Shown here: piece by piece, positions 1 to 64,000 of the stretch | Layout: the number at the start of each line of letters is the position of its first letter | How positions within the stretch are numbered: the stretch's first letter is position 1 | Source of the DNA: a virus | Strand: one strand, 5' to 3' | Virus record (IMG/VR): IMGVR_UViG_3300035490_000050 | Location: 72,455-136,454 of that record | DNA: 64,000 nt | Translations under genes and position numbers: made by a program | The notes under the pieces: model-generated | The model's database searches: none | What the model was told of the DNA's origin: nothing | The model's input: the letters and a program-made list of their open reading frames with translations, nothing else

Positions 1-2
1 TC

Positions 3-347
3 AAGAAAAAGAACTCGGTCAATGAACCTTTTAAGGCGTCATGGCTTCCCGTTTGGAGGGAAGATCACGATGAAATTTCAACCGAATCATGGCTTCAAAG
101 TATGCTCACTGATTTAGTTCTTGAGGACCATCTCTTTAAGGTTGATATTCCTCTGCCAACCAAAGAAGCGCAAAGGAAAATAAGAGACTTGGCATCGAAG
201 AAACTAGAAGAGATCGAAACAGCTAACATTATTCCTGACCAGCAATTGTCAACCTGCGATCATCCTTATCCCTGCGTATTCCGAAACCCATGCCATTCTC
301 AGCAAGAGCCGAGTGGACGGCATGGGTTTGTCAGAATTACAACCTAG
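3..347 (+). CDS. Partial CDS (5' end outside window), Cys-rich C-terminus, possibly a nuclease C-terminal cluster
   Basis: Frame open from window start to TAG at 345-347; ends TCDHPYPCVFRNPC. Confidence 0.45.
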   Translation, partial: KKKNSVNEPFKASWLPVWREDHDEISTESWLQSMLTDLVLEDHLFKVDIPLPTKEAQRKIRDLASKKLEEIETANIIPDQQLSTCDHPYPCVFRNPCHSQQEPSGRHGFVRITT

Positions 348-430
348 ACGTTGCGTTGCATCGCAGGACAAAACGACACGCCACAAGACGGGATGAGGCG
401 TAGTGGGGCGTTGTGGTGCGCGGCGGTGCG
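346..430. repeat. Degenerate pentanucleotide array, 17 x NNRYR
   Basis: agacg ttgcg ttgca tcgca ggaca aaacg acacg ccaca agacg ggatg aggcg tagtg gggcg ttgtg gtgcg cggcg gtgcg. Confidence 0.75.
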
Positions 431-454
431 GATGAATTTATGGTAATAATATAC

Positions 455-483
455 TTGACATTCCACGATTGTAGGTCTATATT
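455..483 (+). promoter_or_regulatory. sigma70-type promoter of transposase
   Basis: TTGACA-17-TATATT; ATG 6 nt after the -10 box. Confidence 0.7.
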
Positions 484-489
484 TGAATC

Positions 490-1455
490 ATGGAAACGCC
501 AAAGACTCTCCGAGATGCAATTATCTGGTTTGCGGATTTCGAGCATTGCCGCAAGTTCATGGTACAACTGCGCTGGCCTGATGGCGCTGTAAAGTGCCCG
601 ATCTGCGGTGCGGAGAAGGTCACCTATCTGGAAAAGCAGCGTGTGTGGAAGTGCTACGCCAAACACGAGCGACCGACATTCTCCCTCAAGACTGGCACGA
701 TATTTGAAGACTCTCCGATTCCGCTGGAGAAGTGGCTGTGCGCGGCATGGCTGCTCATCAACTGCAAGAACGGGATTAGCTCGTATGAAATACATCGTGA
801 TCTTGGTGTGACACAGAAAACAGCTTGGTTTATGCTTCACCGGATTCGGCTGGCAATGCGAGAGGGTGGATTCGACAAGTTGGGTGGTGAGGGTGGCCCA
901 GTGGAAGTCGATGAATGTTTCATTGGCCCGAAGCCTCAGAAAATGCATCGCTATAAGAGACTCGCCTTGCAGAGCGGCATCAACGCAAGGGCGAAGAATC
1001 CCATTATGGGGATGCTGGACCGTGAGAGCCGTAAGGTCCGCGCGAAGGTAGTTCCAGATGTGAAGCGGAGCACGTTGCAGCGGGAGATTCTGAACCATAT
1101 CGAAAAGGGTTCCAAGGTCTACACCGATGGGTGGCCGGGATATGATAATCTGGCCGCGCAGGAGTACATTCACGAGACGGTCAACCACGTCGAGGAATAT
1201 GTACGTGGACAGGTTCACACTCAGGGAATCGACAACTTTTGGAGTCTCCTGAGACGCGGCCTGACCGGAACGTATATTGCCGTGGAACCGTTCCATCTTG
1301 ACCGCTATGTTGGGGAGCAGGTATTCCGCTACAACAACCGCTTGATCTCCGACGCTGAGCGGTTCACTACCGTCATGAAGCAAATCGTCGGTCGTCGGCT
1401 GACGTATGATGAACTGACAGGCAAGACTGAACGCTCATCAGAGATGCGTCCTTGA
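490..1455 (+). CDS. IS1595-family (ISXO2-like) DDE transposase
   Basis: N-terminal zinc ribbon (RWPDGAVKCPIC), GISS..IHRDLGVTQKTAWFMLHRIR, VEVDE, YTDG, VNH, HTQGIDNFWS. Confidence 0.95.
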   Translation: METPKTLRDAIIWFADFEHCRKFMVQLRWPDGAVKCPICGAEKVTYLEKQRVWKCYAKHERPTFSLKTGTIFEDSPIPLEKWLCAAWLLINCKNGISSYEIHRDLGVTQKTAWFMLHRIRLAMREGGFDKLGGEGGPVEVDECFIGPKPQKMHRYKRLALQSGINARAKNPIMGMLDRESRKVRAKVVPDVKRSTLQREILNHIEKGSKVYTDGWPGYDNLAAQEYIHETVNHVEEYVRGQVHTQGIDNFWSLLRRGLTGTYIAVEPFHLDRYVGEQVFRYNNRLISDAERFTTVMKQIVGRRLTYDELTGKTERSSEMRP

Positions 1456-1507
1456 AGCAGAAGAAGAGGCAGGGACGCGGCAAGCGCAAGCCCGCTTCGG
1501 GAGGGTT

Positions 1508-1699
1508 ATGACGGAACCAGCCTTCGATTCAACGCCAGAATTCCAACACTTCACGGAAGTCATGCGAGGCGTGTTGTCGGTTCCTAAAAAGCGTTTAGAT
1601 GAACTCGTTGCGGCTGCAAAGGAAACTTCGCCTCGCAACGGCAATCGGAGTGCGCCTGGGAGAAAGGCCGGAACTGTCAAGAGGCGCAAACGGAAGTAA
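1508..1699 (+). CDS. Small basic protein inside the IS
   Basis: GGGAGGG RBS; directly downstream of transposase, within the TIRs. Confidence 0.6.
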   Translation: MTEPAFDSTPEFQHFTEVMRGVLSVPKKRLDELVAAAKETSPRNGNRSAPGRKAGTVKRRKRK

Positions 1700-1708
1700 T
1701 TCTTGGAC

Positions 1709-2803
1709 TTAGGAGCCTTTACCAACCTTGTAGGCTAAATCCCAAAGGCTCCGAGCAATCTTCCGAACATTCACTTCAGCATCTCTCCCACTAATGGGTA
1801 AGGATAACGCCGCAGCCTTGAGTCCCCTTAAAGCGAAGAGGTTGCTCAGTAGTTGGACCCGCATGGAGAAGCGTTGGAGGGCATAGCCTGCCTCCACTCT
1901 GTCGCACCACGTCTTAAGCGGCCCAGTAAATTCATGTCCCTGCGGATAGTGAAATTCGCAAGCATCCGTATAGTCCACATCATTCGCATCGATCAGGGAA
2001 CGCATCTTTGCGTCCGGCATGGTACGTACCTCTTCTTCTGTGTACTTGGGCGTCGGTCGTGGTCCAAGTTCATTTAGGAACTGGAGCAATTTTACCGAGA
2101 GTCGAAGCGCATGTCTCTGTAGAGGCTCAAGCACAATATCCTCTGGTAAAACCAACAGATCATCTTCCATACTCTCGGTCGTCACAGGTGGGTCGTTTTG
2201 ATAAGAGTACGTGACCTCCACTCGCTTTATTTGGCCCTCAAACGGATCGCGGGAAACAGGATCAAGTCCAGGTGCCTTAAAATCGCCTCTGTCCACCTTA
2301 AACACCAAACTATCGCCGACGATTTTGTGCTTCAATACTTCTGTTACATCAGGTTTGTCGCCTCCTTCAGCGAACGCTCGGAACTCGGCTTTGATGATGT
2401 TCAACTGCGATGCAGATGAGTCAGTTCTTGACAACTTTTTTAACAAGGCATCTCTCTCCACAATTGCGGCCTGCTGAGATTCCATGGAACCTTTCAATCG
2501 CATCACAGAAATAGTAGTGCCGAACGTGCATAGCACCACAAAAGCCCAAGGAATCGCTATAGAGACCGTTCCGTTTTCAGCCAAAACAACTCCGACCCCT
2601 ACGGCGAGAAGAAGTGCCGCAATTGCAGGCCAATAAAGTCCAATTTTATTGCGCCGAGTCGTCTCAGGCATTTTGATACCCGCCTGAGCAGCGAATATCC
2701 TGTTCTGCTCTCTGAATATTTGGTTTTGCTGCCAGCCGAAGAATATACCTGCCGCGTTGCTTGTGATCGCAACAATCGCAACGATCAAATCGAACGTGCT
2801 CAT
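1709..2803 (-). CDS. Membrane protein, IS passenger
   Basis: 364 aa, three N-terminal hydrophobic segments; TTGACA-17-TACCTT promoter with -35 in right TIR. Confidence 0.75.
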   Translation of the reverse strand: MSTFDLIVAIVAITSNAAGIFFGWQQNQIFREQNRIFAAQAGIKMPETTRRNKIGLYWPAIAALLLAVGVGVVLAENGTVSIAIPWAFVVLCTFGTTISVMRLKGSMESQQAAIVERDALLKKLSRTDSSASQLNIIKAEFRAFAEGGDKPDVTEVLKHKIVGDSLVFKVDRGDFKAPGLDPVSRDPFEGQIKRVEVTYSYQNDPPVTTESMEDDLLVLPEDIVLEPLQRHALRLSVKLLQFLNELGPRPTPKYTEEEVRTMPDAKMRSLIDANDVDYTDACEFHYPQGHEFTGPLKTWCDRVEAGYALQRFSMRVQLLSNLFALRGLKAAALSLPISGRDAEVNVRKIARSLWDLAYKVGKGS

Positions 2804-2866
2804 ATTCCAAGCCCTCGAAGCAGTTGCCTACAAAGGTAAAGGAACGCTCGTGGAATGTCAAGTATA

Positions 2867-3118
2867 TTATTGCCATTTCTTTTCCTCTCCCTCTACCTGC
2901 GTATTCGGCCAGCGTTTCCTTGCTTCTTCGATGGGCATTTCCTGTGTGAACTCAATCATGCTAGGCAAATCCTGCGGAAGAGGATCAAGAACTTGAAACT
3001 CAATCTTTCCCTCGGCGAACATAGTCCTGTGCGCGAACAGGAGGCTGTACAGTGCCAACTCCTCTTGCGTTGGAGGAGGAACGCGATGAATCGACCCATC
3101 ACTCCATTGGTAAAGCAT
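2867..3118 (-). CDS. Hypothetical phage protein
   Basis: RBS; stop codon lies inside IS right end. Confidence 0.5.
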   Translation of the reverse strand: MLYQWSDGSIHRVPPPTQEELALYSLLFAHRTMFAEGKIEFQVLDPLPQDLPSMIEFTQEMPIEEARKRWPNTQVEGEEKKWQ

Positions 3119-3563
3119 ATCTTTTCTCCTTAAACTCAAGCGCGTCAAGATAGTCCTTGCGCTGAGGGCATCGACACTCTTCCACTGCACCGAAAGGCAT
3201 ACCGGGAACTATGTGAATGTGAATCATACAGAATGGATGCGTTCCAACGGTACGGTGTGCTTCAATCTCGTTCTTGTAGGGAGCAAAATTAGGACGCATA
3301 GCCTCCCATGTTTCAGGACTCATATCCGCTCCGTTTTGATATTTGAGCGGCTCAGGAAACTGCTTGTCGAAATCCTCTTTCATCTTGAGAAGTCCGCTAA
3401 GAGTAATAGGTTGAGTCTCTATTGGAGATGGATGGTACGGAGCGTTGTTGATCGGAGTGCCATTAAACATCCCTGTTACGGCATCCTGAGAGGCAAAGAA
3501 CTCTTCCATCTCCTCTGGCGACCACTCTCTTTCACTTGGCGGATTCTGGTTTGCGTCCATCAT
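3099..3563 (-). CDS. Hypothetical phage protein
   Basis: GGAGG RBS, tightly packed minus-strand run. Confidence 0.6.
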   Translation of the reverse strand: MMDANQNPPSEREWSPEEMEEFFASQDAVTGMFNGTPINNAPYHPSPIETQPITLSGLLKMKEDFDKQFPEPLKYQNGADMSPETWEAMRPNFAPYKNEIEAHRTVGTHPFCMIHIHIVPGMPFGAVEECRCPQRKDYLDALEFKEKRYALPME

Positions 3564-3897
3564 TAGCCTCCAACATTAAATCGTCTGCTCTTCCACAACC
3601 GGGAAAACCAAAGTAGCACCTTCCCATATCCTTTTTTGGTAATCCGCAGTAAATACAATCCAAATCACTCTTGGCCAGTATGCCACGGAGCTTATCGTTC
3701 TCATCTTTGAAACGCGCTAGGATTTTCTCGTGGTCGCTAGTCCACATCATCGAACCGTTAGGCTCATCGGCGCTGTCTACGAGAGCCTGCAACCTATCGG
3801 CCTTAGCTTTCGTGCAGGACATGCATAGGTCACCTTCTTCGAACTCGTAGCCGTCAGGAACGTGGACGGAAACGTTGCAGTTGGCGCACTCGCTCAT
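3532..3897 (-). CDS. Hypothetical Cys-rich protein
   Basis: CxxC pairs; RBS. Confidence 0.6.
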   Translation of the reverse strand: MSECANCNVSVHVPDGYEFEEGDLCMSCTKAKADRLQALVDSADEPNGSMMWTSDHEKILARFKDENDKLRGILAKSDLDCIYCGLPKKDMGRCYFGFPGCGRADDLMLEANDGRKPESAK

Positions 3898-4319
3898 CAG
3901 TATTCTCCGATCATCGTGCCGCAACGCTTGCAATGAATGGAACCACGCTCTTTCGTCGGCCTTCCCTCAAGCCATTTATCCCTGACCCAGTCGTTAAGTC
4001 CGCGTGCGGAGGACTCCATAAAGAACCGAGAAGGAGTACTGTAGTCCAGCGGCTCATTGAGCGCCGTCGCCACACCGCCATCTGGATAAAAGTCATGCGG
4101 TCCATCGTGAAACATTTGGAGACGACAAATTCCTCCCGGTCCTGGATTCTGGCATACGGGTATGGAGCGTTTGCGGTTCTCCTCTATCTGCACTTTAATG
4201 TTGTCCCAATAAGGATCGTCATCATAGACGCCCTTCCACGGAACAAACAGCGGTATCCGTACACCGTCTTGGTGCCCCTTGAATCGGCAGACAAAGTTGC
4301 GCATGAACCATTTTTTCAT
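3897..4319 (-). CDS. Hypothetical protein
   Basis: CRFKGH...CKRCG motif, coupled ORFs. Confidence 0.6.
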   Translation of the reverse strand: MKKWFMRNFVCRFKGHQDGVRIPLFVPWKGVYDDDPYWDNIKVQIEENRKRSIPVCQNPGPGGICRLQMFHDGPHDFYPDGGVATALNEPLDYSTPSRFFMESSARGLNDWVRDKWLEGRPTKERGSIHCKRCGTMIGEY

Positions 4320-4485
4320 TCAGTCCCTCTGATCGCCTTCTCGATACGTTCGGTGTAGTAATGGCGAAACACCTTTGTTAAGCAATACGCCGCTTCTGCG
4401 TAATCAAGCGTTCTGGATTCATAAATAACATCCTTAAATAGTGCATCAAATACTCGCGCTGCCGCTTGTTTGATTTCGTCTTCGC

Positions 4486-4902
4486 TCATGGCTTTTCCAC
4501 CTTACAGTCTTTGAGAGGCTTTCCTGGTATCCACTTATAGCGTCCAGCCTCAACACGTTCTCCAGTAAGACCGTCCGCCAGTTTCTCCGCTTCTGCATCG
4601 GAGAGGTCGAATACGGTTATAGGCATGGTTCTCAGTAACTCACCCCGAAGCCGATTAGACTCGTTCAACATGCGCTCCATCTCCCCGTACAGGATTTCTC
4701 CAAACACCCAAAGCATAGCGCGTAGTTCTTCATCGTTTGCAGGGAGTTCATCGTTTATCCATGACGCGAAGGCATCAGCAGTCATGCGGATAGGATGCAT
4801 CTCAATGTGCATCATCTCGTTTGCTTTCCTTGGAACATCAGGCTTCTTCGGCATGATCTCCGCAAGTCTTTTCATCAGGGGTGAGCGATGGTCAGGCATC
4901 AT
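4486..4902 (-). CDS. Hypothetical protein
   Basis: GGAGG RBS, coupled to upstream ORF. Confidence 0.6.
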   Translation of the reverse strand: MMPDHRSPLMKRLAEIMPKKPDVPRKANEMMHIEMHPIRMTADAFASWINDELPANDEELRAMLWVFGEILYGEMERMLNESNRLRGELLRTMPITVFDLSDAEAEKLADGLTGERVEAGRYKWIPGKPLKDCKVEKP

Positions 4903-5198
4903 TTCTCCTCCAACGGGTACTCACCCGGCATAGCAAGTTGCAACCCCACTGGCATCATCGAGTGATGATGTGGTTGAGAGAGGATAAGGTCAGCACCTTT
5001 CGCTATTGACTCACGCTCACTGTCTGAAAATCGGAAGCGTGTAAAAGAAACAGGATTAGGAGAATCGCAATCTCTATGGTCTGGCGACTCGCACCAAATT
5101 CTCGCCACGATGATAGGATAATATTCCTCTTGGCCAAGAGCGATAACCTGCTCGGCTTCAACTTCGCGTTCAGTGAGAACTGGAGATATAGAATTCAT
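4899..5198 (-). CDS. Hypothetical protein
   Basis: GGGGGAGG RBS before MNSISP. Confidence 0.6.
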   Translation of the reverse strand: MNSISPVLTEREVEAEQVIALGQEEYYPIIVARIWCESPDHRDCDSPNPVSFTRFRFSDSERESIAKGADLILSQPHHHSMMPVGLQLAMPGEYPLEEK

Positions 5199-5249
5199 TG
5201 TTTCCTCCCCCGTAAGCATCGTCTCACAAGCAAGCATAATATGCAAGCA

Positions 5250-5489
5250 TTAGTTCGGTTTTATTTCAACAATAGGAGATGTTTGGTGATCTATCTCTTT
5301 GTTAACCCACTCGAACACATCCCATTCTGAAACATTGAAAGCCTTTGCCACATGGCGCACAATATCTGCGATCACGATTCCGTACTCTTCGTATCGCATA
5401 TTGTCGCTGTGAATGTGCGTCTCTATGTCGCCGTCACCATTCTTAAAGACGACCAAGAGAGGATTTTCAATCGGGATGATCTTCTCCAT
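5250..5489 (-). CDS. Hypothetical protein
   Basis: AGGAG RBS. Confidence 0.6.
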   Translation of the reverse strand: MEKIIPIENPLLVVFKNGDGDIETHIHSDNMRYEEYGIVIADIVRHVAKAFNVSEWDVFEWVNKEIDHQTSPIVEIKPN

Positions 5490-5491
5490 CG

Positions 5492-6229
5492 CTATACTCC
5501 TTTCGCATCGACTCCAAAGTTCTTCTCGTCAAACTGCTCATTGTATTCTTTACTCCCAATAAAAAATCCCCATTTGTCTCTAAATGTCAATCTATCAGCG
5601 TCGGCTTGCATTTCAATTTCCTTCTTCTCTCTTGGTGGTGCATTCTTGATTGTAGAGCTACCATAGTGGAAGAAAGGTACTTGGGCATGATTCAACCGTA
5701 TCCCTTTCCTATGCGCTCTAACATGGAGGTCGCAATCCGAAGCGTAATTTATCATGGTTTCGTCCAGTCCCCCAAACTTATTCCATGCTTCCTTGCGCCA
5801 TAGGAGACAAGAGAAGTCTGGATTCGGATTGATAGGCTGGACAGGAAAAGGCTTTTCTAAGTCTTCCATCGTTACTCTGTGACCGTCAATGTCCTGCACA
5901 CCTGAGACGACAGGAAGATTGAGTTCAAGCAGTAGACGATAGTAGGACGGCGGCATGATCGTGTCTGATCCGGGGCATAGGCAATAGTCGGCGCTCATTG
6001 CATCGAACACCCACTTCAAGCCGACATTGATTCCATGGCTAAATCCAGTGTTGGTTTGTAACCTCATACATGGAATATCTTCCACGCATGAAAAATACAC
6101 CACGGTATCATCACTGCTCCCATTGTCAACGATGAATATGGAAACAGGTATATCCTGCTTGCGCAAGGACTCGACACATTGTTTTGTAAGGTCCAGATTA
6201 TCGTGCGTGAGTATGAGTACAGGATTCAT
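5492..6229 (-). CDS. Glycosyltransferase family 2
   Basis: IFIVDNGSSD, NTGFSHGINVG, GGLDE, D.DL motifs. Confidence 0.88.
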   Translation of the reverse strand: MNPVLILTHDNLDLTKQCVESLRKQDIPVSIFIVDNGSSDDTVVYFSCVEDIPCMRLQTNTGFSHGINVGLKWVFDAMSADYCLCPGSDTIMPPSYYRLLLELNLPVVSGVQDIDGHRVTMEDLEKPFPVQPINPNPDFSCLLWRKEAWNKFGGLDETMINYASDCDLHVRAHRKGIRLNHAQVPFFHYGSSTIKNAPPREKKEIEMQADADRLTFRDKWGFFIGSKEYNEQFDEKNFGVDAKGV

Positions 6230-6233
6230 AATG

Positions 6234-6890
6234 TCACCATTTCTTTCTGTCTGGATGAAGTTTGTCATAGGCAGAACTAGTAATTGCTCTGCAAATCTTA
6301 CATGTTCTTCCGCCATGTCTTTTGTCAATATACACATTATCATCTGATAAAACATGACCACGCTTGCAATGAGTTCTCTTTCTACGGTTGATAACCTGTT
6401 CATGAGGTGTAGCCCAACGAACATTACCCGGTTCATAATTTCCGTTTGTGTCGGGATAGCGGTCAATGCTCATCGTGAAATCAGGTCGCGGTCCCATATA
6501 GTCAAAAAATTCTTCAAAGGAATTTTCCCATTCTCGGCAAACGCGAATTCCTCTCCCTCCGTACAGGTTATAATCTTTGAACTTTGGGTTGTTGCAGCGA
6601 GTTTTCATCGCAGCCCAAATTCTATATTCGGCAGTTGTAGCGAGAACGCGAGATTGGCCATGTGTAGTCGTCCTAGCGATGGTGTTTTCATCTCGTAGGC
6701 ATCCGCAACTGCGAGAATTTCCATGTGTCAAATGATATGTATTTACTCTTGTCTCTTTTCCGCACATGCATTTGCATATCCAGATTGTTTTCTTGTCTTT
6801 TTGGTCTTTGAAATACGACATAACAGTTAAGCGTCCGAACACTTGGCCGATAAGATTGATTGGTGGTACAGTTGCTTGTGGGGTTGTCAT
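6234..6890 (-). CDS. Phage HNH-type homing endonuclease-like protein
   Basis: GQVFGRLTV, WICKCMCG, SCGC, YGGRGIRVC, SIDRYPDTNGNYEPGNVRWAT, THCKRGH. Confidence 0.85.
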   Translation of the reverse strand: MTTPQATVPPINLIGQVFGRLTVMSYFKDQKDKKTIWICKCMCGKETRVNTYHLTHGNSRSCGCLRDENTIARTTTHGQSRVLATTAEYRIWAAMKTRCNNPKFKDYNLYGGRGIRVCREWENSFEEFFDYMGPRPDFTMSIDRYPDTNGNYEPGNVRWATPHEQVINRRKRTHCKRGHVLSDDNVYIDKRHGGRTCKICRAITSSAYDKLHPDRKKW

Positions 6891-6950
6891 TCGTCCTCCT
6901 GTGACGATAGGTGAGAGCCGGGGTTCCAGCCCCGACAACCCCATTATACA

Positions 6951-7565
6951 TCAACTGTGGACAACCATACACTGAGTAAATCGCCCATGTTTGATACCTT
7001 TGGCTACTAACTCGTTGATTAGTATACCATCACTTACGCCATACATATCTACTTTATGTGGCCACTCTTCAGGAAACCAATCCCGCCGAATCAGGTACGC
7101 CGTTTTGTCGCAACGACACGCTTCAGGGTATGCGTCGAAGTAGAAATACGGCATGTCTGGACGCCCCTGTACAAAATTGCAAATCACTAGTTCAAAGTTT
7201 CCTTCCTCCGCAAATGGGATCACTCTTTCGGCAAAGTATTTTGCGTATATTGAATCGCAATTTGGGAACATTAGATATTTTCCCGTCGTCATCTTTACGC
7301 CGATCTCTGCTGCATCGTAAAGTGAGGGGATGCCAACTCGCGGGAAGTTCGTTAATGCGTTGTCATGAGTCCACTCATAACGAATGCGCGGGTCCATTCG
7401 ACACAGCAATTCAATCTTTGCTCTGCACATAGGATCGTCACTGTTATCGGTGACGATGGCTTCCCAGTCCGTGAACGTTTGGTCGATAATAGACGAAAGG
7501 CAGGTTCGCATACTGTTTGGGCGATTGAAACTTCCGATAATCCACGACAGCAGAGGTTCACTCAT
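6951..7565 (-). CDS. Glycosyltransferase family 2
   Basis: FNRPNSMRTCLSSIIDQTFTDWEAIVTDN. Confidence 0.85.
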   Translation of the reverse strand: MSEPLLSWIIGSFNRPNSMRTCLSSIIDQTFTDWEAIVTDNSDDPMCRAKIELLCRMDPRIRYEWTHDNALTNFPRVGIPSLYDAAEIGVKMTTGKYLMFPNCDSIYAKYFAERVIPFAEEGNFELVICNFVQGRPDMPYFYFDAYPEACRCDKTAYLIRRDWFPEEWPHKVDMYGVSDGILINELVAKGIKHGRFTQCMVVHS

Positions 7566-8239
7566 AACTCTCCCCATTCTCTACCGATATTCCTAACGGT
7601 AGGTTCTGACTTTTTGCGTTCATATACTGACTGGTTGGCATACAGTTCGTAAACCGCTGGCGGATGCCATTGATGATGTACGAGAATATCGGTGAAGATA
7701 AACTCTACTCCTTCGCGCCGAAGTCGATCTGCAAAATCATCGTCTTCCCATCCCGCTCCGATAAAGTCTTCATCGAATCCCCGCAGCCGTTCAAACCACT
7801 CACGCTTGATCGCTCCGCAGAAAAAGTAGGGACGAGGACGGTCGATTCCACAATAGAGTTCACGTTCTGTTCCGTCCTCATTCAAGGCAATCACTCTGGC
7901 AAACACGGCGTTTGTAGGCGTCACGAGCGCAGTAAGTTTCTCAATAGTCTGCGAGTCAATATGCTTGCACTCTGCGTTTTGGAGAATGATAATATCTCCT
8001 ATCGCCTGCCGCAGACCGCAATTCAACGGTCTCGCTGAATTACGTCGAGCGGTAGGATCGGGGCGAGAAGGATGACAATATCTCACCCCATACTCTTCGC
8101 AAATCACTGGAGTCTCATCGTCTGCGCCATCGTCTACCACGATGATTTCGTAGTCTTTGAAACTCTGGAGACGAATTGACTCAAGTGTATTCCTTAGTTG
8201 ATGAGGACGATTGTAAGATGTCATTACTATTGAAAGCAT
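7562..8239 (-). CDS. Glycosyltransferase family 2 (GT7-like C-terminus)
   Basis: SIVMTSYNR, IIVVDDG, GFDEDFIGAGWEDDD, HHQWH. Confidence 0.9.
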   Translation of the reverse strand: MLSIVMTSYNRPHQLRNTLESIRLQSFKDYEIIVVDDGADDETPVICEEYGVRYCHPSRPDPTARRNSARPLNCGLRQAIGDIIILQNAECKHIDSQTIEKLTALVTPTNAVFARVIALNEDGTERELYCGIDRPRPYFFCGAIKREWFERLRGFDEDFIGAGWEDDDFADRLRREGVEFIFTDILVHHQWHPPAVYELYANQSVYERKKSEPTVRNIGREWGEL

Positions 8240-8736
8240 CACCTTTTCCTCCAAAGTAGAGCCGTCCATGGAACTTGGCGGTCATCGACTAAAATCAGTG
8301 TAAGACCAGCAGATGCATCCTGATATTCTGTCCTCTCAAAGTCATGCGCCACAACTAAAGAGCGTCCTATGTGTGAAGCTACCCATTTCAGGGTATCGCA
8401 GCGCCTATCCAGAGATAAACTATTGTCAACAAAAATCAAGTCAAAAGCATCTAAGGACACATCTTCAAGAAACAGTTCGATAGGTTCAGGACAGATCACT
8501 ATCTTATGGCGCGGATCGTCCTCGGCAATTACCCACTTTCTGTCCTGCTCTACGGTTACAAGTTCTCCAAGGTTGGGATAGTATCTACGGCTTAGAAATG
8601 TGCGCGTAGAGAACTCTCCCGCGCCAAGCTCAAGAACGCTTGTGATGCCAGGACCAATGAGACGCAGCAGGTTCAAATGCGTAGCGAATATGTCTGACTG
8701 CGGCTCGTATTCAGAGATCGCCTGTGAAAAGTTCAT
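8239..8736 (-). CDS. Class I SAM-dependent methyltransferase-like protein
   Basis: VLELGAG.FST, TVE, FDLIFVD, VVAHD. Confidence 0.7.
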   Translation of the reverse strand: MNFSQAISEYEPQSDIFATHLNLLRLIGPGITSVLELGAGEFSTRTFLSRRYYPNLGELVTVEQDRKWVIAEDDPRHKIVICPEPIELFLEDVSLDAFDLIFVDNSLSLDRRCDTLKWVASHIGRSLVVAHDFERTEYQDASAGLTLILVDDRQVPWTALLWRKR

Positions 8737-9809
8737 AGTTGTCTCGTCGCTTTCAATGCGGCGGCTACCACCTGATCCATATTCAGGTACTTGTACTGTG
8801 CCAGCCTTCCAATGAATATAACATCCTTTTCTTTTGCTGCCAACTGACGGTACTGGGCAGCAAGAGCCTCGTTTGCTGCGGTGGGAATAGGATAGTACGG
8901 TTCTCCTTCGGCTTCTGGGTATTCCCACACAATCGAAGTTCCATCCACCCTTTGCCCGGTCAAATGCTTGAACTCTGTGATACGAGTATAAGGGAAATCA
9001 TTGGGATAGTTGACTGTCCCGACTGGCTGTAATTGGCTTATGAAAAGATAGTCATGCTCGAAGCGGAGGGAACGATACGGAAGAGAGCCAAGGCAGGAAC
9101 CGAAGTAGGCATCTAATGATCCAGTGTAGACCGTAAAGTGAGCGGAGAAGGAATCTCTTTTCTTGAAGTAATCTGTTTCCAGTTCTATGCGGATATTCTT
9201 ATGGTCCAGTATCCTTTCAAACATCTTCGTGTATCCGTTTCCCGGCATGAACTGAATGGCGTCCGTAAAATAGCGGTCGTCATAGTTGGTACGAACTGGA
9301 ATCCGTCCTGTCACTCCTGGACTTAATTCCGATAGTTCTAACCCCCATTGTTTACGAGTATAGTTGCGATAGAACTTGTCACAAAGGTCGTGACCGACAC
9401 TGGCAAGCACAGCATCCTCACTGGATTCGATACGATCCTTGGGAACGCGGACGCGGCTCAGGAATTCTCCTGCTTCGCAAGTGCTCATAGATAGATCATA
9501 AACCTGATTCAAAGTATCGCAGTTTATTGGGAAAGGAACCAACTTGCCGTCTATTTGAGAAAGAACGCGATGCTGATAAGCGTGCCAGTCTGTGAATCGG
9601 GAAAGGTAGGCAAAGACTGCTTGGCTGTTTGTATGGAAGATGTGAGGGCCGTAGCGATGAACTAATACGCCATGAGCATCATACTCATCGTAGGCGTTTC
9701 CTCCAAGATGATCTCGCTTGTCGATGATGAGGATGGAGTGTCCTGCGGAGGCTAAACGCTCTGCGACAACACACCCAGCAAATCCAGCACCGACGACTAA
9801 TACGTTCAT
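8733..9809 (-). CDS. glf: UDP-galactopyranose mutase
   Basis: VVGAGFAG, HLGGNAYD, HRYGPHIFHTN, YTRKQWG, EPYYP, GRLAQYKYLNMDQ. Confidence 0.97.
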   Translation of the reverse strand: MNVLVVGAGFAGCVVAERLASAGHSILIIDKRDHLGGNAYDEYDAHGVLVHRYGPHIFHTNSQAVFAYLSRFTDWHAYQHRVLSQIDGKLVPFPINCDTLNQVYDLSMSTCEAGEFLSRVRVPKDRIESSEDAVLASVGHDLCDKFYRNYTRKQWGLELSELSPGVTGRIPVRTNYDDRYFTDAIQFMPGNGYTKMFERILDHKNIRIELETDYFKKRDSFSAHFTVYTGSLDAYFGSCLGSLPYRSLRFEHDYLFISQLQPVGTVNYPNDFPYTRITEFKHLTGQRVDGTSIVWEYPEAEGEPYYPIPTAANEALAAQYRQLAAKEKDVIFIGRLAQYKYLNMDQVVAAALKATRQL

Positions 9810-9811
9810 CG

Positions 9812-10534
9812 TCACAATCCTCTAATCCTATGCGCTTCAAACATATCCTTTGGCATGAACGGCTCAGGAGAGAACCCTAAATGGCTTGTGATTGCATTGT
9901 TTCCTGATTGTGGTCCAGTCAAGAAATAGTGAGGCGTATTGACGATGTATCTCCAATCTACATGAAGACGAATACCTTTGTCTCGCAACCTGTCTCCAAC
10001 CCAAACATCGTCCCACGGTATAGCAACTGGCGCGTCAAGAAGGAATTCAAACGCCTTTCGGCTGATCCAGTAACCTGCGCCTCCAGAGGCATACTCCAGA
10101 TCGTCTCGGTAGAAGGGTGTGCCGATGTAGTCGAACTCTTGAAACCCGCTCTCCAGTAACCGAGGAACATCAACATAGGTGTCGGTATCAACTTTGAATA
10201 CATAATCGTATCCGCGCTCCCATGCCCACCGAAAGATTTCTCTTACCTTAAAAGGCAAATGTTTGAAGTCGTAGGGAACAGGAAGCAGGACTTCATCGTT
10301 TTTCGGGATGTACGATGTGAGAACGCTTTCGGAAGGTTTGTCCCTGTAGTTCCAAGGGCGATTATTCCATTCAACGTCGATAAGATCGTCATTCTCATGG
10401 ACAGGTGTTCCGTCGCCCATAAAGAAACGGTAGTCTAAACCGTCCGCCTTTGTGAGCCAAGTGTCGCGGGAAGACTGATGATCTCCATTTTCCGCACTTG
10501 GAGGCCAACTAGCGATTGCGAGTAGAACTTTCAT
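9812..10534 (-). CDS. GT31/Fringe-like galactosyltransferase
   Basis: YVFKVDTDTYV (DxD), SGGAGYWIS, DDVWVG. Confidence 0.8.
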   Translation of the reverse strand: MKVLLAIASWPPSAENGDHQSSRDTWLTKADGLDYRFFMGDGTPVHENDDLIDVEWNNRPWNYRDKPSESVLTSYIPKNDEVLLPVPYDFKHLPFKVREIFRWAWERGYDYVFKVDTDTYVDVPRLLESGFQEFDYIGTPFYRDDLEYASGGAGYWISRKAFEFLLDAPVAIPWDDVWVGDRLRDKGIRLHVDWRYIVNTPHYFLTGPQSGNNAITSHLGFSPEPFMPKDMFEAHRIRGL

Positions 10535-11355
10535 TCCGAATACTTCCTTTGAATAGCTTCGGCAAGAGATACATCACGGTCGTACTGATGCAAGATAGGA
10601 AACACGACATCGCTTCCTGGGGTATAAACCACAGCGTTTTCCTTATCGAAAATAGGCCATACATCGTTAACCCACGGCTTCCATACGGCCTCGTAGCAGG
10701 ACAGATACCATGAGCAGGTTGCAATGAAACCAGAACTCATATTGACTTCGCGGGTAACTTCCTTGAGTGGAGGAATTCTGAGCAGGTAATTAAAGTATGC
10801 CTGATCGTATCCCCATCCTGAAATCTTCGCTGCGAACTCACACATCTTTTCTACTACATAGCTCACAGCTTTTATGGTTCCCACGATAGTGCCGCAGCAG
10901 AGAACGTCATACTCACCTAGCCAATCGAGAACCTCCTGTCCCAATGTATTCCGAATCCACTCAGAGTTTGTCGGTTGATGTTTGATGAGCATACACTCTG
11001 ACGGTCCTATGATCTCCGCAGGAGAAAGGTTATTTTCTAACCAGAGTGACGGATCGGATTGAAACACAGCGTCTCTCACATCTACATAAAGTACATACCT
11101 GTACCGTTCGATATTATCTTTCAAAAAGTCTCTGACTGGGATATGTCGTGCTGTGGCGTAGGACTGTGAAGGATCGGCCACAACCTCGATCAAGGTCCAG
11201 CCTTTGCTCCTGAGCCTATCCTGAGCGTCCTGTGTGACGTTCTGCATGAACATCACCTTGTCGCCAGAGAATCCGGACCTCTCAACTGAGACGATAAAAG
11301 CCATGATTTCCGGCCAGCCATAGTTTGCGACTGTCGTTACGATCACATCTTGCAT
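10531..11355 (-). CDS. GT-A fold nucleotide-sugar transferase-like protein
   Basis: VLYVDVRDAVFQSDP, CCGTIVG, DQAYFN, ILHQYDR. Confidence 0.75.
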   Translation of the reverse strand: MQDVIVTTVANYGWPEIMAFIVSVERSGFSGDKVMFMQNVTQDAQDRLRSKGWTLIEVVADPSQSYATARHIPVRDFLKDNIERYRYVLYVDVRDAVFQSDPSLWLENNLSPAEIIGPSECMLIKHQPTNSEWIRNTLGQEVLDWLGEYDVLCCGTIVGTIKAVSYVVEKMCEFAAKISGWGYDQAYFNYLLRIPPLKEVTREVNMSSGFIATCSWYLSCYEAVWKPWVNDVWPIFDKENAVVYTPGSDVVFPILHQYDRDVSLAEAIQRKYSE

Positions 11356-12122
11356 TCGAGTCTCCTTTTTAGTTCCGGAAGGAATCGTTGAATCTCCTTA
11401 TCATCTACATCCCAACCCTGAATCTCATCAAAACACTTTTCTGGACTTGGACCGCAAGCCACACAGGGTTTGCCAAGGAGTTGACGCTTGACCCACTCCT
11501 GCCGGGATTTGGAACCGTAGTGGTTGATGCGAAGAATGTCATGTTCATGCGGTATGGAGTGAGGCCCAGACGTGATTCTTCCCGATGGAGTAAATGTTGA
11601 AGCGTTAGCACAGTGAGGGTCTTGAATAGTGAAATGTTTATCCATGCGGACGATAGGCTTGACATAGTGATTGGAGGGGATGTCGGCAGGCTTCCTCCAT
11701 GTAAACCTTTCGATTACTGGAATGTCTTTCCATTCCTGTTCTCCACTAGAGCCAAAGCACATCCAGTTTACCGCTATGGATTGCCAGTGTGCAGGAAAGG
11801 AATCGAGCGCCTCTATAACGGTATCGTATTTTGGTGAAAAAAGAAATTCATCTATATCTATGAAGCCACACCACTCTGACATTCCAATATGACCTTCAAT
11901 GTAGTTATTGTAAGCCTCTATCTGGCAGGGAGGCGGATAGGGCCAGTCTGTAACTTCCACTAACCCGCTATCGATGTATGGTTGAAGCACAGATTGCCAG
12001 TCATCCACGCTTCGATTCTGGTAAAGAAAGAACTTCTCACAGCCTTGAAGCGCATGGAATTGGACCCACTCGCGCAAGTATTTGGATTCATCACGAAAGA
12101 TCGCGCAGATGGAGAGTTTCAT
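11343..12122 (-). CDS. Glycosyltransferase family 92-like
   Basis: LSICAIFRDESKYLREWVQFH, FIDIDEFL, INHYGSKS. Confidence 0.85.
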   Translation of the reverse strand: MKLSICAIFRDESKYLREWVQFHALQGCEKFFLYQNRSVDDWQSVLQPYIDSGLVEVTDWPYPPPCQIEAYNNYIEGHIGMSEWCGFIDIDEFLFSPKYDTVIEALDSFPAHWQSIAVNWMCFGSSGEQEWKDIPVIERFTWRKPADIPSNHYVKPIVRMDKHFTIQDPHCANASTFTPSGRITSGPHSIPHEHDILRINHYGSKSRQEWVKRQLLGKPCVACGPSPEKCFDEIQGWDVDDKEIQRFLPELKRRLECKM

Positions 12123-12454
12123 TCTCTCTCCAGATTTTCGATCTTGACCACTTCCAGGTTATCTAGTCTGTTGTTAAGCACGTTCCCGTCTTTGTGCAGC
12201 ACACCCTCTTTTGTCGTCAATTTGCGTCCAAGATGGTGGGCTACTATTTCGTCTTCCATGTACACGATTTTGCCTTCCTCTACTCTCCAAGCGTGGCCAG
12301 GACGATTGTGCTCTGCTTCGGCGGCGTAACAAGCCATACATTCCCTGTAAATGTAATCATCATGACACACGTCGTTCATGTGCGAGACGTATGGATGGAA
12401 CTTGTAGAAACGGCGTGGACGCTTGCGGATTGGACCTGAGTACGTGCGAACCAT
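12119..12454 (-). CDS. HNH endonuclease
   Basis: LGRKL...VLHKDGNVLNNRLDNL. Confidence 0.8.
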   Translation of the reverse strand: MVRTYSGPIRKRPRRFYKFHPYVSHMNDVCHDDYIYRECMACYAAEAEHNRPGHAWRVEEGKIVYMEDEIVAHHLGRKLTTKEGVLHKDGNVLNNRLDNLEVVKIENLERE

Positions 12455-12477
12455 GAGTACCTCCGAGAATCATTGTA

Positions 12478-12750
12478 CTACCGTAGCCACCACCTTTTTT
12501 CCGATGGCTCCTTGTAGGGATAGGCGGCAGGATCGACAATCTCCCAATCGTCAGCTTGCAGGTCTTCGGGACTGAATCTCCAGCATGACGAACGGAACCA
12601 TTCACCGGGAGCAAGAGGATGATCTAGGTAGAGCATCCAATATTTAATGCGCTCTTTTGGGTCACGTTCGTAGCGGTAGCCATCGAAAGAACCGTGGCGA
12701 ACTATATCCTTGCCTTCCTGTAAGGCTTTAGCGGCTTCGATGATGTTCAT
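12478..12750 (-). CDS. DUF2829/Tad2-like protein (possible anti-defence sponge)
   Basis: MNIIEAAKALQEGKDIVR N-terminus and WRFSPEDLQADDWEIV C-terminus. Confidence 0.6.
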   Translation of the reverse strand: MNIIEAAKALQEGKDIVRHGSFDGYRYERDPKERIKYWMLYLDHPLAPGEWFRSSCWRFSPEDLQADDWEIVDPAAYPYKEPSEKRWWLR

Positions 12751-12959
12751 TTTCCATCCTCAAATACTACGGTAGAAGTGCCATTCATTTCACGCTCCGC
12801 CAAAGCCAATGCCCCGGTTTCCGATTCGGTGTCAAGCAGAAAATCTGCTAGTTCACGGCTGTAAACTTTCTTCTCAAGAGGAAGATTAAGATGTACGTCG
12901 TCTACATAGGGAAGCAGGGTTGCTACCCGAAGACGCTCTTTTATTGTGTGTTCACTCAT
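12747..12959 (-). CDS. Hypothetical protein
   Basis: Coupled ORF. Confidence 0.55.
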   Translation of the reverse strand: MSEHTIKERLRVATLLPYVDDVHLNLPLEKKVYSRELADFLLDTESETGALALAEREMNGTSTVVFEDGK

Positions 12960-13128
12960 TTCGCCGCCTCATCCCATATATGCATGACAGAAATTCGATA
13001 CCCGGTCCAGCGGAGCACACCGTCTTTTTCAAGTTCCTTCACAAATCGCAAACGCAGAGCATTCTTTCCAAGCAACCACCATCCAATCTTCCGCCGGACC
13101 GAATCTACTAGTGATCGCAACTTGGTTA

Positions 13129-14364
13129 TCATTTCGCTGCCTCCCGCAGGTATGTTTCCCATGCCTTCCAGTTGTTTTCCCAATCGTACTTCGGGTCAAG
13201 ACTTGTTCGCTTACCGATCCATTCCTCAGCCTTTGCAGCCCACTCCTCTGCGCGATAGACAGGACGCTTACACGCATAGGAACCTTCGTAATAGAATCCG
13301 ATTGGATCAACAAGCATACCAGGATCAACCAGCGCAGCCCCTCCCGCGTAGGAGCCGGTCACGCAAGGTACGCCGCAGGCCATACCCTCCGCATGGACGT
13401 AGCCGAAGCCTTCGGGGGCGATACCAAGAACAAGATCGGCTGCGCTGTAGATAGTTGCCATCCTTGAGTCGGTAATATTGCCGAGCGAGATCACTGTTTT
13501 GTCCAGCATCCCAAAATCTGCCAAAAGATTAGGAATTGACCAATAGCGTTCAAGCGAATCTATGTGTAGATGCAGCCTTATTTTGTGCTTTTGCGCCAAA
13601 ATGCCTGCTGTTTCAATCCCAAGCGCAAAATTTTTCCGACTCTGATTTGTCCCTAAGATCGAAACCAACACTTCATCATCCGCGATAGGAGCAGTAGTTT
13701 TGACCTGTCCTATCATGTGGAAGAAGTTCTGTGCCCCAGTGTAGTCAAGGAATAGTTTTCTGCTCAACTTGCGCGGGAGTTCATAGAAAATCTCGGAATC
13801 AATACCATGAGGAAGGTGAGTCAAATGCCTCTGGTTAGCGTTCTCATCCCCTATAGTCCTGCGGATAACGCCCTCTCCGAACGGCCCATAGGCCAACAGG
13901 CGGTCGAAGCCGAGTAGTGTCTTCATGATTGGAAAGGTAAGGCGGTCGTTAGGCCCAGAAGAATCTATCGGCACATAACCCCACAACTCAAACGGTCTGC
14001 TCATGGCCCACTGCTGGAGGCCAGGGAACTTGCTAAAGAGTTCGTTGCATCCTCTTGGCGCGGCAAGCCATGTTAAGCGATGAAGATCCCAAATCGTAAG
14101 GATGGTCGCTTTTTCTTTACCGAAGAAGTCGTCGCATACCTGCGGTAAGGAAGGCAGAATCCAGTCACTCATCCCCTCCATTGGAAATTGCGGAACCTTG
14201 ATTTTGGATGTTCCTACTCCGCCGTAGCCCATGGTTGCTACTTCATAGACATCACTCAAGTTTTCGATGATCTTTCCAACCAGATCGCGGTGGATTCTTC
14301 CCAAGCCAGTCTGCGCTGAAATCGCATCACTGATCGTTAATAGCTTTCTCTTCTTGTCGGCCAT
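13129..14364 (-). CDS. Glycosyltransferase family 4 (GT-B)
   Basis: TGLGR, PHGID, NQSRKN, YSAADL, EGFGYVHAEGMACGVP; start placed at leaderless ATG 14364. Confidence 0.88.
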   Translation of the reverse strand: MADKKRKLLTISDAISAQTGLGRIHRDLVGKIIENLSDVYEVATMGYGGVGTSKIKVPQFPMEGMSDWILPSLPQVCDDFFGKEKATILTIWDLHRLTWLAAPRGCNELFSKFPGLQQWAMSRPFELWGYVPIDSSGPNDRLTFPIMKTLLGFDRLLAYGPFGEGVIRRTIGDENANQRHLTHLPHGIDSEIFYELPRKLSRKLFLDYTGAQNFFHMIGQVKTTAPIADDEVLVSILGTNQSRKNFALGIETAGILAQKHKIRLHLHIDSLERYWSIPNLLADFGMLDKTVISLGNITDSRMATIYSAADLVLGIAPEGFGYVHAEGMACGVPCVTGSYAGGAALVDPGMLVDPIGFYYEGSYACKRPVYRAEEWAAKAEEWIGKRTSLDPKYDWENNWKAWETYLREAAK

Positions 14365-14371
14365 GACGAAA

Positions 14372-14453
14372 ACTGTACCGCATAAGAGAACGGCTGTCAA
14401 GCGGAAAATAAAGCAAAAAAGTTCTTGACAAGCATATTCGCTTTTGCTAGTCT
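14372..14453. promoter_or_regulatory. Divergent sigma70-type promoters
   Basis: Minus: TTGACA(14400)-17-TACAGT; plus: TTGACA(14425)-17-TAGTCT; each 6-7 nt upstream of an ATG. Confidence 0.75.
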
Positions 14454-14459
14454 CGCTCC

Positions 14460-14717
14460 ATGAAACTTGCAGACATGAAGCCGTCCAAGCGCGTATTGGC
14501 GACAACAAAGAAGCCAACTAAAACGCGCCTACTTGTTGATCTTCAAGGGTTAAGGGAGGGGAAAGGGGTAACAATCCGGCAGGTAGAAAAGGCAATTAAG
14601 GTGAGCAACGCCACGCTCTGCCAGATTGAGCATGGATGCACCCCGCGTTTGGATTCCGCTTTGAAGATTGCGGCATTTGTTGATATTCCTGTTGAAAAGA
14701 TTTGGGCGCTGAAGTAA
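14460..14717 (+). CDS. XRE-family HTH regulator
   Basis: LREGKGVTIRQV...VSNATLCQIEHG.TPRLDSALKIA. Confidence 0.9.
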   Translation: MKLADMKPSKRVLATTKKPTKTRLLVDLQGLREGKGVTIRQVEKAIKVSNATLCQIEHGCTPRLDSALKIAAFVDIPVEKIWALK

Positions 14718-14769
14718 AAGTGAGGAACTAGCGAAGTATCCTGACGGGATTCCATTTTAGGAGAAACAC

Positions 14770-15177
14770 ATGAACGCACAAGATATTCGTACTCTTAACG
14801 AGAGGATTCAGGAGCAGATGCTCAACGCACAGACTGTAGGTGAGCAGGAGGCTGGATTTAAGTCTCTATTACTCTCGCTGCTCTCTGAATTGGCCGTACA
14901 GATGGCCGATGCGAACGACTACCTGAAAATGTACTCTAACCCACCGATGGTATTTGAAGGCACTCACCTTAATCCTGCTGATTTCTCGGATTTACCTCAA
15001 CCTATTACTTTTACGCCCGCAGAGCCACGCGCCACCCTGCGCGATCAGTTTGCTATGGCGGCGATGCAGGGGATACTTGCGAGACCGTTGGCCGGTTATC
15101 GCCCTAGTAGAGAAGAGCTTGCAAAGGATGCATATTTCTACGCGGAAGGAATGCTGGAGGCTCGCAATGCCAAGTAA
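14770..15177 (+). CDS. Conserved phage protein
   Basis: TLRDQFAMAAMQG...AY..AEGMLEAR motif. Confidence 0.7.
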   Translation: MNAQDIRTLNERIQEQMLNAQTVGEQEAGFKSLLLSLLSELAVQMADANDYLKMYSNPPMVFEGTHLNPADFSDLPQPITFTPAEPRATLRDQFAMAAMQGILARPLAGYRPSREELAKDAYFYAEGMLEARNAK

Positions 15178-15367
15178 CGACCTTCCTAAGTGCTGTGAGG
15201 AATGCGGCGATCACGGTTCTCTCTACCTCCACAGCAGGTGTCATCCTGACGTTCCCACATGGTCTGTGCTGACAGGAAACGTGCTAACCATTCAATGCGC
15301 TGAGTGTGAAAACGTGATCGTTAGGTTGAAGGTTAGCGACGTGGTGAAAGAGGAGACGATTCAGTGA
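15167..15367 (+). CDS. Small Cys-rich protein
   Basis: GGAGG RBS; CEEC/CAEC. Confidence 0.55.
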   Translation: MPSNDLPKCCEECGDHGSLYLHSRCHPDVPTWSVLTGNVLTIQCAECENVIVRLKVSDVVKEETIQ

Positions 15368-15603
15368 GCAGACATCCGTACACTTATGCAGATGATTATG
15401 TTCGTCATCTTGCGGGATATAATGAAACGGGTACAATCCTATCCAGATCAGATGCCTCTAGGATATTGGAAGGTATTGCGTTAGCGATAGGATTGGAACA
15501 TGAGCAACTCGCCACAAAGTTAAGCCTGTATTACCAAGATCACGAAGAAGAGTTCACAAACCAAGATGTAGAAGCATTTATTGCCTCTACTGGAGTACGC
15601 TAA
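15364..15603 (+). CDS. Hypothetical protein
   Basis: GTGA overlap, RBS. Confidence 0.55.
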   Translation: MSRHPYTYADDYVRHLAGYNETGTILSRSDASRILEGIALAIGLEHEQLATKLSLYYQDHEEEFTNQDVEAFIASTGVR

Positions 15604-15878
15604 TGGCAAAAACACCGAAGTATGCAGGAATCAACCCGATAGAACGTCTACACAGGGGCGAACCCTACTTTTTCATTCGCGGGCAGGACCGTTTAAGTGT
15701 AGCCGCCGTCATTGAATACAGCCATCTCTTACGCCATGAGTCGGTCAATTCATCTCTGCGTGGAGACAACGAACTGTCAGACTCTCTCGATAAACAGGCA
15801 GACGAAGTTTTATCCTATGCGCAGAAGTTCAAGGACTGGCAGCGCGAGAACCCAGACAAGGTGAAGTACCCGGATTAG
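15603..15878 (+). CDS. Conserved phage protein
   Basis: EPYFFIRGQD...KYPD motif; TAATG coupling. Confidence 0.6.
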   Translation: MAKTPKYAGINPIERLHRGEPYFFIRGQDRLSVAAVIEYSHLLRHESVNSSLRGDNELSDSLDKQADEVLSYAQKFKDWQRENPDKVKYPD

Positions 15879-16081
15879 CGAACTAGCGGATGACCGAAGC
15901 CACCACCGAAGCCACTAGCCAGCGGGACCAAAAGGTACAGAAGCCAGATGCAGAATATTACGACGATCACAACTCTGGCGATTTGTGCAAACGGGGCAGG
16001 AAGAGGAATCTGAGTGAAAATCCACCAGATCAGGCCGAAGATGATGCACATTACAAGTACCGTTATCAGCAGAGAAAGCAT
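15875..16081 (-). CDS. Small two-helix membrane protein
   Basis: Two hydrophobic helices separated by IPLPAPF; GAGG RBS. Confidence 0.65.
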   Translation of the reverse strand: MLSLLITVLVMCIIFGLIWWIFTQIPLPAPFAQIARVVIVVIFCIWLLYLLVPLASGFGGGFGHPLVR

Positions 16082-16397
16082 GAGGCACCTCAGATTCCAT
16101 TGAACGCCGATTTGATTGTGTAAGTTGAGCAAAACAGGACAGGAGAACGAAAATGGCTTACGAAGAATTTTCACATTACGCCCAAAACCGTACTAGCCTC
16201 TGGTGTCCGATCTGCGGAGCTGCGGAAGGAAAGGGATGTAACGAAGTACACGGACTGCGGTTTTCTGGCCATAATTCCTTCGCGCTAGGACAGGTAAGAC
16301 AAACTCCATCTGTACTTCACTACTACGACCCGCCAGCGTTCTTGGACGTTTACCCTGCGCGTAAGGACAAGCCAAGAATAAGTTCAGGGCTGAGGGG

Positions 16398-16718
16398 ATG
16401 GGTAAATTGACGAAAAAGAAATTCGAACACGCTCCAGAACTCAACACCGATAGTCCTGCTTACGATAAGGTTATTTGTGAGTTGGATAAGATAATATACA
16501 GTGACCCGGAAGATGTGGCACAAGAGCTAACGCTCAGAGATGCTTATATTTCGATTGAATCTCAGTTGGGAGATTTTATTACCCCGTTTGGAAAGACAAA
16601 AGAAGCGCGGCAGGAAGAAGTAAGAAAGTTGTCTGAGGTTTTGCATCTGGACCTCACTTTGGGTACGCCAATCTGGAAGATTGTTAAGGACTACGAATCT
16701 ATGATGAGGGTGAATTGA
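16398..16718 (+). CDS. Hypothetical protein
   Basis: GAGGGG RBS. Confidence 0.55.
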   Translation: MGKLTKKKFEHAPELNTDSPAYDKVICELDKIIYSDPEDVAQELTLRDAYISIESQLGDFITPFGKTKEARQEEVRKLSEVLHLDLTLGTPIWKIVKDYESMMRVN

Positions 16719-17038
16719 AGACCACGAAGACTATTGAGATCACAATTTGTGACGTGTGCGGAAACGAGAAGCGGCATCAAGACTGGCCGTGTTCTCGCTG
16801 CGGTCGGGATATATGCGATGGATGCGAAGAGCATTTTTACGTTGAGATGCGTCACACGTCAAAAGAGAGAACATACGGCTCTGGAATGCGTGGATTTCAT
16901 ACGTCTCATATCGCACTAGGAGACTCAAAGCGTGTATGCAAAGAGTGCGCTGTGGCTATCGTGGAAGGTTTGAACGCCTTGGGGCTTGTGGGAAAGCCGC
17001 AGGATGAAGTAGACAAATTTATGGCGGTTATGGATTAA
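16715..17038 (+). CDS. Zinc-finger-like hypothetical protein
   Basis: Four CxxC pairs. Confidence 0.6.
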   Translation: MKTTKTIEITICDVCGNEKRHQDWPCSRCGRDICDGCEEHFYVEMRHTSKERTYGSGMRGFHTSHIALGDSKRVCKECAVAIVEGLNALGLVGKPQDEVDKFMAVMD

Positions 17039-17080
17039 CGCTTGACATCCATTTGATTCCGTGGGAGTATTGAAACTGAC

Positions 17081-17164
17081 ATGCGATTCCTATTATCCAG
17101 TTCGCGCTATTGCCTCTCATCGTTGCTGAGAGCAGGCTCGCCATATCTGGATAAAGGGATATAA
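17081..17164 (+). CDS. Leader peptide of tRNA array 1 (MRFLLSSSRYCLSSLLRAGSPYLDKGI)
   Basis: 27 aa between TTGACA (17042) and terminator; Leu/Ser/Tyr/Cys codons match downstream tRNAs. Confidence 0.8.
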   Translation: MRFLLSSSRYCLSSLLRAGSPYLDKGI

Positions 17165-17188
17165 GATTTCAGAAATCCAGAGTTTGAC

Positions 17189-17220
17189 GAGCCGCTCAGA
17201 AATGGGCGGCTTTTGTTTTG
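17189..17220 (+). terminator. Attenuator terminator before tRNA array 1
   Basis: GAGCCGCTC-agaaat-GGGCGGCTT then T-tract; 5' arm can pair instead with 17130-17140. Confidence 0.8.
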
Positions 17221-17221
17221 T

Positions 17222-17306
17222 GCGAGATTGGCGAAATTGGGAGCCGCGTCCGATTTAAGATCGGATTCCTTTGGGAGTATGGGTTCAAGTCCCTTATCTC
17301 GCACCA
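17222..17306 (+). tRNA. tRNA-Leu(TAA)
   Basis: Cloverleaf, loop TT-TAA-GA, V-arm, CCA. Confidence 0.92.
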
Positions 17307-17307
17307 T

Positions 17308-17382
17308 GTACCGGAAGCCAATCGGTTAGGCGGCGGATTGCAGACCCGCTCTTGGCGAGTTCGATTCTCGCCCGGTACTCCA
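17308..17382 (+). tRNA. tRNA-Cys(GCA)
   Basis: Loop TT-GCA-GA, U73, CCA. Confidence 0.92.
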
Positions 17383-17393
17383 AGTTTAGTAAG

Positions 17394-17476
17394 GCCCGGA
17401 TGGTGGAATTGGCAGACACACCAGCTTGAGGGGTTGGCGCGAAAGCATACGAGTTCAAGTCTCGTTTCGGGCACCA
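17394..17476 (+). tRNA. tRNA-Leu(GAG)
   Basis: Loop TT-GAG-GG, V-arm, CCA. Confidence 0.95.
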
Positions 17477-17477
17477 T

Positions 17478-17560
17478 GGGGTTGTGGCGGAATTGGCAGA
17501 CGCACCCGGCTCAGGACCGGACGCTTTGGCATAAGAGTTCGACTCTCTTCAGCCCCACCA
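17478..17560 (+). tRNA. tRNA-Leu(CAG)
   Basis: Loop CT-CAG-GA, V-arm, CCA. Confidence 0.95.
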
Positions 17561-17567
17561 TAAGTTT

Positions 17568-17652
17568 GTCGATGTGGCGAAACTGGAAACCGCGATAGGC
17601 TCAAACCCTATTGTCTTATGACTTGCCGGTTCGATCCCGGCCATCGACACCA
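17568..17652 (+). tRNA. tRNA-Leu(CAA)
   Basis: Loop CT-CAA-AC, V-arm, CCA. Confidence 0.93.
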
Positions 17653-17660
17653 AGTTTTAC

Positions 17661-17750
17661 GGAGACGTGGCACAATGGTACTGCACAGCATTGCTAACGC
17701 TGCGATACCCCATAAAGGTATTGGGAGTTCAAGTCTCCCCGTCTCCGCCA
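17661..17750 (+). tRNA. tRNA-Ser(GCT)
   Basis: Loop TT-GCT-AA, long V-arm, GCCA. Confidence 0.93.
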
Positions 17751-17759
17751 TGTTTTAAC

Positions 17760-17850
17760 GGAAGGATGAGCGGAATTGGTATCGCACTCGCTTGGAAAGC
17801 GAGCTTACGTCGAAAGGCGTATGCAGGTTCGAGTCCTGTTCCTTCCGCCA
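17760..17850 (+). tRNA. tRNA-Ser(GGA)
   Basis: Loop TT-GGA-AA, long V-arm, GCCA. Confidence 0.95.
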
Positions 17851-17851
17851 C

Positions 17852-17941
17852 GGTAGAGTTGGGCATGGCTGGCAAGCCCACCGCTCTCGAAAAGCGACGT
17901 ACCGCAAGGTACTGGCAGATCGTTCCTGCCCTCTACCGCCA
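17852..17941 (+). tRNA. tRNA-Ser(CGA)
   Basis: Loop CT-CGA-AA, V-arm, atypical T-loop ATCGTTC, GCCA. Confidence 0.88.
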
Positions 17942-17946
17942 AGTTT

Positions 17947-18036
17947 GGATACGTTAGGCATGTGCCAAGCCTACCCCGTTTGAAGCGGGACGCTCCTGAA
18001 AGGGACTTGGGGGTTGAACTCCCTCCGTATCCGCCA
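17947..18036 (+). tRNA. tRNA-Ser(TGA)
   Basis: Loop TT-TGA-AG, V-arm, GCCA. Confidence 0.85.
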
Positions 18037-18041
18037 GTTGT

Positions 18042-18132
18042 GCGCGTGTGGCTCAGTGGCGACGGCGGCAGTCTGTAGAACTGCTACCCTTTGCGGTGAA
18101 CATCGGTGGTTCGACTCCATCCACGCGCACCA
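18042..18132 (+). tRNA. tRNA-Tyr(GTA)
   Basis: Loop CT-GTA-GA, V-arm, ACCA. Confidence 0.93.
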
Positions 18133-18134
18133 CT

Positions 18135-18287
18135 CTACTTTGCCAGCGCCCGTTTTACAGTTCTCTTTTTCTGAGAAACCTTGGTGTAGGGAGTCTGGTT
18201 GAGGGCAGGTTTCACTGTTCCTGAGACCTTGTGTTTGGTGTACGGTTTTTCTTGCAGGGCTGGCTTGACTTCGCGCTTCGTTGGCAT
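18135..18287 (-). CDS. 50-aa basic repeat peptide (VKPAL...PYTK repeats)
   Basis: GAGGTGG RBS; internal repeat; below ORF-track length cutoff. Confidence 0.55.
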   Translation of the reverse strand: MPTKREVKPALQEKPYTKHKVSGTVKPALNQTPYTKVSQKKRTVKRALAK

Positions 18288-18395
18288 TGATTCCACCTCA
18301 TAAACAGATTAGCACAATAGGAATGTGTGGTACAATTCAGGTATTCCGTCGTTCCGGCCCGACGTTAAGCAACCGGAAAATCTGAAAGGAAAACC

Positions 18396-18857
18396 ATGAG
18401 CAAGATAAAAGGTGTAGACACGTCCGTTTCATCCACCCCAAAATTCTCACAGAACAAGCCTTCAGGCGATTTCACCCACAAAGACCTCAAGCCGTGCGGA
18501 GAAGGCGGTTGTCTCCCACTAGAACAGCCTGTAGGATTCGATGAGGTTGATATTCCTGAAGTGACCTCTCCTATCCCAACCAACTTTTCTACGGTCGTCC
18601 AGATCGTCAACGGCGTAGTAACGCCAACGCTGCAAGTACTGCTCTACGATGTACTAAGCGTGATCGACGCCTCAATCCCAAACAAGGATCAGAATCGGGC
18701 GGTCAAGAAGTTGATTCACGATGGCTTTGACAAGGCGTATCTGGACATCATCCGAGAAGCCTACCCTGATTCCAACTTTGCAATTGGACCAGGACACGCC
18801 TTAACGCCTCTAGCCGACAAGAGTATGGCAATTCAGGCGGCAATCAGCAAGGTGTAA
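18396..18857 (+). CDS. Hypothetical protein
   Basis: AAGGA RBS; TG-TACAAT -10 upstream. Confidence 0.65.
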   Translation: MSKIKGVDTSVSSTPKFSQNKPSGDFTHKDLKPCGEGGCLPLEQPVGFDEVDIPEVTSPIPTNFSTVVQIVNGVVTPTLQVLLYDVLSVIDASIPNKDQNRAVKKLIHDGFDKAYLDIIREAYPDSNFAIGPGHALTPLADKSMAIQAAISKV

Positions 18858-18874
18858 AAAGCGCAGAATTATCC

Positions 18875-18903
18875 TTGACAACTCAGGAAAACGGTAGTAC
18901 CTT
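18875..18903 (+). promoter_or_regulatory. sigma70-type promoter directly before initiator-like tRNA
   Basis: TTGACA-17-TACCTT. Confidence 0.7.
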
Positions 18904-18909
18904 GGGAAA

Positions 18910-18984
18910 TGCGGGTTGGTAGCGCAGTGTCATACGTCAGGCTCATAACCTGAAAATCTGGTGCAAGTCCAGTACCCGCAACCA
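18910..18984 (+). tRNA. tRNA-Met(CAT), initiator-like
   Basis: TCAGG-CTCATAA-CCTGA arm, (T)GCGGG..CCCGCA-ACCA acceptor. Confidence 0.85.
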
Positions 18985-19192
18985 ATCTGGAGGATGTCAT
19001 GGGAAATGGCATAATTCCGCATTAGCGGCTAGAAACCGCTAATCAGTAGAGCGAGAATCCGCTGCGGGAGGTAGTATATGCAGCAGCAGAAAAGGTTGGG
19101 GGAGATGGAGAAATCCCTCCCCCAGTCTCACAAGTAAAACGAGGCGTCGACACAAACCCACGCCTATCGCCTACAAATGAAAGTGGTGTGTT

Positions 19193-19876
19193 TTGAAAAT
19201 CATCGGCGGTCATGATTATTATGATGTAGCACTGTCGATGGGCATTGATCCACGGATTGTTCTCTTGCGCGGAAAGAGTAAGAGCATACCAGTAAAGGCT
19301 GCTGGCGGGAGTTTGCTTGATCGGTACTTGGAACTCAAGCCACAGGTTACGTACAACACCTACGGCATAGGAATTGAGAATGTTGCCGTGGCATTTTGTG
19401 GGAAGGTTTATCGTGGCGCTGTAGGATTGAAGTCGCTGGAGAAGCCAGAAGGACTCTGGTCAGCAGATAAGGCAAGAGCATTCGTCGCGCAGGAAAAGAA
19501 TAGAAAGATTGACGTGGACTCACGGTGGTATGATCGCAGAAACAGGATGACCATGGAGGAATATTTCACTCCTTTTGATGCTCCTGATGCTTTGCGGAAC
19601 TACATGATCGCCAACAAGATTTCGATTCTGGTTGAAGAGCCGCCAAAGTACCGTGGCGAGGAAAGCTATTTTCAGGTCAATCCTTTCACGCTGAAGCAAC
19701 TAGGATTCGCAAAGGCTCTTGACCCATACACGGCTTTTCAGGAACTTTCGATGTGGATCGGTGGAGTTCTTGGGGGAACGAGTCCAGAGATCGTGACGAT
19801 CAAGGATGACAAGGTTTTGATTGAGAATCACGGGTTTGACAACCGATTCTCATTTCGCGGTCCTCGGATCGCATAG
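19193..19876 (+). CDS. Conserved phage hypothetical protein
   Basis: MKII...DYYD start, DPYTAFQEL, HGFD..SFR end. Confidence 0.7.
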   Translation: MKIIGGHDYYDVALSMGIDPRIVLLRGKSKSIPVKAAGGSLLDRYLELKPQVTYNTYGIGIENVAVAFCGKVYRGAVGLKSLEKPEGLWSADKARAFVAQEKNRKIDVDSRWYDRRNRMTMEEYFTPFDAPDALRNYMIANKISILVEEPPKYRGEESYFQVNPFTLKQLGFAKALDPYTAFQELSMWIGGVLGGTSPEIVTIKDDKVLIENHGFDNRFSFRGPRIA

Positions 19877-19883
19877 GATTTAC

Positions 19884-19959
19884 GCAACCGTAGCATAGCG
19901 GCTAATGTACTTGATTGTCGATCAAGGGTACGCCAGTTCGAATCTGGTCGGTTGCGCCA
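19884..19959 (+). tRNA. tRNA-Asp(GTC)
   Basis: Loop TT-GTC-GA, GCCA. Confidence 0.92.
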
Positions 19960-19974
19960 TAATCTGAGGACGCC

Positions 19975-20481
19975 ATGAGAGATCGCGCAAAGACAATAGC
20001 ATCTCTCAGACGGCTTATAGAGCGTCCTGGTACGCCGCAGGAAGGCGAAACAGCAAGACGCCTATTAGAAATGATGGGCGGGAAGGATTGGGTTCCGCGT
20101 CCTTTCGATGCAAGCATGTATCCTTGCGGAACTGAGGTTTTCTACTGCTACTGGACATACGATAACGAACATGGAGTGGTTTGCAAGCAGCCGCCAAAGA
20201 TAGAAAGAGGCCAATGGTGGATGCGAATCAAATTCGATAAGCTGAAGCAGCCGCGTTGGGTAGCAGTAACGAGCGAACTTGGATGCCATTTAGGTTTTGA
20301 GCCGTTCAAGGGAAACGACAAGGAAGTTCTCTACCATCGGGATATAGAATGGGAAGAGACGTATCGGAAGATGATTGAAGAATTCAGGGCGCTAGGAATT
20401 GACGTAAGCCGACTTGAGCACGAAGAGGTACAAGATGCACGCGATACCGGGTTGGATGTGCGGAGTGGACTTCTCCTGTGA
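19975..20481 (+). CDS. Hypothetical protein
   Basis: GAGG RBS; N-terminal RPGTPQEGETA motif. Confidence 0.65.
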   Translation: MRDRAKTIASLRRLIERPGTPQEGETARRLLEMMGGKDWVPRPFDASMYPCGTEVFYCYWTYDNEHGVVCKQPPKIERGQWWMRIKFDKLKQPRWVAVTSELGCHLGFEPFKGNDKEVLYHRDIEWEETYRKMIEEFRALGIDVSRLEHEEVQDARDTGLDVRSGLLL

Positions 20482-20729
20482 ATTAGGGGAAGCGAACGGC
20501 GGGAATACGATCTATCCGTCAGAGGAAAATCTCCGCGCCAACAGGAAATGCGTAAATTCCTCAGCGCCAGAGGATAAGATGTGCTACCCTGTTGAAGTCG
20601 TCACGATGTCGAAAGAGGACTTTCTTGAACTGGTAGAGAAGGCTGGCATTGATCCTGCGGCGATTCGGTCAAGCAATTGGGGACCAGCGGTTTGGACGAA
20701 AGAACAGGGATTGATTCAGTAGAGTTTTT

Positions 20730-20807
20730 GAGATGGCAGAGTGCGTTGGTTTGCTCCACGGCTTTTCACACCGTGCCACGCGGGTTCGATTCCCGTCCAT
20801 CTCGCCA
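20730..20807 (+). tRNA. tRNA-Glu(TTC)
   Basis: Loop TT-TTC-AC, GCCA. Confidence 0.88.
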
Positions 20808-20813
20808 AGTTTT

Positions 20814-20891
20814 GGGGTCACCGTCTAAATGGATTTGGATACCTGATTCTCACTCAGGAGATTGCGAGTTCGATCCTCGCTGACCCTACCA
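20814..20891 (+). tRNA. tRNA-Glu(CTC)
   Basis: Loop TT-CTC-AC, ACCA. Confidence 0.92.
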
Positions 20892-20969
20892 CAATTCAAG
20901 ACTCGCGACCTGATCTGAGTCAACGGGCTGGCACGGTGACCAGTGCATCAACCGAAAAGGAGAATAACG

Positions 20970-21344
20970 ATGCGTACCCGTTGCAAGTTCAGAGTCGTTG
21001 GTATTGAGAGTGTTGAACACGCGATCTTCAAGAAGGTATACAAGGCCGATGTGAGCGCCGAAGAATATGAAGCGATCACATCTCAAGAGTGGACCGAATA
21101 TCCTCCCAATCCAGACAGGCGTCTCGGTGGTGGTCCTGAGCCAAAGTTGTACAAGCAGATATTTCTAGCGAACGCTCAGAATATCCGATTGGCTGCTCAG
21201 TACGACCCTTCCATTCCCGAAGATCAGCGGTTCATGGAAGCCACACCCTCTGGGGAAATCAAGATGTATATTTCCAATCCCGCAGTGATAAACGGCTTCA
21301 AGATCGGAACGAACTACTACGTTGATCTGACGCCCTGCGATTAA
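20970..21344 (+). CDS. Conserved phage hypothetical protein
   Basis: AGGAG RBS; RCKFRV...F.EATPSGEI.M.I.NP motif. Confidence 0.7.
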   Translation: MRTRCKFRVVGIESVEHAIFKKVYKADVSAEEYEAITSQEWTEYPPNPDRRLGGGPEPKLYKQIFLANAQNIRLAAQYDPSIPEDQRFMEATPSGEIKMYISNPAVINGFKIGTNYYVDLTPCD

Positions 21345-21365
21345 CATTGTCTGCCGTACCAGCAC

Positions 21366-21405
21366 AAAAAGAGAAGCCCACCGATGTCTTGGTGGGCCTT
21401 TCTTT
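21366..21405. terminator. Bidirectional intrinsic terminator
   Basis: A-tract, GCCCACCGA/TTGGTGGGC stem, T-tract between convergent genes. Confidence 0.75.
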
Positions 21406-21432
21406 GCACTCCCCTCGTAAGGTGATACCAGT

Positions 21433-22182
21433 TTACTTCTTTGGACTTCCCATGTCAACAGGAGCCATCCGACGCGACATTCCTGCCGCTCTCATTGCCC
21501 GCACGGGAACGCTCTTGTAGAAGTCGTTCGTCGTTCGTCCAACGCTTGCGGAGAACGCCATCGTAGCGTGCGCAGTGTTGGCGTAGGCTGCTCTTACATT
21601 GCTTTGGTCGAAGACAACCGAATTGGAGAGATTGATGCCCATTGAATCTCCAGCCGTGAACGCACTGAGATCAGCGCCGAGGAAGACGAAGGTCCAGTTT
21701 CCTTCCTTCTCTTTATTCTCGATCAGTTCCTTGATCTTCGCAAGATTGAATTCTCGTGACGAATTTTCCTGCCCGTCCGTCAAGATGACGGTGAGAATCT
21801 TTGGCATCATCCCAAGTGACGGAACGCCTGCAAATGATGCTTCGACCTTGGAAACAGTGGACCCGATAGCGTCGAGAAGCGCGGTGCCGCCGCATGGAAC
21901 GTAACTCTGCTTGGTGAGTTCCGGCACCTCAGAGAGAGCGATGGATACGTGACGGTTTTCAAACCGCGTATCGAACAATGTAAGGCTGAAAGCATACGTC
22001 GATTTCTTGTCTTTTTTCAACTCACTGATATACGTGTTGAAACCGCCGATGGTGTCGTCCAAACAGGTAGCCATGGAACCGGACTTGTCGAGAACAAAGT
22101 TGATGAGAACCTTACCGTTTTTTGCGGCGGCTGGATTTGACTTCTTTGCAATCTTCTTTGGTGCGGATTTCTTTGCTGGCAT
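21433..22182 (-). CDS. VWA-domain protein
   Basis: MIDAS LDKSGSM, GGTALLDAIG, ILTDGQENSSREF. Confidence 0.9.
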   Translation of the reverse strand: MPAKKSAPKKIAKKSNPAAAKNGKVLINFVLDKSGSMATCLDDTIGGFNTYISELKKDKKSTYAFSLTLFDTRFENRHVSIALSEVPELTKQSYVPCGGTALLDAIGSTVSKVEASFAGVPSLGMMPKILTVILTDGQENSSREFNLAKIKELIENKEKEGNWTFVFLGADLSAFTAGDSMGINLSNSVVFDQSNVRAAYANTAHATMAFSASVGRTTNDFYKSVPVRAMRAAGMSRRMAPVDMGSPKK

Positions 22183-22417
22183 TCGTATTCTCCTGTGCTG
22201 CTAACGCGGTTGAAAGTGTTGATTCAGGTACGCGGTAGCACCGCTCCGCGCCAAGGAAGCTGTAGATTGCAGGTCCAGGTTCACGCCGCGAGTTGTAAAC
22301 GTCATTCAGATATTGCGGCGAGACACCCATCGTCTGCGCAAATTCCTTTTGCGTCCTCTCCCCTTGAATCTTCTGCATGATTTCCAAGAGTCCTGCGATA
22401 TTCGTCACCCTGTACAT
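22112..22417 (-). CDS. XRE-family HTH protein
   Basis: TQKEFAQTMGVSPQYLNDV..RREPG; leaderless promoter TTGCAT-17-TATTAT. Confidence 0.75.
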   Translation of the reverse strand: MYRVTNIAGLLEIMQKIQGERTQKEFAQTMGVSPQYLNDVYNSRREPGPAIYSFLGAERCYRVPESTLSTALAAQENTNASKEIRTKEDCKEVKSSRRKKR

Positions 22418-22479
22418 AAATACTATAATACGCGGATTTGTGGTATAATGCAAGTAGAAAGTTTTTGAAAAGGAGTTTC

Positions 22480-23070
22480 ATGGGAGCGAAGCGTTTACCT
22501 GCCACCGTAAAAAATCTGACGCCTATGCGTGCTGCATGGCTTGCTGCTCTGATTGATGGAGAAGGAACAATCAGTATCCACCTAACGCCTAACGGATCAA
22601 AACGTGCGTGGATCGCGGTTTACAACACAAACACCGATATTCTTGACAAATGTGCCTATGTGTGTGGCGCTGGCGTTGTTCGGAAGAAAATGCCGGGAAA
22701 GAAGAATGATGGATTCAAACGATTGCAAATGTGGGAATGGGAACTTGATAGAGCAAGAGATGCTCACCATCTTCTATGCCAACTTTATCCGTACCTGATA
22801 ATCAAGCAACACAAAGCAATAGACCTCATTGTTCATTGGAGGGACGAAAGAACCAACGATATTTCAGAAAACGACCACGACGACGTAAAGGAAATGAAGA
22901 TGGCGCAGCGTCATTTAAGCAACAGGGAATTTTCGGTCGCACTTGGTTTCGGATACGGATGCGTCAGCGGAATATATTCTCGGAATGATCCGCTTTCATC
23001 GAGAGTCAGAATCGCGTTGGATAAATACAAGACAGAAATGCCAAACAGAAAAGAATTATCTTGGCGATGA
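22480..23070 (+). CDS. LAGLIDADG endonuclease-like protein with C-terminal HTH
   Basis: AWLAALIDGEGTI, LYPYLIIK. Confidence 0.85.
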   Translation: MGAKRLPATVKNLTPMRAAWLAALIDGEGTISIHLTPNGSKRAWIAVYNTNTDILDKCAYVCGAGVVRKKMPGKKNDGFKRLQMWEWELDRARDAHHLLCQLYPYLIIKQHKAIDLIVHWRDERTNDISENDHDDVKEMKMAQRHLSNREFSVALGFGYGCVSGIYSRNDPLSSRVRIALDKYKTEMPNRKELSWR

Positions 23071-23079
23071 AAATAGTCC

Positions 23080-23108
23080 TTGACAGCGATTCCCATCTGC
23101 GCTAAGGT
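23080..23108 (+). promoter_or_regulatory. sigma70-type promoter of tRNA array 2
   Basis: TTGACA-17-TAAGGT; ATG of leader 7 nt later (leaderless). Confidence 0.8.
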
Positions 23109-23115
23109 AGAAAAC

Positions 23116-23196
23116 ATGAAGACGCGATTCCAAAACGCCAATCCAACAGCGACGGCAACGCCGCAGGGTCATGGTGCGGAATCAGGGTCTCAGTAG
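23116..23196 (+). CDS. Leader peptide of tRNA array 2 (MKTRFQNANPTATATPQGHGAESGSQ)
   Basis: Codons 3-21 all specify amino acids served by array 2 tRNAs. Confidence 0.82.
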   Translation: MKTRFQNANPTATATPQGHGAESGSQ

Positions 23197-23229
23197 GATT
23201 TTTACTCGCATAGAGCGAGTAAAACTGAA

Positions 23230-23270
23230 GAGGCCCGGTCCAAAGAAGCGGATCGGGCCTCGGTGCTTTT
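23230..23270 (+). terminator. Attenuator terminator before tRNA array 2
   Basis: 12-bp stem GAGGCCCGGTCC/GGATCGGGCCTC, offset T-tract; 5' arm can pair instead with 23178-23194. Confidence 0.7.
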
Positions 23271-23278
23271 AGGGATGT

Positions 23279-23354
23279 TCCACGGTCGTCTAACTGTGAA
23301 GACACCGAACTGTTAATTCGGGTAATGCAGGTCAGAATCCTGCCTGTGGAGCCA
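23279..23354 (+). tRNA. tRNA-Asn(GTT)
   Basis: Loop CT-GTT-AA, atypical T-loop TCAGAAT, GCCA. Confidence 0.88.
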
Positions 23355-23363
23355 GTTTGAAGT

Positions 23364-23439
23364 TGGGGAGAAGTTCAACGGGTGGAACAATCGGCTCTGA
23401 CCCGATAGGCAGAAAGTTCGAGACTTTCCTCCCCAGCCA
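23364..23439 (+). tRNA. tRNA-Gln(CTG)
   Basis: U1-A72, loop CT-CTG-AC, GCCA. Confidence 0.92.
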
Positions 23440-23446
23440 AGATCGT

Positions 23447-23520
23447 TGCCCGTTCGTTCAACGGTAGGACACCGCCCTTTGGAGGCGAGGATGGCGGTTC
23501 AAGTCCGTCACGGGTAGCCA
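23447..23520 (+). tRNA. tRNA-Gln(TTG)
   Basis: U1-A72, loop CT-TTG-GA, GCCA. Confidence 0.94.
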
Positions 23521-23527
23521 AATTAAC

Positions 23528-23601
23528 GCGGGCATAGCTCAGTGGTAGAGTGCTGGCTTGCCGAGCCGGAGACGCGGATTCAAGTTCCGCTGCCCGCTCC
23601 A
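23528..23601 (+). tRNA. tRNA-Gly(GCC)
   Basis: Loop TT-GCC-GA, TCCA. Confidence 0.95.
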
Positions 23602-23682
23602 TATTGAAAGAGGAAGACGATGAAGGTTGATTTGGACGCCAGCATGGAATCGGTATACGGAAGGCTGGCAGGAAGGTTTCAG

Positions 23683-23757
23683 GCTGCTGTGGCAGAGAGC
23701 TTATGCGCTGACCCCGTAAGTCAGAATACAAGGGTTGAAATCCCTTCGGCAGCTCCA
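23683..23757 (+). tRNA. tRNA-Thr(CGT), C33 variant
   Basis: Loop CC-CGT-AA, TCCA. Confidence 0.85.
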
Positions 23758-23782
23758 GAATGTGACGAAAGCGAGTAGGACG

Positions 23783-24328
23783 ATGAACTTACTGAAAAAA
23801 CCCGTACTTTTGCTCAACGCATCGTATGAGGCAATTCGCATAATTTCAGCAAAGAGATCGCTGACTCTCTTAACGAAAGGAAAAGTTGCGGTCGAACTTG
23901 CAACGGACAGGGAAGTTTATCCTGGCGTGTTTTTGCCTAGCGTTATCCGTCTTCTTGTCTACAAGCATGTTCCCGTCAGAATGCAGCAGATGACGCGCAA
24001 AAACCTGTACTTGAGAGACGGTTACAAATGTGGCTATTGCGGTGAGCAGTTTTCTGGAAGCGAACTGACTTTGGATCACATTATCCCAAAGGCGCAAGGT
24101 GGAAAGAACACGTATGAGAACTTGATTACCTGCTGCCGCAAGGATAACCATCGGAAAGCGGATCGGACGCCTCAACAGGCAGGAATGGTTTTGTTGAGAC
24201 GGCCTATCCCGGCAACGGTTCACACTGGTAGGCACATCATGCGTTCGCTAGGATTAGAAACGCAGGGATGGGCAAAATATCTTTGGGCTGATGCTGATGG
24301 TGAGCAGAGGTTAGTGGCAAGAGGATGA
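23783..24328 (+). CDS. HNH endonuclease (McrA-like) inside tRNA array
   Basis: VLLLNASYE, PSVIRL, RDGYKCGYCG, TLDHIIPKAQGG, NL..CC..NHRK..RTP. Confidence 0.92.
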   Translation: MNLLKKPVLLLNASYEAIRIISAKRSLTLLTKGKVAVELATDREVYPGVFLPSVIRLLVYKHVPVRMQQMTRKNLYLRDGYKCGYCGEQFSGSELTLDHIIPKAQGGKNTYENLITCCRKDNHRKADRTPQQAGMVLLRRPIPATVHTGRHIMRSLGLETQGWAKYLWADADGEQRLVARG

Positions 24329-24332
24329 GTTT

Positions 24333-24407
24333 GCACTCTAAACATTGCTGGTGATGCCTTCCCCTGTAAGGAAGTTTAACGGAGTTCGAGTCTCCGAGAG
24401 TGCTCCA
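24333..24407 (+). tRNA. tRNA-Thr(TGT), C33 variant
   Basis: Loop CC-TGT-AA, TCCA. Confidence 0.87.
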
Positions 24408-24410
24408 AGT

Positions 24411-24487
24411 GTGGCCGTAGTTCAAGAGGAAGAACACATGCCTGTGGCGCATGTATGATGGGCTTTCGAGCAGCCCCGGCCACCCCA
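24411..24487 (+). tRNA. tRNA-His(GTG)
   Basis: Loop CT-GTG-GC, C73, CCA. Confidence 0.88.
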
Positions 24488-24492
24488 TTTGT

Positions 24493-24567
24493 GGGGGTGT
24501 AGTGACAATGAGAACACGTCCCGTTTGCACCGGGAAAATCGGAGTTTGAATCTCCGCATCTCCACCA
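24493..24567 (+). tRNA. tRNA-Ala(TGC)
   Basis: G3.U70, loop TT-TGC-AC, ACCA. Confidence 0.9.
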
Positions 24568-24577
24568 CGTAGTTTTT

Positions 24578-24653
24578 GTCTACTGAGCTAGTGCGGTCAT
24601 AGCAATCGCCTGAAGAGCGATGGAATCCGGTTCGACTCCGGGAGTAGGCACCA
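24578..24653 (+). tRNA. tRNA-Phe(GAA)
   Basis: Loop CT-GAA-GA, ACCA. Confidence 0.93.
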
Positions 24654-24654
24654 T

Positions 24655-24728
24655 CAGGGAATAGTGTAGTGCTAACATCCGTGTTTTGGGCACACGTGTC
24701 CGGGGTTGGAATCCCCGTTCCCTGACCA
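24655..24728 (+). tRNA. tRNA-Pro(TGG)
   Basis: C1-G72, loop TT-TGG-GC, ACCA. Confidence 0.9.
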
Positions 24729-24733
24729 TTTTT

Positions 24734-24808
24734 CAACCCGTCGTTCAACGGAAAGGACGATGCGCTACGAACGCATAAATGGGGATTCGACTTCCTCCGG
24801 GTTGACCA
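24734..24808 (+). tRNA. tRNA-Arg(ACG)
   Basis: Loop CT-ACG-AA, ACCA. Confidence 0.92.
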
Positions 24809-24844
24809 TAGTTCGCAAGCACGAAATAAAGTTGAAAATAATGC

Positions 24845-24873
24845 TTGCAAATGTCTGGAATGTGTAGTAGGCT
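24845..24873 (+). promoter_or_regulatory. sigma70-type promoter of Y-like RNA / HNH / TROVE operon
   Basis: TTGCAA-17-TAGGCT. Confidence 0.7.
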
Positions 24874-24902
24874 TGATTTCGTTGGGTTTTGAAACACAGG
24901 TT

Positions 24903-25027
24903 TGCGTCTACTGTTGAGCGTACATGATGACTAGCTCACTCGGTAGAGCGATTCCCTTCAAAGGAATAGGTCACTGGTTCGATTCCAGTGTCATCTACTT
25001 CGGTAGATCGCTCAACGTCTTGACGCA
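24903..25027 (+). ncRNA. Y-RNA-like RNA 1: outer stem with TACT/GTCTT loop enclosing a cloverleaf (anticodon TCA) and a UUCG hairpin
   Basis: TGCGTC/GACGCA and GTTGAGCG/CGCTCAAC stems; cloverleaf 24926-24995. Confidence 0.75.
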
Positions 25028-25033
25028 GTAAAT

Positions 25034-25151
25034 TTGGGTGTAATTTTCGGCTTACATGAGCCTGTTTGGTCAGGCACTTGCCGTTGGAGCAAACTAACCC
25101 GGTTCGATTCCGGGATGTTACCCGAAAGGGTTGCCGAGAGACTTCACCCAA
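25034..25151 (+). ncRNA. Y-RNA-like RNA 2: same architecture as RNA 1
   Basis: TTGGGTG/CACCCAA, TAAT/GACTT loop, TTTCGGC/GCCGAGA, D, anticodon and T arms, GAAA hairpin. Confidence 0.72.
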
Positions 25152-25159
25152 TAAGTTGT

Positions 25160-25277
25160 GGGGGACCGCTTAGTAAACCGAGGACGACTTCTCGGAAACG
25201 AGTACGGTTCTAGGATACATGACAAGCATACAGCCGAAAGGCTGTGTATCGTGGCTAAACACCACGGTCCTCCACCA
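25160..25277 (+). ncRNA. tRNA-like RNA 3 with Ala-type acceptor (G3.U70, ACCA) and Y-like loop
   Basis: GGGGGAC/GTCCTCC-ACCA; AGGAC-GACTT-CTCG-gaaa-CGAG-TACG-GTTCT. Confidence 0.68.
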
Positions 25278-25298
25278 AAGTTTTGTAGTACAAGTTGT

Positions 25299-25419
25299 GG
25301 CGGGTTAGCAAAACGGAAAAGCTCTGCATGTCTTGACGCGCAATCGTCTATTTTGCAGGTTACATGCACATTCACTCGGAGAATGCACAATCTAGGTTCG
25401 ACTCCTAGACCCGCCACCA
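25299..25419 (+). ncRNA. tRNA-like RNA 4 with CCA end, anticodon loop replaced by Y-like loop
   Basis: GGCGGGT/ACCCGCC-ACCA, D arm, CTGCA-t-GTCTT-GACG-cgcaat-CGTC-TATT-t-TGCAG, V-arm, canonical T arm. Confidence 0.75.
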
Positions 25420-25628
25420 TAAGATTTACCGCATGGGAGTGCGGAAACGAGTTTGGCTGACACTGGTTTCGTGGATACATGTTTTTGGGGATCATATCCC
25501 CACCCCCCGCCTAAGCCCTTTGGCAACGGAGGATTTAGGCGGGGGTTCTGAGGGCCGCAAGGCTGCTTAGAAAACAATTGCCCACAACCGACTTTCAGCC
25601 ACTATTTTTGTGCCTTGGGAGAGGGAAT

Positions 25629-26189
25629 ATGGCCAGCGGTGATCGTTTCTACATGCTATCCTTGCGCCATCGCCCTGCGGTGTACGGCGATCTCGGAAAC
25701 ATCCTCAAAATCGAAGGTTTGGTGGTAGGCGGAGAAGGGGCGCATGTAATTCTTACGCTTCCCTCTTCCGATCTAAAAACTGATACCTACTGGGATGCTA
25801 ATACATTCCCAGCAATTCATCAGTTATCCCTTGAGGAGTGGACCGATTTTCTAGCGCGTACTGACGATCCAGAAATTCTAATCGGTCAAGCGAAGGCTTT
25901 CCATCGCAAATGCCGTTATGAAATTTCAGGGGCGGTACAGCAGAAGATATGGGTAGCTGATGGTCTAAAGTGCATGTACTGCGGAGTCAGGATGGGCAGG
26001 GCACAACTCACAGTGGACCATTGGGAATCGCTTGAGGCTGGTGGAAAGAACGATAGCTCAAATTTTCTCGCAGCCTGCAAGACGTGTAATAAGGCCAAAG
26101 GTTCCATGCCGCCGCGTGACTGGTGCAGCCTTCGCAAAATTGATTACGACTTCTTTGTGGAGTATCTGAGAACGAGGAAGTTGCCTTAA
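25629..26189 (+). CDS. HNH endonuclease-domain protein
   Basis: DGLKCMYCG, LTVDH, GG....NFLAACKTCNKAKG. Confidence 0.85.
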   Translation: MASGDRFYMLSLRHRPAVYGDLGNILKIEGLVVGGEGAHVILTLPSSDLKTDTYWDANTFPAIHQLSLEEWTDFLARTDDPEILIGQAKAFHRKCRYEISGAVQQKIWVADGLKCMYCGVRMGRAQLTVDHWESLEAGGKNDSSNFLAACKTCNKAKGSMPPRDWCSLRKIDYDFFVEYLRTRKLP

Positions 26190-26217
26190 CACTTTTCGCA
26201 CCGGGAGGGCGAATACT

Positions 26218-27711
26218 ATGGCAGAAACAGGGCTTACACGTCAAAGAATTTTGTCGGAATTGTCGAAGAGTCCACACGGCTCTTTGAAAGAGTATCTTCC
26301 TATCGGCAAACAGGCCGTTCAACAGGAAGGTGAATTTTATCAACACATGCTTGCCTGGGATAGGACGCATGGGCAGATTAGGGACAGCAAGGTTGCGCTT
26401 CCTGTGATCGGCTTGGCTTTTGAGAAGGATGAGGAATTACTCGACAACAGCCTTGCTCACATCGCTCTTTTGGGGCCGCGTGAACTGGCAAGAGCATATC
26501 GGTTTGGATTGGAGATTCGTCTCCCTGGCAAGATGCGTCAGTTGCGTAGGCTTGTCGAAGACTACCTACACCAAAAGGAGCAAGACAAAGGTTGGGATCA
26601 TCTGGCAATCCAGCACAGGGGTACGCTGAAGGAACTCTACTCTCTGGCGCACGCAAAGCCTGAAAAGGAGAGAACCAACGTCGTTCTCTATGGCAGGAAC
26701 TTCGACAAGACAAAGGCACCGCTGCCCAAGGGATCAGTCTTTGAGGTAGTAGCAAACCTCAAGAACATGAGTCCTACGGAGGCTGCTGGTTCGATCATGA
26801 AGTACCGGATTCCTTTCCTTATCGCCATGGGCGCGTTAGGCGCAAAGGCGAAGGAGCCGGATTTGGTACTGGCTTTGATCGGAGCCATGTCTGCAACGGA
26901 GTTGACCACGAACGTCAAGATGCTGGAGAAGTTGGGCCTGAAGACGAATCCTGCGCTGCGTGGGGCATTCGACAACGCATTGGCTAAGGCGGCTACGTCG
27001 AAGAAGAATACGCTCAAGACGACTCAGGCGGTCGAGGCCGTACAGGACGAGGGATTGAAGGAGAAGCTCCGTGGACTACAGGCAAAGCAGATAGCGGCTG
27101 CGGGTGGTCCAGACGGCGACTGGGTAATTTTAGTTGACAAATCTGGATCGATGCACCATGCAATCGAAACTGGTTGCCATGTTGCAGGGGCGCTCACACA
27201 GTTCGTCAAAGGAAAGGTTGGGTTGATTTTCTTCGATACCTCTCCTATGGCGGTGGACGTAACCGGCTTGTCGCTGGACCAAATCAAGAAGGCGACACGA
27301 CACTTCACAGCGAACGGTGGAACATCCATCGGCTGCGGTCTGAATCGGATGCTGGTAGAGAAAGTTGCTGTGGATGGAATTGTGATCGTGTCGGACGGTG
27401 GAGACAACACTGCTCCACTATTCCATGACGTATATCCGAAGTACGCGAAATTCTGCGATAAGGATGTGCCGGTGTATTTCTACCAACTTAGCGGAGAATC
27501 GGACAAGCTGACGCCGAACATGCAACGGGCAGGAATCGAGATGACAACATTCGATTTGCGCGGTTCAAAGCTGGACTACTACAGCATTCCGAACACGGTC
27601 AAGACGCTTCGCAGTAACCAGTACAGTTTGGTTGAGGAAATACTCTCGACCCCGCTTTTAACCCTCAACACCGTGCTCAAGGGAGCGCAGAAAGGACTGG
27701 TGACAGTCTAA
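26218..27711 (+). CDS. TROVE/Ro60-like protein with C-terminal VWA domain
   Basis: Helical N-terminal domain (IRDSK.ALP, LKELY..AH.KP, MSATEL..N...LEK.G), MIDAS VDKSGSM, GGTSIG, IVIVSDGGDN; adjacent Y-like RNAs. Confidence 0.78.
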   Translation: MAETGLTRQRILSELSKSPHGSLKEYLPIGKQAVQQEGEFYQHMLAWDRTHGQIRDSKVALPVIGLAFEKDEELLDNSLAHIALLGPRELARAYRFGLEIRLPGKMRQLRRLVEDYLHQKEQDKGWDHLAIQHRGTLKELYSLAHAKPEKERTNVVLYGRNFDKTKAPLPKGSVFEVVANLKNMSPTEAAGSIMKYRIPFLIAMGALGAKAKEPDLVLALIGAMSATELTTNVKMLEKLGLKTNPALRGAFDNALAKAATSKKNTLKTTQAVEAVQDEGLKEKLRGLQAKQIAAAGGPDGDWVILVDKSGSMHHAIETGCHVAGALTQFVKGKVGLIFFDTSPMAVDVTGLSLDQIKKATRHFTANGGTSIGCGLNRMLVEKVAVDGIVIVSDGGDNTAPLFHDVYPKYAKFCDKDVPVYFYQLSGESDKLTPNMQRAGIEMTTFDLRGSKLDYYSIPNTVKTLRSNQYSLVEEILSTPLLTLNTVLKGAQKGLVTV

Positions 27712-28010
27712 TGAATATCAACGCACTGAAGAACTTCAACGCCGACCGTATGGACTTGGATGACATGGTAGGCTTGCTTGCGGACTGCAAGGCACTCCGC
27801 GCTGAGTACGAGGCGCTCCAGATCGAAGAGCCTGAGTATATCGACACAACCATCAAGGCAATTCGCCGGGAGATCACATCCCGCAACGCTGACAAGATCG
27901 CGGCTCGTAAGCGTGAGCTTGCCGCACGGATCGACAGCCTCAAGACTCCTGCACAGAAGAAGGCAGAACTTGAGAAGGAGCTTGCCAAGTTGGAAGCCGT
28001 TCCTGTCTAA
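27711..28010 (+). CDS. Small coiled-coil protein coupled to TROVE gene
   Basis: TAATG overlap; charged helical sequence. Confidence 0.7.
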   Translation: MNINALKNFNADRMDLDDMVGLLADCKALRAEYEALQIEEPEYIDTTIKAIRREITSRNADKIAARKRELAARIDSLKTPAQKKAELEKELAKLEAVPV

Positions 28011-28031
28011 CCCATCAACCATTTGAGCGAA

Positions 28032-28062
28032 GGGGCACAGGATAACGTGCCCCACTTTTTTC
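28032..28062 (+). terminator. Intrinsic terminator of TROVE operon
   Basis: GGGGCAC-aggataac-GTGCCCC then T-tract. Confidence 0.8.
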
Positions 28063-28064
28063 TC

Positions 28065-28093
28065 TTGCATTCCTAATCGACCTGGGGTACAGT
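28065..28093 (+). promoter_or_regulatory. sigma70-type promoter of tRNA array 3
   Basis: TTGCAT-17-TACAGT; GTG 7 nt later. Confidence 0.78.
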
Positions 28094-28100
28094 TTCTATA

Positions 28101-28184
28101 GTGATGAAGAGGATCATTGGTATCACCTCTTTTCTGTTCGCCCACCCCCTTCGGCTCTCCCAAGTGTCCGGGGATGTAGGCTAA
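28101..28184 (+). CDS. Leader ORF A of tRNA array 3 (MMKRIIGITSFLFAHPLRLSQVSGDVG)
   Basis: Starts at predicted TSS; stop overlaps RBS of leader B. Confidence 0.6.
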   Translation: MMKRIIGITSFLFAHPLRLSQVSGDVG

Positions 28185-28191
28185 GGAAAAC

Positions 28192-28278
28192 ATGCAGACG
28201 ACCACCAGACGCGGGACCATAACCAGAATGACCAAGCGGGTCATTTGGGGAATAGTGCGCGAGGGTTGGGACGATTAA
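28192..28278 (+). CDS. Leader peptide B of tRNA array 3 (MQTTTRRGTITRMTKRVIWGIVREGWDD)
   Basis: AAGGA RBS; codons 3-23 only T,R,G,I,M,K,V,W, the amino acids of array 3. Confidence 0.8.
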   Translation: MQTTTRRGTITRMTKRVIWGIVREGWDD

Positions 28279-28302
28279 ATCTGCAAAAAGATTGAATCTA
28301 CC

Positions 28303-28328
28303 AGCCCGGTCTTAGGATCGGGCTTTTT
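28303..28328 (+). terminator. Attenuator terminator before tRNA array 3
   Basis: AGCCCGGTC-ttag-GATCGGGCT-TTTT; CCAGCCC can pair instead with GGGTTGG 28263-28269. Confidence 0.8.
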
Positions 28329-28357
28329 GATGTTTGAAAACTGAAACGAATAATCAT

Positions 28358-28432
28358 GCCTCGTTAAGCTAGTTGGGAAACTGTCGGTCTCCAAAGCCGA
28401 ACTCAGGGGTTCAAATCCTCTACGGGGTGCCA
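28358..28432 (+). tRNA. tRNA-Trp(CCA)
   Basis: Loop CT-CCA-AA, GCCA. Confidence 0.9.
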
Positions 28433-28437
28433 TTTTT

Positions 28438-28515
28438 GCCAGTGTAGTTCAGTCGGCTTAGAACGCTGCATTCATAACGCAGAGGTCAACAGTTCAATCC
28501 TGTTCACTGGCACCA
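28438..28515 (+). tRNA. tRNA(CAT), elongator Met or Ile2
   Basis: Loop TT-CAT-AA, ACCA; identity not resolvable by eye. Confidence 0.88.
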
Positions 28516-28519
28516 AGTT

Positions 28520-28617
28520 GGAGCGGCGGCGCATAATTCACTGGCGGTATCGGACAGCTAAGACTACCGAGACGTGCAGAACTCACCGAAAGGTTAGCCG
28601 TTGCAGTGGGCCGCTCC
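28520..28617 (+). ncRNA. Unassigned structured RNA inside array 3
   Basis: GGAGCGGC/GCCGCTCC closing stem, CGGTA/TACCG and ACC-gaaa-GGT hairpins. Confidence 0.5.
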
Positions 28618-28677
28618 GAAAGTTCACGGCTGTAAAGCCTATACCGATGGCGCAAGGCCATCCTGCCGTGATTAAGT

Positions 28678-28700
28678 TTCGAGTCCTAGTGGGGGCACCA
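28678..28700 (+). pseudogene. Orphan tRNA 3' fragment
   Basis: TTCGAGTCCTAGTGGGGGCACCA with no matching 5' half. Confidence 0.55.
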
Positions 28701-28704
28701 TAGT

Positions 28705-28791
28705 GGAACCGTGGCCTAGTCTGGTTTTGGGCACCCGGCTCTTACCCGGCGCAGAAATGCAACGCAGGTTCAAATCCTGCCGGTTCCACCA
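28705..28791 (+). tRNA. tRNA-Lys(CTT) with long variable arm
   Basis: Loop CT-CTT-AC; V-arm GCA-gaaa-TGC; ACCA. Confidence 0.88.
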
Positions 28792-28801
28792 ACACTTTTA
28801 C

Positions 28802-28887
28802 GGAGTCGTACTCGAATTGGATGCAGAGACCTGACTTTTAATCAGCGGGGTAACCCAATGGGGGTTCGAGTCCCCCCGGCTCCACCA
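28802..28887 (+). tRNA. tRNA-Lys(TTT) with long variable arm
   Basis: Loop CT-TTT-AA; V-arm GGG-gtaa-CCC; ACCA. Confidence 0.88.
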
Positions 28888-28892
28888 GTTAC

Positions 28893-28969
28893 GCGGCGGT
28901 ATTCCCCTCGTCTTCTAAACGAGTAAGGATAATTGGAATATGTGAGTTCGATCCTCACCCGCTGCTCCA
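28893..28969 (+). tRNA. Non-canonical tRNA-Arg(TCT), D-arm relocated
   Basis: Acceptor, anticodon (CT-TCT-AA) and T arms intact; 7-nt linker instead of D arm; 18-nt variable region. Confidence 0.75.
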
Positions 28970-28973
28970 TTTT

Positions 28974-29050
28974 GGTCCCGTACCGGCCATGTTTCCTAAA
29001 CATGTAACCGTAAGTGGATGATGTCAGTTCGAGCCTGACCGGGACTTCCA
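28974..29050 (+). tRNA. Non-canonical tRNA-Arg(CCT), D-arm relocated
   Basis: Same geometry; loop TT-CCT-AA. Confidence 0.75.
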
Positions 29051-29054
29051 TTTT

Positions 29055-29131
29055 GCTGCCGTACCAGCCGCGCCTCCGAAGCGCGATACTGTAACTGAAT
29101 GATGCAGGTTTGAGTCCTGTCGGCAGCGCCA
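29055..29131 (+). tRNA. Non-canonical tRNA-Arg(CCG), D-arm relocated
   Basis: Same geometry; loop CT-CCG-AA. Confidence 0.75.
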
Positions 29132-29136
29132 GTTTT

Positions 29137-29214
29137 GGGAACGTGGGCCAGCGGCGACGCCACCTGTCCTACAAACAGGTATTACCGGAAGTTCGAGTCT
29201 TCCCGTTCCCACCA
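29137..29214 (+). tRNA. tRNA-Val(TAC), C33 variant
   Basis: Loop CC-TAC-AA, ACCA. Confidence 0.88.
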
Positions 29215-29290
29215 AGTTCGGAGTCCTACGGTTAGAAGCCGTGGGAGGTTACAACGAGCAGATGCAACACCTGCTACTCTGGGATGATTT

Positions 29291-29364
29291 GCCGATGTAG
29301 CTCAGTGATAGAGTGCCGCACTGGTATTGCGGTGACGAGGGTTTGATTCCCTCCTTCGGCCCCA
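29291..29364 (+). tRNA. tRNA-Thr(GGT)
   Basis: Loop CT-GGT-AT, CCA. Confidence 0.88.
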
Positions 29365-29365
29365 T

Positions 29366-29443
29366 GGCGGTCTAGCTCACATTGAGAAGAGCGCAGTCCT
29401 GATAAGACTGAGGCACCCAGTTCAATTCTGGGGACCGCCACCA
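29366..29443 (+). tRNA. tRNA-Ile(GAT)
   Basis: Loop CT-GAT-AA, ACCA. Confidence 0.92.
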
Positions 29444-29449
29444 TAGTTT

Positions 29450-29525
29450 GCGGGAGTAACTCAGCGGCTAGAGTGTCAGCCTTCCAAGCTGTTCGTCGAG
29501 GGTTCGAGTCCCTTCTCCCGCTCCA
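29450..29525 (+). tRNA. tRNA-Gly(TCC)
   Basis: Loop CT-TCC-AA, TCCA. Confidence 0.95.
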
Positions 29526-29528
29526 TGC

Positions 29529-29670
29529 TTGACATCAATTCCTATGCTCTGTACTCTATTCCTAGTGCGAAGTGATCTCCATCGCCTAGCGCCCATTGAC
29601 TAGCCTACTCCCATAGGCTTCTCTCCCTAAAGCGGGCCGGTCAACCTTCCCGGTAAACGGCCCGCTGCTC
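29529..29670 (+). ncRNA. Promoter plus candidate ~100-nt sRNA with CUCC loops
   Basis: TTGACA-17-TACTCT; hairpins GTGAT-ctcc-ATCGC and AGCCTA-ctccca-TAGGCT; terminal hairpin AGCGGGCCG/CGGCCCGCT. Confidence 0.5.
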
Positions 29671-30004
29671 TCACTTATCAAATCTCACTCTCGCATCAAG
29701 ATATGCCTCAATAAACTTCCAACTCTTTTTCTTACAGTACACGCCTCGATTGTTCTCAACACTTATGAGTACGATACCCTCTTTCAAAACAACAAAGAAC
29801 CACCAGCATCCAGAACTCCAAGCCTCAGACCTCGCCTTTTTCATTTCCTCGCTTACCGCTTCACAGTAAACCATATCCTCATCGGTAACAGGTTCATCTG
29901 AAAGCTCCTGATCGTTGTAGAGGACGAAACTCTTGCCGCTCGTCTCGGCCACGAATACGTCGCTCATGGTTTTACCCTTCCCGGTAAACGGCCCACTGCT
30001 CTCA
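29645..30004. repeat. 29-bp direct repeat flanking one ORF
   Basis: CCTTCCCGGTAAACGGCCC(G/A)CTGCTCTCA at 29645-29673 and 29976-30004. Confidence 0.85.
29671..29967 (-). CDS. Hypothetical protein between direct repeats
   Basis: GGAAGGG RBS before MSDVFV. Confidence 0.55.
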   Translation of the reverse strand: MSDVFVAETSGKSFVLYNDQELSDEPVTDEDMVYCEAVSEEMKKARSEAWSSGCWWFFVVLKEGIVLISVENNRGVYCKKKSWKFIEAYLDARVRFDK

Positions 30005-30250
30005 AGCATAAAGCAAATCTTCTGTCATCTCTCTAGTCTTCTTTATGATTTCCTCTGCCTGATCCTTAGCGGATTCAGGAGTTTCGTAGACAGGTCCACT
30101 TTCGAGTAGCACTCGCGGCCTCGAACATCCTGACGGCGTTTTGTCGTCGAATACTACTGCAAGGCCATACTTCCCACCTATGGGACCATAAGAATCTCCA
30201 TAGATTAGATTGTCTGGGTTGCGGATTATAAGAGCGGTCAGACGTGTCAT
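30002..30250 (-). CDS. Hypothetical protein
   Basis: GGAGG RBS. Confidence 0.55.
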   Translation of the reverse strand: MTRLTALIIRNPDNLIYGDSYGPIGGKYGLAVVFDDKTPSGCSRPRVLLESGPVYETPESAKDQAEEIIKKTREMTEDLLYA

Positions 30251-30531
30251 TGAGCCTCCAGAAGTTTCCTGTATTTCTTTTCTTCCTCTGCGCCGTGGAT
30301 TACCCGAATCGTTTTCATGCAATCCTCGTATCGACCAGGAGTTCCTTCCCATGTTTTGTCATCGTCTGCGCGTTGAACTTTCTCTTCCGATCCCTTCGGT
30401 CCAAGATCGTATTCGTCCACACAATACTTGACCGCTTCTTCTCTTGTGGCGTTGTACATAACGAAATGGTCTACGGGGTCGGAGAAAGCTGCATACTTAC
30501 CGTTGGGGGTCTTGACTATCCTGTGGGCCAT
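30247..30531 (-). CDS. Hypothetical protein
   Basis: TAATG coupling to ligase. Confidence 0.65.
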   Translation of the reverse strand: MAHRIVKTPNGKYAAFSDPVDHFVMYNATREEAVKYCVDEYDLGPKGSEEKVQRADDDKTWEGTPGRYEDCMKTIRVIHGAEEEKKYRKLLEAQ

Positions 30532-31499
30532 TACGACTTCTCCATATAACTGTTGCCCACGAGCTTCAAGTGGACCCGTCCAAGGTGTTCATGTATGCGC
30601 TCAGGTAAAGGCCGTACTACGATTCCTTCGCGGATATGGTTTGCGCCAGGAATTAGGCTAGGACCGTCAGATAACTTTACAAGCATATTAAAGTCGAACG
30701 GACCACCAAAGACGACAGGAACTCGCTTCTCTTCGGATAAATGAGCGGTCCAGTCATCGTATTCTCTCCATTCCCCGTTATGAAGCACATCGAAAGCGCG
30801 GAAGAAAACATCGTTGGGTTTAGCTCCGTACTTGAGGCTCTGCACGTTTCCGAAGACTTCCCCATAGAGAATATCGCTAGGAAACTTACGGCAGAATTCC
30901 TCAATCCACGGATGCTTTTCTAGCGCTCTCCACCATAGATTCCCCTCGTTCTTTGCCTTCCACTCGCCACGGCTACCGCAGTACATCCGGTTCTCTTCTG
31001 GCGCATAGACGAACCTGCTATTGGCTCCGTGAATCTTCTCGGTCGCAACGACCGGCTCCCCTTCCACGAATAGACTCTTGTAGCGGTACATTGACTCTAC
31101 GTCGTACTTTGGAGCGTAAAGGCCGATAGGACCACCTTCCACTTCACCGCAGCGCTCTCCGGGGATTGGAGGCTCGTAGTGAGTTACTCCGTAGTATTCA
31201 GCAACGTCATCCCCTTCCTGTGCGCCTTCGGGCGCTGGCATAAGCAGCCCCATAGAAACTACGCCGCGCAACTTCTTGACCTTGATGCGCTCGTGCCCTA
31301 CCAGAAAATCGAACTCAGGACGTGTCGAGTCCACAACAGAATCAGGTTGAATGTAAGCAGCCAATTGGCCGTCAACAAATGATCCTTTGAGGACGCAGCA
31401 AGTGAATCCGAATATACGGGCAACGTCAAGCCTTTCCGCGTTGCCGTGGGGTTCAATTTTCACTCGCACAACTTCTACCTTATGCGTCTGCTCTGCCAT
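30531..31499 (-). CDS. ATP-dependent RNA ligase, DRB0094/Rnl5 type
   Basis: N-terminal OB (IEPHGNAERL, KLRGVVSMGL), motif I TEKIHG, LYGEVFG, AFDV, REGIVV, LKL. Confidence 0.92.
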   Translation of the reverse strand: MAEQTHKVEVVRVKIEPHGNAERLDVARIFGFTCCVLKGSFVDGQLAAYIQPDSVVDSTRPEFDFLVGHERIKVKKLRGVVSMGLLMPAPEGAQEGDDVAEYYGVTHYEPPIPGERCGEVEGGPIGLYAPKYDVESMYRYKSLFVEGEPVVATEKIHGANSRFVYAPEENRMYCGSRGEWKAKNEGNLWWRALEKHPWIEEFCRKFPSDILYGEVFGNVQSLKYGAKPNDVFFRAFDVLHNGEWREYDDWTAHLSEEKRVPVVFGGPFDFNMLVKLSDGPSLIPGANHIREGIVVRPLPERIHEHLGRVHLKLVGNSYMEKS

Positions 31500-31860
31500 T
31501 TTCCTCTCCCTTCAATCCTTCCACTCCATCTTTAAGTCCACGCCTATATGCTTCTTCTATACGGTCGTTTATATCTTCAGTATCCACAGAGATATGATCT
31601 GGGTAATACCAAACAGAAATTCTTAAATCTCGTATTCTCTTTGTTCCTTCCGGATCAAAGTGCCCAGGACTCAGCTCCCCATTTGTACTGCGATGCACTT
31701 TCCCTCCTACTTTCTCCATATTCACTCCACACTCAGAACAAAATATCTTATGCCATTCAGGTACTATCCTGTTCTTGTCGGATAACCATTTAGGAATTTT
31801 CAATGTCTTAGCCGTGTCTCCCAACGTCACATTAGATGTCGAAATATTATTGTCGATCAT
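31480..31860 (-). CDS. Hypothetical protein
   Basis: GGGAG RBS; AYRRG motif. Confidence 0.55.
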   Translation of the reverse strand: MIDNNISTSNVTLGDTAKTLKIPKWLSDKNRIVPEWHKIFCSECGVNMEKVGGKVHRSTNGELSPGHFDPEGTKRIRDLRISVWYYPDHISVDTEDINDRIEEAYRRGLKDGVEGLKGEENGRADA

Positions 31861-32031
31861 ACTTCTCCCTTCAACAGCTTGGCATTGCGCTTCCTGGCCT
31901 CTCTACGTGCTTGCAGGGATGCGTTAGCGCAGGTTCGGCATTCAAGTATCTTCTTGCCGTCTCGGATGCGTGTGATGAGGTTCTTGCCGCTTTTCCGGTG
32001 GCCTCGTTTGCAAAATAATGATGACTTCTTT
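31857..32031 (-). repeat. 5'-truncated duplicate of gene 33056-33244
   Basis: 31906-32031 identical to 33105-33230; remainder differs only synonymously. Confidence 0.9.
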
Positions 32032-32857
32032 ACCTCCTCCAAATTCCGGCGGGAACTTTCATAGTTTCAGGAAATTCTTTTGGCCCCAGGAGATTATACT
32101 GATCCTTGAAGAAGTTCTTTCCCTTTTGCCTTAGCCCTCTCGCAACTATCCTGCCATTCTTAGTAGTGGACAAGACAGAGAACGCGTGTTGTCTGCCAAC
32201 GCCGGGGGCGCTTGCCTTGTGTGCAAATCTCATTGCCTCAAATACGTTGTAGACCGTTTGGTGCAGGGGCAAATCCTCGTTTTGCCCCCTAAAACACAGC
32301 ATCGAATTCGCTACTACGCTTCCGGTCCCGATTGTTAAGAAGTTCTCGTCGGGAATTATCAATCGCTCTTCCGGCATCGTTGAAAAATCGCCACTGACTT
32401 GGAACATAAGTGGTATGCCTGCGGCGAAAGAACAGAGGATCAGACTACAATCGGCCTTGATTTTCCCGATATTCTTCCAGACTGTGCTCCATACCGAAGG
32501 ATCAACTTTGTCCTTGTTATCCCGGAAATAATCAAACGTAAGGTTTGTATGCGCTCTGACATATTCCTTAGTGAACTTTTCCTTATGGGCCAGTAGAGCT
32601 TCCATGATCCGATCTCTGGCATTCTCTTCTGTGATTCCCTTGCGATTAAAGCTAGTTCGGAAGGTAGCAATCATATCCAAAGCATCGGACGTAGTTCCCG
32701 CTATGAGAGTGGGCCATGCATTGGTCCAAAGCCAATAGAGCTTGTTTTGGATTTCTGCTCCGGTGTATTCACCAAGTTCGGTTTTCCAATCTGAGGCGAG
32801 CACGATACAGCGGTTATTGTGTTCGTCCATGCAAGTAGCGGCAATGCAAAGAGTCAT
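32030..32857 (-). CDS. Proteasome-beta-like Ntn-fold protein
   Basis: M-T start (MTLCIAA), IVLASD, LIAG, TIGTG, PGVG. Confidence 0.65.
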   Translation of the reverse strand: MTLCIAATCMDEHNNRCIVLASDWKTELGEYTGAEIQNKLYWLWTNAWPTLIAGTTSDALDMIATFRTSFNRKGITEENARDRIMEALLAHKEKFTKEYVRAHTNLTFDYFRDNKDKVDPSVWSTVWKNIGKIKADCSLILCSFAAGIPLMFQVSGDFSTMPEERLIIPDENFLTIGTGSVVANSMLCFRGQNEDLPLHQTVYNVFEAMRFAHKASAPGVGRQHAFSVLSTTKNGRIVARGLRQKGKNFFKDQYNLLGPKEFPETMKVPAGIWRR

Positions 32858-33055
32858 TCTCTGCCTCCAAGGTTGTTCTTTGATGCGAACCTGCTCATTA
32901 GGCATCATTGGACACCCCCTCCGAACCCTTTGTCAAGTAGATAATCTTGATGCTTTGCATGTCGAGTGGGAACATTCTTCCTTCCGCGTCGCGGCATTTT
33001 GGACAGCATCCGTTGACTAGCTTTAGATCGTGCTCTTCGCAATAGGATTCGTATT

Positions 33056-33244
33056 TCATACCTCTCCCTTCAAAAGTTTCGCGTTGCGCTTCCTAGCCTC
33101 TCGCCGTGCTTGCAGGGATGCGTTAGCGCAGGTTCGGCATTCAAGTATCTTCTTGCCGTCTCGGATGCGTGTGATGAGGTTCTTGCCGCTTTTCCGGTGG
33201 CCTCGTTTGCAAAATAATGATGACTTCTTTGGTTTCCTAAGCAT
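33056..33244 (-). CDS. Small zinc-finger protein (CKRGH...CRTC)
   Basis: Leaderless promoter TTGACA-17-CAGAAT; motif like HNH accessory domain. Confidence 0.7.
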   Translation of the reverse strand: MLRKPKKSSLFCKRGHRKSGKNLITRIRDGKKILECRTCANASLQARREARKRNAKLLKGEV

Positions 33245-33297
33245 GGAATAATTCTGCGCCTTGTCTGGAAAGTTGTCAAGCGGAAAAGTGCAGGAAT

Positions 33298-33519
33298 TTA
33301 CGCGGCGATCTCGTCAAAGTCGAAGCCGAGTTGGGATACACGGAAGCCTTCGTCAAGGATGAGCATATCGGGATCGTGGCGAGTAGGATGACCAAGGTCG
33401 AGATCGTACCACTCGACTATTGCCTTGCCGGAGCGGTCAAAGCCGATAACGCACCCAGGATCGCCAGCTACCGCAATCTTTAGGTACACTCTATCGCCGA
33501 GATTGATCCTTGCGTCCAT
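33298..33519 (-). CDS. Small hypothetical protein
   Basis: Leaderless promoter TTGACA-17-CATACT. Confidence 0.6.
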   Translation of the reverse strand: MDARINLGDRVYLKIAVAGDPGCVIGFDRSGKAIVEWYDLDLGHPTRHDPDMLILDEGFRVSQLGFDFDEIAA

Positions 33520-33765
33520 TGCAAGCAGTATGCAAGGATTTTTTGTAAATGTCAAGCATTTTAACGAAATGCTTACAGAAAAGTAAGGATTCTTACTGCT
33601 TGCATCCGCATTCCCGGCAGACTTTCAGGTGTTCTCGCCGCCTCTGTAGGAGCATCTGAGCGGTTCTTTCCCATTCCTCAGCGCACTGGGTGCCTTCGTT
33701 GCATGACTTGGCGATGCGGCGACAGGTGATTTCCTCTAGTTCGAGGTATTGGCAGTGATTACACT

Positions 33766-34149
33766 TCATGCTGGCCTCTTGCAACCATTCCATCCCATCC
33801 TGGACTCGTGATCTTGCCACGATGAGACAGGCGAGTGGCAGTTCATGCAGTATTCCAGCGGCGGATAGCTGATGTGCTTTACTCGTGCCTCTCTGACCGC
33901 TAGAGGCTTGTGATAGGGGTCAACAGGCTTTGGCTTCTCCTTGCGCTCTGGGGGCGTCCTGGAGGCCGCAGGACGCGGTTTAGGCGGTGTACTGACCCAG
34001 CTTGTCAGTCCTAGTTTCTTGATTTGTTTCCTAACGCCTTCGGTAGAGCGTCCGATCTGGGTGCTGATGTACGGCGCAGAGAAGTGACCGGCGAGTTCCT
34101 TGAGTTGGTTGAGTTCAAAGTCAGACCACGGACTAAACTGATTTCCCAT
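33766..34149 (-). CDS. HTH/Myb-like DNA-binding protein
   Basis: WSDFELNQLKEL...IGRS..GVR....KLGL. Confidence 0.65.
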   Translation of the reverse strand: MGNQFSPWSDFELNQLKELAGHFSAPYISTQIGRSTEGVRKQIKKLGLTSWVSTPPKPRPAASRTPPERKEKPKPVDPYHKPLAVREARVKHISYPPLEYCMNCHSPVSSWQDHESRMGWNGCKRPA

Positions 34150-34351
34150 GACTAAAATAATCCCTTCGATTCCTTTGTGTCTGTATTTCCTGTCGGATTA
34201 TGACAATCCTTGTGTCTAATTCTACCATCACTTCCGATCTGCCACTTATGCCTTTTGCGAATTGGCATACCGCATAGAGAACATATCCTTCGGTTCGCTG
34301 GCTGTACGCCAACGTGCATGGGGCGGCTGCAATATGGGCATAGATCGGGTG

Positions 34352-36076
34352 TCATTTGAGCATATCCTCTACCATTTGAATCCTTTTTCCTATCCACGCC
34401 ACGCAAGGAACAGCGAAGCCGTTTCCGATCATTCGGTATCGCGGTCCATCTGATGACTTCTCCGTAATCTTTGTCCAACCGTCAGGTATGCCTTGTAACC
34501 GCTCACACTCTGTAGGAGTAAGACGGCGTACTTGCATCCCAGTGGATATGCCATGCACATCAGTTACGTTTAAGGTAAATGAGCAGTCTTCTTTGATTGT
34601 ACTTCCTTGCGAATTCTGTGAAGTCTTCCCCCCACCCTGTAACGCAAAGGCAACAGCGGGAGGATGATCTTGCGCCAAACTATCCGTTACTTCTTCGGAA
34701 TGAATTGGACCTTGAGCAGATGTTTGATTCGTCCTAAACGCAATCGTTGGCGCATCCGAACCTTTGGCGAGTGTATGACATGGATCGCCTACTTGCGGAT
34801 TGGAACGGTTTGTTTTGCTGGTTACTTGTGTCGTGTCAAAGGCAAGGATTTGTGTGCAAGGATCGGTATTTGATGTCAGTGCATCGGATTTATCTCCTTG
34901 AGGATCAACCTGTCCAGCCGCATTTGTACGATAGGCAAGATAAGTGGTCTGATGTGTTCCTGTTTCCGCTGAGAGCGATCCTGAAACCTCTCCTTCATCG
35001 CCTATTACTCTAACTTCATCTCTTGAGTTTTGAGTGAAGGCGACTGGAATAACATATCCAGAGTCTACCCCTTGATTACTTTGGAAGTTCCCTGCGTCGT
35101 GCCCGTTTGGTCCTGTATTGCAAGCCATAGTGCCGACTATATACGGTTGCTCATGTGTGGCGTTAAGAGCCAAGGCTTGATCTTCCGCAAAAGCAGCGTT
35201 AACCTGTCCATCGGTTGCATAAATAGGCTTGGATGTTAGTATGTGATGATCCCCTTTGAATGCTTCCTGATCGCCTAACCCCCACTTATCTCCGTAGTTT
35301 GCACAGAGACACGGAAATGTATCCTTACCGCTTCCAGTTGGGCCTACAGGAACAAATGCCCCTGCTCCGTCATGGTTCTGCCATCCTCGTTCTCCGCTTC
35401 CTCCTCCCAGAGTTCCAGCGACTTCAATGAGTCCTCCTCCGTTTCCATCAGAGGGATCGGGCCAGCCACGCTCTCCAGAGCCACCTTTAAGGCATCCGGC
35501 AACGCCTTTCCCCGCTTCTCTGCGCGGCGCAGGATACCCTGACAGGCTTTGGCGCTCAAATAGTACCGCTGCGGCACGACGCCAGTCTCCAAGATATCCG
35601 ACAACGAAGACCCTACGCCTTCGCTGTGGAACTCCGCAGTATTGAGCGTCAAGAATTCTGTAAGCGAACCCATACCCGAATTGCCCCAAGATTCGGAGAA
35701 AGGTTCCAAACGCTCGTCCTCCGTCAACCGACAGCACACCGGGAACGTTCTCCCAGACCAACCATCTGGGCCTGAGTCTCTCAGCAACCCTAGCGAACTC
35801 GATTGTGAGTTGACCACGATCTCCGTCCATTCCTGCTCTGAGACCGGCGACTGAGAAATCTTGACAAGGTGTTCCTCCGACCAAAAGGTCGATTGTTCCG
35901 ACATCTTCAACTCCGATCTTTGTAAAATCTCCCAAGTTAGGTACGTCTGGAAATCTTGCTTTAAGCACAGCGCAAGCAGAGGAATCTATTTCGCATACAG
36001 CCGCACACTCCCATCCTAGAGAAGTAAATGCTAACTCCGCACCACCTAATCCTGAGCAAACCGAAAGGTATCTCAT
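34352..36076 (-). CDS. dcm: C5 cytosine DNA methyltransferase
   Basis: CSGLGG, GGTPCQDFS, WENVPG, PQRRRRVF, RRLTPTECERLQG, GNG; long repetitive variable region. Confidence 0.95.
   Translation of the reverse strand: MRYLSVCSGLGGAELAFTSLGWECAAVCEIDSSACAVLKARFPDVPNLGDFTKIGVEDVGTIDLLVGGTPCQDFSVAGLRAGMDGDRGQLTIEFARVAERLRPRWLVWENVPGVLSVDGGRAFGTFLRILGQFGYGFAYRILDAQYCGVPQRRRRVFVVGYLGDWRRAAAVLFERQSLSGYPAPRREAGKGVAGCLKGGSGERGWPDPSDGNGGGLIEVAGTLGGGSGERGWQNHDGAGAFVPVGPTGSGKDTFPCLCANYGDKWGLGDQEAFKGDHHILTSKPIYATDGQVNAAFAEDQALALNATHEQPYIVGTMACNTGPNGHDAGNFQSNQGVDSGYVIPVAFTQNSRDEVRVIGDEGEVSGSLSAETGTHQTTYLAYRTNAAGQVDPQGDKSDALTSNTDPCTQILAFDTTQVTSKTNRSNPQVGDPCHTLAKGSDAPTIAFRTNQTSAQGPIHSEEVTDSLAQDHPPAVAFALQGGGKTSQNSQGSTIKEDCSFTLNVTDVHGISTGMQVRRLTPTECERLQGIPDGWTKITEKSSDGPRYRMIGNGFAVPCVAWIGKRIQMVEDMLK
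35344..35904 (-). CDS. Nested alternative-frame ORF within the methyltransferase
   Basis: GGAG RBS; SLSDILE...YYLSAKACQGILRRAEKRGK.LP motif. Confidence 0.6.
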   Translation of the reverse strand: MSEQSTFWSEEHLVKISQSPVSEQEWTEIVVNSQSSSLGLLRDSGPDGWSGRTFPVCCRLTEDERLEPFSESWGNSGMGSLTEFLTLNTAEFHSEGVGSSLSDILETGVVPQRYYLSAKACQGILRRAEKRGKALPDALKVALESVAGPIPLMETEEDSLKSLELWEEEAENEDGRTMTEQGHLFL

Positions 36077-36459
36077 GCAACCCCATAAAATCCGTGAGTT
36101 CTACTTCCACGAGCAGCGTTGCAAGTGGCGTGTGCAGCCGCAATGTTTTCCTGGCGGTCGTCTATAGACCCGGCTCCCATGCCACGGACTCGGATATGGT
36201 CTACTGTAGAGTCTGCCCAGTTTAAGTGAAGGTGGCAAATAGAGCACAGTTTCCCTTGTTTTTCCCATGCGATGCGCTTACGCTGCTGGTAAAGATCACG
36301 GCCTTCCTTGCAATTCTGATTGATTTTCGTTCTCCCATCTCGGAAGGTATGCTCAACTTCAATCTCTTTTTTCACTTCACATGGCCTCGGAATTGCTAGA
36401 GGTATCCTCTCAACAGGAGGCTTAGGTGGTTTACGCTTGATGTAGCCGCCACGCTTCAT
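36073..36459 (-). CDS. HNH endonuclease-like protein
   Basis: CSICH, STVDH, NI.AAH..CN..RG. Confidence 0.8.
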   Translation of the reverse strand: MKRGGYIKRKPPKPPVERIPLAIPRPCEVKKEIEVEHTFRDGRTKINQNCKEGRDLYQQRKRIAWEKQGKLCSICHLHLNWADSTVDHIRVRGMGAGSIDDRQENIAAAHATCNAARGSRTHGFYGVA

Positions 36460-36657
36460 GTCACTCTCTCGGTTTCTTATCTCCATAAACGTAAGCCTGT
36501 GCCATCGCAACGGACTGAATAGCCGAATGGATAGATTGAAGAGCGTTTTCGTAGAAACATTTAGCGGAGATGTTATTGTGAATGAATTCTTCTCCATGTG
36601 CTTGCGCTGCTACTTGCGCGTGGGCGCGAAGGAGAAGACCTGTTATGCTTTCATCGC

Positions 36658-36882
36658 TCATGCTCCAACTCCAAACTGGCTGTTGCTTGCAGCCTCTTCT
36701 TTCCTCAACTCTTCCGCGCAAGGAATACATAACGCGATACAGGTTTCAGGGTCGTAACTAGGTTTATCCATGCAATCAGGACAAACATCGTCACCACATT
36801 CTTTACACCACGCATAGGCGGTATATTCGACTGATTCCTTACCGCACTTATCGCAAACGGAATGAAACATCACTGTGCTCAT
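36658..36882 (-). CDS. Cys-rich small protein
   Basis: Four CxxC pairs. Confidence 0.55.
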   Translation of the reverse strand: MSTVMFHSVCDKCGKESVEYTAYAWCKECGDDVCPDCMDKPSYDPETCIALCIPCAEELRKEEAASNSQFGVGA

Positions 36883-37066
36883 GCTTGCCTTTCTCTAAAT
36901 CCCCACGGAGGGCGTCTGTCGAACATAGGTTCGTTGTGAGGTGTAGGAGGATCAACTGTAATCTCCTTAACCTCAAATAGTTTTGCGCAGGAACCGCAGA
37001 CGTAGAACTGTTCATCATGCTCATCACTCTTACGTTTACGGCGTATGACATTATGCGGACAGTTTC

Positions 37067-37372
37067 TCATTCCACTACCTCTTCCTCATCCTCTTGATAC
37101 TGTTCTTCGTCTCTCAATCTTTCCATCTCCCAATACTCCTGCCGCCTACGTTCGGCTCTGGCTTCTTCCTGACGGCGTTCCTCGCGTTCCTGTTCTTCTT
37201 TTTCCTCGCGGCGGCGCTCCTCTTCGCGTTCGGCTTGCCTATAGCCGTCCATGTAATCCCCATCAGGCGTATAGGATGATGCGTAACGATCACGGTTATA
37301 ATCCCTATGCCCGCGTCTTTCAAAGTCACGTTGACCTTGAGCATAATCTGAACCCCATCCATATCTGCTCAT
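37067..37372 (-). CDS. Arg/Glu-rich hypothetical protein
   Basis: GGAGG RBS; charged helix. Confidence 0.6.
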   Translation of the reverse strand: MSRYGWGSDYAQGQRDFERRGHRDYNRDRYASSYTPDGDYMDGYRQAEREEERRREEKEEQEREERRQEEARAERRRQEYWEMERLRDEEQYQEDEEEVVE

Positions 37373-37821
37373 GCTACTACCTCCATTTCTTGCACCACAA
37401 GACGCTCCGGCGCTACGCCCTTCTTCCATCCCTTGTGCGGCCCACGTCGCCGCTGGACCATAATCCTGATGCGCTCAAGCAAATCAGCCATTGATGGTTT
37501 ATGCATCACTGCATCGGCTAAACATCCTGTCACATCTGCTCCTTTATCGTATAGGACTACTGTCGGCATCCTATCGTCAATAGCCTTTGCATGGCTTAGG
37601 AGCGATTCCAGGGACGCGACAGGACACTGACAGAGCATCAAGTCGTATTGGTTCCTCCTGAGCCATCCTAGCGCCTCTTGTGCTGTGTTTGCTGAGGTAA
37701 CAGTATAGACGCGCCCTTTCTTATCCAGCGGCTCTGGCTGTGAATTGGACAGGACATAGCGGAGAGGACCGAGTGTGTCGTCGTTCTCACCTACGAGCAA
37801 AATCGTTCGTGCTGGGCGCAT
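37369..37821 (-). CDS. Response-regulator receiver-like protein
   Basis: TILLV, TAQEAL, YDLML, KP..ADLLERIR; acidic pocket degenerate. Confidence 0.7.
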   Translation of the reverse strand: MRPARTILLVGENDDTLGPLRYVLSNSQPEPLDKKGRVYTVTSANTAQEALGWLRRNQYDLMLCQCPVASLESLLSHAKAIDDRMPTVVLYDKGADVTGCLADAVMHKPSMADLLERIRIMVQRRRGPHKGWKKGVAPERLVVQEMEVVA

Positions 37822-37823
37822 CT

Positions 37824-38573
37824 TTACTCCCCTGGAAACTCGCGGATTAGTAATTCGGCTGGGATTAACCTTGCACCTTCTTCTGGAGTTCGTGCCCCGA
37901 ACTGCTTCATGAAAAACTTCGTTCCACGCTCTGCACATTCCTTTTGAATGTTTTCAACCCAATATTTCTCCATGGGTCTACGATTTGCACCGCTTTCCGC
38001 ACCACAAATCAACCAATCAAGTTGCCAGTTTGGACGAGTGCTTAAAGTTAGGGGTCCAAGAGCAGGTTCGTAGCTGATAAATGCAACCGTCCCGCGATCA
38101 ATACTCGCGTCAATTAAATGATCGGCACGAATCTCGAAATTCTTTTGGTTCTCAGCACTCATGCCAAGCCACACATTACAATACTTGAACTCTTTCGGCA
38201 GGTAGCGCATGTACCGCTGTGGTCGCTTGGTTAGCAGTTGCCAAATAAGATTAGGAGTGTTGTCAATCAACTCCCATAACCTTTCCCGCTGACCAGCAGG
38301 AGCTTCGTCGTCCATCACATCGGCCATCGATGCACAGAATACTTTATGCTTGACTCCTTCCTTTTCGGCGTTAGCGTTCCACCGCAAAGGTTGCCTCCAA
38401 TACGCATCACTCATTACCTTACGGGATACGCCCTTTCCCCAGTGCGGATCGCCGCCCCAACGTGCGTCAAGGACACGGGCATAGCAATTGTCGCAGCCAG
38501 GAGATACCTCAGTACAACCATGCCACGGATTCATCGTGTGCGTCGTCCAACTTATACCAGTTTTTTCACCCAT
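37824..38573 (-). CDS. DUF5131 / Gp37Gp68 family protein
   Basis: TGISWT..T.NPWHGCTEVSPGCDNCYA, LLTKRP, SYEPALG, GAESG, FFMKQ. Confidence 0.92.
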   Translation of the reverse strand: MGEKTGISWTTHTMNPWHGCTEVSPGCDNCYARVLDARWGGDPHWGKGVSRKVMSDAYWRQPLRWNANAEKEGVKHKVFCASMADVMDDEAPAGQRERLWELIDNTPNLIWQLLTKRPQRYMRYLPKEFKYCNVWLGMSAENQKNFEIRADHLIDASIDRGTVAFISYEPALGPLTLSTRPNWQLDWLICGAESGANRRPMEKYWVENIQKECAERGTKFFMKQFGARTPEEGARLIPAELLIREFPGE

Positions 38574-38781
38574 TCTGTTTCCTCGCTTCTAAAAGTCTGC
38601 GGCAGTGACGTATTCTCCGCTGTCCCGAATCCGTGCAGCAATGCTCCCCTACCTCAGCACCGCAGGATTTGAGCGGACAGGCTACAGAAAGTGCTTCTAA
38701 ATCCTCTCGGTCCATACGTGCATTAAACTCGTTGATTCCTTCTTCGTCTGTGCATAGTGCGGAATGTCTCAATGTGCGCTC

Positions 38782-40659
38782 CTAATCGTTGTTGTAAGGC
38801 ATTCGCGGTTGAACCTCAGTTGAAGATTTAACGCGCCCGTTACCATTTCCATTGCCATTATTATGCCTCTCGATTTTCTCTACCAATAGAATCCGGGATT
38901 GATTTTTGTCGTCCGATTGCCAATACTTCACTGAGCGTGGAGCTATTAACCCCTGAGCTTTGGTTTTTATGGTCACTGTCTTCAAAGATTCATCTATGGG
39001 GTCTTGTTCGAGTTTACAGATGAAGTCTGCCCAACCCTCAATCGTTGTAGAACCACGCGAGTTTCCTGTACGCCCAAGGTGATGAATAACACATATCTGA
39101 GAACCAGACAATGCTGCCAGTTCATCAAATTTTATCATCACTTTGGTCATATCGTCAGTAGAATTTTCATTTTGGAAATGCAGCCTATTCAACACATCGA
39201 CTACACAGAATTCTACTCTTCCCGCCTTTAACCATTGCGCCATCTCCTCAAGTTCTTTTTGTGAGTCAATATGAAAACTGGAAGACTGTTTCACGGTATT
39301 CACAAGGATGTACGGATTTACTTGCTCAAGACTCAAACCTCTACCTGCCGCAAGTTGTGTAAGTCTTCTCTTGACTAACTCTGGCCCATCCTCTCTGCTG
39401 ATAATAGCCGTCCTGATTGGATGATTGGAAGGCTCTACACCAAGGAATCTAGTTTGCGATGCAAGGGACACACACATATCGAGGAATAGAAGCGACTTCC
39501 CAACCTTCGGCGGAGCAACAACCAAGCCGCGTTGCCCACGCTCAATCAACCCATCTACTAGCCAATCAACCTGTGGCTTTGTTTCTCTTCCTGTTAGCTC
39601 GACAGGATGAACTAACACCACACGAGGTTCGTTCCTGTCTCCTACTTTTGTTTCCTTTGGTTTCGCAACCTCCCACTTCTTTAAGCTAGTCTCCATCAGT
39701 TTAATCAAATCTTCTATCGTGTGATCTTTGAGATAATCTGAAATGTCCTCTTTCTCTCCAACAGGTAATTCTAGCGTGTAGAGTTGCAGAGCATACTTGG
39801 CAACGTCTTTGCATACAGCGGCGTCATGTAGGCGACCAGGAGCATCGTTATCGCCGAGTTTAACTACCACTTTCCCGGTGAAGTATTTTCCGTATTCGTA
39901 TTCCAGCTTCCATCCTGACGAACCTCCCATGTTCGTTGTAACACCTACGCGGTCAAGAAGTAGGTTTGCAATCTTAAAACCGTTTGTGCGTGAGATGTAG
40001 AGCGCCAACGCACGGCTCAGGTTATTTACGTCTTTCTCGCCTTCTACCACAAAGCAGAAACTAGACTGGATAATGTCTGGAAGCCTGTACAGGACTCTCC
40101 GAACATCCTTGGCACCCCATACCCTACCATCCACGCAACCAGCCTCACATTCGGCGTCAGGATTCCTTTGGCAAGCACAGGCGTGATCTGGCGGCGTTAC
40201 CTTATTCCCGCTGCGGTCTACGAACCTCCAAACGCGATACAATTCCCTTCCTAGTTCATCTTGATAAACGTAGTAATCCTGCGCTTGCTTGCGATCCCAT
40301 CCGGTTCCTTTTGCCTTATTCGGAATGTCTTCTTGGTAAACCCTGCTGACGAACGGTGTTCCTAGCACCGTATGAATCGACTCAGTGACCTTCCCTGCCT
40401 CCGGCGCTTGACCTGAATTGCTTTCATGGCGGAGAAGTACCTGTTCAAAAGAATAAATCCCTCCGCCTTTTTCTTGGCATGAAAAACAACAAAACCCTCC
40501 AGTCGCAATATCTACCCAAAGCGAATTAGGATTATCCCCGCCATGCAGGATACACCGCGACCTCCACTCGTTTCCCTTGACGTGATGAAATCCTGCACGG
40601 TCAAGCCGGATGCGGTAATACTGCTCGATTTCGGATTGAGTAAACTGACTAAGAGACAT
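38782..40659 (-). CDS. Primase-helicase (zinc finger, TOPRIM, RepA/AAA_25 helicase)
   Basis: CILH..CFSC, VVEGEKD, DND..G, KEDISD, APPKVGKS, VVD, IHH..RGS. Confidence 0.9.
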   Translation of the reverse strand: MSLSQFTQSEIEQYYRIRLDRAGFHHVKGNEWRSRCILHGGDNPNSLWVDIATGGFCCFSCQEKGGGIYSFEQVLLRHESNSGQAPEAGKVTESIHTVLGTPFVSRVYQEDIPNKAKGTGWDRKQAQDYYVYQDELGRELYRVWRFVDRSGNKVTPPDHACACQRNPDAECEAGCVDGRVWGAKDVRRVLYRLPDIIQSSFCFVVEGEKDVNNLSRALALYISRTNGFKIANLLLDRVGVTTNMGGSSGWKLEYEYGKYFTGKVVVKLGDNDAPGRLHDAAVCKDVAKYALQLYTLELPVGEKEDISDYLKDHTIEDLIKLMETSLKKWEVAKPKETKVGDRNEPRVVLVHPVELTGRETKPQVDWLVDGLIERGQRGLVVAPPKVGKSLLFLDMCVSLASQTRFLGVEPSNHPIRTAIISREDGPELVKRRLTQLAAGRGLSLEQVNPYILVNTVKQSSSFHIDSQKELEEMAQWLKAGRVEFCVVDVLNRLHFQNENSTDDMTKVMIKFDELAALSGSQICVIHHLGRTGNSRGSTTIEGWADFICKLEQDPIDESLKTVTIKTKAQGLIAPRSVKYWQSDDKNQSRILLVEKIERHNNGNGNGNGRVKSSTEVQPRMPYNND

Positions 40660-41488
40660 GAATCCCTGTGTCTTTCCAGAACTCCTGTGGCGAAACTTCC
40701 ACAATGTCGTATTGCGGCGGCGGCTTCAAATCGTCATCTTCGTATCGCCCTTGATTAAACCAAGTAGCCGGGTGAGGAATAAATTCCTTTTCTAGTTTTC
40801 CATCAGCAATTCTCTTTGCCGTCTGAGCAGCGTAAGCCTGTACGATGGGAAGGAGTACATCAAAAGGTTTTTCTTTTAATGCCTTTTCGATTGCCTTACG
40901 CGCTGCTTTTGGAGCGGTGTGACGGGGGTAGGCTTTATAAAGAGCATCAATTTCTTCGCCTGTAGATGCTGTTTGTTTTTTTGTATTTGTTAATGTACCT
41001 GTTATTGTGTTGGCAGAGCGTGACGGTGTGCCATTAGTCACCGTATGGTCACCGTCTTGATTGTCTTCGGTGACTGTAGAAAATAAACGCGGTGACCGTA
41101 TTTCTGTGGTTTTTATTGCCGCAGCCTTTCTTGCTTCAAATATTCTTTTTGCTTCTCTCCATTCTTCATAGCAGACGCTATTCCGCAATCTTCCATTGCC
41201 GCTTACAGGAAAAAATTTACGCAAAATACGAGCGCCGCATTTTTCCCAAAGATCATCGCCAAGTCCGCTAGTTTCTGCTAAATCGAGAGGATCGGAAGAA
41301 ATCGTACAATCTTCGCTTTGCCATGAAGCCATCAAAAGGCGAAGGTATCCCATCTGGGCGGATGGAGACATGGCTTGAACAGCAGGACTACCTAAGAAGC
41401 GGTCAATATGGAGCGGCATCCATTGTTGCCATTTTGCGGACAAAATATTCCCCCTTTTCCCTAATGACAGGGAAATCCTCATAGCCAA
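40649..41488 (-). CDS. DUF1376/YdaU-type replication initiator
   Basis: WMPLHIDRFL..MS....GY.RLL..SW; YPR; FIPHPATWFNQGRYED; start uncertain. Confidence 0.82.
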   Translation of the reverse strand: MAMRISLSLGKRGNILSAKWQQWMPLHIDRFLGSPAVQAMSPSAQMGYLRLLMASWQSEDCTISSDPLDLAETSGLGDDLWEKCGARILRKFFPVSGNGRLRNSVCYEEWREAKRIFEARKAAAIKTTEIRSPRLFSTVTEDNQDGDHTVTNGTPSRSANTITGTLTNTKKQTASTGEEIDALYKAYPRHTAPKAARKAIEKALKEKPFDVLLPIVQAYAAQTAKRIADGKLEKEFIPHPATWFNQGRYEDDDLKPPPQYDIVEVSPQEFWKDTGIHVS

Positions 41489-41620
41489 AATTCCGCAGCC
41501 GTTGAAAAGGTATCCGAACAGCGCCGTTCTATCTTGAAGGTGGTTGGGGCCAGTCTGGGCAACCGGCCCCCAGACCTGTTCGGATAGAGGGCATCCAAGG
41601 GAGCTACCCCGGACATCACC

Positions 41621-41838
41621 ACCCTATCGAATCCTCTGCGGTTTGTCAAGAACTTTTTTTGCGCAAAATTTCTCACAAGTCTTTTGCTTTCATATTCCTG
41701 CGCCTTTATGCGTTCTGTAAGCGCCGCTAGGAATATCGTTTTTGTAGGTGTAATTGATTTTCGCAAACCATAGAAAACAAAGGATGATAAAAATAATTCA
41801 ATTCCATGCTTGACAAAGGCGGAAACAGGGTATACCGT
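41621..41838. promoter_or_regulatory. Divergent promoters at the major strand switch
   Basis: Minus TTGACA(41649)-17-TAGGGT; plus TTGACA(41810)-17-TACCGT. Confidence 0.7.
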
Positions 41839-42054
41839 AATCACAATCGACCGGGAGGGAGAGAAATGCCAGAATACCTGAAAGCGTTTCTATCGGGCCT
41901 GACGCCGGAGCAGGCGGATGAGGTGTGGCTGTGGTTTGACGGAAACCCTAATGCGGTAGGAGAGATGATCGAAGTGGTAGCTCCTATCGCGCAGCCGGAA
42001 GAAGTGCCGTTTAGCGAGAAAATCGCGCTGGGGTAATAGTAGGGGAGAACGAGG

Positions 42055-42387
42055 ATGCCAAAGGAAGAATGGCTTACTTATGAGCGGGAGTGGAGTGGGT
42101 CTGTAATGCGGGTCACTCAATTAAGCACAGAGCCGCGTCCACGCACAGGATTCAGCCAGCCGCCGCGTCCGGCAACCAAGGTTGAGATCACAGAAGAAAA
42201 GGCGAAGCGGGCGAAACGAGAGCAAGATCGTGTTCTGCGGGCGAAATTTGAGGAGCGGCAGGATTATAAGGATGCCAAAGCAATCCACGACATTCTTGAG
42301 TGGATGGAACCTAACAGCCATCCTCTTGACCGCCTTACGCCTGCTGAGTGGGCAGAACTGAGACGGAGGTTGACCGATGGCCGCTGA
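42055..42387 (+). CDS. Hypothetical protein
   Basis: RBS, coupled run. Confidence 0.6.
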   Translation: MPKEEWLTYEREWSGSVMRVTQLSTEPRPRTGFSQPPRPATKVEITEEKAKRAKREQDRVLRAKFEERQDYKDAKAIHDILEWMEPNSHPLDRLTPAEWAELRRRLTDGR

Positions 42388-42820
42388 TTTACATATTCAC
42401 ATCTACGAGGGAATCACGGAAGCCGATCTAGCAGACTTCAATTCCAATGTCATAGGGTCAAAGTGGTTTGCTGGGTTTGGACTGATACCTCGTGGAAAAA
42501 GGACTTACGAGGAACAGTTTGGTCCGGGGTCTGTCCATCAACGCATCACTGATACTCCTAACGTTTGGGTAGGAGAGGTTAGCTGGCTCAAGGCAAAACT
42601 AACAGGAGACAATGAATCATTTATTCCTGACGTAGTAGGGAAAATCAACGAACTAATCGGTGAGGATTTGCCAGTCATCGACGATGATTTTCTGGACAAG
42701 GTTCGTGCGATTTATGCAGCAGCAAAGGAGCATGAGCATTACGGCGTAGCAGCGGAAAAAGACGTACTCCCGTTCTTGGAAGCAAACAAAGGCAAACAGG
42801 TATTCACGATTTCGTGGTGA
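42377..42820 (+). CDS. Hypothetical protein
   Basis: GGAGG RBS. Confidence 0.65.
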   Translation: MAADLHIHIYEGITEADLADFNSNVIGSKWFAGFGLIPRGKRTYEEQFGPGSVHQRITDTPNVWVGEVSWLKAKLTGDNESFIPDVVGKINELIGEDLPVIDDDFLDKVRAIYAAAKEHEHYGVAAEKDVLPFLEANKGKQVFTISW

Positions 42821-43173
42821 CGGAGGTTGACGGCATGAATTTCGGAGAGTGGGCAAAGAGCCAAGAGGCGGCAGGATTAGCGGAAGTTCACACGCTTACC
42901 GAACTCCAGTACGCGGAGATCGGTGAAGGACCGTGGAAAATCTACTGTTACCAACGTGACGGTTATCACAGCGGAGGCATGTGGTTTCGCAAAGGACCGA
43001 TGAAATATCCTGACGAGGAAATCACACTGTCCGAAGCTAAACGGCGTTCTGATGCTTATATAGCCAAAGGACTCGAAGTGAAAGTCTGCGACGGCGGGGA
43101 TATGCTGGTATTCCATTCAGTGAACGGCGCTGTGGTCTACGGTGAGGGATTTTGGGAGGCGGTGACGGCATGA
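42814..43173 (+). CDS. Hypothetical protein
   Basis: Coupled run. Confidence 0.6.
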   Translation: MVTEVDGMNFGEWAKSQEAAGLAEVHTLTELQYAEIGEGPWKIYCYQRDGYHSGGMWFRKGPMKYPDEEITLSEAKRRSDAYIAKGLEVKVCDGGDMLVFHSVNGAVVYGEGFWEAVTA

Positions 43174-43475
43174 GCGAACCTAAGTTCACACAAGGGCCGT
43201 GGGTGGCAAAAGATCACAACGGTTGCCAATGGGAAATATCTGTCGCTGGCGAGAGGTTCCATTTTATCGCTATCACATCTCAAGGCAACGATGAAGCCAA
43301 CGCTCACCTTATCGCCGCAGGACCGGATATGTACGTTGCTCTTGAGCAGTTAATTGACGACGAACCATGCCAGTACGATCACCATGGAAACTGTCAAGCG
43401 CATAACCTTGGAAATCCTTGCGGCGTAGCCATGGCAATAAAAGCGTTGGCTAAAGCGCGAGGAGAGGTAAAATAA
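43170..43475 (+). CDS. Conserved phage protein
   Basis: FTQGPW...EANAHLIAAGPDM..AL...ALAKARGE. Confidence 0.7.
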   Translation: MSEPKFTQGPWVAKDHNGCQWEISVAGERFHFIAITSQGNDEANAHLIAAGPDMYVALEQLIDDEPCQYDHHGNCQAHNLGNPCGVAMAIKALAKARGEVK

Positions 43476-43479
43476 CTGC

Positions 43480-43851
43480 ATGGGATTAGGATCAGCACCT
43501 ACGTGTGATTTCCCCGGTTGCACAGCCCAGCGCCGAGAGGTAAATAATTGGTATGTAGTCCTTCCTGAATCCTCTGGCGTTCATGTGTACCACTGGGATG
43601 AGTGTCCTCAAAAGGCAATGAAAGAGGGAAAGCATTTATGCGGGATAGGACACATGATGCAGACGGTGAGCAACCTGATGACGCCTGACACAACCGTGGC
43701 AAATCGGGAATCGACTTTGGAATTAAAGCCGCCGCTGACTAGGGAAGGGACCGTACCAGCAGCCAAGGAACAGGAAACGACGGGAGAGAAAGAGAATGAC
43801 ACTATTAGATCACTTGAGGTTCCAACATCCCAATCTGATGAAGCAGTTTGA
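43480..43851 (+). CDS. Hypothetical protein
   Basis: GAGG RBS; CD..C, HLCG. Confidence 0.6.
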   Translation: MGLGSAPTCDFPGCTAQRREVNNWYVVLPESSGVHVYHWDECPQKAMKEGKHLCGIGHMMQTVSNLMTPDTTVANRESTLELKPPLTREGTVPAAKEQETTGEKENDTIRSLEVPTSQSDEAV

Positions 43852-44110
43852 CAGAGCACCTTGGGATTTCAAAATCTTTGGGCCTATGGGGATGGATGAT
43901 GACGCAAGCGTAGCCGTTTACCTATATTTTGGGAGAAAGCGGTGTACGAGAACGGCGATTATTGATATGCCTTTAGGCGGTCCATCGACTATTCGGGAAG
44001 ACAAACCCGGCAATCCAAGAGGATGGGCCGCAAGTGAGAAATTAAGGCAATTAGAGCAGGAGTAGTGGAACATTTTGAAACCACACCGGGAGAACCGGAA
44101 AAGGAGCAGC

Positions 44111-45292
44111 ATGGCGAACGAGGAATACCTTCCACCAGAGAATGAATCAAATTTGGAGATTATTGACTCATCTCCTTCGACATTAGCGATTATCACACAG
44201 TCGGAATATGCGGCCATGGTTGCCACAGCAAACCTTCCAGCGAACAGGAGAAACATTACCACTTTTCAAAAGCAACTCATGTCCTACGCAACCCATTCTC
44301 AGCCTGTTGCACTGAGCATGTTTTATACGCTTCCCCGCGCAGGAAAGCAGATTGTCGGACCAGGAGTTCGCTTTGCTGAGATTGTGGCTCCAACATGGAG
44401 AAACACGTCCACAGCAACAAGGATTTTTGGAAGCACAGACGACACTATTACCGCGCAAGGCGTGTTTCTTGACTACGAGTTTAATAACAAGAACGCCAAA
44501 GAGGTTCCTCGCCGGATCACAGACAAAGAAGGCCGGAAGTTCAATGCCGATATGATCCTAACGACCGGAAAGGCTGCGTTGAGCATTGCTTACCGCGATG
44601 CAGTTCTCAAAGGCGGCGTTCCGATGGCTCTTTGGGACCCAGCCTACCAACAAGCGAAGCTGACCGCCGTAGGACAAGCTGTAAGCCATTCACAGCGCAT
44701 CGACGCGGCTATGGAGTACCTGACGAAGCTGGGCGTGAGCGAGTGGCAGATCATGAACGCGGTAGGAGTCACTTCGCCAAAGGAACTGGAGATCGACCAC
44801 CTTGTCACCCTGAAAGCTCTCTGTGAGGAGATTAAGAAGGGCGTCAGGACGATTGAAGAGGTATTCGGTTCTCCATTTGACAAGGAGATTGAATCTCTGT
44901 TTACTCAACTCGGCAAGAACGAGACAGAGAAGCGTCTTCTCAAGAACTCATACATGGGACGGGCGAAGGAGTTGCTTGAGTACCTACGTGGACGCCTAGC
45001 GCCGACAGGACAGACAGTAGCCAAGACGGAAACGAAGGCAACTGAGAAGCCAGCGGAGCAAGCAACACAGCAAGCATCGCAAGCAGAGGTCAAGACTGAG
45101 CAAGCAAAGACCGAGACGCCGCAGGAAACGGAAGTGAAGCGCGGTCGTGGACGGCCAAAGAAGATCGACTCAGCGCCAGAGGAGAAGCCTGAGCCGCAAC
45201 AGGAAACACAAGAAACCAAGCCCGCGCAGGACGAGAAACCGGCACAGCAAGCGGAACCAGGGCGACCGAAGACGTTGAACTTGGAATTTTAG
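44111..45292 (+). CDS. Phage protein, possibly single-strand annealing type, with low-complexity tail and AT-hook
   Basis: FYTLPRAGK.I.GP.VRFAE, A.SIA.RDA; GRGRPKK. Confidence 0.6.
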   Translation: MANEEYLPPENESNLEIIDSSPSTLAIITQSEYAAMVATANLPANRRNITTFQKQLMSYATHSQPVALSMFYTLPRAGKQIVGPGVRFAEIVAPTWRNTSTATRIFGSTDDTITAQGVFLDYEFNNKNAKEVPRRITDKEGRKFNADMILTTGKAALSIAYRDAVLKGGVPMALWDPAYQQAKLTAVGQAVSHSQRIDAAMEYLTKLGVSEWQIMNAVGVTSPKELEIDHLVTLKALCEEIKKGVRTIEEVFGSPFDKEIESLFTQLGKNETEKRLLKNSYMGRAKELLEYLRGRLAPTGQTVAKTETKATEKPAEQATQQASQAEVKTEQAKTETPQETEVKRGRGRPKKIDSAPEEKPEPQQETQETKPAQDEKPAQQAEPGRPKTLNLEF

Positions 45293-45415
45293 ACCTTTCG
45301 GCAGCTAGGGGAGTTGTCGAGAGTGCGCGGCGTGTCCCTCTAAGGCACATCGGGTCGCGTCCGGGCGAAGTCTCAGCATCCGAGCGCCGCGCATCAACAC
45401 ATTGGGAGAGGGACA

Positions 45416-45718
45416 ATGAAAATCATCGGAACTATAGGAGACGGGAATTTTCTCGTTGAGGCGACTTTTCGAGAGATTGACTACCTAGCAGGTCGAACAG
45501 TAGGTTCACAGCAAGGGTACTACTCAAGCGACCGTAAGATTCAAACCGGAACGACCTTCAATATCGTCAAAGCCTTCGATCAGATTCACCGCAATAACCA
45601 ACGTAAGAGTGAGGTTGAGAGTCTTCGTGCCACGCTCAAGGCTATTCTGGTAGGACTCGACATGATTGAGCCTTTGATTGAGGAACCGAAGGTAGAGGGA
45701 ACGGAGACTTCTGAGTGA
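45416..45718 (+). CDS. Hypothetical protein
   Basis: GGGAGAGGG RBS. Confidence 0.65.
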   Translation: MKIIGTIGDGNFLVEATFREIDYLAGRTVGSQQGYYSSDRKIQTGTTFNIVKAFDQIHRNNQRKSEVESLRATLKAILVGLDMIEPLIEEPKVEGTETSE

Positions 45719-46764
45719 GCGAACTACAACTCATCTACGACAAGCTAGACGGAGCCTGCTGCCCAGAGGATGTGTTTGGTTCTGGCGACGATCCAGCAAT
45801 AGTCTTTCGTAAACTTGCTCGTGCTTGCCATCCAGATCACAATCCTACGGAGCCTATCGCAAAGAAGGCTTTTCAAAAACTCAACGAACTCAAGCAAATA
45901 GCCGATGAGAGAGTGAGGAAAGGAATATGGGGCAAGAGAGTACCTTTACCTCACTGTGTCCCTCTGGAGATCGGCAAGTACAAAGCCAAGCCTCATCCGC
46001 ATATAGGAGACATAGCAGACCTTTACACGGTTGAAGGCGGAAAGATTCTGGTAAAGGTTGCTCGCTCTCACGACGACAATGATCTTCTACGCGCAGAAGT
46101 CAATGCGCTCAAGATTCTGGCAAAGATTGATGGTCCTGTCCGAGACGGTGTTCCTGAGTTGGTAGGCAACTTTTGGGTAGAGGGACTGTGGAAGCGAGAG
46201 GCGAATGTTATTACTCGCTTCCCTGGGTTCGTGACGGCTCAGGAAGTTCATGCAAAGTTTGGAGACAACACAGTAGAGAAGAAGACTGGAGTGTGGATGT
46301 TTAAGAGAATCCTAACTCTTCTTACCTGGGTTCATCATTTCAAGATCATTCATGGAGCCATCCTTCCGCCTCACGTTTTATTTTATCCAGACAATGACGG
46401 AAACACGATAACAAAAGACTCAAGAAAACATTCGATCAGGCTCGTGGATTGGTGCTATAGTGTTGACTATACCCAGAGGACGAGACTTTCTTCGTGGGTT
46501 CCTGCGTGGCAAGATCACTATGCTCCAGAATTGCTTTCAAAGAAGTACATTGGGCCACCATCCGACATCTACATGGCAGCGCGGTTAATGACATATCTGT
46601 GCGGAACCTTGTGGCTGCCGGAGTTAGGAAAAGTTCTATCGAAGTGTCTTGATGAAAATCCAGATAAGCGTTACCAGAAAGCCGGTGATGTTCTTGAGGA
46701 TTGGAAGCAAGCTGCTGCTAAGGGGTACGGCTCCCCTAAGTGGGTTGAATTTAACTTGCCGTAA
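45715..46764 (+). CDS. J-domain / protein kinase-like fusion
   Basis: RKLARACHPD; VKV, E..AL, IIHG.I.P.HV, LVDW, YAPE, SDIY, P.KRY. Confidence 0.85.
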   Translation: MSELQLIYDKLDGACCPEDVFGSGDDPAIVFRKLARACHPDHNPTEPIAKKAFQKLNELKQIADERVRKGIWGKRVPLPHCVPLEIGKYKAKPHPHIGDIADLYTVEGGKILVKVARSHDDNDLLRAEVNALKILAKIDGPVRDGVPELVGNFWVEGLWKREANVITRFPGFVTAQEVHAKFGDNTVEKKTGVWMFKRILTLLTWVHHFKIIHGAILPPHVLFYPDNDGNTITKDSRKHSIRLVDWCYSVDYTQRTRLSSWVPAWQDHYAPELLSKKYIGPPSDIYMAARLMTYLCGTLWLPELGKVLSKCLDENPDKRYQKAGDVLEDWKQAAAKGYGSPKWVEFNLP

Positions 46765-46781
46765 AGAAAAGGAGACAAACG

Positions 46782-47726
46782 ATGGGCGGGGGAGCCTGGG
46801 ATAGCGGTGCATATCATTCGTCAGCAACCACTCGTAAGGCAACCGGCGTAGCCGATTTTGCCTATACCAAAACAGCAACGTCAGTTCACACGAACCTTGA
46901 CCCGCTGAGGATCAATAGCAAGCCTTTCGGAAAACTCGAAGCGCGTGACTCGACAGAGCATCCACAATCCAACCCTGTACTAGTTTGCTTTGACGTGACA
47001 GGCTCGAACTATGAGCGAGCAGTGGACGCGCAGAAGCGTTTGCCTAACCTGATGGAACTGCTCAACAAGTACCTGACTGATCCGCAAGTTGCGGTTGCGG
47101 CGAATGATGACTACAACTATGCGGGGTCCAACTGTGTTCAGCTTTCAGACTTCGAGAGTGACAACCGCGTAGACGATCACATTCGCAACATCTATCTGGT
47201 CTGTCTTGGAGGCGGCAATGATGGTGAGTCTTACGATCTGCTGCTCTACGCGGCAGCGCGGAAGATGGTGCTTGATTCTGTCGAGAAACGTGGGAAAAAG
47301 GGCTATATGTTCCTGTATGCCGATGAGCCAATCTTCACCCATGTTCAAGCGAAGGAAGTGAAGGCGATCTTCGGCGATACCATCGAAAAAGATATTCCTA
47401 TCGCGGAGATCATCGAAGAGGCCCGCAGGAACTTCAATATCTTCGTGATCTGGCCGGATGGTGGATACCGTCATGCTCGTGAGCAGTACGTCAGACTGTT
47501 TGGCGAGGAATCTGTGCTAACCAGCCAGCATCCAAATCTGCTTTGCGAGTTGATTGCTTCGACTATTGGCCTGTATGAGTCCAAGGCAACTCCGGCGTCG
47601 GTGGTCACTGACCTTGTGGCTATCGGCGTAGGAGATAGCGAAGCCAAGGCTCTAGTCAAGTCAATGAAGCATGTTACCACTGACTCACTGGCTACGTCTG
47701 GAGCGGGGAAGGCGGCAAGGCTGTGA
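46782..47726 (+). CDS. VWA-like protein
   Basis: MGGG.W, EARDS.EHP, DVTGS, GGGNDGESY, KRGKKGY.F..DE. Confidence 0.8.
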   Translation: MGGGAWDSGAYHSSATTRKATGVADFAYTKTATSVHTNLDPLRINSKPFGKLEARDSTEHPQSNPVLVCFDVTGSNYERAVDAQKRLPNLMELLNKYLTDPQVAVAANDDYNYAGSNCVQLSDFESDNRVDDHIRNIYLVCLGGGNDGESYDLLLYAAARKMVLDSVEKRGKKGYMFLYADEPIFTHVQAKEVKAIFGDTIEKDIPIAEIIEEARRNFNIFVIWPDGGYRHAREQYVRLFGEESVLTSQHPNLLCELIASTIGLYESKATPASVVTDLVAIGVGDSEAKALVKSMKHVTTDSLATSGAGKAARL

Positions 47727-48844
47727 GAGCAATCTCTGTAGCCGGGTTAGGTTTCGGCGACGAGTCCAAAGGGGCTACGGTGGATGCACTCTGCCGTAGC
47801 CTTCCAGTGGACTTAATCGTGCGGCATGGGGGTGGATCGCAATGCGCTCATAACGTGATTACCCCCGAAGGCGTACATCATACCTTTTCCCAGTTCGGCT
47901 CTGGAATGATGGCGAACGATCAAGTTAGGACGCATTTATCACGTTTTATGCTTATCGATCCAATTACCATGTTGAACGAGGCGGATGAGTTAGCCAAGAA
48001 AACTCCTGGCTGGTGGAGAAGATTGACCATATCCGCCAGATGTGTTGTTATTACACCTTTTCACAAGCGTCTCAACCGGCTTAGAGAGACGGCGCGTGGT
48101 ACGGGACGGCATGGAAGTTGTGGGATGGGAGTTGGGGTGGCGCGAGAGTTTGAATTGAAATACGGGCGCGATAATGTGCTCTGCGCGGAGGATATTTACG
48201 ATTGGGTGGACCTGCGAGAGAAATTGAAATTTCAGAAAAACCTTGTTCAAAAAGAAATGGGAGTAGAGGCTACCTCTGATCTAAATATTGAAGATATAAA
48301 GGTTGGGTATGATCGCTGGAAGGCATTTGTTCGTTTAGTACCGGAGGACAGTTCAATCATTGGCGAATCGAGGTGCATGGTTTTCGAGGGAGCGCAGGGA
48401 GTAATGCTGGACGAAAAGCACGGTACTGCTCCGCACAACACATGGACGAACACTACCTTTGAGAACGCCGATACGCTGCTTGACGAGATCGGTTGTACGG
48501 ACAGAATGAGGATTGGATGCCTGAGAACGTACTACACTCGTCACGGAGTAGGACCATTTCCGACCGAAGATAACACTCTTGATCTTCCTGAGCCGCACAA
48601 TGGAAACGACGGATTCCAAGGTAAGTTCCGCGTAGGACGCTTTGACTTCACTTTGGCTAAACAAGCACTAAGCATTGTTGGCGGGGTGGATGTATTGGCT
48701 TTGAGTCATCTCGACTACCTACCCCGCTTAGGATGGCAGGAACGAGTGTTTATTGATCGGGTCAGTGAACTCGCTCCTGTTGTTATGCAAGGGAGAGGCC
48801 CGACAGCGGCGCACAGGACAATCAATATGGAGGTAACGGCATGA
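47723..48844 (+). CDS. purA: Adenylosuccinate synthetase-like protein
   Basis: GLGFGDESKG, GG.Q.AH, GSCG.G, FEGAQG, RTY.TRHG.GPF, FRVG.FD, SHLD. Confidence 0.82.
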   Translation: MRAISVAGLGFGDESKGATVDALCRSLPVDLIVRHGGGSQCAHNVITPEGVHHTFSQFGSGMMANDQVRTHLSRFMLIDPITMLNEADELAKKTPGWWRRLTISARCVVITPFHKRLNRLRETARGTGRHGSCGMGVGVAREFELKYGRDNVLCAEDIYDWVDLREKLKFQKNLVQKEMGVEATSDLNIEDIKVGYDRWKAFVRLVPEDSSIIGESRCMVFEGAQGVMLDEKHGTAPHNTWTNTTFENADTLLDEIGCTDRMRIGCLRTYYTRHGVGPFPTEDNTLDLPEPHNGNDGFQGKFRVGRFDFTLAKQALSIVGGVDVLALSHLDYLPRLGWQERVFIDRVSELAPVVMQGRGPTAAHRTINMEVTA

Positions 48845-49255
48845 AGAGAGGAAAGAATAAAGGCAAGAGCGGTGCCATCAAAACGGTTGAAGACTTGAGA
48901 AGGATAGGTGAGGCACGTATCCTTAACGAAAAGATAGAGCAATCGAACAACCGTCACAAGTTGATGGCGAAGTTGGACCCGAAGACGGCGGAATTTACCC
49001 GACGTGAGTTTGCCAGATTAGGACTATTTTAGGAGGTACCAGCATGGTATTCGTAAAGAAGCGGCGTACATTTCGTAAGCCGAAGGATATACTAACTCTT
49101 GCGCTCAAGAGCCTATGGGCTGGAGAGGAATTGCTCTGCACGTCACGCACCTATGGAAACATACGTGAGCGTGTGGATGCGTTTTCCGTGTCGCACAAGG
49201 ACCGGAGACTGGCTACGATTTCATGGGGCGAGATAAAGAAGATTAGGAGGGTTGC

Positions 49256-49813
49256 GTGACTATAGCAGTCGAGCAGGAATTCAAAAACGTAACTAGTGTG
49301 CAGCACATGGGCGGCTATGCGATTCGTATTCAGATACAAGGCATAGAGCGGGAGTTTACCGAAGATGAAAAGTTTGCGATTGATAGAGCGCGAGATTCGA
49401 TTGACGACGCTCTCCTGAAGGGAGAGACAGGAGCCAACCCAAAGACGCACGAGAAAGCCGCTTGCGACAAGGCGAAGATTCTTGAATGTTTTGGTCGTCA
49501 CGCTCTATATATGGAAGAGATTCCTAACGGCTATTGTAGTCGTGGATGCTGCGCTTTTTACCCTTGGTTTATCGTGGCAACTCCGAAGGGAAGGATTAAG
49601 ATTGGATGGAGAAAGAGTGTCATCCATCTTGAGTGGACGGATTCCGAAATAAAAGCTGATGCATCTGAAATCTTTCCGAAGGAAGAAGCGTGGCCGGGAT
49701 ACGAGACAACGCAGTACGACCATGTAATTCATGCTCACGGATACGACGCGGCAAAGAGTTACATCGACAGGTTAATGGTTTTTGACTGCACACAGAAAGG
49801 ACTGAATGCCTAA
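49256..49813 (+). CDS. Conserved phage hypothetical protein
   Basis: IPNGYC..PWF...T..G.IKIGWRK.VI. Confidence 0.7.
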   Translation: MTIAVEQEFKNVTSVQHMGGYAIRIQIQGIEREFTEDEKFAIDRARDSIDDALLKGETGANPKTHEKAACDKAKILECFGRHALYMEEIPNGYCSRGCCAFYPWFIVATPKGRIKIGWRKSVIHLEWTDSEIKADASEIFPKEEAWPGYETTQYDHVIHAHGYDAAKSYIDRLMVFDCTQKGLNA

Positions 49814-51191
49814 GAGAAAATCTACCGAGTTGGTTCAAATTCAGAAGAGTCCTATCCCACCACTCAGGCAGTCCACTCAGGAAACGATGGCCTGTCCTCG
49901 TTTCTATACGGAAGTATTCATTAAAGGAAATAAACCACCGGGAGGACTTGAGGCGGCGCGTGGAACTGAAATCCACAAGACAATGGCGCTTTATCTCTCC
50001 CACTGCGCCCGTAAATCGGTAGGGATGGACTTGGATGCCTTTGAATCTTTCAGTCATGGCGCAGGGCCACAAGCGGCTAGGATTCTATCAGGACTCCGCG
50101 ATGGATTTGTAGTTGACCACGAACATTTATTTGCTACAGAACTAGGCATGGCTCTTGATGAGCATTTTCAGCCTACCGATGTGGCAACGGAGGTAGAAGG
50201 GATAAGCGGAGACAGTGGGTTGCCTCCATGCTATCAGGGAACACTTGACGGCGTGTACGTCTTCCGCACAGAAAACAAGATTCTAGTGGATGACTTCAAA
50301 TCACACGCTCGCGCTTTTGAGCCAAGCGAAACAATGCAGGCTAAGATGTACGCGCTTTTTATTTATCAACACTTTACATGGGTGGAGACTGTTGTATTCC
50401 GTTTGACTTTCGTCCGTTACAAAAATATGACTAGGACGGTGGAATACACGCGCCAAGACGTTCCTAAGTTGATTGAGGAAGCGAAGGCTGCGAGAGAGCG
50501 CCAGAAAACCATCCATGTGAGTTTCGACGGCGGCAAGGAAATTGAAGCAATCTCAGGCGCTCAATGTGTCTACTGCCCTCTTCTTTCCAACCGTGAGTGC
50601 CCCATTAGCCAATGGAACCCTCAAATGCAACTAGAGCCAGTTGATAGGCTCCGCTATCTGCTTTGGTACAGTGCTTTTTCAAAGGTCAACAGCAAGACGC
50701 TGCGCGATTATGTTAACGGGACAGGAAAGAGAGTAGTTCTCAAAGACTACAACGGGAAGGCTTACGTCTTCGGACCCGTCGAGAGTGAATCTAGCGTGTA
50801 TCCTCTTTTCAGGACAACAGGAGAAAGTATCGCAACTAGGTGTGACTGCGGAAAACAATTCGACTATGTTCCTGAAAATGGACTATGCCCAAAATGTAAG
50901 GAAGGAAGAGTCAGGCCGATAATGCCGATTGCGGATTTGATCGTAGAAGATTACGCTTTCGGTAATACAGGCGATACGGCATGGATGGGAAAACTGGTTA
51001 TCTCTTCAACCAAGCTCAATAGCTATTTGGGAACAAAAAAGAGGGCGTTTCTTGACCAAGCCTGTCAGGACACCGCAGACAAGGTAACGAAGGCAACGCT
51101 CAAGGTGAGCAAGCCTTTGGACGCGGTTCCTGACGAGGAGCAGGAAGAGGACAGCGAAGGGGAAGGATGGGGAGATGAAGATGAGTTCTGA
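49806..51191 (+). CDS. PD-(D/E)XK exonuclease (RecB/Cas4-like)
   Basis: CP, RGTEIH, GTLD, VDDFKS, Q...Y, C.YCP....C. Confidence 0.85.
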   Translation: MPKRKSTELVQIQKSPIPPLRQSTQETMACPRFYTEVFIKGNKPPGGLEAARGTEIHKTMALYLSHCARKSVGMDLDAFESFSHGAGPQAARILSGLRDGFVVDHEHLFATELGMALDEHFQPTDVATEVEGISGDSGLPPCYQGTLDGVYVFRTENKILVDDFKSHARAFEPSETMQAKMYALFIYQHFTWVETVVFRLTFVRYKNMTRTVEYTRQDVPKLIEEAKAARERQKTIHVSFDGGKEIEAISGAQCVYCPLLSNRECPISQWNPQMQLEPVDRLRYLLWYSAFSKVNSKTLRDYVNGTGKRVVLKDYNGKAYVFGPVESESSVYPLFRTTGESIATRCDCGKQFDYVPENGLCPKCKEGRVRPIMPIADLIVEDYAFGNTGDTAWMGKLVISSTKLNSYLGTKKRAFLDQACQDTADKVTKATLKVSKPLDAVPDEEQEEDSEGEGWGDEDEF

Positions 51192-51343
51192 GGTAGACGA
51201 AGGCGATCCGTGCCCTATAGATGGATGCGAAGGAAGGATGATCTATCCTCCATCGGAGAACTGCACATGCTTTAAGAGTGCGCCGTGCGGATCGTGCATG
51301 GACGTGGTTTTAACCTGTAACACTTGCGGATGGGAGAGAGAAG

Positions 51344-53248
51344 ATGCGTCTGAAGAAACTGACACTCAAGGACTATAGGATTCATGAAAACTCCACGCTC
51401 GACTGCGGAGACGCCTCTTTCGTAATCCTTCGCGGTAAGAACATGAGCGGCAAGACGAGTTTCGCGGAAGCTTTGTCGATGAATCTTGCGCAGACAACTG
51501 TATCCCTTTCCAGTGATGGTAAAGGATTCCAAAAGAAGATTCGGCAAGGCGAGAGCAAGGCAATAATCACAGCGGAGATTCAGGGCACACATCTGTTGCG
51601 AAATATTGTAACGCTCAATACTAATTCGAGCGGTCGCACCGTGAATACTGAGTGCTTGGATGATCCCGATAATAGCAAAATTGTGAATGGATTCAAGAAC
51701 TTCCTTGCCGACAGGAAAGCAGCGATGTTGATTGCCACGGCGACAGACTACTTCTCACGTCTAGATGAAAAGGCTCAGACAGACCTATTAGCCAAGCTGG
51801 TTCTTCCGCCGCACTACGACTTTCCAAAGGACAAGACGGATGCCGTGGAGGAGATGTTAGGCGAAGGAAAGGTTGACTTCGACGCAGAGCCTTTCACTGT
51901 GATTACAGGTGCGTATAAGTTGCTCCACAAGGAGCGTGAAACGACCAATCGACAGGTAAAGGACTTCGTAATTCCTGACGCCTTACCTACGCCGAGAGGA
52001 GTAGACTCAGAATCTCTCCAAACCAAGTTGACTGAGATTAAAGCAAAGCGCCACAACCTGCAACTGGAGCGGGATACAGCGGTTGCAACGGCTAACAATA
52101 TCGAGGTCAAGCGCGGCAAATTACAGACCAAGATCGAGGGTCTGAGAGCGGAGCTAGGTAAGGGAAAGGCGAGACTAGAGCAGCTAGAGACGGAAATCCT
52201 CAGCGCGGAACAGGTAAAAGGATTTACTGCGACCGCTGCAAAGGCTCAAGAATTAGCCGAACTCAACAAAAATCACGCTAGTTGGCTTGGTGGTATCCAA
52301 GTATCCAATGAGCAGATAGAAAAACTCAAAGGATTATTAGGCGATCAAGCCAAGTGCCCTATGTGCGAACAGGACATAGACGCTACCAAACTAGAAGCCA
52401 TGATTAGCGATCTTCAAAAAGAGGTTGCCGATTCAGATCGAGAGATTCAATATGTAGACAAACAGATCGAGGCGATAGGAGACATCGGAGCAGCAAAGGA
52501 ATCACTCAGAAAGCATGAAGCGGCGGTCAAGGAAAAGATCACACTTGAAGCGTCTTTGACAGAGACGGTCAAGGCGGGTAAGGCAACCAAGGCCGAACTG
52601 GAGGCACTACCAGAGGCAGTCAACGCCACGCTCCCGTTCAACGACCCTCTGGCTACCCTACAGGCTGAGGAAGATAAGGTTAACGAGCAGCTACGTCCTG
52701 TCATTGCGGCTGAGGAGAGAGCGGCGGAAAGGACACGACTGACAGAGCAGTTGACGAAGCTGCAAAAGAAAGCGGCAACGCTGGATTCCCTAGTCAAGTA
52801 TTTCGACAAAGACGGCGTGAAGAAAACCTTGATTGAGGAATATATCGGTGGTTTTGAATCGAAGCTCTGTGAGGTTATGAGCGCCTTTGGGTACGAATCC
52901 TCTTTGTCGGAAGACCTTCGCTTTGAGGTTAAAACCGCACGCGGATACGTTGGCCCGGTCAAGGAAATCTCAGGCGCGGAGGAACATATCTTCAAGGCGG
53001 CTTTCCAGTGCGCTGTATCTATCGCCGCAGGAATCAGGTTGGTAGTCATTGACGAAATGCAGGAGCTTGGTGAGGATATTCGTCCCTTCTTGTACGGTTC
53101 TGTCCTAGACTTGATTAAGCGTGGTCAGTTGGATCAGGCTATCCTTATCGGTTTTAGTTTGGATAAGACTTTGCCTCCAAAGGAAAAGAGAGCGGAAGGT
53201 ACGAAGTGGTTCTTCGTTGAGAATGGAACAGTGGAGGAGTTGAAGTGA
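51344..53248 (+). CDS. SbcC/Rad50-like SMC ATPase
   Basis: GKNMSGKT, coiled coil, CPMC zinc hook, ISGAE signature, VVIDE. Confidence 0.9.
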   Translation: MRLKKLTLKDYRIHENSTLDCGDASFVILRGKNMSGKTSFAEALSMNLAQTTVSLSSDGKGFQKKIRQGESKAIITAEIQGTHLLRNIVTLNTNSSGRTVNTECLDDPDNSKIVNGFKNFLADRKAAMLIATATDYFSRLDEKAQTDLLAKLVLPPHYDFPKDKTDAVEEMLGEGKVDFDAEPFTVITGAYKLLHKERETTNRQVKDFVIPDALPTPRGVDSESLQTKLTEIKAKRHNLQLERDTAVATANNIEVKRGKLQTKIEGLRAELGKGKARLEQLETEILSAEQVKGFTATAAKAQELAELNKNHASWLGGIQVSNEQIEKLKGLLGDQAKCPMCEQDIDATKLEAMISDLQKEVADSDREIQYVDKQIEAIGDIGAAKESLRKHEAAVKEKITLEASLTETVKAGKATKAELEALPEAVNATLPFNDPLATLQAEEDKVNEQLRPVIAAEERAAERTRLTEQLTKLQKKAATLDSLVKYFDKDGVKKTLIEEYIGGFESKLCEVMSAFGYESSLSEDLRFEVKTARGYVGPVKEISGAEEHIFKAAFQCAVSIAAGIRLVVIDEMQELGEDIRPFLYGSVLDLIKRGQLDQAILIGFSLDKTLPPKEKRAEGTKWFFVENGTVEELK

Positions 53249-53619
53249 ACTTCAAACAGATCGCAGTCGCTGTTGACGCAGAGGGAAATGAATCTCTTTA
53301 CGCCCTCAGCGAATCTGGTCGTTTATTAGTCAAGAAATCATCTTACACATTTGTACCAGATGGACGTGGAAACCGCAGGGAATGGCGTTATTGGTGGGAA
53401 GAAGTCGATCATCCTATCGGCGATCCAACGGCAAATACTCCAGTTCCGCAAGAGCCGGTGTTTAGGCATCTCTGGACCGATGAAGAGGTAGAAAAACTTA
53501 AAGCGAAAGGACTCATCAGTACGGAGCCTCCAGCATCCACGCCCGGAATATGTGTCCACTGCAACACGCCAACAGGAGACGAAAGCTCTGTTTGCAAGGA
53601 CTGTGAGTACCCATTTTAG
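53245..53619 (+). CDS. Hypothetical protein with C-terminal zinc finger
   Basis: GTGA overlap; CVHC..CKDC. Confidence 0.6.
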   Translation: MNFKQIAVAVDAEGNESLYALSESGRLLVKKSSYTFVPDGRGNRREWRYWWEEVDHPIGDPTANTPVPQEPVFRHLWTDEEVEKLKAKGLISTEPPASTPGICVHCNTPTGDESSVCKDCEYPF

Positions 53620-53627
53620 GAGAGCCA

Positions 53628-54113
53628 ATGAACGTCATCGACTATGTACGCGAAGAGGTAACGCGCCAAGGACACGATGTAGAGTCTCTTGACGGCATAG
53701 AGCGTGTAGGGTGGATGCTGGATGCGTGGAGCTACGCGCTTAGGAAGACTTCTATTTCAGACAGGAAACCGACGGTCAAAGATGTGATTGCTCTTGGAAA
53801 ATTGGTTGAACGGAAAAAGAACAAGCAAGGACTGCGAACCTGCGGGGTTTATGTGCGGACAAGGACAGGGATAAAAAGATTTCCAGAATGGCAGGAAGTT
53901 CCTCGGCTTTTGGATATATTATTTAACCAGTGTCCAGAGAACAAGAGAGAACTGGAACCGCTAGAGTTTTACAAGGCTTTCGAGGGGATACACGCATTTG
54001 TAGATGGCAACGGGCGAGTTGGTAAAATCCTCTTGGCTTGGCTAAGTCACACCCTCTACTATCCTGAGTTTCCACCAAACGATCTTTTTGGAGAATGGAT
54101 TGCAAACCCGTAA
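53628..54113 (+). CDS. Fic-domain protein
   Basis: [12 protein letters not shown]. Confidence 0.88.
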
Positions 54114-54127
54114 GAGAAAGGAAAGAC

Positions 54128-54334
54128 ATGAAAGGCGTTGTAATCTGGTTCAATAACAGCAAGGGCTTCGGGTTTTTGAAGCCTGACGACGGAAGTGCCG
54201 ATGTGTTCACGCATTTCAGTGCCATCCAATGCGAAGGATACAAGAAGCTCGAACAGGGACAGAAAGTCCAATTTGAAATAGAACAGGGGCCAAAAGGAAA
54301 GCCGCAGGCCGCAAACGTAGTTGTGGTGGACTGA
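54128..54334 (+). CDS. Cold-shock domain protein (CspA family)
   Basis: [23 protein letters not shown]. Confidence 0.95.
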
Positions 54335-54335
54335 C

Positions 54336-54824
54336 ATGCCTGACCGCATATCCTTTACCGTTCTTGGACGCCCACAGCCCCAAGGCTCAATGAAGGGATT
54401 CGTCTTGCCGGGTAAAGATGGCAAGAAGCCACGAGCCATTCTAACGAGCGACAACACAAAGATGAAGCCCTACCGTCAGCAGGTAGGATGGGCCGCTCTG
54501 GACGCCCGTGCAAAGGCAGGATACGCTGGTTTATTTGCAGAGAAGCAAGTGGCGGTAGGAGTAGAAATGAAGTTCTACTTTGAAAAGCCTCCATCTATAT
54601 CTAAGAAGCGCCAGCACATCTCTGTAAAACCAGATATAGATAAAATCTGTCGCAGCAGCATAGATGCCATGACTGGAGTGTTATGGGCAGACGACGCGCA
54701 AATCATTCAATTGATAGCCTCAAAGCACTATGGAATACCAGAGAGGGCGGAGATTGTCGTAACTAATCTGGAGAGCACAGAGACGCCGCGTATGTTGTTT
54801 GAGAGTGGGTATCATCCATTCTAG
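54336..54824 (+). CDS. rusA: RusA Holliday junction resolvase
   Basis: P.PQGS, KPDIDK..R...DAMTG...DDAQI. Confidence 0.92.
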   Translation: MPDRISFTVLGRPQPQGSMKGFVLPGKDGKKPRAILTSDNTKMKPYRQQVGWAALDARAKAGYAGLFAEKQVAVGVEMKFYFEKPPSISKKRQHISVKPDIDKICRSSIDAMTGVLWADDAQIIQLIASKHYGIPERAEIVVTNLESTETPRMLFESGYHPF

Positions 54825-54835
54825 GGAGAGGAATT

Positions 54836-55099
54836 ATGTGGAAGTATCTCAAGCGTGAGTTTTTTGGTTGGTTCTCAGGATTCAAGGACTATATCAGAGG
54901 GTTGGATTCCTGCGAACTGTGTGGAAACGAAATAGCCGACAATATCTGTGTAGGTTGCGACCGCAGGATATGTAATATGTGCAATTCAGGCTACTATGAA
55001 GACGCTGAGTTATGTCAAGCCTGTCGGCACGATATAACGCCGGAAGAGGAAGAAGAGGACCGCAGACTAGCGGCGGAGTTGGATGGAGATACCGAGTGA
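54836..55099 (+). CDS. Cys-rich small protein
   Basis: Four CxxC pairs; RBS. Confidence 0.6.
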   Translation: MWKYLKREFFGWFSGFKDYIRGLDSCELCGNEIADNICVGCDRRICNMCNSGYYEDAELCQACRHDITPEEEEEDRRLAAELDGDTE

Positions 55100-55545
55100 A
55101 AGCATTATCTCTCTGGCAACCCCACGCTCAAGCGATAGGATTGAAGTTGAAGCCTTACGAAACGAGAGGCTGGAAAACTGACTATCGTGGTCCTCTGGCG
55201 ATCCACGCGGCAAAGAAACTTTTCAATTACAAAGACTATCTTCTCGACTATTATCAGGAAGTGGGTAGGAGATTTAAGCAGATCGATTTTCCTCTGTACG
55301 CTCTGGACTACGGAAAGGTACTCTGTGTAGTCGATCTAGTTGATTGCGTTCCTACAGGCAAGCTGAGGGGCAGGATAGGGGACTGTGAGTTTTGGGGAGA
55401 CTTCCGAGACAAAGGAGACGACGGCAAGGACAGGTATGCATTCAAACTGGAAAATGTTCGATTGATTCCTGCGCTCAAACGGCCAGCGGTGACAGGACGG
55501 CAAGGATTCTTTAACGTACCAGATGAACTAATCGTTTGGGAGTAA
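55096..55545 (+). CDS. ASCH-domain protein
   Basis: KALSLWQP.A...K..ETR.W.T.YRGPLAIHA, G.QGFF. Confidence 0.9.
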   Translation: MKALSLWQPHAQAIGLKLKPYETRGWKTDYRGPLAIHAAKKLFNYKDYLLDYYQEVGRRFKQIDFPLYALDYGKVLCVVDLVDCVPTGKLRGRIGDCEFWGDFRDKGDDGKDRYAFKLENVRLIPALKRPAVTGRQGFFNVPDELIVWE

Positions 55546-55566
55546 CCGGGGAGAGGAGAAACAAGC

Positions 55567-56349
55567 ATGGCAGATCACACGTTTTTCAGCACAGAGAATA
55601 GGCATAACGAGCGTCAGATTAGGATTCTAAGCGTAGGATCACTGGTCTCGAAGCCCCCAACCAAAGAGAAGAGAATTAGCATCAAGGTCCGTATGCCGCT
55701 ATCGACCGGAGGCATTGGGACTGGAACAATGGGTGCTCCAGCATGGCTAGACGAGGCGTACCGATACGTAGCTAGTCATGGTGGAGACAAAATCACCCCA
55801 GACATTGAATTCAAGGGCTACTCCATCGACCTCAGCACGGAAAATCTCTTTGGGGACGACATCAAATCAGCCAACTGCATCATGCGCGGGTTTGAGATTG
55901 CAGAGTTCGGGGACGAGGAAACGCCAGACGTGGTACTCAGCTTCACGCTACGTATGCCGTTCAGCGGCAAAAAATGGAACTACCTTGGGCAGTACGTCGG
56001 AGAGGATGTGTGGGCCAAGTTTATCCCAGGTGAGGCAGGAACAGCCTTTGTTGAGAGTGAGGACGGAACCCTACTTGACGACGGCGAGAACGAACAGGAA
56101 GACGAGGACGAAGCAGATCAGGGCGATCTTGACCAAGATCATCAAGAGGAAGGATTCAACCCTGAGTTGGATACGCCAGAGGAACTGGAATATGAGTCTG
56201 GACCGGCTCTGGTAAAAACCAAAAGTGGCCCAAAGGATTTGGCGGCTTTCCACGAGCAGGTAGTCGAAGGGGAGGTAAAGAGAAAGCGCGGCAGGCCACG
56301 GAAGGTTCCGCTAGGATTCACGAAGCCTTTGAATCAGCCTGAATTTTGA
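55567..56349 (+). CDS. Hypothetical protein, acidic tail with AT-hook
   Basis: Strong RBS; KRGRPRK. Confidence 0.7.
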   Translation: MADHTFFSTENRHNERQIRILSVGSLVSKPPTKEKRISIKVRMPLSTGGIGTGTMGAPAWLDEAYRYVASHGGDKITPDIEFKGYSIDLSTENLFGDDIKSANCIMRGFEIAEFGDEETPDVVLSFTLRMPFSGKKWNYLGQYVGEDVWAKFIPGEAGTAFVESEDGTLLDDGENEQEDEDEADQGDLDQDHQEEGFNPELDTPEELEYESGPALVKTKSGPKDLAAFHEQVVEGEVKRKRGRPRKVPLGFTKPLNQPEF

Positions 56350-56368
56350 TTTCCTATCAAGTGGAGGG

Positions 56369-56401
56369 AAGGGGGAACCGGAGAGATTCGGCCCCCTTTT
56401 T
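56369..56401 (+). terminator. Intrinsic terminator at strand convergence
   Basis: AAGGGGG..CCG/CGG-CCCCTTTTT. Confidence 0.7.
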
Positions 56402-56685
56402 ACTGCGCCAAGTGGTAGTACCCGTATATCCACAGGCCCGCCAGCGTGACGACGCATAGGACACCTAAAGCAATCCACGCCCACATACCCCACGGAAAGG
56501 TGTGGTGGCTTACGTTATCACCTAAATTCATCTGTCCATCAAAGTGATCCTCGATCTTTGGTTCCCACGGACGTTTCATTCCAGACATCCTCTCGCCTTA
56601 CAAATTGCATTGCTTTGAAAATGTTAGCGTTACAACTTTCCAAACAATTGAAAACAAGTGGAAAAACAAGTAAAAGTGCGCAGGA

Positions 56686-57423
56686 TTATGGAGAAGTTTC
56701 GCGGCAGGACTGGCGTTTTAGAATCTTTGCCACCGTTGAACCATGCCAGGGCTTCTTTCCGTTCTTTGTTCCCCGCGTCTCAACTCCCTCAGAATTAAGG
56801 ATTTGCGCAATCTGATCTGGCCGGTTTCCTTCGGCGCGTAGGACAATCATTCGGGCCACTACAGCCTTCTCTTCGGGGTAATCGGGATGTTCTCCGTAAG
56901 GCTTCCTGCCTTCTGCCCTATGATTCCTAATCGGATCAGGTGAATAGTTCTTTTGTCCCGGTTTCCGGCCCTCTCGTTTGATCCTGTCGCGGGCGTCCTT
57001 CAATTTGCTCACAATCATTTTGCGTTCATATTCAAAGAACGCTGCAAGAATCTGGCGAATGACGACGCGGGTAGGATCGTCACCGCATAAATCCTCTTCC
57101 CCTGGAGTGGCGGAAACAAGGAGAATCCCGTTCTCTTTGAAGTCGGCAATGATTGTTTCCTGAACTAGAACCGATCTTGCAAGCCTATCCAACTTCTCCA
57201 CAATGACGCAATGGACGCCGTTTGAGACCATTGCGGCACGCATGGCGCTGAATTGCGGACGGCCTTCTAAATCACTTCCGGTATGAGATTCAATGTACCA
57301 GTCGGCTATATTGAAGTCGTGTCCAGCCGCAAATATTCCAATCGTTTCCTGCTGGCGGTCTGGACCTTCCCCGTCCATCTGGCCTAATCCAGAACATCTG
57401 ACGTAGCCGTAAGAATCGGTCAT
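56686..57423 (-). CDS. Serine recombinase (resolvase family)
   Basis: GYVRCS, RPQF, KLDRLAR, EYERKMI, GRKPYG. Confidence 0.92.
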   Translation of the reverse strand: MTDSYGYVRCSGLGQMDGEGPDRQQETIGIFAAGHDFNIADWYIESHTGSDLEGRPQFSAMRAAMVSNGVHCVIVEKLDRLARSVLVQETIIADFKENGILLVSATPGEEDLCGDDPTRVVIRQILAAFFEYERKMIVSKLKDARDRIKREGRKPGQKNYSPDPIRNHRAEGRKPYGEHPDYPEEKAVVARMIVLRAEGNRPDQIAQILNSEGVETRGTKNGKKPWHGSTVAKILKRQSCRETSP

Positions 57424-57992
57424 TGTGCTTTCTCCAGTCTCCTGAGAATTTCTTTTCCTGTCCCGTTTATGATGTAGTATTCACACCCGCGCCCCAGACC
57501 AATCGGTAGAGATCGCACAGAATCTCAGCAAAGCGTCAATAGTCCGTTGAGAAGTACGTTCATCGCCGATCCAAGCGTTTCCGTGCTCCAAAGCCAACGA
57601 TTCACCTGCTAAGAGCTTACGCAAAATGTCACTTTAGCGTTTGGTAATAGTCTGTGTTGCAAGAAAAATCACCTTTGATTGAAAATCTTCGCTCATAGCA
57701 TCCTCTCCATCCACACGATTATCCCAACGCCCAGGATCATCAGCAGGACTTCCCACCATGAGAATTTAGAACTCGGTGTCGGTGTCATAAATTTCCTTCA
57801 TCCTGTGCGGCTTCGGAAGTTCGATCTTCGGTTTCGGAGCCGGTTTACGTTTCTTCTTCTTGCCATCCCATTCTCGGCTTCGACAGTCACGGTTAGGACA
57901 GCACTCAGGTTTCCGTGTCCCAATGCTGTACCAGTCCCATCCGCACAGGTCGCACTGGTAATGCTTTGCAAGCAATTGTACATCTGCAAGGA

Positions 57993-58367
57993 TCATGCTT
58001 GCAAGCCTTTCTTTTCATGCTTGCGCGTGTTGATCCACTGTTTAACGAGAGCCGTCCCTTCGCCGTAGGAAGTGGCGTGTTCTCCTCTGTTGCGCTTGAA
58101 AAAGAGAATAGGAGACTGAGCATCCACAAACCTCAGCCTTAGAACCTCGTAGGTGCCCTTCGTAGGCTCTACGCGGTATCCTTGACAGACAGCCCATGCC
58201 GCGAAGTCTACGAGCTTCGTAAGGGCCAGCAGGTTGCGAGAGCGGTTGCCTACAGTGTGCTGTTGCGCGGTAGGCCAGGAATCAGCATCGAAAGGATCAT
58301 AGTCTTCGATGTTTCCTTTACAATCGTTTGCATACCAAGCGTCTTCCTGATCCTCAAAGTAGGTCAT
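57993..58367 (-). CDS. Hypothetical protein
   Basis: AGGAG RBS, TAATG coupling. Confidence 0.6.
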   Translation of the reverse strand: MTYFEDQEDAWYANDCKGNIEDYDPFDADSWPTAQQHTVGNRSRNLLALTKLVDFAAWAVCQGYRVEPTKGTYEVLRLRFVDAQSPILFFKRNRGEHATSYGEGTALVKQWINTRKHEKKGLQA

Positions 58368-58569
58368 TATTGTGCTCCTCTGATAGCGTTCACAATGTCG
58401 TCACGCTGCGCCCCTGAGAGTGGAAGGGTAACCCACTGTCCCATTGATTTCTTTGTAATGAAAGACGCATGGGATTTGTTGGTAAAACCATGCAACTGCC
58501 AACCAAGAAGAGTGGCTAATTCCTGCCAATATCTTTGGTCGGATTCTAGCTGTGCGAGTTCTTCCTTTG

Positions 58570-58878
58570 TCATTGTTTCACCCCCGCCAGTTTATTACTC
58601 CAGTAGGACCGTAAGCCAGCAAAGACAGCTTCCAGTCTCTCTTCCGGTATGCCCAGAGAGATTGCTTTGTAGTAGTGAACGTATGCTTCTTCTATGCAGC
58701 GTTGGTTGTGTTCCTCTGTTCGCTCTCCTGAAAAGCGCAAGGCATTGGCATAGTCCATGATGGCAAACTTCTTGTAGGTATCGGCGACGATCATCCTGTC
58801 GCTTGCCGGTGCGAAGTCAGGCAGAGGATCATCCATCGCTTTCACGATGCTCTTTGCGACCTCTTGAACGTGGTTCAC
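58570..58878 (-). CDS. Hypothetical protein
   Basis: Coupled run. Confidence 0.55.
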   Translation of the reverse strand: MNHVQEVAKSIVKAMDDPLPDFAPASDRMIVADTYKKFAIMDYANALRFSGERTEEHNQRCIEEAYVHYYKAISLGIPEERLEAVFAGLRSYWSNKLAGVKQ

Positions 58879-59189
58879 GGCTTTCTCTCCCTTCGGACTT
58901 GATGCTTTGTAAATCCCAGAGCCTCATCAGGAGTCCACCCGCTAGTAAGTCGGTAACGAATAGTCTGCTTACTGATTCCTGTTTCAGTGGCCCATTCGGA
59001 AAGGCGCTTAGTTTTGCCGTTGACTGTTATCATACGCGGCTTAGGACTGTTGTCTACGCCATTCCACCTTCGGCTAAAGCACCATCGGCACTGCTTGGGA
59101 ATCTCTTCGCCCTGCGACTCCCAGGACTTACCGCAGTTGGGTAGCTCACAGGTGCAGAGCCAAGTCGTCTTGGTTTTCTTCTTAACCAT
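58875..59189 (-). CDS. Zinc finger plus HNH-associated DNA-binding domain
   Basis: ITVNGKTKRLSEWA..TGI..TIRYRL..GW...AL. Confidence 0.65.
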   Translation of the reverse strand: MVKKKTKTTWLCTCELPNCGKSWESQGEEIPKQCRWCFSRRWNGVDNSPKPRMITVNGKTKRLSEWATETGISKQTIRYRLTSGWTPDEALGFTKHQVRRERKP

Positions 59190-61319
59190 TTAATCTCCTA
59201 TCGCGCCGATCATCTCTGGCAATCGCATCAAGCCAATCTTCCCGCTCTTGCGCCGTTTCCCGATTCTGATATACTGACGGTGTGCTGGTGCATGGTGACT
59301 TCATCCCGCCAGAGGGCAACGCATTCAGGATGAGCGGATTTTCCTTTTGCCCAGGAATTGCAGTTGCGGTACACTGCGGACTTTCTGAGACGGTGACGGT
59401 CTCAAGAGTTTGAATCGGAATTGAATCCTCCGGTTCCCGAACACGACTTTCCTGTGGGGTCAGGTTCGCAGTCTCCTCCTCAACGAACAGCGATACCGGA
59501 AGGGAACCGGCTAACCCACTAGGGAGACGTATTGTTTTATTCTGGTTCACGTTGGTCTCCTATCAAAACACTAGCAGGATGATCCCGCAGACGATCAGGA
59601 CCGTAAGGCGGAAGACGCGAAAGACTCGGCCCCAGGGAACCCAGTAACACAGGGCAACGACTATACAGGCGATCAGAGGTGGCGCGTAGGAGTCAGGATC
59701 GTCGTGCCCTACAAGTTCTCTGTAGATGTTTCCGGCGAGGCTCATTTCGTATCCTCCAGAAAGTTCTTGAGTTGCGTGATCTTGCGGTCGGTTGCGTTAA
59801 TCTCGTTGGTGTAGAAAGAGCCGGTATTTGTCTGTCCTAGTTGCTCCAGCAAAAGGTGAGAAAGGTTCTTCAACTCCCCTTGGACTCGCGCCCGCAGGAT
59901 AGATAAATCACTTATCCCATTCCCGCAATGAGCTACAAAGGAAGGCAGGATGCGTAGCGCCCTGGTGAAGGGCATAGGAGGCTTTACTTGCGGCTTCACG
60001 GCTTTGTTATCTCCGGCTCTCTCTTCATCTTTGCGAATCCGAGAACAGTAACGAGAATTATGCGTCCGTCTTCAATCTCGATCTGTGTGTTCCCGTCGTC
60101 AAGGGTAACCATTCTGACGATGCGCTTTCCTTCCCATGCTTCCCAAATGTACTTTTCACCCATGACTACTCCTCCTCGCGCTCAGTCTTCTTCTTATGCC
60201 AGTATTCCGGCTCAGGATGGGTAGGTAGTCCTAGCGCCTTACGCGCATGGGTAACGGCATAGAAAAGCAATTCAGCCCTCATCCGGCCATCGTTCGGACC
60301 TACCCACTCAGGAACTAATTCGGCGCACATGCTAGGATCGGGCCAGAGTGTAGCGATTTGTTTGAGAGTCGTTTCTAGTGTACGGATGCGGTTCTCTAGC
60401 CCTCTCTGTCCTGCTGCTGTGTATCCCATAAATCACCTCTCCCATTGATAGTTCGTGTTAACTCGGAATCGTTGAGGACCGATCTTCTTCCATCTCACAT
60501 AGCATCCTGCAAACCATGAGGCATTGGCTAGGAGTTGAATCAGTTCGTCGCGGTCCATGAGATAGGTCACTGGTTCCCTTCATAGTGCGTATGACATTCA
60601 AAACGGGCCGTCAGCACGTCCATCCGATGGTCAACGTATTGAGCGATAGCTTTGCCGATAACTGAGGGCCGATTAGCACTGTCAGAACTATATGGCTTGG
60701 ACTTCCACCCACACGCACAGTGGACGCGGCTTTCCGGGAAACCAAAATCATCCTCATGCTTCACGCCCTCAATTAGTGTTATCCCACACTTCGCCATCCT
60801 CCTACCCCCTTCCCGTATGCGCGTCAGGATGCAACTTAGCATTACGGATAAATCCTTCTGTTGATGGGAACGCTGAGTCTGATCCTTCGCCTTTGCAGAT
60901 CGAGACTTTCACGCGCTCGGTTGAGAGCGGCTTAGGATTAGGCCACTCGGCAATGTTGGAGCGGTCTAAGAGTTTTGTTGCTTCAAATGCGTTCATTCTT
61001 GTTTCTCCTTTGGAGTTAGTTACCGTTATCCTGCGCCTAGCGCAAACGGTTGTCAAGAGGAAAACTTTGGGTTCCTGTCAATACCTGAAGGCTTCAGGAT
61101 CGTCAACAATCGGGCGGTCCTCTCGAAAGTCTTCGGGGTGTTTACGCCGCCAGACATTACGCTTGTGTTCGTCATGCCAGTTGCGCCGTGCCTTAGCTCG
61201 GCCTGTACTAGATGGTACGAGTATGAGTTTCTCCCATGCACCGCAGGAGCATTGAGCCTTGTACGGCTCTTGTTGGTTAACTGGAAGCAAGCTGTGACCT
61301 TTGATGATGGTTGATCCTG

Positions 61320-61613
61320 TCATGCCGTCACCTCTGGCTGTGCGTGGCGAGGAACAAAGCACTCTTGCAACTTGCCTGTCGTGCGGTCGATGTGGCGACG
61401 GATGCCGTATATGTCGTGGGTGAAGTCAGAGCTATCTGCCGTGAGCAGTTCTTCCAATTGCAGTGGGCATCCGTTTGAGTGGCAACCGTTGAGGTCCATA
61501 ATCATTGTGCGGCGGTCGTCAGGATAATTTGGAATATCTGACTCGATGCGCTCTGCGATCTGGACAATGAGTTTGAAATCGGCATTGCTGATATTCCAGT
61601 TAATCATTGTCAT
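61320..61613 (-). CDS. Conserved hypothetical protein
   Basis: MDL..CH.NGCPL.L..LL.AD..DF.HDI.GI.RHIDR.TG.L..CF.PR. Confidence 0.7.
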   Translation of the reverse strand: MTMINWNISNADFKLIVQIAERIESDIPNYPDDRRTMIMDLNGCHSNGCPLQLEELLTADSSDFTHDIYGIRRHIDRTTGKLQECFVPRHAQPEVTA

Positions 61614-61649
61614 TCCTCCCGGTGAATGGTTTAGTTCGCTATCAAACAG

Positions 61650-62225
61650 TTAGGCAACGTCACAATACTCCATTGCCAGCCGCAGGACTTCATCGTAGCT
61701 GCCAGCGCCGAACGCTTTGGTTGTGAATTCCTTGGCCTTGTCAGCCTGTCCTGCGTTCTTCAAGGCTTTACCACAGCGCCCGATGATGAAGAAAGCATTG
61801 CCATCCTCTCCGCTTAACTGTACAAACGGTTTGGACGTGGTTTTCGATTCGTCCTCTTCAATGTCGTCTTCTTCGGCAGTGGCATAGCCATAGTCAGCGC
61901 CGTGATTGGCAATGAAGTCGTCTGTCCAGCCGATGCAGCCGTTCCACCCGATCCGCCAGAGAGCCATCTTGCCCATGTTCGGCTTAGCGTCAGGATCGAA
62001 TACGAGTACCAAGTCACAGCGGCCCTTGTCTCCTAGCACGTTATCTGAGAGCGTGTAGGCTCTGGTAAAGCAATTCTCCGCTGAGGTGATGGAGGATTCT
62101 TTCAACTCCCCGTTGATCCCGTTGACCCACTCTTCGAGCGGAGCGCCAGCGCCTAGAACGACGATGCTGAAATTGTCTTTCTGGTCGGCAATGAATTCCT
62201 GAAATGTTTTGGTTGTGATCTCCAC
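61650..62225 (-). CDS. Hypothetical two-domain phage protein
   Basis: C-terminal L.GEDGNAFFIIG...AL..AG...SYDEVL motif. Confidence 0.7.
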   Translation of the reverse strand: MEITTKTFQEFIADQKDNFSIVVLGAGAPLEEWVNGINGELKESSITSAENCFTRAYTLSDNVLGDKGRCDLVLVFDPDAKPNMGKMALWRIGWNGCIGWTDDFIANHGADYGYATAEEDDIEEDESKTTSKPFVQLSGEDGNAFFIIGRCGKALKNAGQADKAKEFTTKAFGAGSYDEVLRLAMEYCDVA

Positions 62226-62282
62226 TGTCCTAGCCCTCCCAGGCTTTCCTGTAACGCTCAGGGGTGCGGTTGCGTTAATCCC

Positions 62283-62582
62283 TTACTCTGCAATCACGAT
62301 GCAGTCAACGTCCACACGTTCATTGGTTGGCGTAGGAGTAGTAAACCCCCAGTTGAAGTCGGCGACCACGGCTGCTGTAACGCTCTCTCCGGGCCGTAGG
62401 ACGGGTCCGCTAGGAATGTTGACGTTGGAGTGTCCCCGATTGGAGATGCAGAGCGGCATAGAGCCTTGCTCTGCGTTGGGCAGGTAGAGGGTAACGGCGG
62501 ATGGTTGAGACGCTATGCACAGAAGACATGCAAAGAGAATAACCATTCCAATGAAAGAAGCGATCCATGTTTTATTAGTCAT
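62283..62582 (-). CDS. Membrane-anchored or secreted small protein
   Basis: N-terminal hydrophobic segment; AAGGA RBS. Confidence 0.55.
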   Translation of the reverse strand: MTNKTWIASFIGMVILFACLLCIASQPSAVTLYLPNAEQGSMPLCISNRGHSNVNIPSGPVLRPGESVTAAVVADFNWGFTTPTPTNERVDVDCIVIAE

Positions 62583-62624
62583 CGGATTTCCTTTCGTTTT
62601 TGGTTTCCTATCAAAACGGTTCGC

Positions 62625-63044
62625 TTACCTTTTAGACAAATTGAGCGGTTGGTCCTCTGCGCCAGCCTGATGCCATGTGCCGGTCAAGGAGCCATCGGGG
62701 TTGACTGAGCCTTCCCAAGCGGCTGTGAGCGCAGGGACAATGAAAGACAGCTTGCGGTAATCGGTTTGGATACGTGCCAGTTTGATTCCGGTTGCGCCGT
62801 TGCCGTCGAGTGAGCCTTCCAATTCCCCTTGGTCAGTGACGCGCAGGTGGAGCCGGATGTGCAGCGGACCTAGCTTGCCATCATATTCGCCAGCTAAGGC
62901 CAGAGGAACTACGCGGACGGTGCCATGCTGTCCTTGCGTGAGGGCGTAGTGGACGGGTTGCAGTGCTGGCTTAACGGCCTGAGACCATGCTGGTACACAG
63001 GCGAAGACGAAAAGCGATAGGACAAGTTTCATAGTGATCCTCAA
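62625..63044 (-). CDS. Secreted beta-rich protein
   Basis: Signal peptide (PAWS-Q), LAG.Y.G.LG.L, LTGTW.Q. Confidence 0.65.
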   Translation of the reverse strand: MRITMKLVLSLFVFACVPAWSQAVKPALQPVHYALTQGQHGTVRVVPLALAGEYDGKLGPLHIRLHLRVTDQGELEGSLDGNGATGIKLARIQTDYRKLSFIVPALTAAWEGSVNPDGSLTGTWHQAGAEDQPLNLSKR

Positions 63045-63787
63045 TTCTGCATTGTGACTATCACGGTGTTGACGTTGGTTCCTGATTCGGCAAAGGCATT
63101 CTCAGGCAGAGCTTCGATGGTGCCTTTGAAGCCAGGGAGACGGAAGCGGAAGGAGTCAGTCAGCGCATTGGTACGGAACGTCACGCTAGAAGACATAACG
63201 CTTACCAGACGGCCCCCAGGCTTTAGAAAGGTGAGTGCATGGTTAACATGCCGGATGTCAGCTTGACGCGGAGCAAAGGGAGGATTCATTACCACCCTAT
63301 CAAACGGTCGCAATCTGGCATTAGGTATCGCAAGAAAATCACCCTCGACAACTAATATCCCAGAGCCGCAGAGCGCCAACTTAGGAATGAATTCAGGATT
63401 GACTTCCACAGCGACCTTATCGGCGCTAGGAATAATAGCTTTAAGAATGTTTCCTGTTCCGGCGCTAGGCTCCAACACGCGCATCCCAGGTTCGATCTGT
63501 GCTAATTCCAAGAGCCTTTTGACTACAGCGGGTGGAGTAGGGAAGTATCCGAGTTCCTGTTTTTTGTTTAAGACTTTTCCGGTCAGGATAATCTGATCCA
63601 TGATCTCGGCTGCGTCACCGTCGAATACATGGGCCTGAGCCTTGCGGTTCCACTTGCCGCCTGCGGCCTCAAGGACTTTGTTGGTTATGACGTAGAGCGG
63701 CCTGTTAAGCTGCCCGGTCAACTTCAGGCTGTTTCCGCTCATGGTGGCATTGCTCAACACGTCAAGAACTGCGCTGTCGATGTTCAT
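63041..63787 (-). CDS. SAM-dependent (N6-adenine type) methyltransferase
   Basis: YFPTP, VLEPSAGTG, GDFL, MNPPF, F.ESGT.V. Confidence 0.9.
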   Translation of the reverse strand: MNIDSAVLDVLSNATMSGNSLKLTGQLNRPLYVITNKVLEAAGGKWNRKAQAHVFDGDAAEIMDQIILTGKVLNKKQELGYFPTPPAVVKRLLELAQIEPGMRVLEPSAGTGNILKAIIPSADKVAVEVNPEFIPKLALCGSGILVVEGDFLAIPNARLRPFDRVVMNPPFAPRQADIRHVNHALTFLKPGGRLVSVMSSSVTFRTNALTDSFRFRLPGFKGTIEALPENAFAESGTNVNTVIVTMQN

Positions 63788-64000
63788 GCCGTTATCTCCC
63801 CAAAACTTTTTGCTAGAAATTGCTTTCGCTGTTTGTCCACTTCTTTGTAATACTGGCGCGAACATAACATGCTGCCGGGTTCCGTACCGGCCCCCGCTGC
63901 CATGCGGGACGCACCGCTTACCCAAGGTTGAGGGCGCGACGGAGCTTACAGTTCGACTACCTTGTAGGTGGGCCGGCTGCTCTCGTTATGGGAGAGCACA

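What the first reader, a model, noticed from the sequence alone, without database searches (positions are those of the whole stretch)
25160..25419. Potentially aminoacylatable anticodon-less RNAs
Seen: RNA 3 has G1-C72, G2-C71, G3.U70, A73-CCA (AlaRS identity set) in 118 nt with no tag ORF. RNA 4 has D, V and T arms and A73-CCA, with the Y-like loop where the anticodon should be. Established: AlaRS and LeuRS largely ignore the anticodon. Inference: charged RNA-Ro complexes could act in codon-independent ribosome rescue or as decoys.
Basis: inference. Interest (0 to 1): 0.7.

Follow-up and report, generated by a model that had tools for sequence, protein, structure and literature searches.

The report
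CCA-ended tRNA mimics beside phage Ro60
A soil/peat phage encodes, inside its tRNA gene array and just upstream of a Ro60-like gene, small tRNA-shaped RNAs that carry a Ro-type binding module and a free CCA end, and one of them keeps the full alanine-charging signature, so the old question of whether Ro-associated RNAs can be charged with an amino acid becomes testable.

Summary
Both RNAs are real. RNA 3 (25160-25277) and RNA 4 (25299-25419, one base earlier than given) fold as described. They belong to two conserved, covarying families found upstream of a Ro60-fold gene in 35 of 59 related phage contigs that hold enough upstream DNA.

RNA 3-type RNAs keep G1-C72, G2-C71, G3.U70, G4-C69 and A73 while neighbouring pairs covary. 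G3.U70 is present in 17 of 18 unique members, and ACCA is encoded in 15 of 18. The window copy has a GAAA tetraloop hairpin in place of an anticodon loop. Alanylation by host AlaRS is therefore plausible but untested.

RNA 4 is not really anticodon-less. Its "V arm" has anticodon-arm geometry, and 12 of 14 relatives carry CAU-A there. A73 is not conserved (U in 12 of 14), so the LeuRS idea is not supported.

Compared with known YrlA Y RNAs, which are permuted, have a closed acceptor stem and lack a free CCA, these RNAs have tRNA order, an open acceptor stem, an encoded CCA and an internal Y-like module. They are a new variant of a known kind.

Ribosome rescue is unsupported. A tether or decoy role is inference. 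The scan had already noted this stretch and its neighbours.

The parts
25160..25277 (+). RNA 3: a 118-nt alanine-type tRNA mimic. Acceptor 5' strand 25160-25166; Y-like module 25178-25214; UACAUG 25216-25221; 8-bp GAAA-tetraloop hairpin 25228-25249; T arm 25250-25266; acceptor 3' strand 25267-25273; A73 25274; CCA 25275-25277.
   Evidence: Sequence; fold; covariation on A4; model R1 scores 120.1 bits.
25299..25419 (+). RNA 4: a 121-nt tRNA-like RNA. Acceptor 25299-25305 with 25409-25415; U8 A9; D region 25308-25322; Y-like module 25324-25358; UACAUG 25361-25366; anticodon-arm-like hairpin 25369-25385 (loop ACUCGGA 25374-25380); T arm 25392-25408; A73 25416; CCA 25417-25419.
   Evidence: Sequence; constrained folds; covariation on A6; model R2 scores 107.6 bits; loop table.
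25150..25159 (+). Conserved U-rich 5' leader (AAUAAGUUGU) before G+1 of RNA 3. RNA 4 has a similar leader at 25289-25298. Both resemble the leaders of the window's tRNA genes.
   Evidence: A4 nearly invariant columns A5 T7 G9 T10; tRNA leaders listed.
24903..25027 (+). An open-ended Y-like stem (UGCGUC/GACGCA and UGAGCG/CGCUCA) encloses a complete tRNA(UCA) at 24925-24997 that lacks CCA.
   Evidence: ARAGORN and Rfam tRNA calls. It is the only one of 28 tRNAs without CCA. Stem read.
25036..25150 (+). An open-ended Y-like stem (GGGUG/CACCC and CGGC/GCCG) encloses a tRNA-like module with the T arm CCCGG-UUCGAUU-CCGGG and a GAAA-tetraloop hairpin that covaries in L003.
   Evidence: Read. Weak tRNA-Sec-like Rfam match at 25050-25122 (14.9 bits).
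25629..26189 (+). 186-aa HNH-domain protein lying between the RNAs and the Ro gene.
   Evidence: Pfam HNH 1.1e-09. A homologue lies within 1.5 kb upstream of Ro in 32 of 56 loci with enough upstream DNA. Alignment A8 shows 58-76% identity.
26218..27711 (+). 497-aa Ro60-like protein (helical-repeat ring plus vWA domain), the presumed partner of the RNAs.
   Evidence: AF2 model pLDDT 79.9. Foldseek PDB ranks 1-12 are all Ro60/TROVE over the full length (E 7.6e-11 to 1.3e-6, TM 0.54-0.63). Pfam finds only VWA.

Best explanation
RNA 3 and RNA 4 are two members of a conserved family of phage small RNAs built like tRNAs in the normal 5'-to-3' order. Each has an open 7-bp acceptor stem, a T arm and a genome-encoded N73-CCA. 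Each also carries an internal two-helix module of the Y-RNA type: a proximal stem, an internal loop with (G)ACUU on one strand and UA(C/U) on the other, a distal hairpin, and then an invariant UACAUG.

They lie inside the phage's tRNA array with tRNA-like leaders. They are therefore most likely cut out of the same transcripts by host RNase P and 3' trimming (inferred). They are most likely bound through the Y-like module by the Ro60-fold protein encoded about 0.8 kb downstream (inferred from linkage and from the precedent of Y RNAs).

RNA 3 has no anticodon but keeps the complete acceptor-helix identity set of AlaRS. It is probably charged with alanine by the host enzyme (inferred; my odds are about 50-60%).

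RNA 4 derives from a tRNA(CAU)-like gene into which the module was inserted next to or within the D arm. Whether it is charged, and by which enzyme, cannot be told.

The likely role of the tRNA half is to plug the Ro particle into, or shield it from, tRNA-handling proteins such as aaRS, EF-Tu, 3' exonucleases or host tRNA-targeting nucleases. That makes it a tether or a decoy, not a ribosome rescuer.
For: Structure and conservation: RNA 3-type alignment A4 (14 sequences) has 86.3% of cells paired, 15 of 24 pairs with double changes, and 0 of 500 shuffles as high. RNA 4-type alignment A6 (17 sequences) has the acceptor 99.2% and the T arm 100% paired. Model R1 finds matches of >= 80 bits in the window and 20 of 89 loci, including 5 loci not used for training (L042, L043, L044, L045, L060). 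R1 finds 0 matches at E <= 1e-4 in 850,475 bases of unrelated viral DNA that all contain TACATG...CCTCCACCA.

Alanine set: G1-C72 in 13 of 14 (the odd row is a register shift), G2-C71 in 14 of 14, G3.U70 in 14 of 14, G4-C69 in 14 of 14. Among 18 unique members, 17 have U70, all 18 have A73 and 15 have ACCA. G3.U70 occurs in 1 of 28 window tRNAs, the tRNA-Ala.

tRNA-type processing context: 27 of 28 window tRNAs encode CCA and have similar U-rich leaders. U at -1 is nearly invariant.

Ro partner: Foldseek ranks 1-12 are Ro60/TROVE. RNAs were found upstream of the Ro gene in 35 of 59 loci with >= 1200 nt of upstream DNA. They were also found in a huge-phage record whose Ro is only 32% identical.

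Precedent: M. smegmatis YrlA is cut by RNase P and receives CCA in vivo, and its authors write that it 'could potentially be aminoacylated' (PMC4201824, section 8 and discussion passages).

Presence in RNA libraries: short contigs from four metatranscriptome runs cover 24835-25473. This is weak evidence, because DNA carry-over is not excluded.

Recalled, not from a call: AlaRS charges acceptor minihelices that carry G3.U70 and A73-CCA, and does not need the anticodon.
Against: There is no direct evidence of charging, of mature ends or of Ro binding. The RNA runs were available only as contigs, which cannot show ends.

The Ro-binding motif defined for bacterial Y RNAs (GNCGAAN0-1G; PMC4201824) is not present as such, and no Rfam Y RNA family matches.

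The alanine set is not universal. L044 has G3-C70. L045 ends A-UCA, and L042 and L060 end ACCU. The homologues in the distant huge-phage record encode no CCA.

The window's RNA 3 T loop (CUAAACA) is not a canonical T loop, and RNA 3 has no D-loop GG, so the elbow is probably not tRNA-like. This may matter for EF-Tu or for the AlaRS C-terminal domain.

G3.U70 could be retained simply because the acceptor stem was copied from the phage's tRNA-Ala (5' GGGGGUG).

The phage encodes no AlaRS, SmpB or CCA-adding enzyme, so everything depends on an unknown host.
Confidence: 0.55

Rival explanations
1. Uncharged tRNA mimics. The RNAs are Ro-bound Y-like RNAs whose tRNA-shaped half and CCA end serve only for processing and stability, or as bait for tRNA-binding proteins such as host anticodon nucleases or CCA-end-modifying toxins. 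They are never aminoacylated in vivo.
For: Encoded CCA is simply the rule for this phage's tRNA genes (27 of 28), so it need not signal charging. Distant homologues lack CCA and some RNA 3-type members lack CCA or U70. RNA 4-type keeps CAU-A while position 33 varies (U 5, G 3, C 2, A 2 of 12). That pattern fits recognition by a protein rather than decoding. Chen et al. proposed protection from exonucleases as a role for the tRNA fold (PMC4201824 discussion).
Against: An uncharged decoy does not explain why the G3.U70 wobble and the surrounding 1:72, 2:71, 4:69 pairs and A73 stay fixed while pairs 6:67 and 7:66, the T stem and the Y module all covary. A G.U pair is one transition away from G-C.
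Confidence: 0.3
2. Interrupted tRNA precursors. The Y-like module is an intervening sequence that is excised and the halves re-joined, for example by the DRB0094-type RNA ligase at 30531-31499. In that case RNA 4-type genes would yield ordinary tRNA(CAU).
For: In RNA 4-type the module is flanked by a repeated AUGC, so either copy can close a D stem with G10-C11-A12. Removing the module would leave a canonical cloverleaf with a 5-bp anticodon stem, a 7-nt loop and a 4-5-nt variable loop. An RNA ligase gene lies 2.8 kb downstream of Ro (TIGR02306, 165.8 bits against a cut-off of 151.15).
Against: RNA contigs are colinear with the genome across RNA 4 (25278-25473) and no joints were reported, although contigs cannot exclude a rarer spliced form. 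U33 is absent in 7 of 12 CAU loops. RNA 3 has a tetraloop, so no tRNA could result from it. The module is itself conserved and covaries like a functional element (7 of 8 and 3 of 4 pairs with double changes). The ligase was not found in the flanks of the related loci, but those flanks may be too short.
Confidence: 0.06
3. A minimal tmRNA-like ribosome-rescue RNA. Ala-RNA 3, with or without Ro, enters stalled ribosomes independently of codons.
For: The acceptor end resembles a tmRNA tRNA-like domain (G3.U70, A73-CCA, no D stem). Read; conserved.
Against: There is no tag reading frame and no pseudoknots. The Rfam tmRNA model does not match RNA 3, even when E <= 1 is allowed over the whole phage record, and ARAGORN calls no tmRNA. 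The phage encodes no SmpB. A Ro ring on the arm that would have to enter the decoding centre is a steric problem (inference).
Confidence: 0.03
4. Not functional RNAs. The region holds decaying tRNA pseudogenes, or is part of a protein-coding ORF (25158-25460 on the + strand, 100 aa; or 25118-25495 on the - strand, 125 aa).
For: The mechanical ORF list shows both frames open in the window.
Against: The open frames are not kept in relatives. Over the homologous stretch plus 200 nt on each side, the longest stop-free run in any of the six frames ranges from 81 to 133 codons across 8 loci. Compensatory changes in four helices and indels that are not multiples of three fit structured RNA.
Confidence: 0.02

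Closest known systems
YrlA-type bacterial and phage Y RNAs (S. Typhimurium YrlA; M. smegmatis YrlA)
   Same: Encoded next to a Ro60 gene, often several per locus. Modular: a Ro-type helix-internal loop-helix element plus a tRNA-like domain with a T arm. M. smegmatis YrlA even acquires an open acceptor stem and CCA after RNase P cleavage (PMC4201824).
   Different: YrlA is a circularly permuted tRNA. Its ends lie in the Ro-binding stem, its acceptor stem is closed by a loop, and it 'lacks a free CCA end' (bioRxiv 10.1101/312249). Here the order is that of a tRNA: the acceptor stem is open, CCA is genome-encoded, and the Y-like module is an internal hairpin. The motif is GNC-UA(C/U) with ACUU opposite, followed by UACAUG, not GNCGAAN0-1G. 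No Rfam Y RNA family matches. The two sister RNAs at 24903-25150 do keep the open-ended stem.
tmRNA tRNA-like domain
   Same: G1-C72, G2-C71, G3.U70, A73-CCA, a T arm and no D stem. Charged by AlaRS without an anticodon (recalled).
   Different: 118 nt long, with no tag ORF and no pseudoknots. No match to the Rfam tmRNA model and no ARAGORN call. No phage SmpB. It carries a Y-like module and sits beside a Ro gene.
tRNA-Ala and alanine minihelices
   Same: A 7-bp acceptor stem with G3.U70 stacked on a T stem, then A73-CCA. The first five 5' bases are the same as in the window's own tRNA-Ala (24493-24564).
   Different: No anticodon arm (a GAAA tetraloop hairpin instead), no D arm, and a non-canonical T loop in the window copy.
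Yrl1/Yrl2 of Thermus phage phiLo with phiRo60 (PDB 9KOP, 9L5Y)
   Same: Phage-encoded Ro60 with Y-like RNAs just upstream. phiRo60 is the best structural match of the window's protein (E 7.6e-11).
   Different: Yrl1/2 are described as 5'-3' stem RNAs with a CGAA bulge (PMC12135203 passages). No tRNA-like domain, CCA end or charging is mentioned in the passages read.

Membership tests
Y RNA (bacterial/phage, YrlA-like) | Encoded adjacent to a Ro60/TROVE gene | tested here: met
   The Ro60-fold ORF 26218-27711 lies 0.8-0.9 kb downstream (Foldseek ranks 1-12 are Ro60/TROVE). The Pfam TROVE model itself does not hit. RNAs were found upstream of Ro in 35 of 59 loci.
Y RNA (bacterial/phage, YrlA-like) | Ro-binding helix with the conserved GNCGAAN0-1G strand, or a match to the Rfam Y RNA models | tested here: not met
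   No Y RNA family at E <= 10. The module has GNC followed by UA(C/U) rather than GAA (read). It is a covarying helix-loop-helix of similar shape.
Y RNA (bacterial/phage, YrlA-like) | 5' and 3' ends paired in the Ro-binding stem; acceptor-like stem closed by a loop (permuted tRNA) | tested here: not met
   In RNA 3 and RNA 4 the module is a closed hairpin and the acceptor stem is open with CCA. The neighbours at 24903-25027 and 25036-25150 do have the open-ended stem.
Y RNA (bacterial/phage, YrlA-like) | Physical binding to Ro60 | not testable with these tools
   No RNA-protein docking or binding assay is available.
tmRNA | tRNA-like domain with G3.U70 and ACCA | tested here: met
tmRNA | mRNA-like domain with a tag ORF and pseudoknots; match to RF00023 or an ARAGORN call | tested here: not met
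   ARAGORN calls none. In the phage record, RF00023 hits only two long tRNA-Lys genes below threshold, not RNA 3. At 118 nt there is no room for a tag frame.
AlaRS substrates (tRNA-Ala identity) | G3.U70 in a 7-bp acceptor helix with A73-CCA (plus G2-C71 and G4-C69) | tested here: met
   14 of 14 aligned members. Of 18 unique members, 17 have U70 and 15 have ACCA.
AlaRS substrates (tRNA-Ala identity) | Actual aminoacylation with alanine | not testable with these tools
   Needs an in vitro charging assay or an acid gel.
Type II tRNA (Leu/Ser/Tyr), as proposed for RNA 4 | Long variable arm between the anticodon stem and the T stem; A73 for LeuRS | tested here: not met
   The hairpin is 5 bp with a 7-nt loop, is followed by a 4-6-nt linker, and carries CAU-A in 12 of 14 members. 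N73 is U in 12 of 14.
Canonical tRNA (RF00005) | Match to the tRNA covariance model or a tRNA finder call | tested here: not met
   Neither RNA 3 nor RNA 4 is called by ARAGORN or Rfam. The roughly 45-nt inserted module breaks the cloverleaf spacing.

The most novel reading that the evidence does not exclude
These phages make a set of Ro60-bound, aminoacylated tRNA mimics of different identities: an alanine type (RNA 3), a CAU/Met-like type (RNA 4 family), a type with a U1-A72 Gln-like acceptor stem (L039:1766-1897, L040:2021-2152), and possibly an Arg-like switch in the window's RNA 4 (loop UCG, A73, G2-C71). Ro particles would then be loaded onto, or act as charged decoys for, specific aaRS, EF-Tu or tRNA-targeting defence proteins. 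This would be the first charged Y RNA and a new way for a virus to interfere with host tRNA biology.
Probability: 0.2. Interest if true: 0.88.

Novelty: new variant of a known kind. Interest (0 to 1): 0.68.

Why it matters
Ro60 and Y RNAs occur from bacteria to humans, yet what the tRNA-like half of bacterial Y RNAs does is unknown. The published YrlA RNAs lack a free CCA end, so the idea that a Y RNA might be aminoacylated has stayed a side remark about one mycobacterial RNA.

Here a whole clade of uncultured soil and peat phages encodes Y-like RNAs in tRNA order with an encoded CCA. One sub-family has the alanine identity set under visible purifying selection.

That gives a short, defined RNA that can be tested with a simple assay: an in vitro transcript, AlaRS and labelled alanine, with a natural G3-C70 variant (L044) as control.

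If it is charged, Ro biology becomes linked to aaRS and EF-Tu. The finding would also add a new class of viral tRNA mimic to the current picture of phage tRNA arrays as counter-measures against host tRNA-directed defences.

Tried and rejected
Rfam at gathering and at E <= 10 gave no named family for either RNA.

Sequence searches did not name the 497-aa protein. Pfam found VWA only, NCBIfam found nothing, and PDB phmmer found nothing. Only the fold search identified it.

blastn of 24900-27800 against cultured-phage records hit only a tRNA-like stretch. tblastn of Ro found two uncultured records, so no host can be named.

A loose pattern scan of viral contigs (TACATG, gap, CCTCCACCA) was badly chosen. 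R1 found nothing at E <= 1e-4 in 100 of its 119 loci, and the other 19 were not searched. I use it only as a specificity control.

The metatranscriptome runs were available only as contigs. They show presence of 24835-25473 in four RNA libraries, but no ends, no strand and no expression level. The lack of cover over 24700-24810 and 25477-25624 is not interpreted.

Complex prediction for Ro plus the HNH protein gave no verdict (score 0.00). It counts neither for nor against binding.

The promoter/terminator scan showed nothing useful on the + strand.

The RNA ligase ORF was not found in the flanks of related loci, but those flanks may be too short.

I considered an 'identity switch to arginine' in the window's RNA 4 (UCG loop, A73, A after GG in the D loop). 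A at that D-loop place also occurs in CAU members (L024, L042, L048, L060), and only one lineage has the UCG loop, so it stays speculation.

I could not decide between two pairings of G10-C11-A12 in RNA 4-type. One is local, with AAUGC. The other is with the UGC of UACAUGCA, which would put the module inside the D loop. Both partners are invariant, so covariation says nothing. The local stem is only 81% paired.

The Annual Review on bacterial Ro (PMC10870794) is not held. Supplementary tables of PMC4201824, which list phage YrlA candidates, could not be seen and may already contain related RNAs.

Correction: an earlier count gave 25056-25061 for the second UACAUG. The right place is 25053-25058.
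Full report
**What the window is.** The window is the right-hand 64 kb of a 136,454-base virus record that CheckV rates as complete. ARAGORN finds 31 tRNA genes between 17222 and 29525, all on the + strand, and no tmRNA. Rfam confirms 28 tRNAs. The array is interrupted by HNH ORFs. The finding lies in a 600-nt stretch between a tRNA called 'SeC(tca)' (24925-24998) and an ORF pair at 25629-26189 and 26218-27711.

**The neighbouring protein is a Ro60.** Sequence methods do not name the 497-aa product. Pfam sees only a VWA domain at residues 301-401. PHROGs gives a weak 'RNA-binding protein' family (3.9e-6). PDB phmmer finds nothing and NCBIfam finds nothing.

- An AlphaFold2 model built on 32 homologues has pLDDT 79.9 and pTM 0.61.
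- It matches Ro60/TROVE structures over its full length at Foldseek ranks 1-12. These include Thermus phage phiLo Ro60, human, Xenopus and Deinococcus Ro (E 7.6e-11 to 1.3e-6, TM 0.54-0.63). From rank 14 on, the matches cover only the VWA part.
- The family is large: 727 proteins at E <= 0.001 among the 8000 candidates scored.
- It has no cultured relative. tblastn against 50,697 phage records found two uncultured records, the best at 32% identity.

**RNA 3.** The MFE fold (-47.5 kcal/mol, z -4.84, 0 of 200 shuffles as good) gives these elements:
- an acceptor stem stacked on a T arm;
- a short stem GCUU/AAGC that encloses a two-helix module (proximal stem 25178-25185 with 25207-25214, internal loop, distal CUCG-GAAA-CGAG hairpin);
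- an 8-bp hairpin closed by GAAA.

There is no anticodon loop and no room for a tag frame.

I collected 89 loci around homologues of the Ro gene: 9 from viral contigs and 80 from metagenome contigs, the best 80 of 179 confirmed. Fourteen distinct RNA 3-type sequences were aligned with their leaders (A4). On a structure that I wrote from the window copy:
- 86.3% of cells pair, against 70.5% in column shuffles;
- 15 of 24 pairs show changes on both sides;
- 0 of 500 shuffles reach the observed values;
- sliding the partners by 1-3 columns drops pairing to 35.7-58.5%.

The shuffle control does not correct for relatedness. The slid control does, but it is biased toward a structure derived from one member.

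A covariance model (R1) then found matches of >= 80 bits in the window and 20 of 89 loci. Five of these loci were not in the training set (L042, L043, L044, L045, L060). R1 found none at E <= 1e-4 in 850,475 bases of unrelated viral contigs that all contain the two end motifs.

**The alanine signature is under selection.** In A4, pairs 2:71, 3:70, 4:69 and 5:68 are invariant (G-C, G.U, G-C, G-C in 14 of 14). Pair 1:72 is G-C in 13 of 14, and the odd row is a register shift in L040. Pair 6:67 alternates A-U (6), G-C (6) and G-U (1). The T stem and both helices of the module covary freely.

Among the 18 unique RNA 3-type sequences:
- 17 have U70; L044 has C70;
- all 18 have A73;
- 15 end ACCA; L045 ends A-UCA, and L042 and L060 end ACCU.

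In the window, G3.U70 occurs in 1 of 28 tRNAs, the tRNA-Ala. That AlaRS needs little more than this acceptor helix, and charges minihelices and tmRNA, is established knowledge that I recall and did not check in a call.

The hairpin in the anticodon position is not conserved. It is a GAAA or UUCG tetraloop in most members, a 7-nt loop of varying sequence in a few, and absent in L048. RNA 3-type RNAs really are anticodon-less.

**RNA 4.** The acceptor stem is GGCGGGU/ACCCGCC, so the RNA spans 25299-25419. Seventeen relatives align well (A6). The acceptor stem is 99.2% paired with 4 of 7 pairs changed on both sides, and the T arm is 100% paired with 4 of 5. T loops are canonical (UUCGACU, UUCAAUU and similar).

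It is preceded by CA and followed by 4-6 nt before the T stem. That is the geometry of an anticodon arm plus a short variable loop.

- With the hairpin read as a 5-bp stem, 12 of 14 unique main-group members have CAU at loop positions 3-5, followed by A. The window's own tRNA-Met loop is UUCAUAA.
- The position before the triplet is U in 5, G in 3, C in 2 and A in 2.
- The two exceptions are L039 and the window copy, whose loop is ACUCGGA.
- N73 is U in 12 and A in 2 (the window and L027).
- CCA is encoded in 14 of 14.

RNA 4-type RNAs therefore look like descendants of a tRNA(CAU) gene that received the Y-like module next to the D region. The module is flanked by a repeated AUGC. G10-C11-A12 can pair either with the local copy, giving a normal D arm (81% paired, no covariation), or with the UGC of the invariant UACAUGCA, which would place the module inside the D loop. 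RNA 3 of the window has the analogous GCUU/AAGC stem. I lean toward the second reading for both RNAs but cannot decide it. The LeuRS argument (A73, long V arm) does not survive either reading.

**The shared module.** The same element occurs five times on the + strand within 600 nt. It consists of a proximal stem, an internal loop with (G)(A/U)CUU on one strand and UA(C/A/U) on the other, and a distal stem, always followed by (A/U)UACAUG. The UACAUG copies lie at 24921-24926, 25053-25058, 25216-25221, 25361-25366 and 25476-25481.

- In the RNAs at 24903-25027 and 25036-25150, the distal stem is formed by the RNA's own ends and the tRNA-like part hangs off the proximal stem. This is the classical Y RNA arrangement. 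The first of these encloses a complete tRNA(UCA), the only one of 28 tRNAs without CCA.
- In RNA 3 and RNA 4 the strand order is inverted and the distal stem is closed by a loop.
- In RNA 3-type the proximal and distal helices covary (7 of 8 and 3 of 4 pairs with double changes).

The motif differs from the GNCGAAN0-1G strand that defines bacterial Y RNAs (PMC4201824). Binding to the divergent Ro is therefore an inference from shape, repetition and linkage. RNAs matching R1 or R2 (>= 100 nt, E <= 0.001) lie within 2.5 kb upstream of the Ro gene, on the same strand, in 35 of the 59 loci that have >= 1200 nt of upstream DNA. The 24 loci without such RNAs are mostly those with Ro identity below 57%, and the models may simply not reach them. 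In the huge-phage record LR756511.1 (Ro 32% identical), R2 still finds two RNAs of the same build 2-4 kb upstream (52.1 and 31.8 bits). Neither encodes CCA.

**Processing context.** Twenty-seven of 28 window tRNAs encode CCA. Their leaders are U-rich and often read AGUUUU or AGUUGU before +1, as do the leaders of RNA 3 and RNA 4 (leader columns nearly invariant in A4). No promoter-like or terminator-like site separates the RNAs from the array on the + strand. Release by RNase P and 3' trimming is the economical assumption, but it is not shown.

Short contigs from four metatranscriptome runs cover 24835-25473 colinearly with no joints. Contigs cannot show ends, and DNA carry-over is not excluded.

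The phage record encodes no CCA-adding enzyme, SmpB or AlaRS. The tmRNA model hits only two unusually long tRNA-Lys genes, below threshold.

**Comparison with the literature.** I read passages and section 8 of Chen et al. 2014 (PMC4201824), passages of the YrlA structure preprint (10.1101/312249), of the phiLo Ro60 paper (PMC12135203), of the jumbo-phage survey (PMC7824862) and of a Listeria phage study (PMC12282133), and the abstract only of a 2026 tRNA-mimic preprint.

- YrlA RNAs are described as circularly permuted tRNAs with a closed acceptor stem and no free CCA.
- M. smegmatis YrlA is the exception. It is cut by RNase P and receives CCA, and the authors note that it 'could potentially be aminoacylated' but think this unlikely to be general.
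- I found no description of Y-like RNAs in tRNA order with an encoded CCA, or with an alanine identity set, in four full-text searches.

**Verdict.** RNA 3 is a strong candidate for an alanine-accepting, anticodon-less, Ro-linked RNA. RNA 4 is a tRNA(CAU)-derived mimic whose window copy has lost CAU, and its charging is an open question. Rescue of ribosomes is unlikely. A tether, protective or decoy role is the best guess. This is a new variant of the Y RNA/tRNA-mimic theme, and it comes with a cheap decisive experiment.

Noticed in passing
window 24903-25027: A complete tRNA with anticodon UCA (24925-24997) sits inside an open-ended Y-like stem with an extra UUCG hairpin. It is the only one of 28 tRNAs without an encoded CCA. 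In L002 the homologous caged tRNA has anticodon UGU.
   Followed up: partly
window 25629-26189: The HNH protein between the RNAs and Ro is not a sporadic homing gene. A homologue (50-96% identity) lies within 1.5 kb upstream of Ro in 32 of 56 loci, and 29 of those loci also hold R1/R2 RNAs. Its HNH domain is closest to Cas9/IscB-type HNH domains.
   Followed up: partly
window 25440-25560: A fifth, partial Y-like module (GGCUGAC...GUGGAUACAUG) is followed by a hairpin and a 12-bp G+C-rich stem-loop. In relatives (L006:~2700-2777, L030, L038, L039, L041, L076) the corresponding RNA of about 60 nt ends in CCCUCCACCA, a mini form with a short stem and a CCA tail.
   Followed up: no
window 28705-28791 and 28802-28887: The two tRNA-Lys genes are 86-87 nt long. 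They are the only places in the phage record that match the tmRNA model, below threshold (30 and 26 bits). R1 also gives a weak hit at 28681-28794.
   Followed up: no
window 30531-31499 (- strand): An RNA ligase of the Deinococcus DRB0094 family (TIGR02306, 165.8 bits against a cut-off of 151.15) lies 2.8 kb downstream of Ro. It was not seen in the flanks of related loci.
   Followed up: partly
L039:1766-1897 and L040:2021-2152: Further module-bearing, CCA-ended tRNA mimics with a U1-A72, G2-C71, G3-C70 acceptor stem, like the window's tRNA-Gln. Their anticodon-like loops are UGUCAAA and AUUACAA. The family therefore mimics several tRNA identities.
   Followed up: no
L039:902-1028: This RNA 3-type gene is followed by a second CCA (ACCACCA).
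   Followed up: no
L214:2949-3089 and 770-912 (record LR756511.1): A 595-kb uncultured phage with a Ro only 32% identical has RNAs of the same architecture upstream of Ro, but without an encoded CCA (N73 is followed by CUUGA). One has a UUCG tetraloop in the anticodon position.
   Followed up: partly
L010 versus window: In the closest relative (Ro 97% identical), the gap between the HNH gene and Ro is about 660 nt, against 28 nt in the window. There is an insertion there that I did not examine.
   Followed up: no

What the first reader, a model, noticed from the sequence alone, without database searches (positions are those of the whole stretch)
28065..28328. Attenuator 3 uses two tandem leader ORFs
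Seen: leaderless ORF A begins ATG AAG AGG ATC ATT GGT ATC ACC (supplying AGG, absent from B), and its TAA overlaps the SD of ORF B (ACC x5, AGA x2, ATA x2, ATG, AAG, CGG, ATT, TGG, GGA, GTG). GGGTTGG(28263)/CCAGCCC(28301) with inner helices forms the antiterminator. Inference: translational coupling extends the sensing range; stalling in A could starve B of ribosomes. AAA is not present.
Basis: partly seen in the sequence, partly recalled or inferred. Interest (0 to 1): 0.8.

Follow-up and report, generated by a model that had tools for sequence, protein, structure and literature searches.

The report
Leader-peptide attenuator gating phage tRNA genes
A tiny gene written in the codons that the next block of phage tRNA genes reads, wired to a switchable transcription stop, probably lets the phage make those tRNAs only when ribosomes run short of them; the second small gene in front of it is a recent insertion with no sign of being part of the design.

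Summary
ORF B (28192-28278), the antiterminator and the terminator (28303-28324 plus a T-run) form a real, conserved unit. An exact 21-base core of ORF B occurs in 104 metagenome stretches, and I hold 78 distinct variants.

- **Context:** 72 of the 74 variants with enough flank are followed by the same tRNA array: Trp, Met/Ile-tat, Lys x2, Arg x3, Val, Thr, Ile, Gly.
- **Terminator:** 74 of 74 examined carry a hairpin plus T-run.
- **Codon match:** 23 of 27 ORF B codons use its own array's amino acids (P 3e-6). Its run of 21 ranks first of 436 small ORFs in the window.

ORF A is different. It lies in a 92-base insertion (28100-28191). Seven variants with the same -10 box have that promoter directly before ORF B's ATG. 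No fetched relative holds ORF A, and its overall codon match is at chance (12 of 25, P 0.31).

So Attenuator 3 is supported, and "two tandem leader ORFs" is not. Eight literature searches found no account of leader-peptide attenuation of tRNA genes. This scan has already noted the same kind of device on other phage DNA.

The parts
28032..28062 (+). Intrinsic terminator of the upstream 99-aa gene. It isolates the unit from upstream transcription.
   Evidence: Terminator scan. Folds at -15.1 kcal/mol, z -4.6, 0 of 200 shuffles as good.
28065..28093 (+). Sigma-70-like promoter: TTGCAT (28065-28070), 17 nt, TACAGT (28088-28093).
   Evidence: Read. The same -35/-10 pair (TTGCAT or TTGCAA, 17 nt, TACAGT) lies 6 nt before the leader ATG in 7 relatives: L035, L045, L049, L060, L079, L095, L104. 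The consensus scan did not list it. No transcription start was measured.
28100..28191 (+). Lineage-specific 92-nt insertion between the promoter and the ancestral leader ATG. It supplies the AAGGA Shine-Dalgarno of ORF B (28183-28187).
   Evidence: Comparison with L104, L035 and others, where TACAGT plus 6 nt is followed directly by ATG CAG ACG ACC. No look-alike in any held locus (all E above 1) or in IMG/VR (0 matches).
28104..28184 (+). ORF A, 26 codons (MKRIIGITSFLFAHPLRLSQVSGDVG), with an alternative GTG start at 28101. Not conserved; role unproven.
   Evidence: Overall codon match at chance (12 of 25, P 0.31). N-terminal run of 7-8 (3 of 436 small ORFs). Its 5' hairpin folds at -7.5 kcal/mol, z -0.17.
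28192..28278 (+). ORF B, the conserved leader peptide (MQTTTRRGTITRMTKRVIWGIVREGWDD). Codons 3-23 are drawn only from the amino acids of the downstream array.
   Evidence: for statistics. for 78 variants with the core ATA ACC AGA ATG ACC AAG CGG GTC ATT TGG GGA.
28226..28246 (+). Hairpin inside the leader ORF (GAATGACC, loop AAGCG, GGTCATTT). Possibly an RNA polymerase pause or synchronising hairpin (inferred).
   Evidence: Folds at -12.7 kcal/mol, z -4.0, 0 of 200 shuffles as good. Relative L005 has CCATC-AAGCG-GATGG, which still pairs (read by eye).
28263..28307 (+). Antiterminator: GGGTTGG (28263-28269) pairs with CCAGCCC (28301-28307), around inner helices 28273-28276/28295-28298 and 28278-28282/28289-28293.
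   Evidence: Folds at -20.2 kcal/mol, z -4.1. It is the minimum-energy fold of the nascent RNA up to 28311. The equivalent pairing forms in 94.4% of cells across 56 relatives, against 36-49% when slid.
28303..28329 (+). Intrinsic terminator: 9-bp stem 28303-28311/28316-28324, loop TTAG, then TTTTT. It shares 28303-28307 with the antiterminator.
   Evidence: -16.4 kcal/mol, z -4.0. A hairpin plus T-run is present in 74 of 74 relatives examined. The helix shows compensatory changes: 13 cells, 0 of 500 shuffles reach this.
28358..29525 (+). Regulated tRNA array: Trp(cca), Met(cat), Lys(ctt), Lys(ttt), three atypical Arg-like elements (tct, cct, ccg; 28891-29133), Val(tac), Thr(ggt), Ile(gat), Gly(tcc).
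   Evidence: ARAGORN and Rfam. The Arg-like elements were read by alignment to the Arg tRNAs of relative L009; neither ARAGORN nor the Rfam tRNA model at E up to 1 recognises them. Only 28 nt separate the T-run from tRNA-Trp.

Best explanation
ORF B with its antiterminator and terminator is a ribosome-mediated (leader-peptide) transcription attenuator. It gates the phage's third tRNA array.

Transcription starts at the promoter at 28065-28093. A ribosome translates ORF B, whose codons 3-23 sample the isoacceptors encoded downstream: ACC, AGA, ATA, ATG, AAG, CGG, ATT, TGG, GGA and GTG.

- **Supply adequate.** The ribosome runs on to the end of ORF B and covers GGGTTGG (28263-28269). CCAGCCC is then free to join the terminator hairpin, and transcription stops at about 28329.
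- **Supply short.** If any sampled tRNA is scarce, cleaved or uncharged, the ribosome stalls further upstream. GGGTTGG pairs with CCAGCCC, the terminator cannot form, and RNA polymerase runs into tRNA-Trp and the rest of the array.

The tRNA products relieve the stall, which gives negative feedback.

ORF A is a by-product of a lineage-specific 92-nt insertion. That insertion turned an ancestrally leaderless leader into a Shine-Dalgarno-led one. ORF A may be translated, but it is not part of the conserved mechanism.

Shown here: the sequence anatomy, the codon match, conservation, the fold energies and the insertion. Inferred: translation of ORF B, the transcription start, the direction of the switch, and the response to tRNA supply.
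For: **1. Codon match in the window.**
- 23 of 27 ORF B codons match its own array at amino-acid level (P 3.2e-6), against 0 of 27 for array A and 15 of 27 for array B.
- The run of 21 ranks 1 of 436 small ORFs.
- 10 of 11 array anticodons are covered.

**2. The two sister units behave the same way.** Leader A matches array A in 15 of 26 codons and leader B matches array B in 21 of 25. Each ranks 1 of 436 for its own amino-acid set. Their relatives keep the composition while the order of residues changes.

**3. The family.**
- The exact 21-mer occurs in 104 metagenome stretches, in 9 IMG/VR loci and in 14 MAG contigs.
- There are 78 distinct variants. All are open in the same frame, and indels come in whole codons.
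- 72 of 74 variants with 200 nt or more of flank are followed by a tRNA array. In 53, the first detected tRNA is Trp(cca), within 110 nt of the stop codon.

**4. Codons outside the fixed 21-mer are nearly invariant.** ATA is found in 70 of 74, AGA in 64 (AGG in 5), ATG in 69, AAA in 55 at one column, and GTG in 60. Synonymous changes are rare, as expected if codons rather than residues are selected.

**5. Terminator and antiterminator.**
- A terminator is present in 74 of 74, with compensatory changes.
- Antiterminator complementarity forms in 94.4% of cells, against 36-49% when slid.
- Its 5' strand always sits at the stop codon: +3 to +9 in most variants, -8 to -16 in the window's class.

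**6. Window fold energies** have z about -4 for the antiterminator, the terminator and the core hairpin.

**7. No room for another promoter.** The T-run and tRNA-Trp are 28 nt apart here, and the first tRNA starts 64-100 nt after the stop codon in relatives. The upstream gene has its own terminator.

**8. ORF A is an insertion**.
Against: - There is no expression or read-through measurement of any kind.
- The antiterminator helix is conserved rather than covarying. No pair in its main helix changes on both sides, and the shuffle measures are not exceeded.
- My control that shuffled the upstream segment paired the C-rich terminator arm about as often as the real sequences did: 1246 of 1710 shuffles against 52 of 57 real. 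Only the energy differed, -21.4 against -16.2 kcal/mol with sd 3.0.
- At equilibrium the full transcript folds into the terminator under every ribosome mask I tried. The switch must therefore be kinetic, which I cannot test.
- The peptide core ITRMTKRVIWG is more conserved than a pure codon checklist needs. A functional peptide, or the embedded hairpin, could contribute.
- The variants come from related environmental phages and were found with an exact 21-mer, so they are not independent and the core is fixed by how they were found.
- Codon-level match in the window is only 16 of 27 (P 4e-4). ATA has no detected tRNA here, and the Arg elements are atypical.
- ORF A does show a nominally unusual N-terminal run and covers 9 of 11 anticodons. 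A role for it is therefore not excluded.
Confidence: 0.72

Rival explanations
1. ORF A and ORF B are two coupled leader ORFs. ORF A, leaderless or nearly so, senses further codons (AGG, ATC, GGT). Its terminating ribosomes feed ORF B, so stalling in A lowers translation of B and raises read-through.
For: - ORF A starts at the place, relative to the -10 box, where relatives start the leaderless leader.
- Its TAA overlaps ORF B's Shine-Dalgarno sequence.
- Its first 7-8 codons all come from the array's amino-acid set; only 3 of 436 small ORFs have such a run.
- It covers 9 of 11 array anticodons, and A plus B cover 11 of 11.
- A second long-leader lineage (L089, L094) begins with in-frame codons RRWITT, and its 2 differences are both synonymous.
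- In the nascent RNA, ORF A's CGCCCAC region pairs with the antiterminator's 5' strand.
Against: - ORF A is absent from the closest relative and from all 77 other variants. IMG/VR holds no match.
- Its overall codon match is at chance (P 0.31).
- Codons 9-26 are mostly Ser, Phe, Leu, Pro, His and Ala.
- AGG is rarely present in the family's leaders although tRNA-Arg(cct) is common in their arrays.
- ORF B has its own Shine-Dalgarno sequence, left unpaired in the predicted fold.
- The start would have a 3-4 nt leader and no Shine-Dalgarno sequence.
- The statistics for its N-terminus are post hoc.
Confidence: 0.15
2. ORF B encodes a small basic peptide with a function of its own, and the hairpin at 28303-28324 is simply its terminator. 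The tRNA array is then expressed by constitutive leak-through, without sensing.
For: - The peptide core ITRMTKRVIWG is strongly conserved.
- The unit has its own promoter and terminator.
Against: - The leaders of arrays A and B have unrelated peptides, each built from its own array's amino acids, and their relatives keep the composition while the residue order changes.
- Substitutions are rarely synonymous, which points to selection on codons or RNA rather than on the protein.
- The stop codon is always placed on or beside the strand that competes with the terminator.
- The array has no other promoter.
Confidence: 0.08
3. Both ORFs are chance frames in a structured spacer or small-RNA gene that lies between two terminators.
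For: - Small ORFs are common: 436 of 20-40 codons in the window.
- ORF A alone is compatible with this reading.
Against: - ORF B is an extreme outlier in codon content.
- Its frame is kept open in 78 variants, with whole-codon indels.
Confidence: 0.02

Closest known systems
Multivalent leader-peptide attenuators of enterobacterial amino-acid operons (thr leader sensing Thr and Ile; ilv leaders sensing Ile, Leu and Val; also trp and his). Recalled knowledge; PMC1183508 seen only as a search listing with the start of its abstract.
   Same: Promoter-proximal short ORF rich in regulatory codons, an intrinsic terminator, and an alternative hairpin that takes the terminator's 5' arm. A ribosome stalled on hungry codons favours read-through. 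Several amino acids are sensed by one leader.
   Different: The regulated genes are tRNA genes, not biosynthetic enzymes, so the product acts directly on the sensor. The leader carries roughly one codon for each of about 10 isoacceptors rather than runs of one or two amino acids. It is phage-borne. Many family members are leaderless. No clear 1:2 protector pairing was found.
Rfam RF00513 Trp_leader
   Same: A weak match over 28261-28331: GGUUGG, then a spacer, then a GC-rich terminator with a U-tract. The first gene downstream is tRNA-Trp.
   Different: It scores 24 bits against a gathering score of 41 (E 0.013). Only the terminator half aligns. There are no tandem Trp codons. This is a resemblance of design, not membership.
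pheM leader controlling pheST in E. coli
   Same: Leader-peptide attenuation applied to a gene of the translation apparatus, sensing charged tRNA.
   Different: It senses one amino acid and regulates a synthetase, not tRNA genes.
Anabaena sp. PCC 7120 trn operon, a long tRNA array induced under translational stress (PMC8421152, passages read; PMC10272220, listing abstract and term search)
   Same: An accessory tRNA array that is silent by default and switched on when translation is impaired. An RNA ligase gene is associated with such arrays; here an RNA ligase gene lies at 30531-31499.
   Different: Regulation there is by direct repeats at the promoter and the repressor TrcR. The terms 'leader peptide' and 'attenuat' occur 0 times in both papers.
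Salmonella mgtCBR leader with two short ORFs (tandem attenuators). PMC3641672, search listing and start of abstract only.
   Same: Two short ORFs in one leader, each proposed to steer RNA structure and transcription into the operon.
   Different: In the window the second ORF (A) is not conserved and has no alternative structure of its own that exceeds chance.
Codon-matched leader attenuators noted by this scan on other phage genomes (AI notes, not publications)
   Same: Same layout: promoter, an ORF of about 25 codons written in the array's amino acids, a switchable terminator, then a tRNA block.
   Different: Those are other genomes and other leader sequences. I checked none of them here.

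Membership tests
Ribosome-mediated (leader-peptide) transcription attenuator | Short ORF directly after the promoter and before the first regulated gene | tested here: met
   ORF B is at 28192-28278, between the promoter at 28065-28093 and tRNA-Trp at 28358. In 18 of 77 variants the -10 box ends 6-7 nt before the start codon.
Ribosome-mediated (leader-peptide) transcription attenuator | Regulatory codons cognate to what the operon supplies | tested here: met
   23 of 27 codons match, P 3.2e-6. The run of 21 ranks 1 of 436. 10 of 11 anticodons are covered.
Ribosome-mediated (leader-peptide) transcription attenuator | Intrinsic terminator between the leader ORF and the first gene | tested here: met
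   Window: (-16.4 kcal/mol, z -4.0). Family: 74 of 74, with 13 compensatory cells and 0 of 500 shuffles reaching that.
Ribosome-mediated (leader-peptide) transcription attenuator | Alternative hairpin that is mutually exclusive with the terminator | tested here: met
   Window: -20.2 kcal/mol, z -4.1, sharing 28303-28307 with the terminator. Family: 94.4% of cells paired, against 36-49% when slid.
Ribosome-mediated (leader-peptide) transcription attenuator | Covariation proving the antiterminator helix | tested here: inconclusive
   No pair of the main helix changes on both sides. One-sided U:G to U:A changes occur in 13 sequences. The shuffle measures are not exceeded. The shuffled-upstream control does not discriminate.
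Ribosome-mediated (leader-peptide) transcription attenuator | Stop codon placed so that a terminating ribosome masks the antiterminator's 5' strand | tested here: met
   The partner of the terminator's 5' arm lies at +3 to +9 from the stop codon in most variants, and at -8 to -16 in the window's class. The footprint size is recalled knowledge.
Ribosome-mediated (leader-peptide) transcription attenuator | Protector (1:2) or pause hairpin that synchronises polymerase and ribosome | tested here: inconclusive
   The hairpin at 28226-28246 folds at -12.7 kcal/mol, z -4.0, and is kept in L005 with changed letters. Its role cannot be tested here.
Ribosome-mediated (leader-peptide) transcription attenuator | Read-through rises when the cognate charged tRNA is scarce | not testable with these tools
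   This needs reporters, 3'-end mapping or in vitro coupled transcription-translation.
Rfam RF00513 Trp_leader | Score at or above the family's gathering score | tested here: not met
   24 bits against 41, E 0.013. No hit at the gathering threshold.
   ORF A's segment has no look-alike in any held locus or in IMG/VR. The closest relatives lack the 92-nt insertion.
   Overall 12 of 25, P 0.31. An N-terminal run of 7 or more occurs in 3 of 436 small ORFs. It covers 9 of 11 anticodons, P 0.033.

The most novel reading that the evidence does not exclude
In this lineage the 92-nt insertion created a working second sensor. ORF A, started at or near the 5' end of the transcript, samples AGG, ATC, ATT, GGT and ACC, and passes its ribosomes to ORF B by termination-reinitiation at TAA-AAGGA-ATG. 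The attenuator would then integrate two checklists in series and cover all 11 isoacceptors of the array. It would be a two-stage, translationally coupled tRNA-supply gauge that evolved recently from a one-ORF leaderless ancestor.
Probability: 0.15. Interest if true: 0.8.

Novelty: new variant of a known kind. Interest (0 to 1): 0.72.

Why it matters
Leader-peptide attenuation is textbook for amino-acid operons. In eight full-text searches I found no account of it controlling tRNA genes.

Here the sensor reads, codon by codon, the isoacceptors that the operon makes. A phage could therefore top up, or replace, exactly the tRNAs that the host lacks or has destroyed, and stop when supply is restored. 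That bears on two open questions: why large phages carry tRNA arrays, and how they answer tRNA-cleaving host defences.

It also offers a compact natural gauge of the supply of about ten isoacceptors at once.

The family of 78 variants shows the device changing its initiation mode (leaderless, short leader, or a long leader with a Shine-Dalgarno sequence) while keeping the checklist. This gives ready-made natural mutants for testing.

Tried and rejected
- **DNA search of 27700-28900 against cultured and deposited phages:** no match. tblastn with the neighbouring 497-aa gene gave only 2 distant records, 32% and 25% identity. There is no cultured relative to lean on.
- **The 18-base gapped pattern in IMG/VR:** 16 stretches. 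Seven (L011, L015, L017, L019, L020, L022, L025) lie inside unrelated coding regions. I dropped them as chance matches.
- **Promoter 17-mer in IMG/VR:** 3 stretches. One is the L005 contig again, and two (L028, L029) are unrelated AT-rich DNA, which I dropped.
- **Look-alikes of the ORF A insertion:** blastn-short against all held loci gave only 11-16 nt matches with E above 1. A 21-mer in IMG/VR gave 0 matches. The tools note that records of the window's own genome or of one very near it may be left out.
- **Is ORF A's head a degenerate copy of ORF B's core (KRIIGIT against KRVIWGIV)?** The local alignment score is not above shuffles: 1070 of 2000 and 229 of 2000 shuffles do as well. Rejected as unsupported.
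- **ORF A's 5' hairpin as an extra terminator:** -7.5 kcal/mol, z -0.17. Rejected.
- **Shuffled-upstream control for the antiterminator:** it did not discriminate. I do not use "the arm is paired" as evidence; I use position and energy only.
- **Equilibrium folds with ribosome masks:** all of them kept the terminator, so they say nothing about the kinetic switch.
- **Rfam:** only a sub-threshold Trp_leader hit, and nothing for the ORF A segment.
- **Sequencing runs, contigs only.**
  - RNA-library contigs of X17 and X18 hold the upstream gene, pieces of relatives' leaders, and 28424-28604 without a difference.
  - They do not cover 28046-28168.
  - Contigs cannot show starts, ends or strand, and DNA may be present in RNA libraries. 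I draw no conclusion on transcription or on ORF A from this.
- **A separate promoter for the array:** the only candidate (TTGATG, 16 nt, AATAAT, 28327-28354) would start inside tRNA-Trp. Rejected.
- **Supplements:** supplementary files of papers were not consulted. The supplements of PMC8421152 (promoter mapping) could hold detail on that operon's leader that I did not see.
Full report
**What is there**

The window is part of a 136,454-bp IMG/VR virus record. It carries 31 ARAGORN tRNA genes in three main arrays. HNH endonuclease genes, a VWA/Ro60-like gene (26218-27711) and an RNA ligase gene (30531-31499) lie among or near them.

The finding lies between the terminator of a 99-aa gene (28032-28053 plus a T-run) and tRNA-Trp (28358). 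In order, it contains:

- a sigma-70-like promoter, TTGCAT (28065-28070), 17 nt, TACAGT (28088-28093);
- ORF A (ATG 28104 to TAA 28184);
- AAGGA (28183-28187);
- ORF B (28192-28278);
- a strand GGGTTGG (28263-28269) that can pair with CCAGCCC (28301-28307);
- a 9-bp terminator hairpin (28303-28324) followed by TTTTT.

**Is it more than chance?**

ORF B clearly is.
- Leaving out start and stop, 23 of its 27 codons encode amino acids served by the array behind it (G, I, K, M, R, T, V, W). The background frequency is 0.41, so binomial P is 3.2e-6.
- The same codons match array A in 0 of 27 and array B in 15 of 27.
- If the three atypical Arg-like elements are not counted, the figure is 18 of 27.
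- At codon level with simple wobble rules it is 16 of 27 (P 4e-4).
- Codons 3-23 form an unbroken run of 21. Among the 436 ORFs of 20-40 codons in the window, the next longest run for this set is 13.
- ORF B holds a cognate codon for 10 of the 11 array anticodons. In simulation P is 0.005, and 3 of 436 small ORFs reach 10.

Leader A (17081-17164) matches array A in 15 of 26 codons, and leader B (23116-23196) matches array B in 21 of 25. Each ranks first of 436 for its own set.

ORF A does not stand out overall.
- It matches in 12 of 25 codons (P 0.31).
- Only its first 7-8 codons are unusual: 3 of 436 small ORFs have such an N-terminal run.
- It touches 9 of 11 anticodons (P 0.033).

**Relatives**

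The neighbouring Ro60-like protein retrieved 9 IMG/VR loci at 65-78% identity, with the same tRNA arrays. Upstream of their third array lies a homologue of ORF B in the same frame.

An exact 21-mer from ORF B's core occurs in 104 metagenome stretches. It also occurs in 14 contigs of MAGs labelled Acidobacteriaceae or Terracidiphilus. A looser pattern gave 16 IMG/VR stretches, of which 9 belong to the family and 7 are chance matches that I dropped.

Over -60 to +120 around the core I hold 78 distinct variants.
- All are open in the same frame and end 3-9 codons after the core, apart from 4 cut by contig ends.
- Of the 74 with at least 200 nt after the stop codon, 72 are followed by a same-strand tRNA array.
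- In 53, the first tRNA that ARAGORN finds is Trp(cca), within 110 nt.
- In the other 19 the first detected tRNA lies 153-612 nt away.
- The usual array is Trp, (Met), Ile(tat), Lys(ctt), Lys(ttt), Arg(tct), Arg(cct), Arg(ccg), Val(tac), Thr(ggt), Ile(gat), Gly(tcc).

The usual leader reads ATG CAG CAG ACC TTC AAA CAC xxx ATA ACC AGA ATG ACC AAG CGG GTC ATT TGG GGA GTC GTG TCT/TGT TGA. Outside the 21 bases fixed by my search, ATA is kept in 70 of 74, AGA in 64 (AGG in 5), ATG in 69, AAA in 55 and GTG in 60.

This amounts to about one Watson-Crick or wobble cognate for each isoacceptor of the array, except Arg(cct). Synonymous changes are rare. That pattern fits selection on codons, or on RNA, rather than on the peptide.

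Two caveats apply. The variants are related environmental phages, and the core is fixed by the way they were found.

**ORF A is an insertion**

Seven variants share the window's -10 box: L035, L045, L049, L060, L079, L095 and L104. L104 also has a near-identical terminator. In all seven the -10 box is followed after 6 nt by ATG CAG ACG..., so the leader is leaderless or nearly so.

In 18 of 77 variants the -10 box ends 6-7 nt before the start codon. The majority class has a leader of about 19 nt.

The window instead has 92 extra bases (28100-28191) exactly at that junction. They hold ORF A and end in the AAGGA that now serves ORF B.

- No held locus has a look-alike of these 92 bases, and a 21-mer from them has no match in IMG/VR.
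- A DNA contig of an independent run (X4, 812 nt) is identical over 28050-28861. The arrangement is therefore not an assembly accident of one sample, but the contig adds no variation.
- Other lineages (L005, L036/L081, L089, L094, L102, L108, L126) carry different 60-100 nt inserts at the same place. All end in an AAGGA-like Shine-Dalgarno sequence, and they share no codon-matched upstream ORF.
- One of them (L089, L094) does begin with in-frame RRWITT. I therefore leave the two-ORF idea at about 15%.
- AGG, which ORF A is said to supply, is the commonest codon in none of the tabulated leader columns. Yet tRNA-Arg(cct) is present in 43 of 51 well-covered arrays.

**Structure and likely mechanism**

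In the window the antiterminator (28259-28311) folds at -20.2 kcal/mol (z -4.1). The terminator folds at -16.4 kcal/mol (z -4.0). A hairpin inside ORF B (28226-28246) folds at -12.7 kcal/mol (z -4.0). ORF A's own hairpin is at chance, z -0.17.

The nascent RNA up to 28311 has the antiterminator as its minimum-energy fold. The full transcript always prefers the terminator at equilibrium, so the choice must be kinetic.

Across the family:
- A hairpin plus T-run is found in 74 of 74, and its stem shows 13 compensatory cells, which 0 of 500 shuffles reach.
- The proposed antiterminator is complementary in 94.4% of cells, against 36-49% when slid. It is conserved rather than covarying.
- A control that shuffled the upstream segment paired the C-rich arm about as often as the real sequences did.

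What is consistent is position. The strand that takes the terminator's 5' arm lies at +3 to +9 from the stop codon in most variants, and 8-16 nt before it in the window's class.

From the known size of a ribosome footprint (recalled), a ribosome that reaches the end of ORF B masks that strand, so the terminator forms. A ribosome stalled on the checklist codons leaves the strand free, so read-through follows. Only 28 nt separate the T-run from tRNA-Trp, and the upstream gene has its own terminator. The array therefore has no other evident promoter.

**Known systems and novelty**

The device works like the multivalent leader-peptide attenuators of amino-acid operons. Rfam's Trp_leader matches only weakly (24 bits against 41), so it is not a member of that family.

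Eight full-text searches found no paper on leader-peptide attenuation of tRNA genes. The nearest in print is the Anabaena trn array, which is induced by translational stress. It is controlled by promoter repeats and the repressor TrcR, and both papers lack the words 'leader peptide' and 'attenuat'.

This scan has noted the same kind of device on several other phage genomes. Those are unchecked AI notes, and I did not test them.

**Limits**

Nothing here measures transcription, translation or read-through. The transcription start, ORF A's translation and the direction of the switch are inferred. The RNA-library contigs are uninformative on these points.

Noticed in passing
window 28516-28704: 189 nt between tRNA-Met and tRNA-Lys(ctt) hold no tRNA for ARAGORN or Rfam, at the place where relatives carry tRNA-Ile(tat). 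The stretch ends in a T-arm-like sequence plus CCA. ORF B has two ATA codons but no detected cognate tRNA in this genome. An RNA-library contig (X18, 181 nt) covers 28424-28604 without a difference.
   Followed up: partly
window 28891-29133: Three tRNA-like elements of about 77-80 nt have anticodon loops reading TCT, CCT and CCG. Each has a T-arm and CCA but no D-arm, and carries a long insert after the anticodon arm. They sit where relatives have canonical tRNA-Arg genes. The Rfam tRNA model at E up to 1 does not recognise them; one weak tRNA-Sec hit scores 22.5 bits.
   Followed up: partly
L134-L147 (genome contigs): 14 MAG contigs labelled Acidobacteriaceae or Terracidiphilus hold the leader's exact 21-base core, and 12 show the tRNA array after it. 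Two of the contigs are about 1 Mb long. This is a lead to the host, and possibly to an integrated or co-binned form of these phages.
   Followed up: partly
L005, L036/L081, L094, L102, L108 (60-100 nt before the leader ATG): Several lineages share a different, mutually similar long-leader insert. It contains GGCTAG(A/G)GCGGG.AACCCCTCGA..AAGGA and, in some, a short ORF (MARAGNPS...) that stops 1-5 nt before the leader ATG. Its function is unknown.
   Followed up: partly
L089 and L094, just after the -10 TACAGT: The long leader begins with an in-frame stretch encoding RRWITTLPRRF, rich in the array's amino acids. It is continuous with the leader ORF in L089 and closed by a stop codon in L094. 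The 2 differences between the two loci are both synonymous.
   Followed up: partly
window 17081-17164 and 23116-23196, and relatives L002, L003, L005, L009: The sister leaders A and B are also conserved in relatives, with reordered but compositionally matched peptides. Leaders B and C share a GGGTCT motif at or near the stop codon (just before it in the window's leader B), which hints at a common origin.
   Followed up: partly
window 28330-28357 and the same place in relatives: A conserved TTTGACAA or TTTGAAAA motif follows the terminator's T-run and lies 5-25 nt before tRNA-Trp. It is too close to the tRNA to act as the -35 box of a promoter for it. Its role is unknown.
   Followed up: no
window 26218-27711, 25578-26189, 23735-24328, 30531-31499: A VWA/CoxE-like gene that matches the PHROG 'RNA-binding protein' family (Ro60-like), two HNH endonuclease genes among the tRNA arrays, and an RNA ligase gene on the opposite strand. 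Together they suggest a tRNA-maintenance neighbourhood.
   Followed up: no
window 20814-20888: Rfam finds a tRNA here (46.6 bits) that ARAGORN did not list.
   Followed up: no

Follow-up and report, generated by a model that had tools for sequence, protein, structure and literature searches.

The locus studied here raises the question of how a phage with a single recognizable tRNA-Arg might read AGA, AGG and CGG, which together account for 1036 of the 2018 arginine codons (51%) in 142 crude ORFs taken genome-wide. The window, i.e. the whole stretch of 64,000 nucleotides that was analysed, makes up the right end of an IMG/VR virus record of 136,454 bp that CheckV classes as complete, and its PHROG and Pfam matches (a primase/helicase, a methyltransferase, an SbcC-like nuclease and an RNA ligase) fit a large tailed phage. 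ARAGORN reports 31 tRNA genes on the + strand between positions 17222 and 29525, representing all 20 amino acids, with arginine represented by the anticodon ACG alone. Two of the Lys tRNAs of the phage carry long variable arms, and the RNA ligase gene lies 1 kb from the array. Folding of the unassigned gaps at 28520-28704 and 29212-29292 gave no interpretable structure. Between tRNA-Lys(ttt) and tRNA-Val(tac) the array contains three 77-nt units separated by TTTT spacers, here termed t1, t2 and t3, which were not reported in the window by either the default or the mitochondrial mode of ARAGORN. Their features, together with the canonical tRNA-Arg, are as follows (helix X denotes the predicted pairing between the linker and the segment 3' of the anticodon arm; R1 is the covariance model described below; MFE, minimum free energy):

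28893..28969, + strand: t1, predicted rewired tRNA-Arg gene (sequence; R1 95.9 bits; MFE fold)
28914-28916, + strand: t1 anticodon TCT, with acceptor strands at 28893-28899 and 28959-28965, discriminator T at 28966 and CCA at 28967-28969
28903..28905, + strand: t1 putative helix X 5' strand TCC, replacing D-stem 23-25 (pairs with 28927-28929)
28927..28929, + strand: t1 putative helix X 3' strand GGA, replacing D-stem 10-12 (sequence, MFE, covariation)
28930..28941, + strand: t1 connector TAATTGGAATAT, D-loop-like (putative A14, A15, G18 G19 and A20 equivalents) with a 48-like T last (family conservation and covariation)
28974..29050, + strand: t2, predicted rewired tRNA-Arg gene (sequence; R1 96.3 bits; MFE fold)
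28995-28997, + strand: t2 anticodon CCT, with acceptor strands at 28974-28980 and 29040-29046 (G1:U72), discriminator T at 29047 and CCA at 29048-29050
28984..28986, + strand: t2 putative helix X 5' strand CGG (pairs with 29008-29010)
29008..29010, + strand: t2 putative helix X 3' strand CCG (sequence, MFE, covariation)
29011..29022, + strand: t2 connector TAAGTGGATGAT, D-loop-like with a 48-like T (family conservation and covariation)
29055..29131, + strand: t3, predicted rewired tRNA-Arg gene (sequence; R1 95.1 bits; MFE fold)
29076-29078, + strand: t3 anticodon CCG, with acceptor strands at 29055-29061 and 29121-29127, discriminator G at 29128 and CCA at 29129-29131
29065..29067, + strand: t3 putative helix X 5' strand CAG (pairs with 29089-29091)
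29089..29091, + strand: t3 putative helix X 3' strand CTG (sequence, MFE, covariation)
29092..29103, + strand: t3 connector TAACTGAATGAT, with GA in place of GG, and T at the 56-like site of the T-loop (TTTGAGT, 29109-29115)
24734..24808, + strand: sole canonical tRNA-Arg of the phage, anticodon ACG (ARAGORN; D-loop AACGGAAA)

Each unit begins with a 7-nt acceptor strand, a 7-nt linker and a 5-bp stem closed by a 7-nt loop of the form C/T-T-anticodon-A-A, and continues with an 18-nt segment, a 5-bp T-stem with a TTCGA or TTTGA loop, the acceptor complement, the discriminator and an encoded CCA. The anticodon arm, with its 5-bp stem and its 7-nt loop containing U33, is canonical and the acceptor/T branch is of the 7/5 type, but there is neither a D hairpin nor a V hairpin, and only 5 nt separate A9 from the anticodon stem. 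Nucleotides 11-13 of each unit pair with three nucleotides 3' of the anticodon arm, after which comes the D-loop-like TAAYTGRA...AT; the connectors thus formed read (T)AAYTGGA... beside the D-loop AACGGAAA of the canonical tRNA-Arg. Every string quoted by the first-pass annotation, i.e. the linkers TATTCCC, TACCGGC and TACCAGC and the 18-nt segments, proved exact on re-reading, as did the pairing that it had read between nucleotides 4-6 of the linker and 4-6 of the segment (TCC/GGA, CGG/CCG and CAG/CTG), with TAANTGRA next.

A covariance model search, which the first-pass annotation had proposed as a check, recovered a large family outside the window. The model, R1, was built from t1-t3 with the proposed structure, and it separates members (46.9-96 bits) from ordinary tRNAs (at most 31 bits). 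The family comprises at least 166 matches, at least 138 of them unique, in at least 147 stretches from IMG/VR phage contigs, five contigs of metagenome-assembled genomes (MAGs) or isolates, and two cultured phages, with members ranging in length from 76 to 82 nt. Stretches were collected with two patterns derived from the window, that of set 1 covering the D-loop-like segment plus the T-arm and that of set 2 the 5' half; since these patterns fix parts of the motifs, the conservation of TAA..TGRA in set 1 and that of CGG/CCG and TCT/CCT in set 2 are partly ascertainment. Among the matches listed, the set 1 pattern led to a member in 37 of 53 IMG/VR stretches and the set 2 pattern, which hit at least 120 stretches, in 102 of the 108 new ones; in 185,579 species genomes the set 1 pattern hit at least 120 stretches, and five of the 120 listed contain a member. 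Rows with a linker of other than 7 nt, or in which no paired triplet followed by TA could be parsed, were left out of the structural comparisons (12 of 138 in the full set and 3 of 39 in set 1). A descriptor scan of 2.49 Mb that ignored the anticodon gave 117 unique matches; run on the reversed sequences, it gave 0. One apparent member, L035:5122-5197, was excluded as an ordinary tRNA forced onto the model.

The TCT-CCT-CCG trio itself is also present in the stretches L235 and L187. The five genome contigs belong to MAGs of Acidiferrales, Solibacter, Chthonomonadales and Micrarchaeota and to an Aminobacter isolate. The Acidiferrales contig (131 kb) is a related phage, given that its tRNA array is syntenic and that it also carries a primase/helicase homologous to that of the window; R1 had no match in 150 other sampled genomes of the phylum of this MAG, within the part of the first-look candidates that was scored. 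In the Aminobacter stretch three of eight ORFs match PHROG phage families of unknown function, which suggests a phage origin. When the trio was compared by BLAST with 50,697 phage records, no more than two weak matches resulted, both to Pseudomonas phages. Other members used as BLAST queries led to Atu_ph04, a phage of Agrobacterium, and SOVA965, a phage of Stenotrophomonas, each with a member confirmed by R1 at a place where its GenBank record shows no feature. Three Vibrio phages matched by other members at 72.6% identity were dropped, as R1 did not confirm them at E<=1e-5, and Tunturiibacter phage Tunturi_5 was set aside as well: it shares a tRNA-Gly (92%) with the phage, but its Arg tRNAs are ordinary. 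As to habitat, a 601-bp stretch was recovered in 15 DNA runs from peat, wetland, soil or freshwater at 0.32 or more of its sampled words, and two of these runs may be its source.

The linker-segment pairing can be assessed both in single sequences and across the family. When t1, t2 and t3 are folded singly, the MFE structure of each consists of the acceptor, anticodon and T helices plus the 3-bp helix X, at an ensemble frequency of 0.10-0.19; in t1 a rival 6-bp pairing, TATTCC/GGAATA, appears in the centroid structure. In set 1, the pattern of which leaves helix X unconstrained, all three pairs form in 31 of 36 unique rows and fall into six types (CGG/CCG 20, CAG/CTG 3, CTC/GAG 3, TCC/GGA 2, CAC/GTG 2 and CCG/CGG 1), while the remaining five rows make up a subclass that can be drawn with a bulged G in a 4-bp helix. 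When partners were permuted among these types, 3 of 10000 trials reached the count observed, and shifted registers paired in 0-2 rows. The 126 parsed rows of the full set add ACC/GGT and CCC/GGG, giving eight complementary types. In a gap-free alignment (A6) of 27 members, each 77 nt long, helix X is paired in 100% of cells, and all three of its pairs have changed on both sides with no one-sided changes. The structure as a whole is paired in 98.1% of the A6 cells, compared with 70.3% after shuffling (0 of 500 shuffles as high; because the sequences are related, neither the shuffle nor the Fisher figures are probabilities) and 37-47% in slid registers, with 98.9% in the 7-bp acceptor stem and 98.5% in the 5-bp T-stem; RNAalifold returns the same structure de novo from the alignment. 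The T-loop in A6 is of the TTCRA type with T55, T56, G58 and A59 invariant.

The connector provides a further set of signals, which resemble tertiary contacts of canonical tRNAs. In 88 unique sequences, found with no constraint beyond the first two letters of the segment, it is 11-16 nt long, contains GG in all 88, has A after the GG in 82 and ends in AT in 81. Its third and last nucleotides (A-T 116, G-C 5, G-G 3, A-C 1, T-A 1, G-T 0) covary in the manner of the Levitt pair R15:Y48, the G-C combination occurring in at least four lineages. At the 19:56-like pair 125 of 126 rows have GG with C and one has GA with T, a covariation that hangs on this one double change, which is that of t3 alone; its orthologue L235:2273-2349 shares its acceptor and T stems yet combines GG with C (TTCGAGT). 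A second candidate change at this pair, L205:12773-12854 (GT with TTAAAGT), was left out, its helix X not being complementary and its score being 40 bits. The linker triplet is contiguous with the 5' strand of the anticodon stem, as 22-25 plus 26 (equally 23-25 plus 26) are in a normal tRNA, and U-A-R...GG-A...A-Y comes after the post-anticodon triplet in the way that 14-21 come after 10-13. Because the contexts of both triplets match the canonical order, the core can be described as a circular permutation of the module made up of D-arm, anticodon arm and variable loop. The new joints (9 to 22/23, 45 to 10 and 21 to 48) link nucleotides that are neighbours in the canonical core of tRNA crystal structures, and the rewiring is sterically plausible because all three do so.

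In the structure proposed on these grounds, U8-A9 and one spacer nucleotide would be followed by a triplet standing in for the 3' strand of the D-stem (23-25), which would run through one 26-like nucleotide straight into the anticodon stem. On the 3' side of the anticodon arm, 3-5 nt would represent a remnant of 44-47, and after them would come the 10-12-like partner triplet, a U and the D-loop-like run A14-R15-N(1-3)-G18-G19-A20-N(2-8)-A, with a final Y48-like base leading to the T-stem. The secondary structure would be a three-way junction with helix X stacked on the anticodon stem, and in three dimensions the usual layers 8:14, 15:48, 18:55 and 19:56 would be rebuilt to give the L shape. 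The suggestion of the first-pass annotation that the 5' strand of the D-stem and the D-loop have moved 3' of the anticodon arm with the L shape kept is thus supported by the covariation of helix X and of the 15:48-like pair and by the GG, the three-dimensional fold being a prediction.

The expectation that standard scanners may miss these genes held in large part. ARAGORN calls two of the 166 family matches listed, and with lowered thresholds it returns mis-registered 78-86-nt 'Arg' calls alongside obvious false ones. In Rfam at E<=10, t1 gives a 22.5-bit tRNA-Sec match only and t2 and t3 give none, and none of the three reaches the 29-bit gathering score of the tRNA model (RF00005). For a minority the expectation failed: four of 13 members in six other stretches pass that score with 35.9-39 bits, so covariance-model tools may catch a minority of the family. 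When the segments were re-ordered in silico into the canonical order, ARAGORN calls rose from 0 to 123 of 126, but as two controls also gave 122 and 99, the test says little on helix X.

With respect to amino acid identity, the 117 descriptor matches carry 114 arginine anticodons (TCT 85, CCT 22, CCG 4, ACG 2 and TCG 1) and three isoleucine ones (TAT, TAT and GAT), and with a GCG among the R1 matches all six arginine anticodons are represented in the family; the same descriptor-scanned stretches contain 882 ordinary tRNAs for every amino acid. According to the identity table in the available text of PMC9976931, the bacterial arginine determinants are A20, C35, U/G36 and A/G73, with U73 also entered. 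The anticodons TCT, CCT and CCG of t1-t3 all provide C35 and U/G36, and in each gene an A follows the dinucleotide at the GG place, which by sequence order is the place of A20. Family-wide, C35, U/G36 and an A at the putative A20 place agree with this set, and so in most cases does the discriminator (among the 88 sequences A 39, G 38, T 9 and C 2); t3 has G73, while t1 and t2 have T73, the minority discriminator. The three members with isoleucine anticodons have T after GG in two cases and A73 in all three, in agreement, within so small a sample (n=3), with the isoleucine entries seen in the same table (PMC9976931).

The genomic distribution is complementary to that of canonical Arg tRNAs. Of the 147 stretches listed, 2 combine a rewired member with a canonical Arg tRNA of identical anticodon and 37 with one whose anticodon differs, and in 35 the rewired member is the only tRNA found. 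As predicted for the phage studied here, arginine decoding is completed by the canonical ACG tRNA plus t1-t3. No ArgRS gene was found in this phage, nor in 39 further virus records (14 of which are at least 90% complete), and so a host enzyme would have to charge these tRNAs; the one ArgRS match in that search was a bacterial MAG's own gene, on another contig. The host ArgRS would do so via the A20 equivalent, C35, U/G36 and position 73, and the charged t1-t3 would then read AGA, AGG and CGG, the codons for which this phage has no other tRNA.

As for expression, four RNA-library runs were available as contigs only. One contig covers 28967-29052, i.e. t2, with 1 difference, and a second bridges a Lys(ttt) gene and a rewired TCT gene, the latter of the L187 type. 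These two contigs, from two libraries, are what touches the family, and the rest of the stretch is without cover and uninformative. They give a weak hint of transcription, and only a weak one because DNA can be present in RNA libraries.

We consider it probable that t1-t3 are functional tRNA-Arg of a large peat or soil phage with a circularly permuted core and charged by the host ArgRS, with fold, charging and decoding all predicted from sequence comparison. That scanners miss them might have pointed to decaying pseudogenes or chance look-alikes, but the compensatory change in every helix over at least 138 unique sequences, the empty reversed control and the recurrence of the trio in L235 and L187 leave this with hardly any probability, and we regard it as refuted for practical purposes. 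They could also simply lack the D-arm and have a variable region that is long and floppy, helix X being absent in the cell and the shape as loose as in nematode mitochondria; helix X has only 3 bp and the MFE structure a low ensemble frequency. Yet its three pairs all covary, never by a one-sided change, and the 15:48-like covariation and the invariant GG, with the canonical T-loop, would indicate a rigid elbow, all of which makes such a floppy molecule very improbable.

The remaining alternatives accept the fold and question the use. The tRNAs may work with another or a mixed identity, the ArgRS refusing the moved A20 or AlaRS charging t1, such that AGR and CGG would be recoded or mistranslated. 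G3:U70 is an alanine determinant, and t1 carries this pair as the sole G:U there among the 27 A6 rows, so its identity could be mixed; isoleucine anticodons occur on the same architecture in three cases, and t1 and t2 share the T73. Nevertheless, the TCT genes of relatives lack G3:U70, the C35, U/G36, A20-like base and A/G73 are kept family-wide, and a recoding of half of the arginine codons is hard to envisage, all of which renders this identity shift improbable. Somewhat more room, though still little, should be given to tRNA-like decoys or regulators outside translation, for instance baits for host anticodon nucleases or ligands of another tRNA-binding factor. The odd architecture, the presence of odd Lys tRNAs and of an RNA ligase beside the array, and the idea raised in the available text of PMC12409363 that overexpressed viral tRNAs are perhaps AriB inhibitors would all suit such a role. 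Against it, the anticodon, U33, 7-nt loop, 7/5 branch, CCA, A20-like base and A/G73 are all retained, the genes supply exactly the missing arginine isoacceptors, and the 35 listed stretches in which a member is the sole tRNA fit codon supplementation; a decoy function is accordingly unlikely beside that of working tRNA-Arg.

By their predicted structure the rewired genes are tRNAs with a new architecture, and several known systems help to delimit it. The animal mitochondrial D-arm-less tRNA-Ser (mammalian tRNA-Ser(AGY) and nematode tRNA-Ser(UCU)), which are used in translation, likewise lack the D hairpin and have a short connector between the acceptor stem and the anticodon arm; as described in the available parts of PMC7609411 and PMC4394434, they are short and flexible, with an L1 connector of 5-12 nt and atypical T-loops, and they act in organelles with adapted factors. 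In contrast, the phage tRNAs are of full length (76-82 nt, and 77 nt in t1-t3) and have a canonical T-loop, the GG of the elbow in 88 of 88, a D-stem-like helix and a Levitt-type pair, and they would have to work on ordinary bacterial machinery. That such machinery may accept a non-cloverleaf tRNA is indicated by the engineered E. coli 'mini HisT', which lacks the D-arm and is taken by HisRS, EF-Tu and the ribosome; unlike the phage tRNAs, it is man-made, its D-arm is deleted and not relocated, and a pnp mutation is needed for its stability (PMC11551756, available text). The same 2024 source states that known bacterial tRNAs are all cloverleaf (PMC11551756). Allo-tRNAs and the (8/4) and (9/3) tRNAs are natural, non-standard and metagenomic, including cases from Acidobacteria and phages, but the available text of PMC5389517 describes them as altering the 12-bp acceptor/T split with the D-arm kept, while in the phage tRNAs the split is 7/5 and the core re-ordered; t1-t3 show neither the 8/4 or 9/3 branch nor the long V-arm or long D-stem of allo-tRNAs.

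A full-text literature search, with subscription journals outside its scope, found no description of this architecture. Permutation is known from the tRNA genes of the red alga Cyanidioschyzon, where the gene is circularly permuted and processing restores a normal tRNA; the phage genes, by contrast, have normal termini, and their permutation lies within the molecule and would stay in the mature RNA. In its available portion, a review from 2020 on non-canonical tRNAs lists none from phages. In a 2023 viral catalogue the candidate structured RNA DNAVirus_2961 sometimes overlaps ARAGORN tRNA-Arg calls, as far as the available text goes (PMC10690425), and it could be related to the rewired tRNAs, unrecognised as such.

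Why a phage should carry such tRNAs is a separate question. Our leading guess, a tentative one, is that the rewiring lets these tRNAs evade host enzymes by which canonical tRNA-Arg is attacked or marked. In the available text of PMC12409363, tRNAs are common targets of bacterial immunity and phage tRNAs evade it by sequence change: phage T5 tRNA variants escape PARIS/AriB, and AriB also contacts the D-loop. The T5 variants carry point substitutions in a canonical fold and have a proven role, whereas in the rewired tRNAs it is the fold that is changed and evasion is a guess (PMC12409363). The two long-variable-arm Lys tRNAs and the RNA ligase gene near the array are in keeping with counter-defence. 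Against it, we know of no nuclease that uses the D-arm to target tRNA-Arg. A neutral origin, by tandem duplication with one lineage spreading, fits equally well the restriction to arginine plus isoleucine, the latter being one anticodon mutation away.

At its broadest, and only as a possibility that we hold to be doubtful, these may be widespread natural non-cloverleaf tRNAs acting on bacterial ribosomes in many phage hosts, derived from one phage lineage that permuted the tRNA-Arg core, with every tertiary layer kept and with the six arginine anticodons plus isoleucine; they might have spread because they escape the quality control or tRNA-targeting immunity of the host and yet remain acceptable to its ArgRS, EF-Tu and ribosome. 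If they are charged and decode, they would be a natural and common exception to the cloverleaf-only rule of bacterial-type translation. This would mean that the tRNA core tolerates changed strand connectivity provided that its tertiary layers are rebuilt, and the family would constitute a natural experiment on the requirements of the L shape. For annotation it implies that arginine tRNAs are under-counted in the tRNA sets of phages and in the analyses of codon usage and host prediction that use them. They might also serve engineering, as evolution-tested scaffolds for orthogonal tRNAs. In terms of phage biology they offer a candidate, open to testing, for tRNA-based counter-defence taken to an extreme, and the two cultured phage-host pairs make the rewired tRNAs testable now.

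The rewired architecture, in which the D hairpin is absent and a D-stem-like strand and D-loop-like segment lie 3' of the anticodon arm, extends beyond arginine anticodons, with three members bearing isoleucine anticodons on other stretches of DNA. These are listed with helix X, the 3-bp pairing between linker nucleotides 4-6 and nucleotides 4-6 of the post-anticodon segment:

L039:3580-3659, minus strand, anticodon TAT, helix X ACC/GGT
L263:396-475, plus strand, anticodon TAT, helix X CCC/GGG
L026:4514-4593, plus strand, anticodon GAT, helix X TCC/GGA

All three possess A73, and in two of them the base following GG is T. A further member from Aminobacter sp. AP02 (L066:6346-6423), in a stretch that also contains phage-family ORFs, shows an apparent 8-nt anticodon loop around TCT; this copy may hence be decaying or cause frameshifting.

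Within the window, the TCT gene (t1) displays G3:U70 (positions 28895 and 28963), by which AlaRS recognizes tRNA-Ala. None of the other 26 aligned family members (27 in all) has a G:U at this pair, so this AGA reader might be partly charged with alanine. In t1 the linker (28900-28905) can also pair over 6 bp with the D-loop-like segment (28935-28940), TATTCC/GGAATA; this rival pairing is confined to t1 and is not conserved in the rewired family.

In the related phage contig L094 the TCT gene is canonical, unlike the rewired CCT gene of the same phage. An ORF with cysteine pairs (about 5056-4603, minus strand), HNH-like by eye, has the full CCT gene on one side and, on the other, 11 nt that duplicate that gene's 5' end; the arrangement looks like a homing-endonuclease insertion.

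The tRNA array in the window includes other unusual genes:

28705-28791 and 28802-28887, tRNA-Lys (ctt and ttt), 86-87 nt, both with an additional variable-region hairpin
24925-24998, tRNA with anticodon TCA, 74 nt, labeled SeC by ARAGORN

Such a hairpin and length are atypical among lysine tRNAs, and the sole Rfam score of tRNA-Lys(ttt) is a 30-bit match to the tmRNA clan. Two gaps in the array (28516-28704 and 29215-29290) yielded neither a gene call nor an Rfam match. In the former, the ends form an 8-bp helix (GGAGCGGC/GCCGCTCC), and a family-like string, GTATCGGA, is present; at the matching place in L094, 92 nt are called as 'Ile(tat)', and this call has a long variable arm. The TCA tRNA is of ordinary type-I size despite its SeC label; its anticodon would decode the stop codon TGA, which the phage may therefore suppress or recode.

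Three protein-coding genes of the phage are also of note:

26218-27711, plus strand, 497-aa protein with a VWA/CoxE-like domain and a weak match to the PHROG 'RNA-binding protein'
30531-31499, minus strand, RNA ligase (Pfam RNA_ligase, 6.2e-22; PHA02142 OB-fold)
47723-48844, plus strand, strong PHROG match (1.8e-60), the family being that of PurZ-type, adenylosuccinate-synthetase-like enzymes

The first of these, encoded within the tRNA region, could be a Ro-like RNA-binding protein. The ligase gene, which is 1 kb away from where the array ends, may be used in tRNA repair. The PurZ-type gene suggests that the phage DNA may contain 2-aminoadenine in place of adenine.
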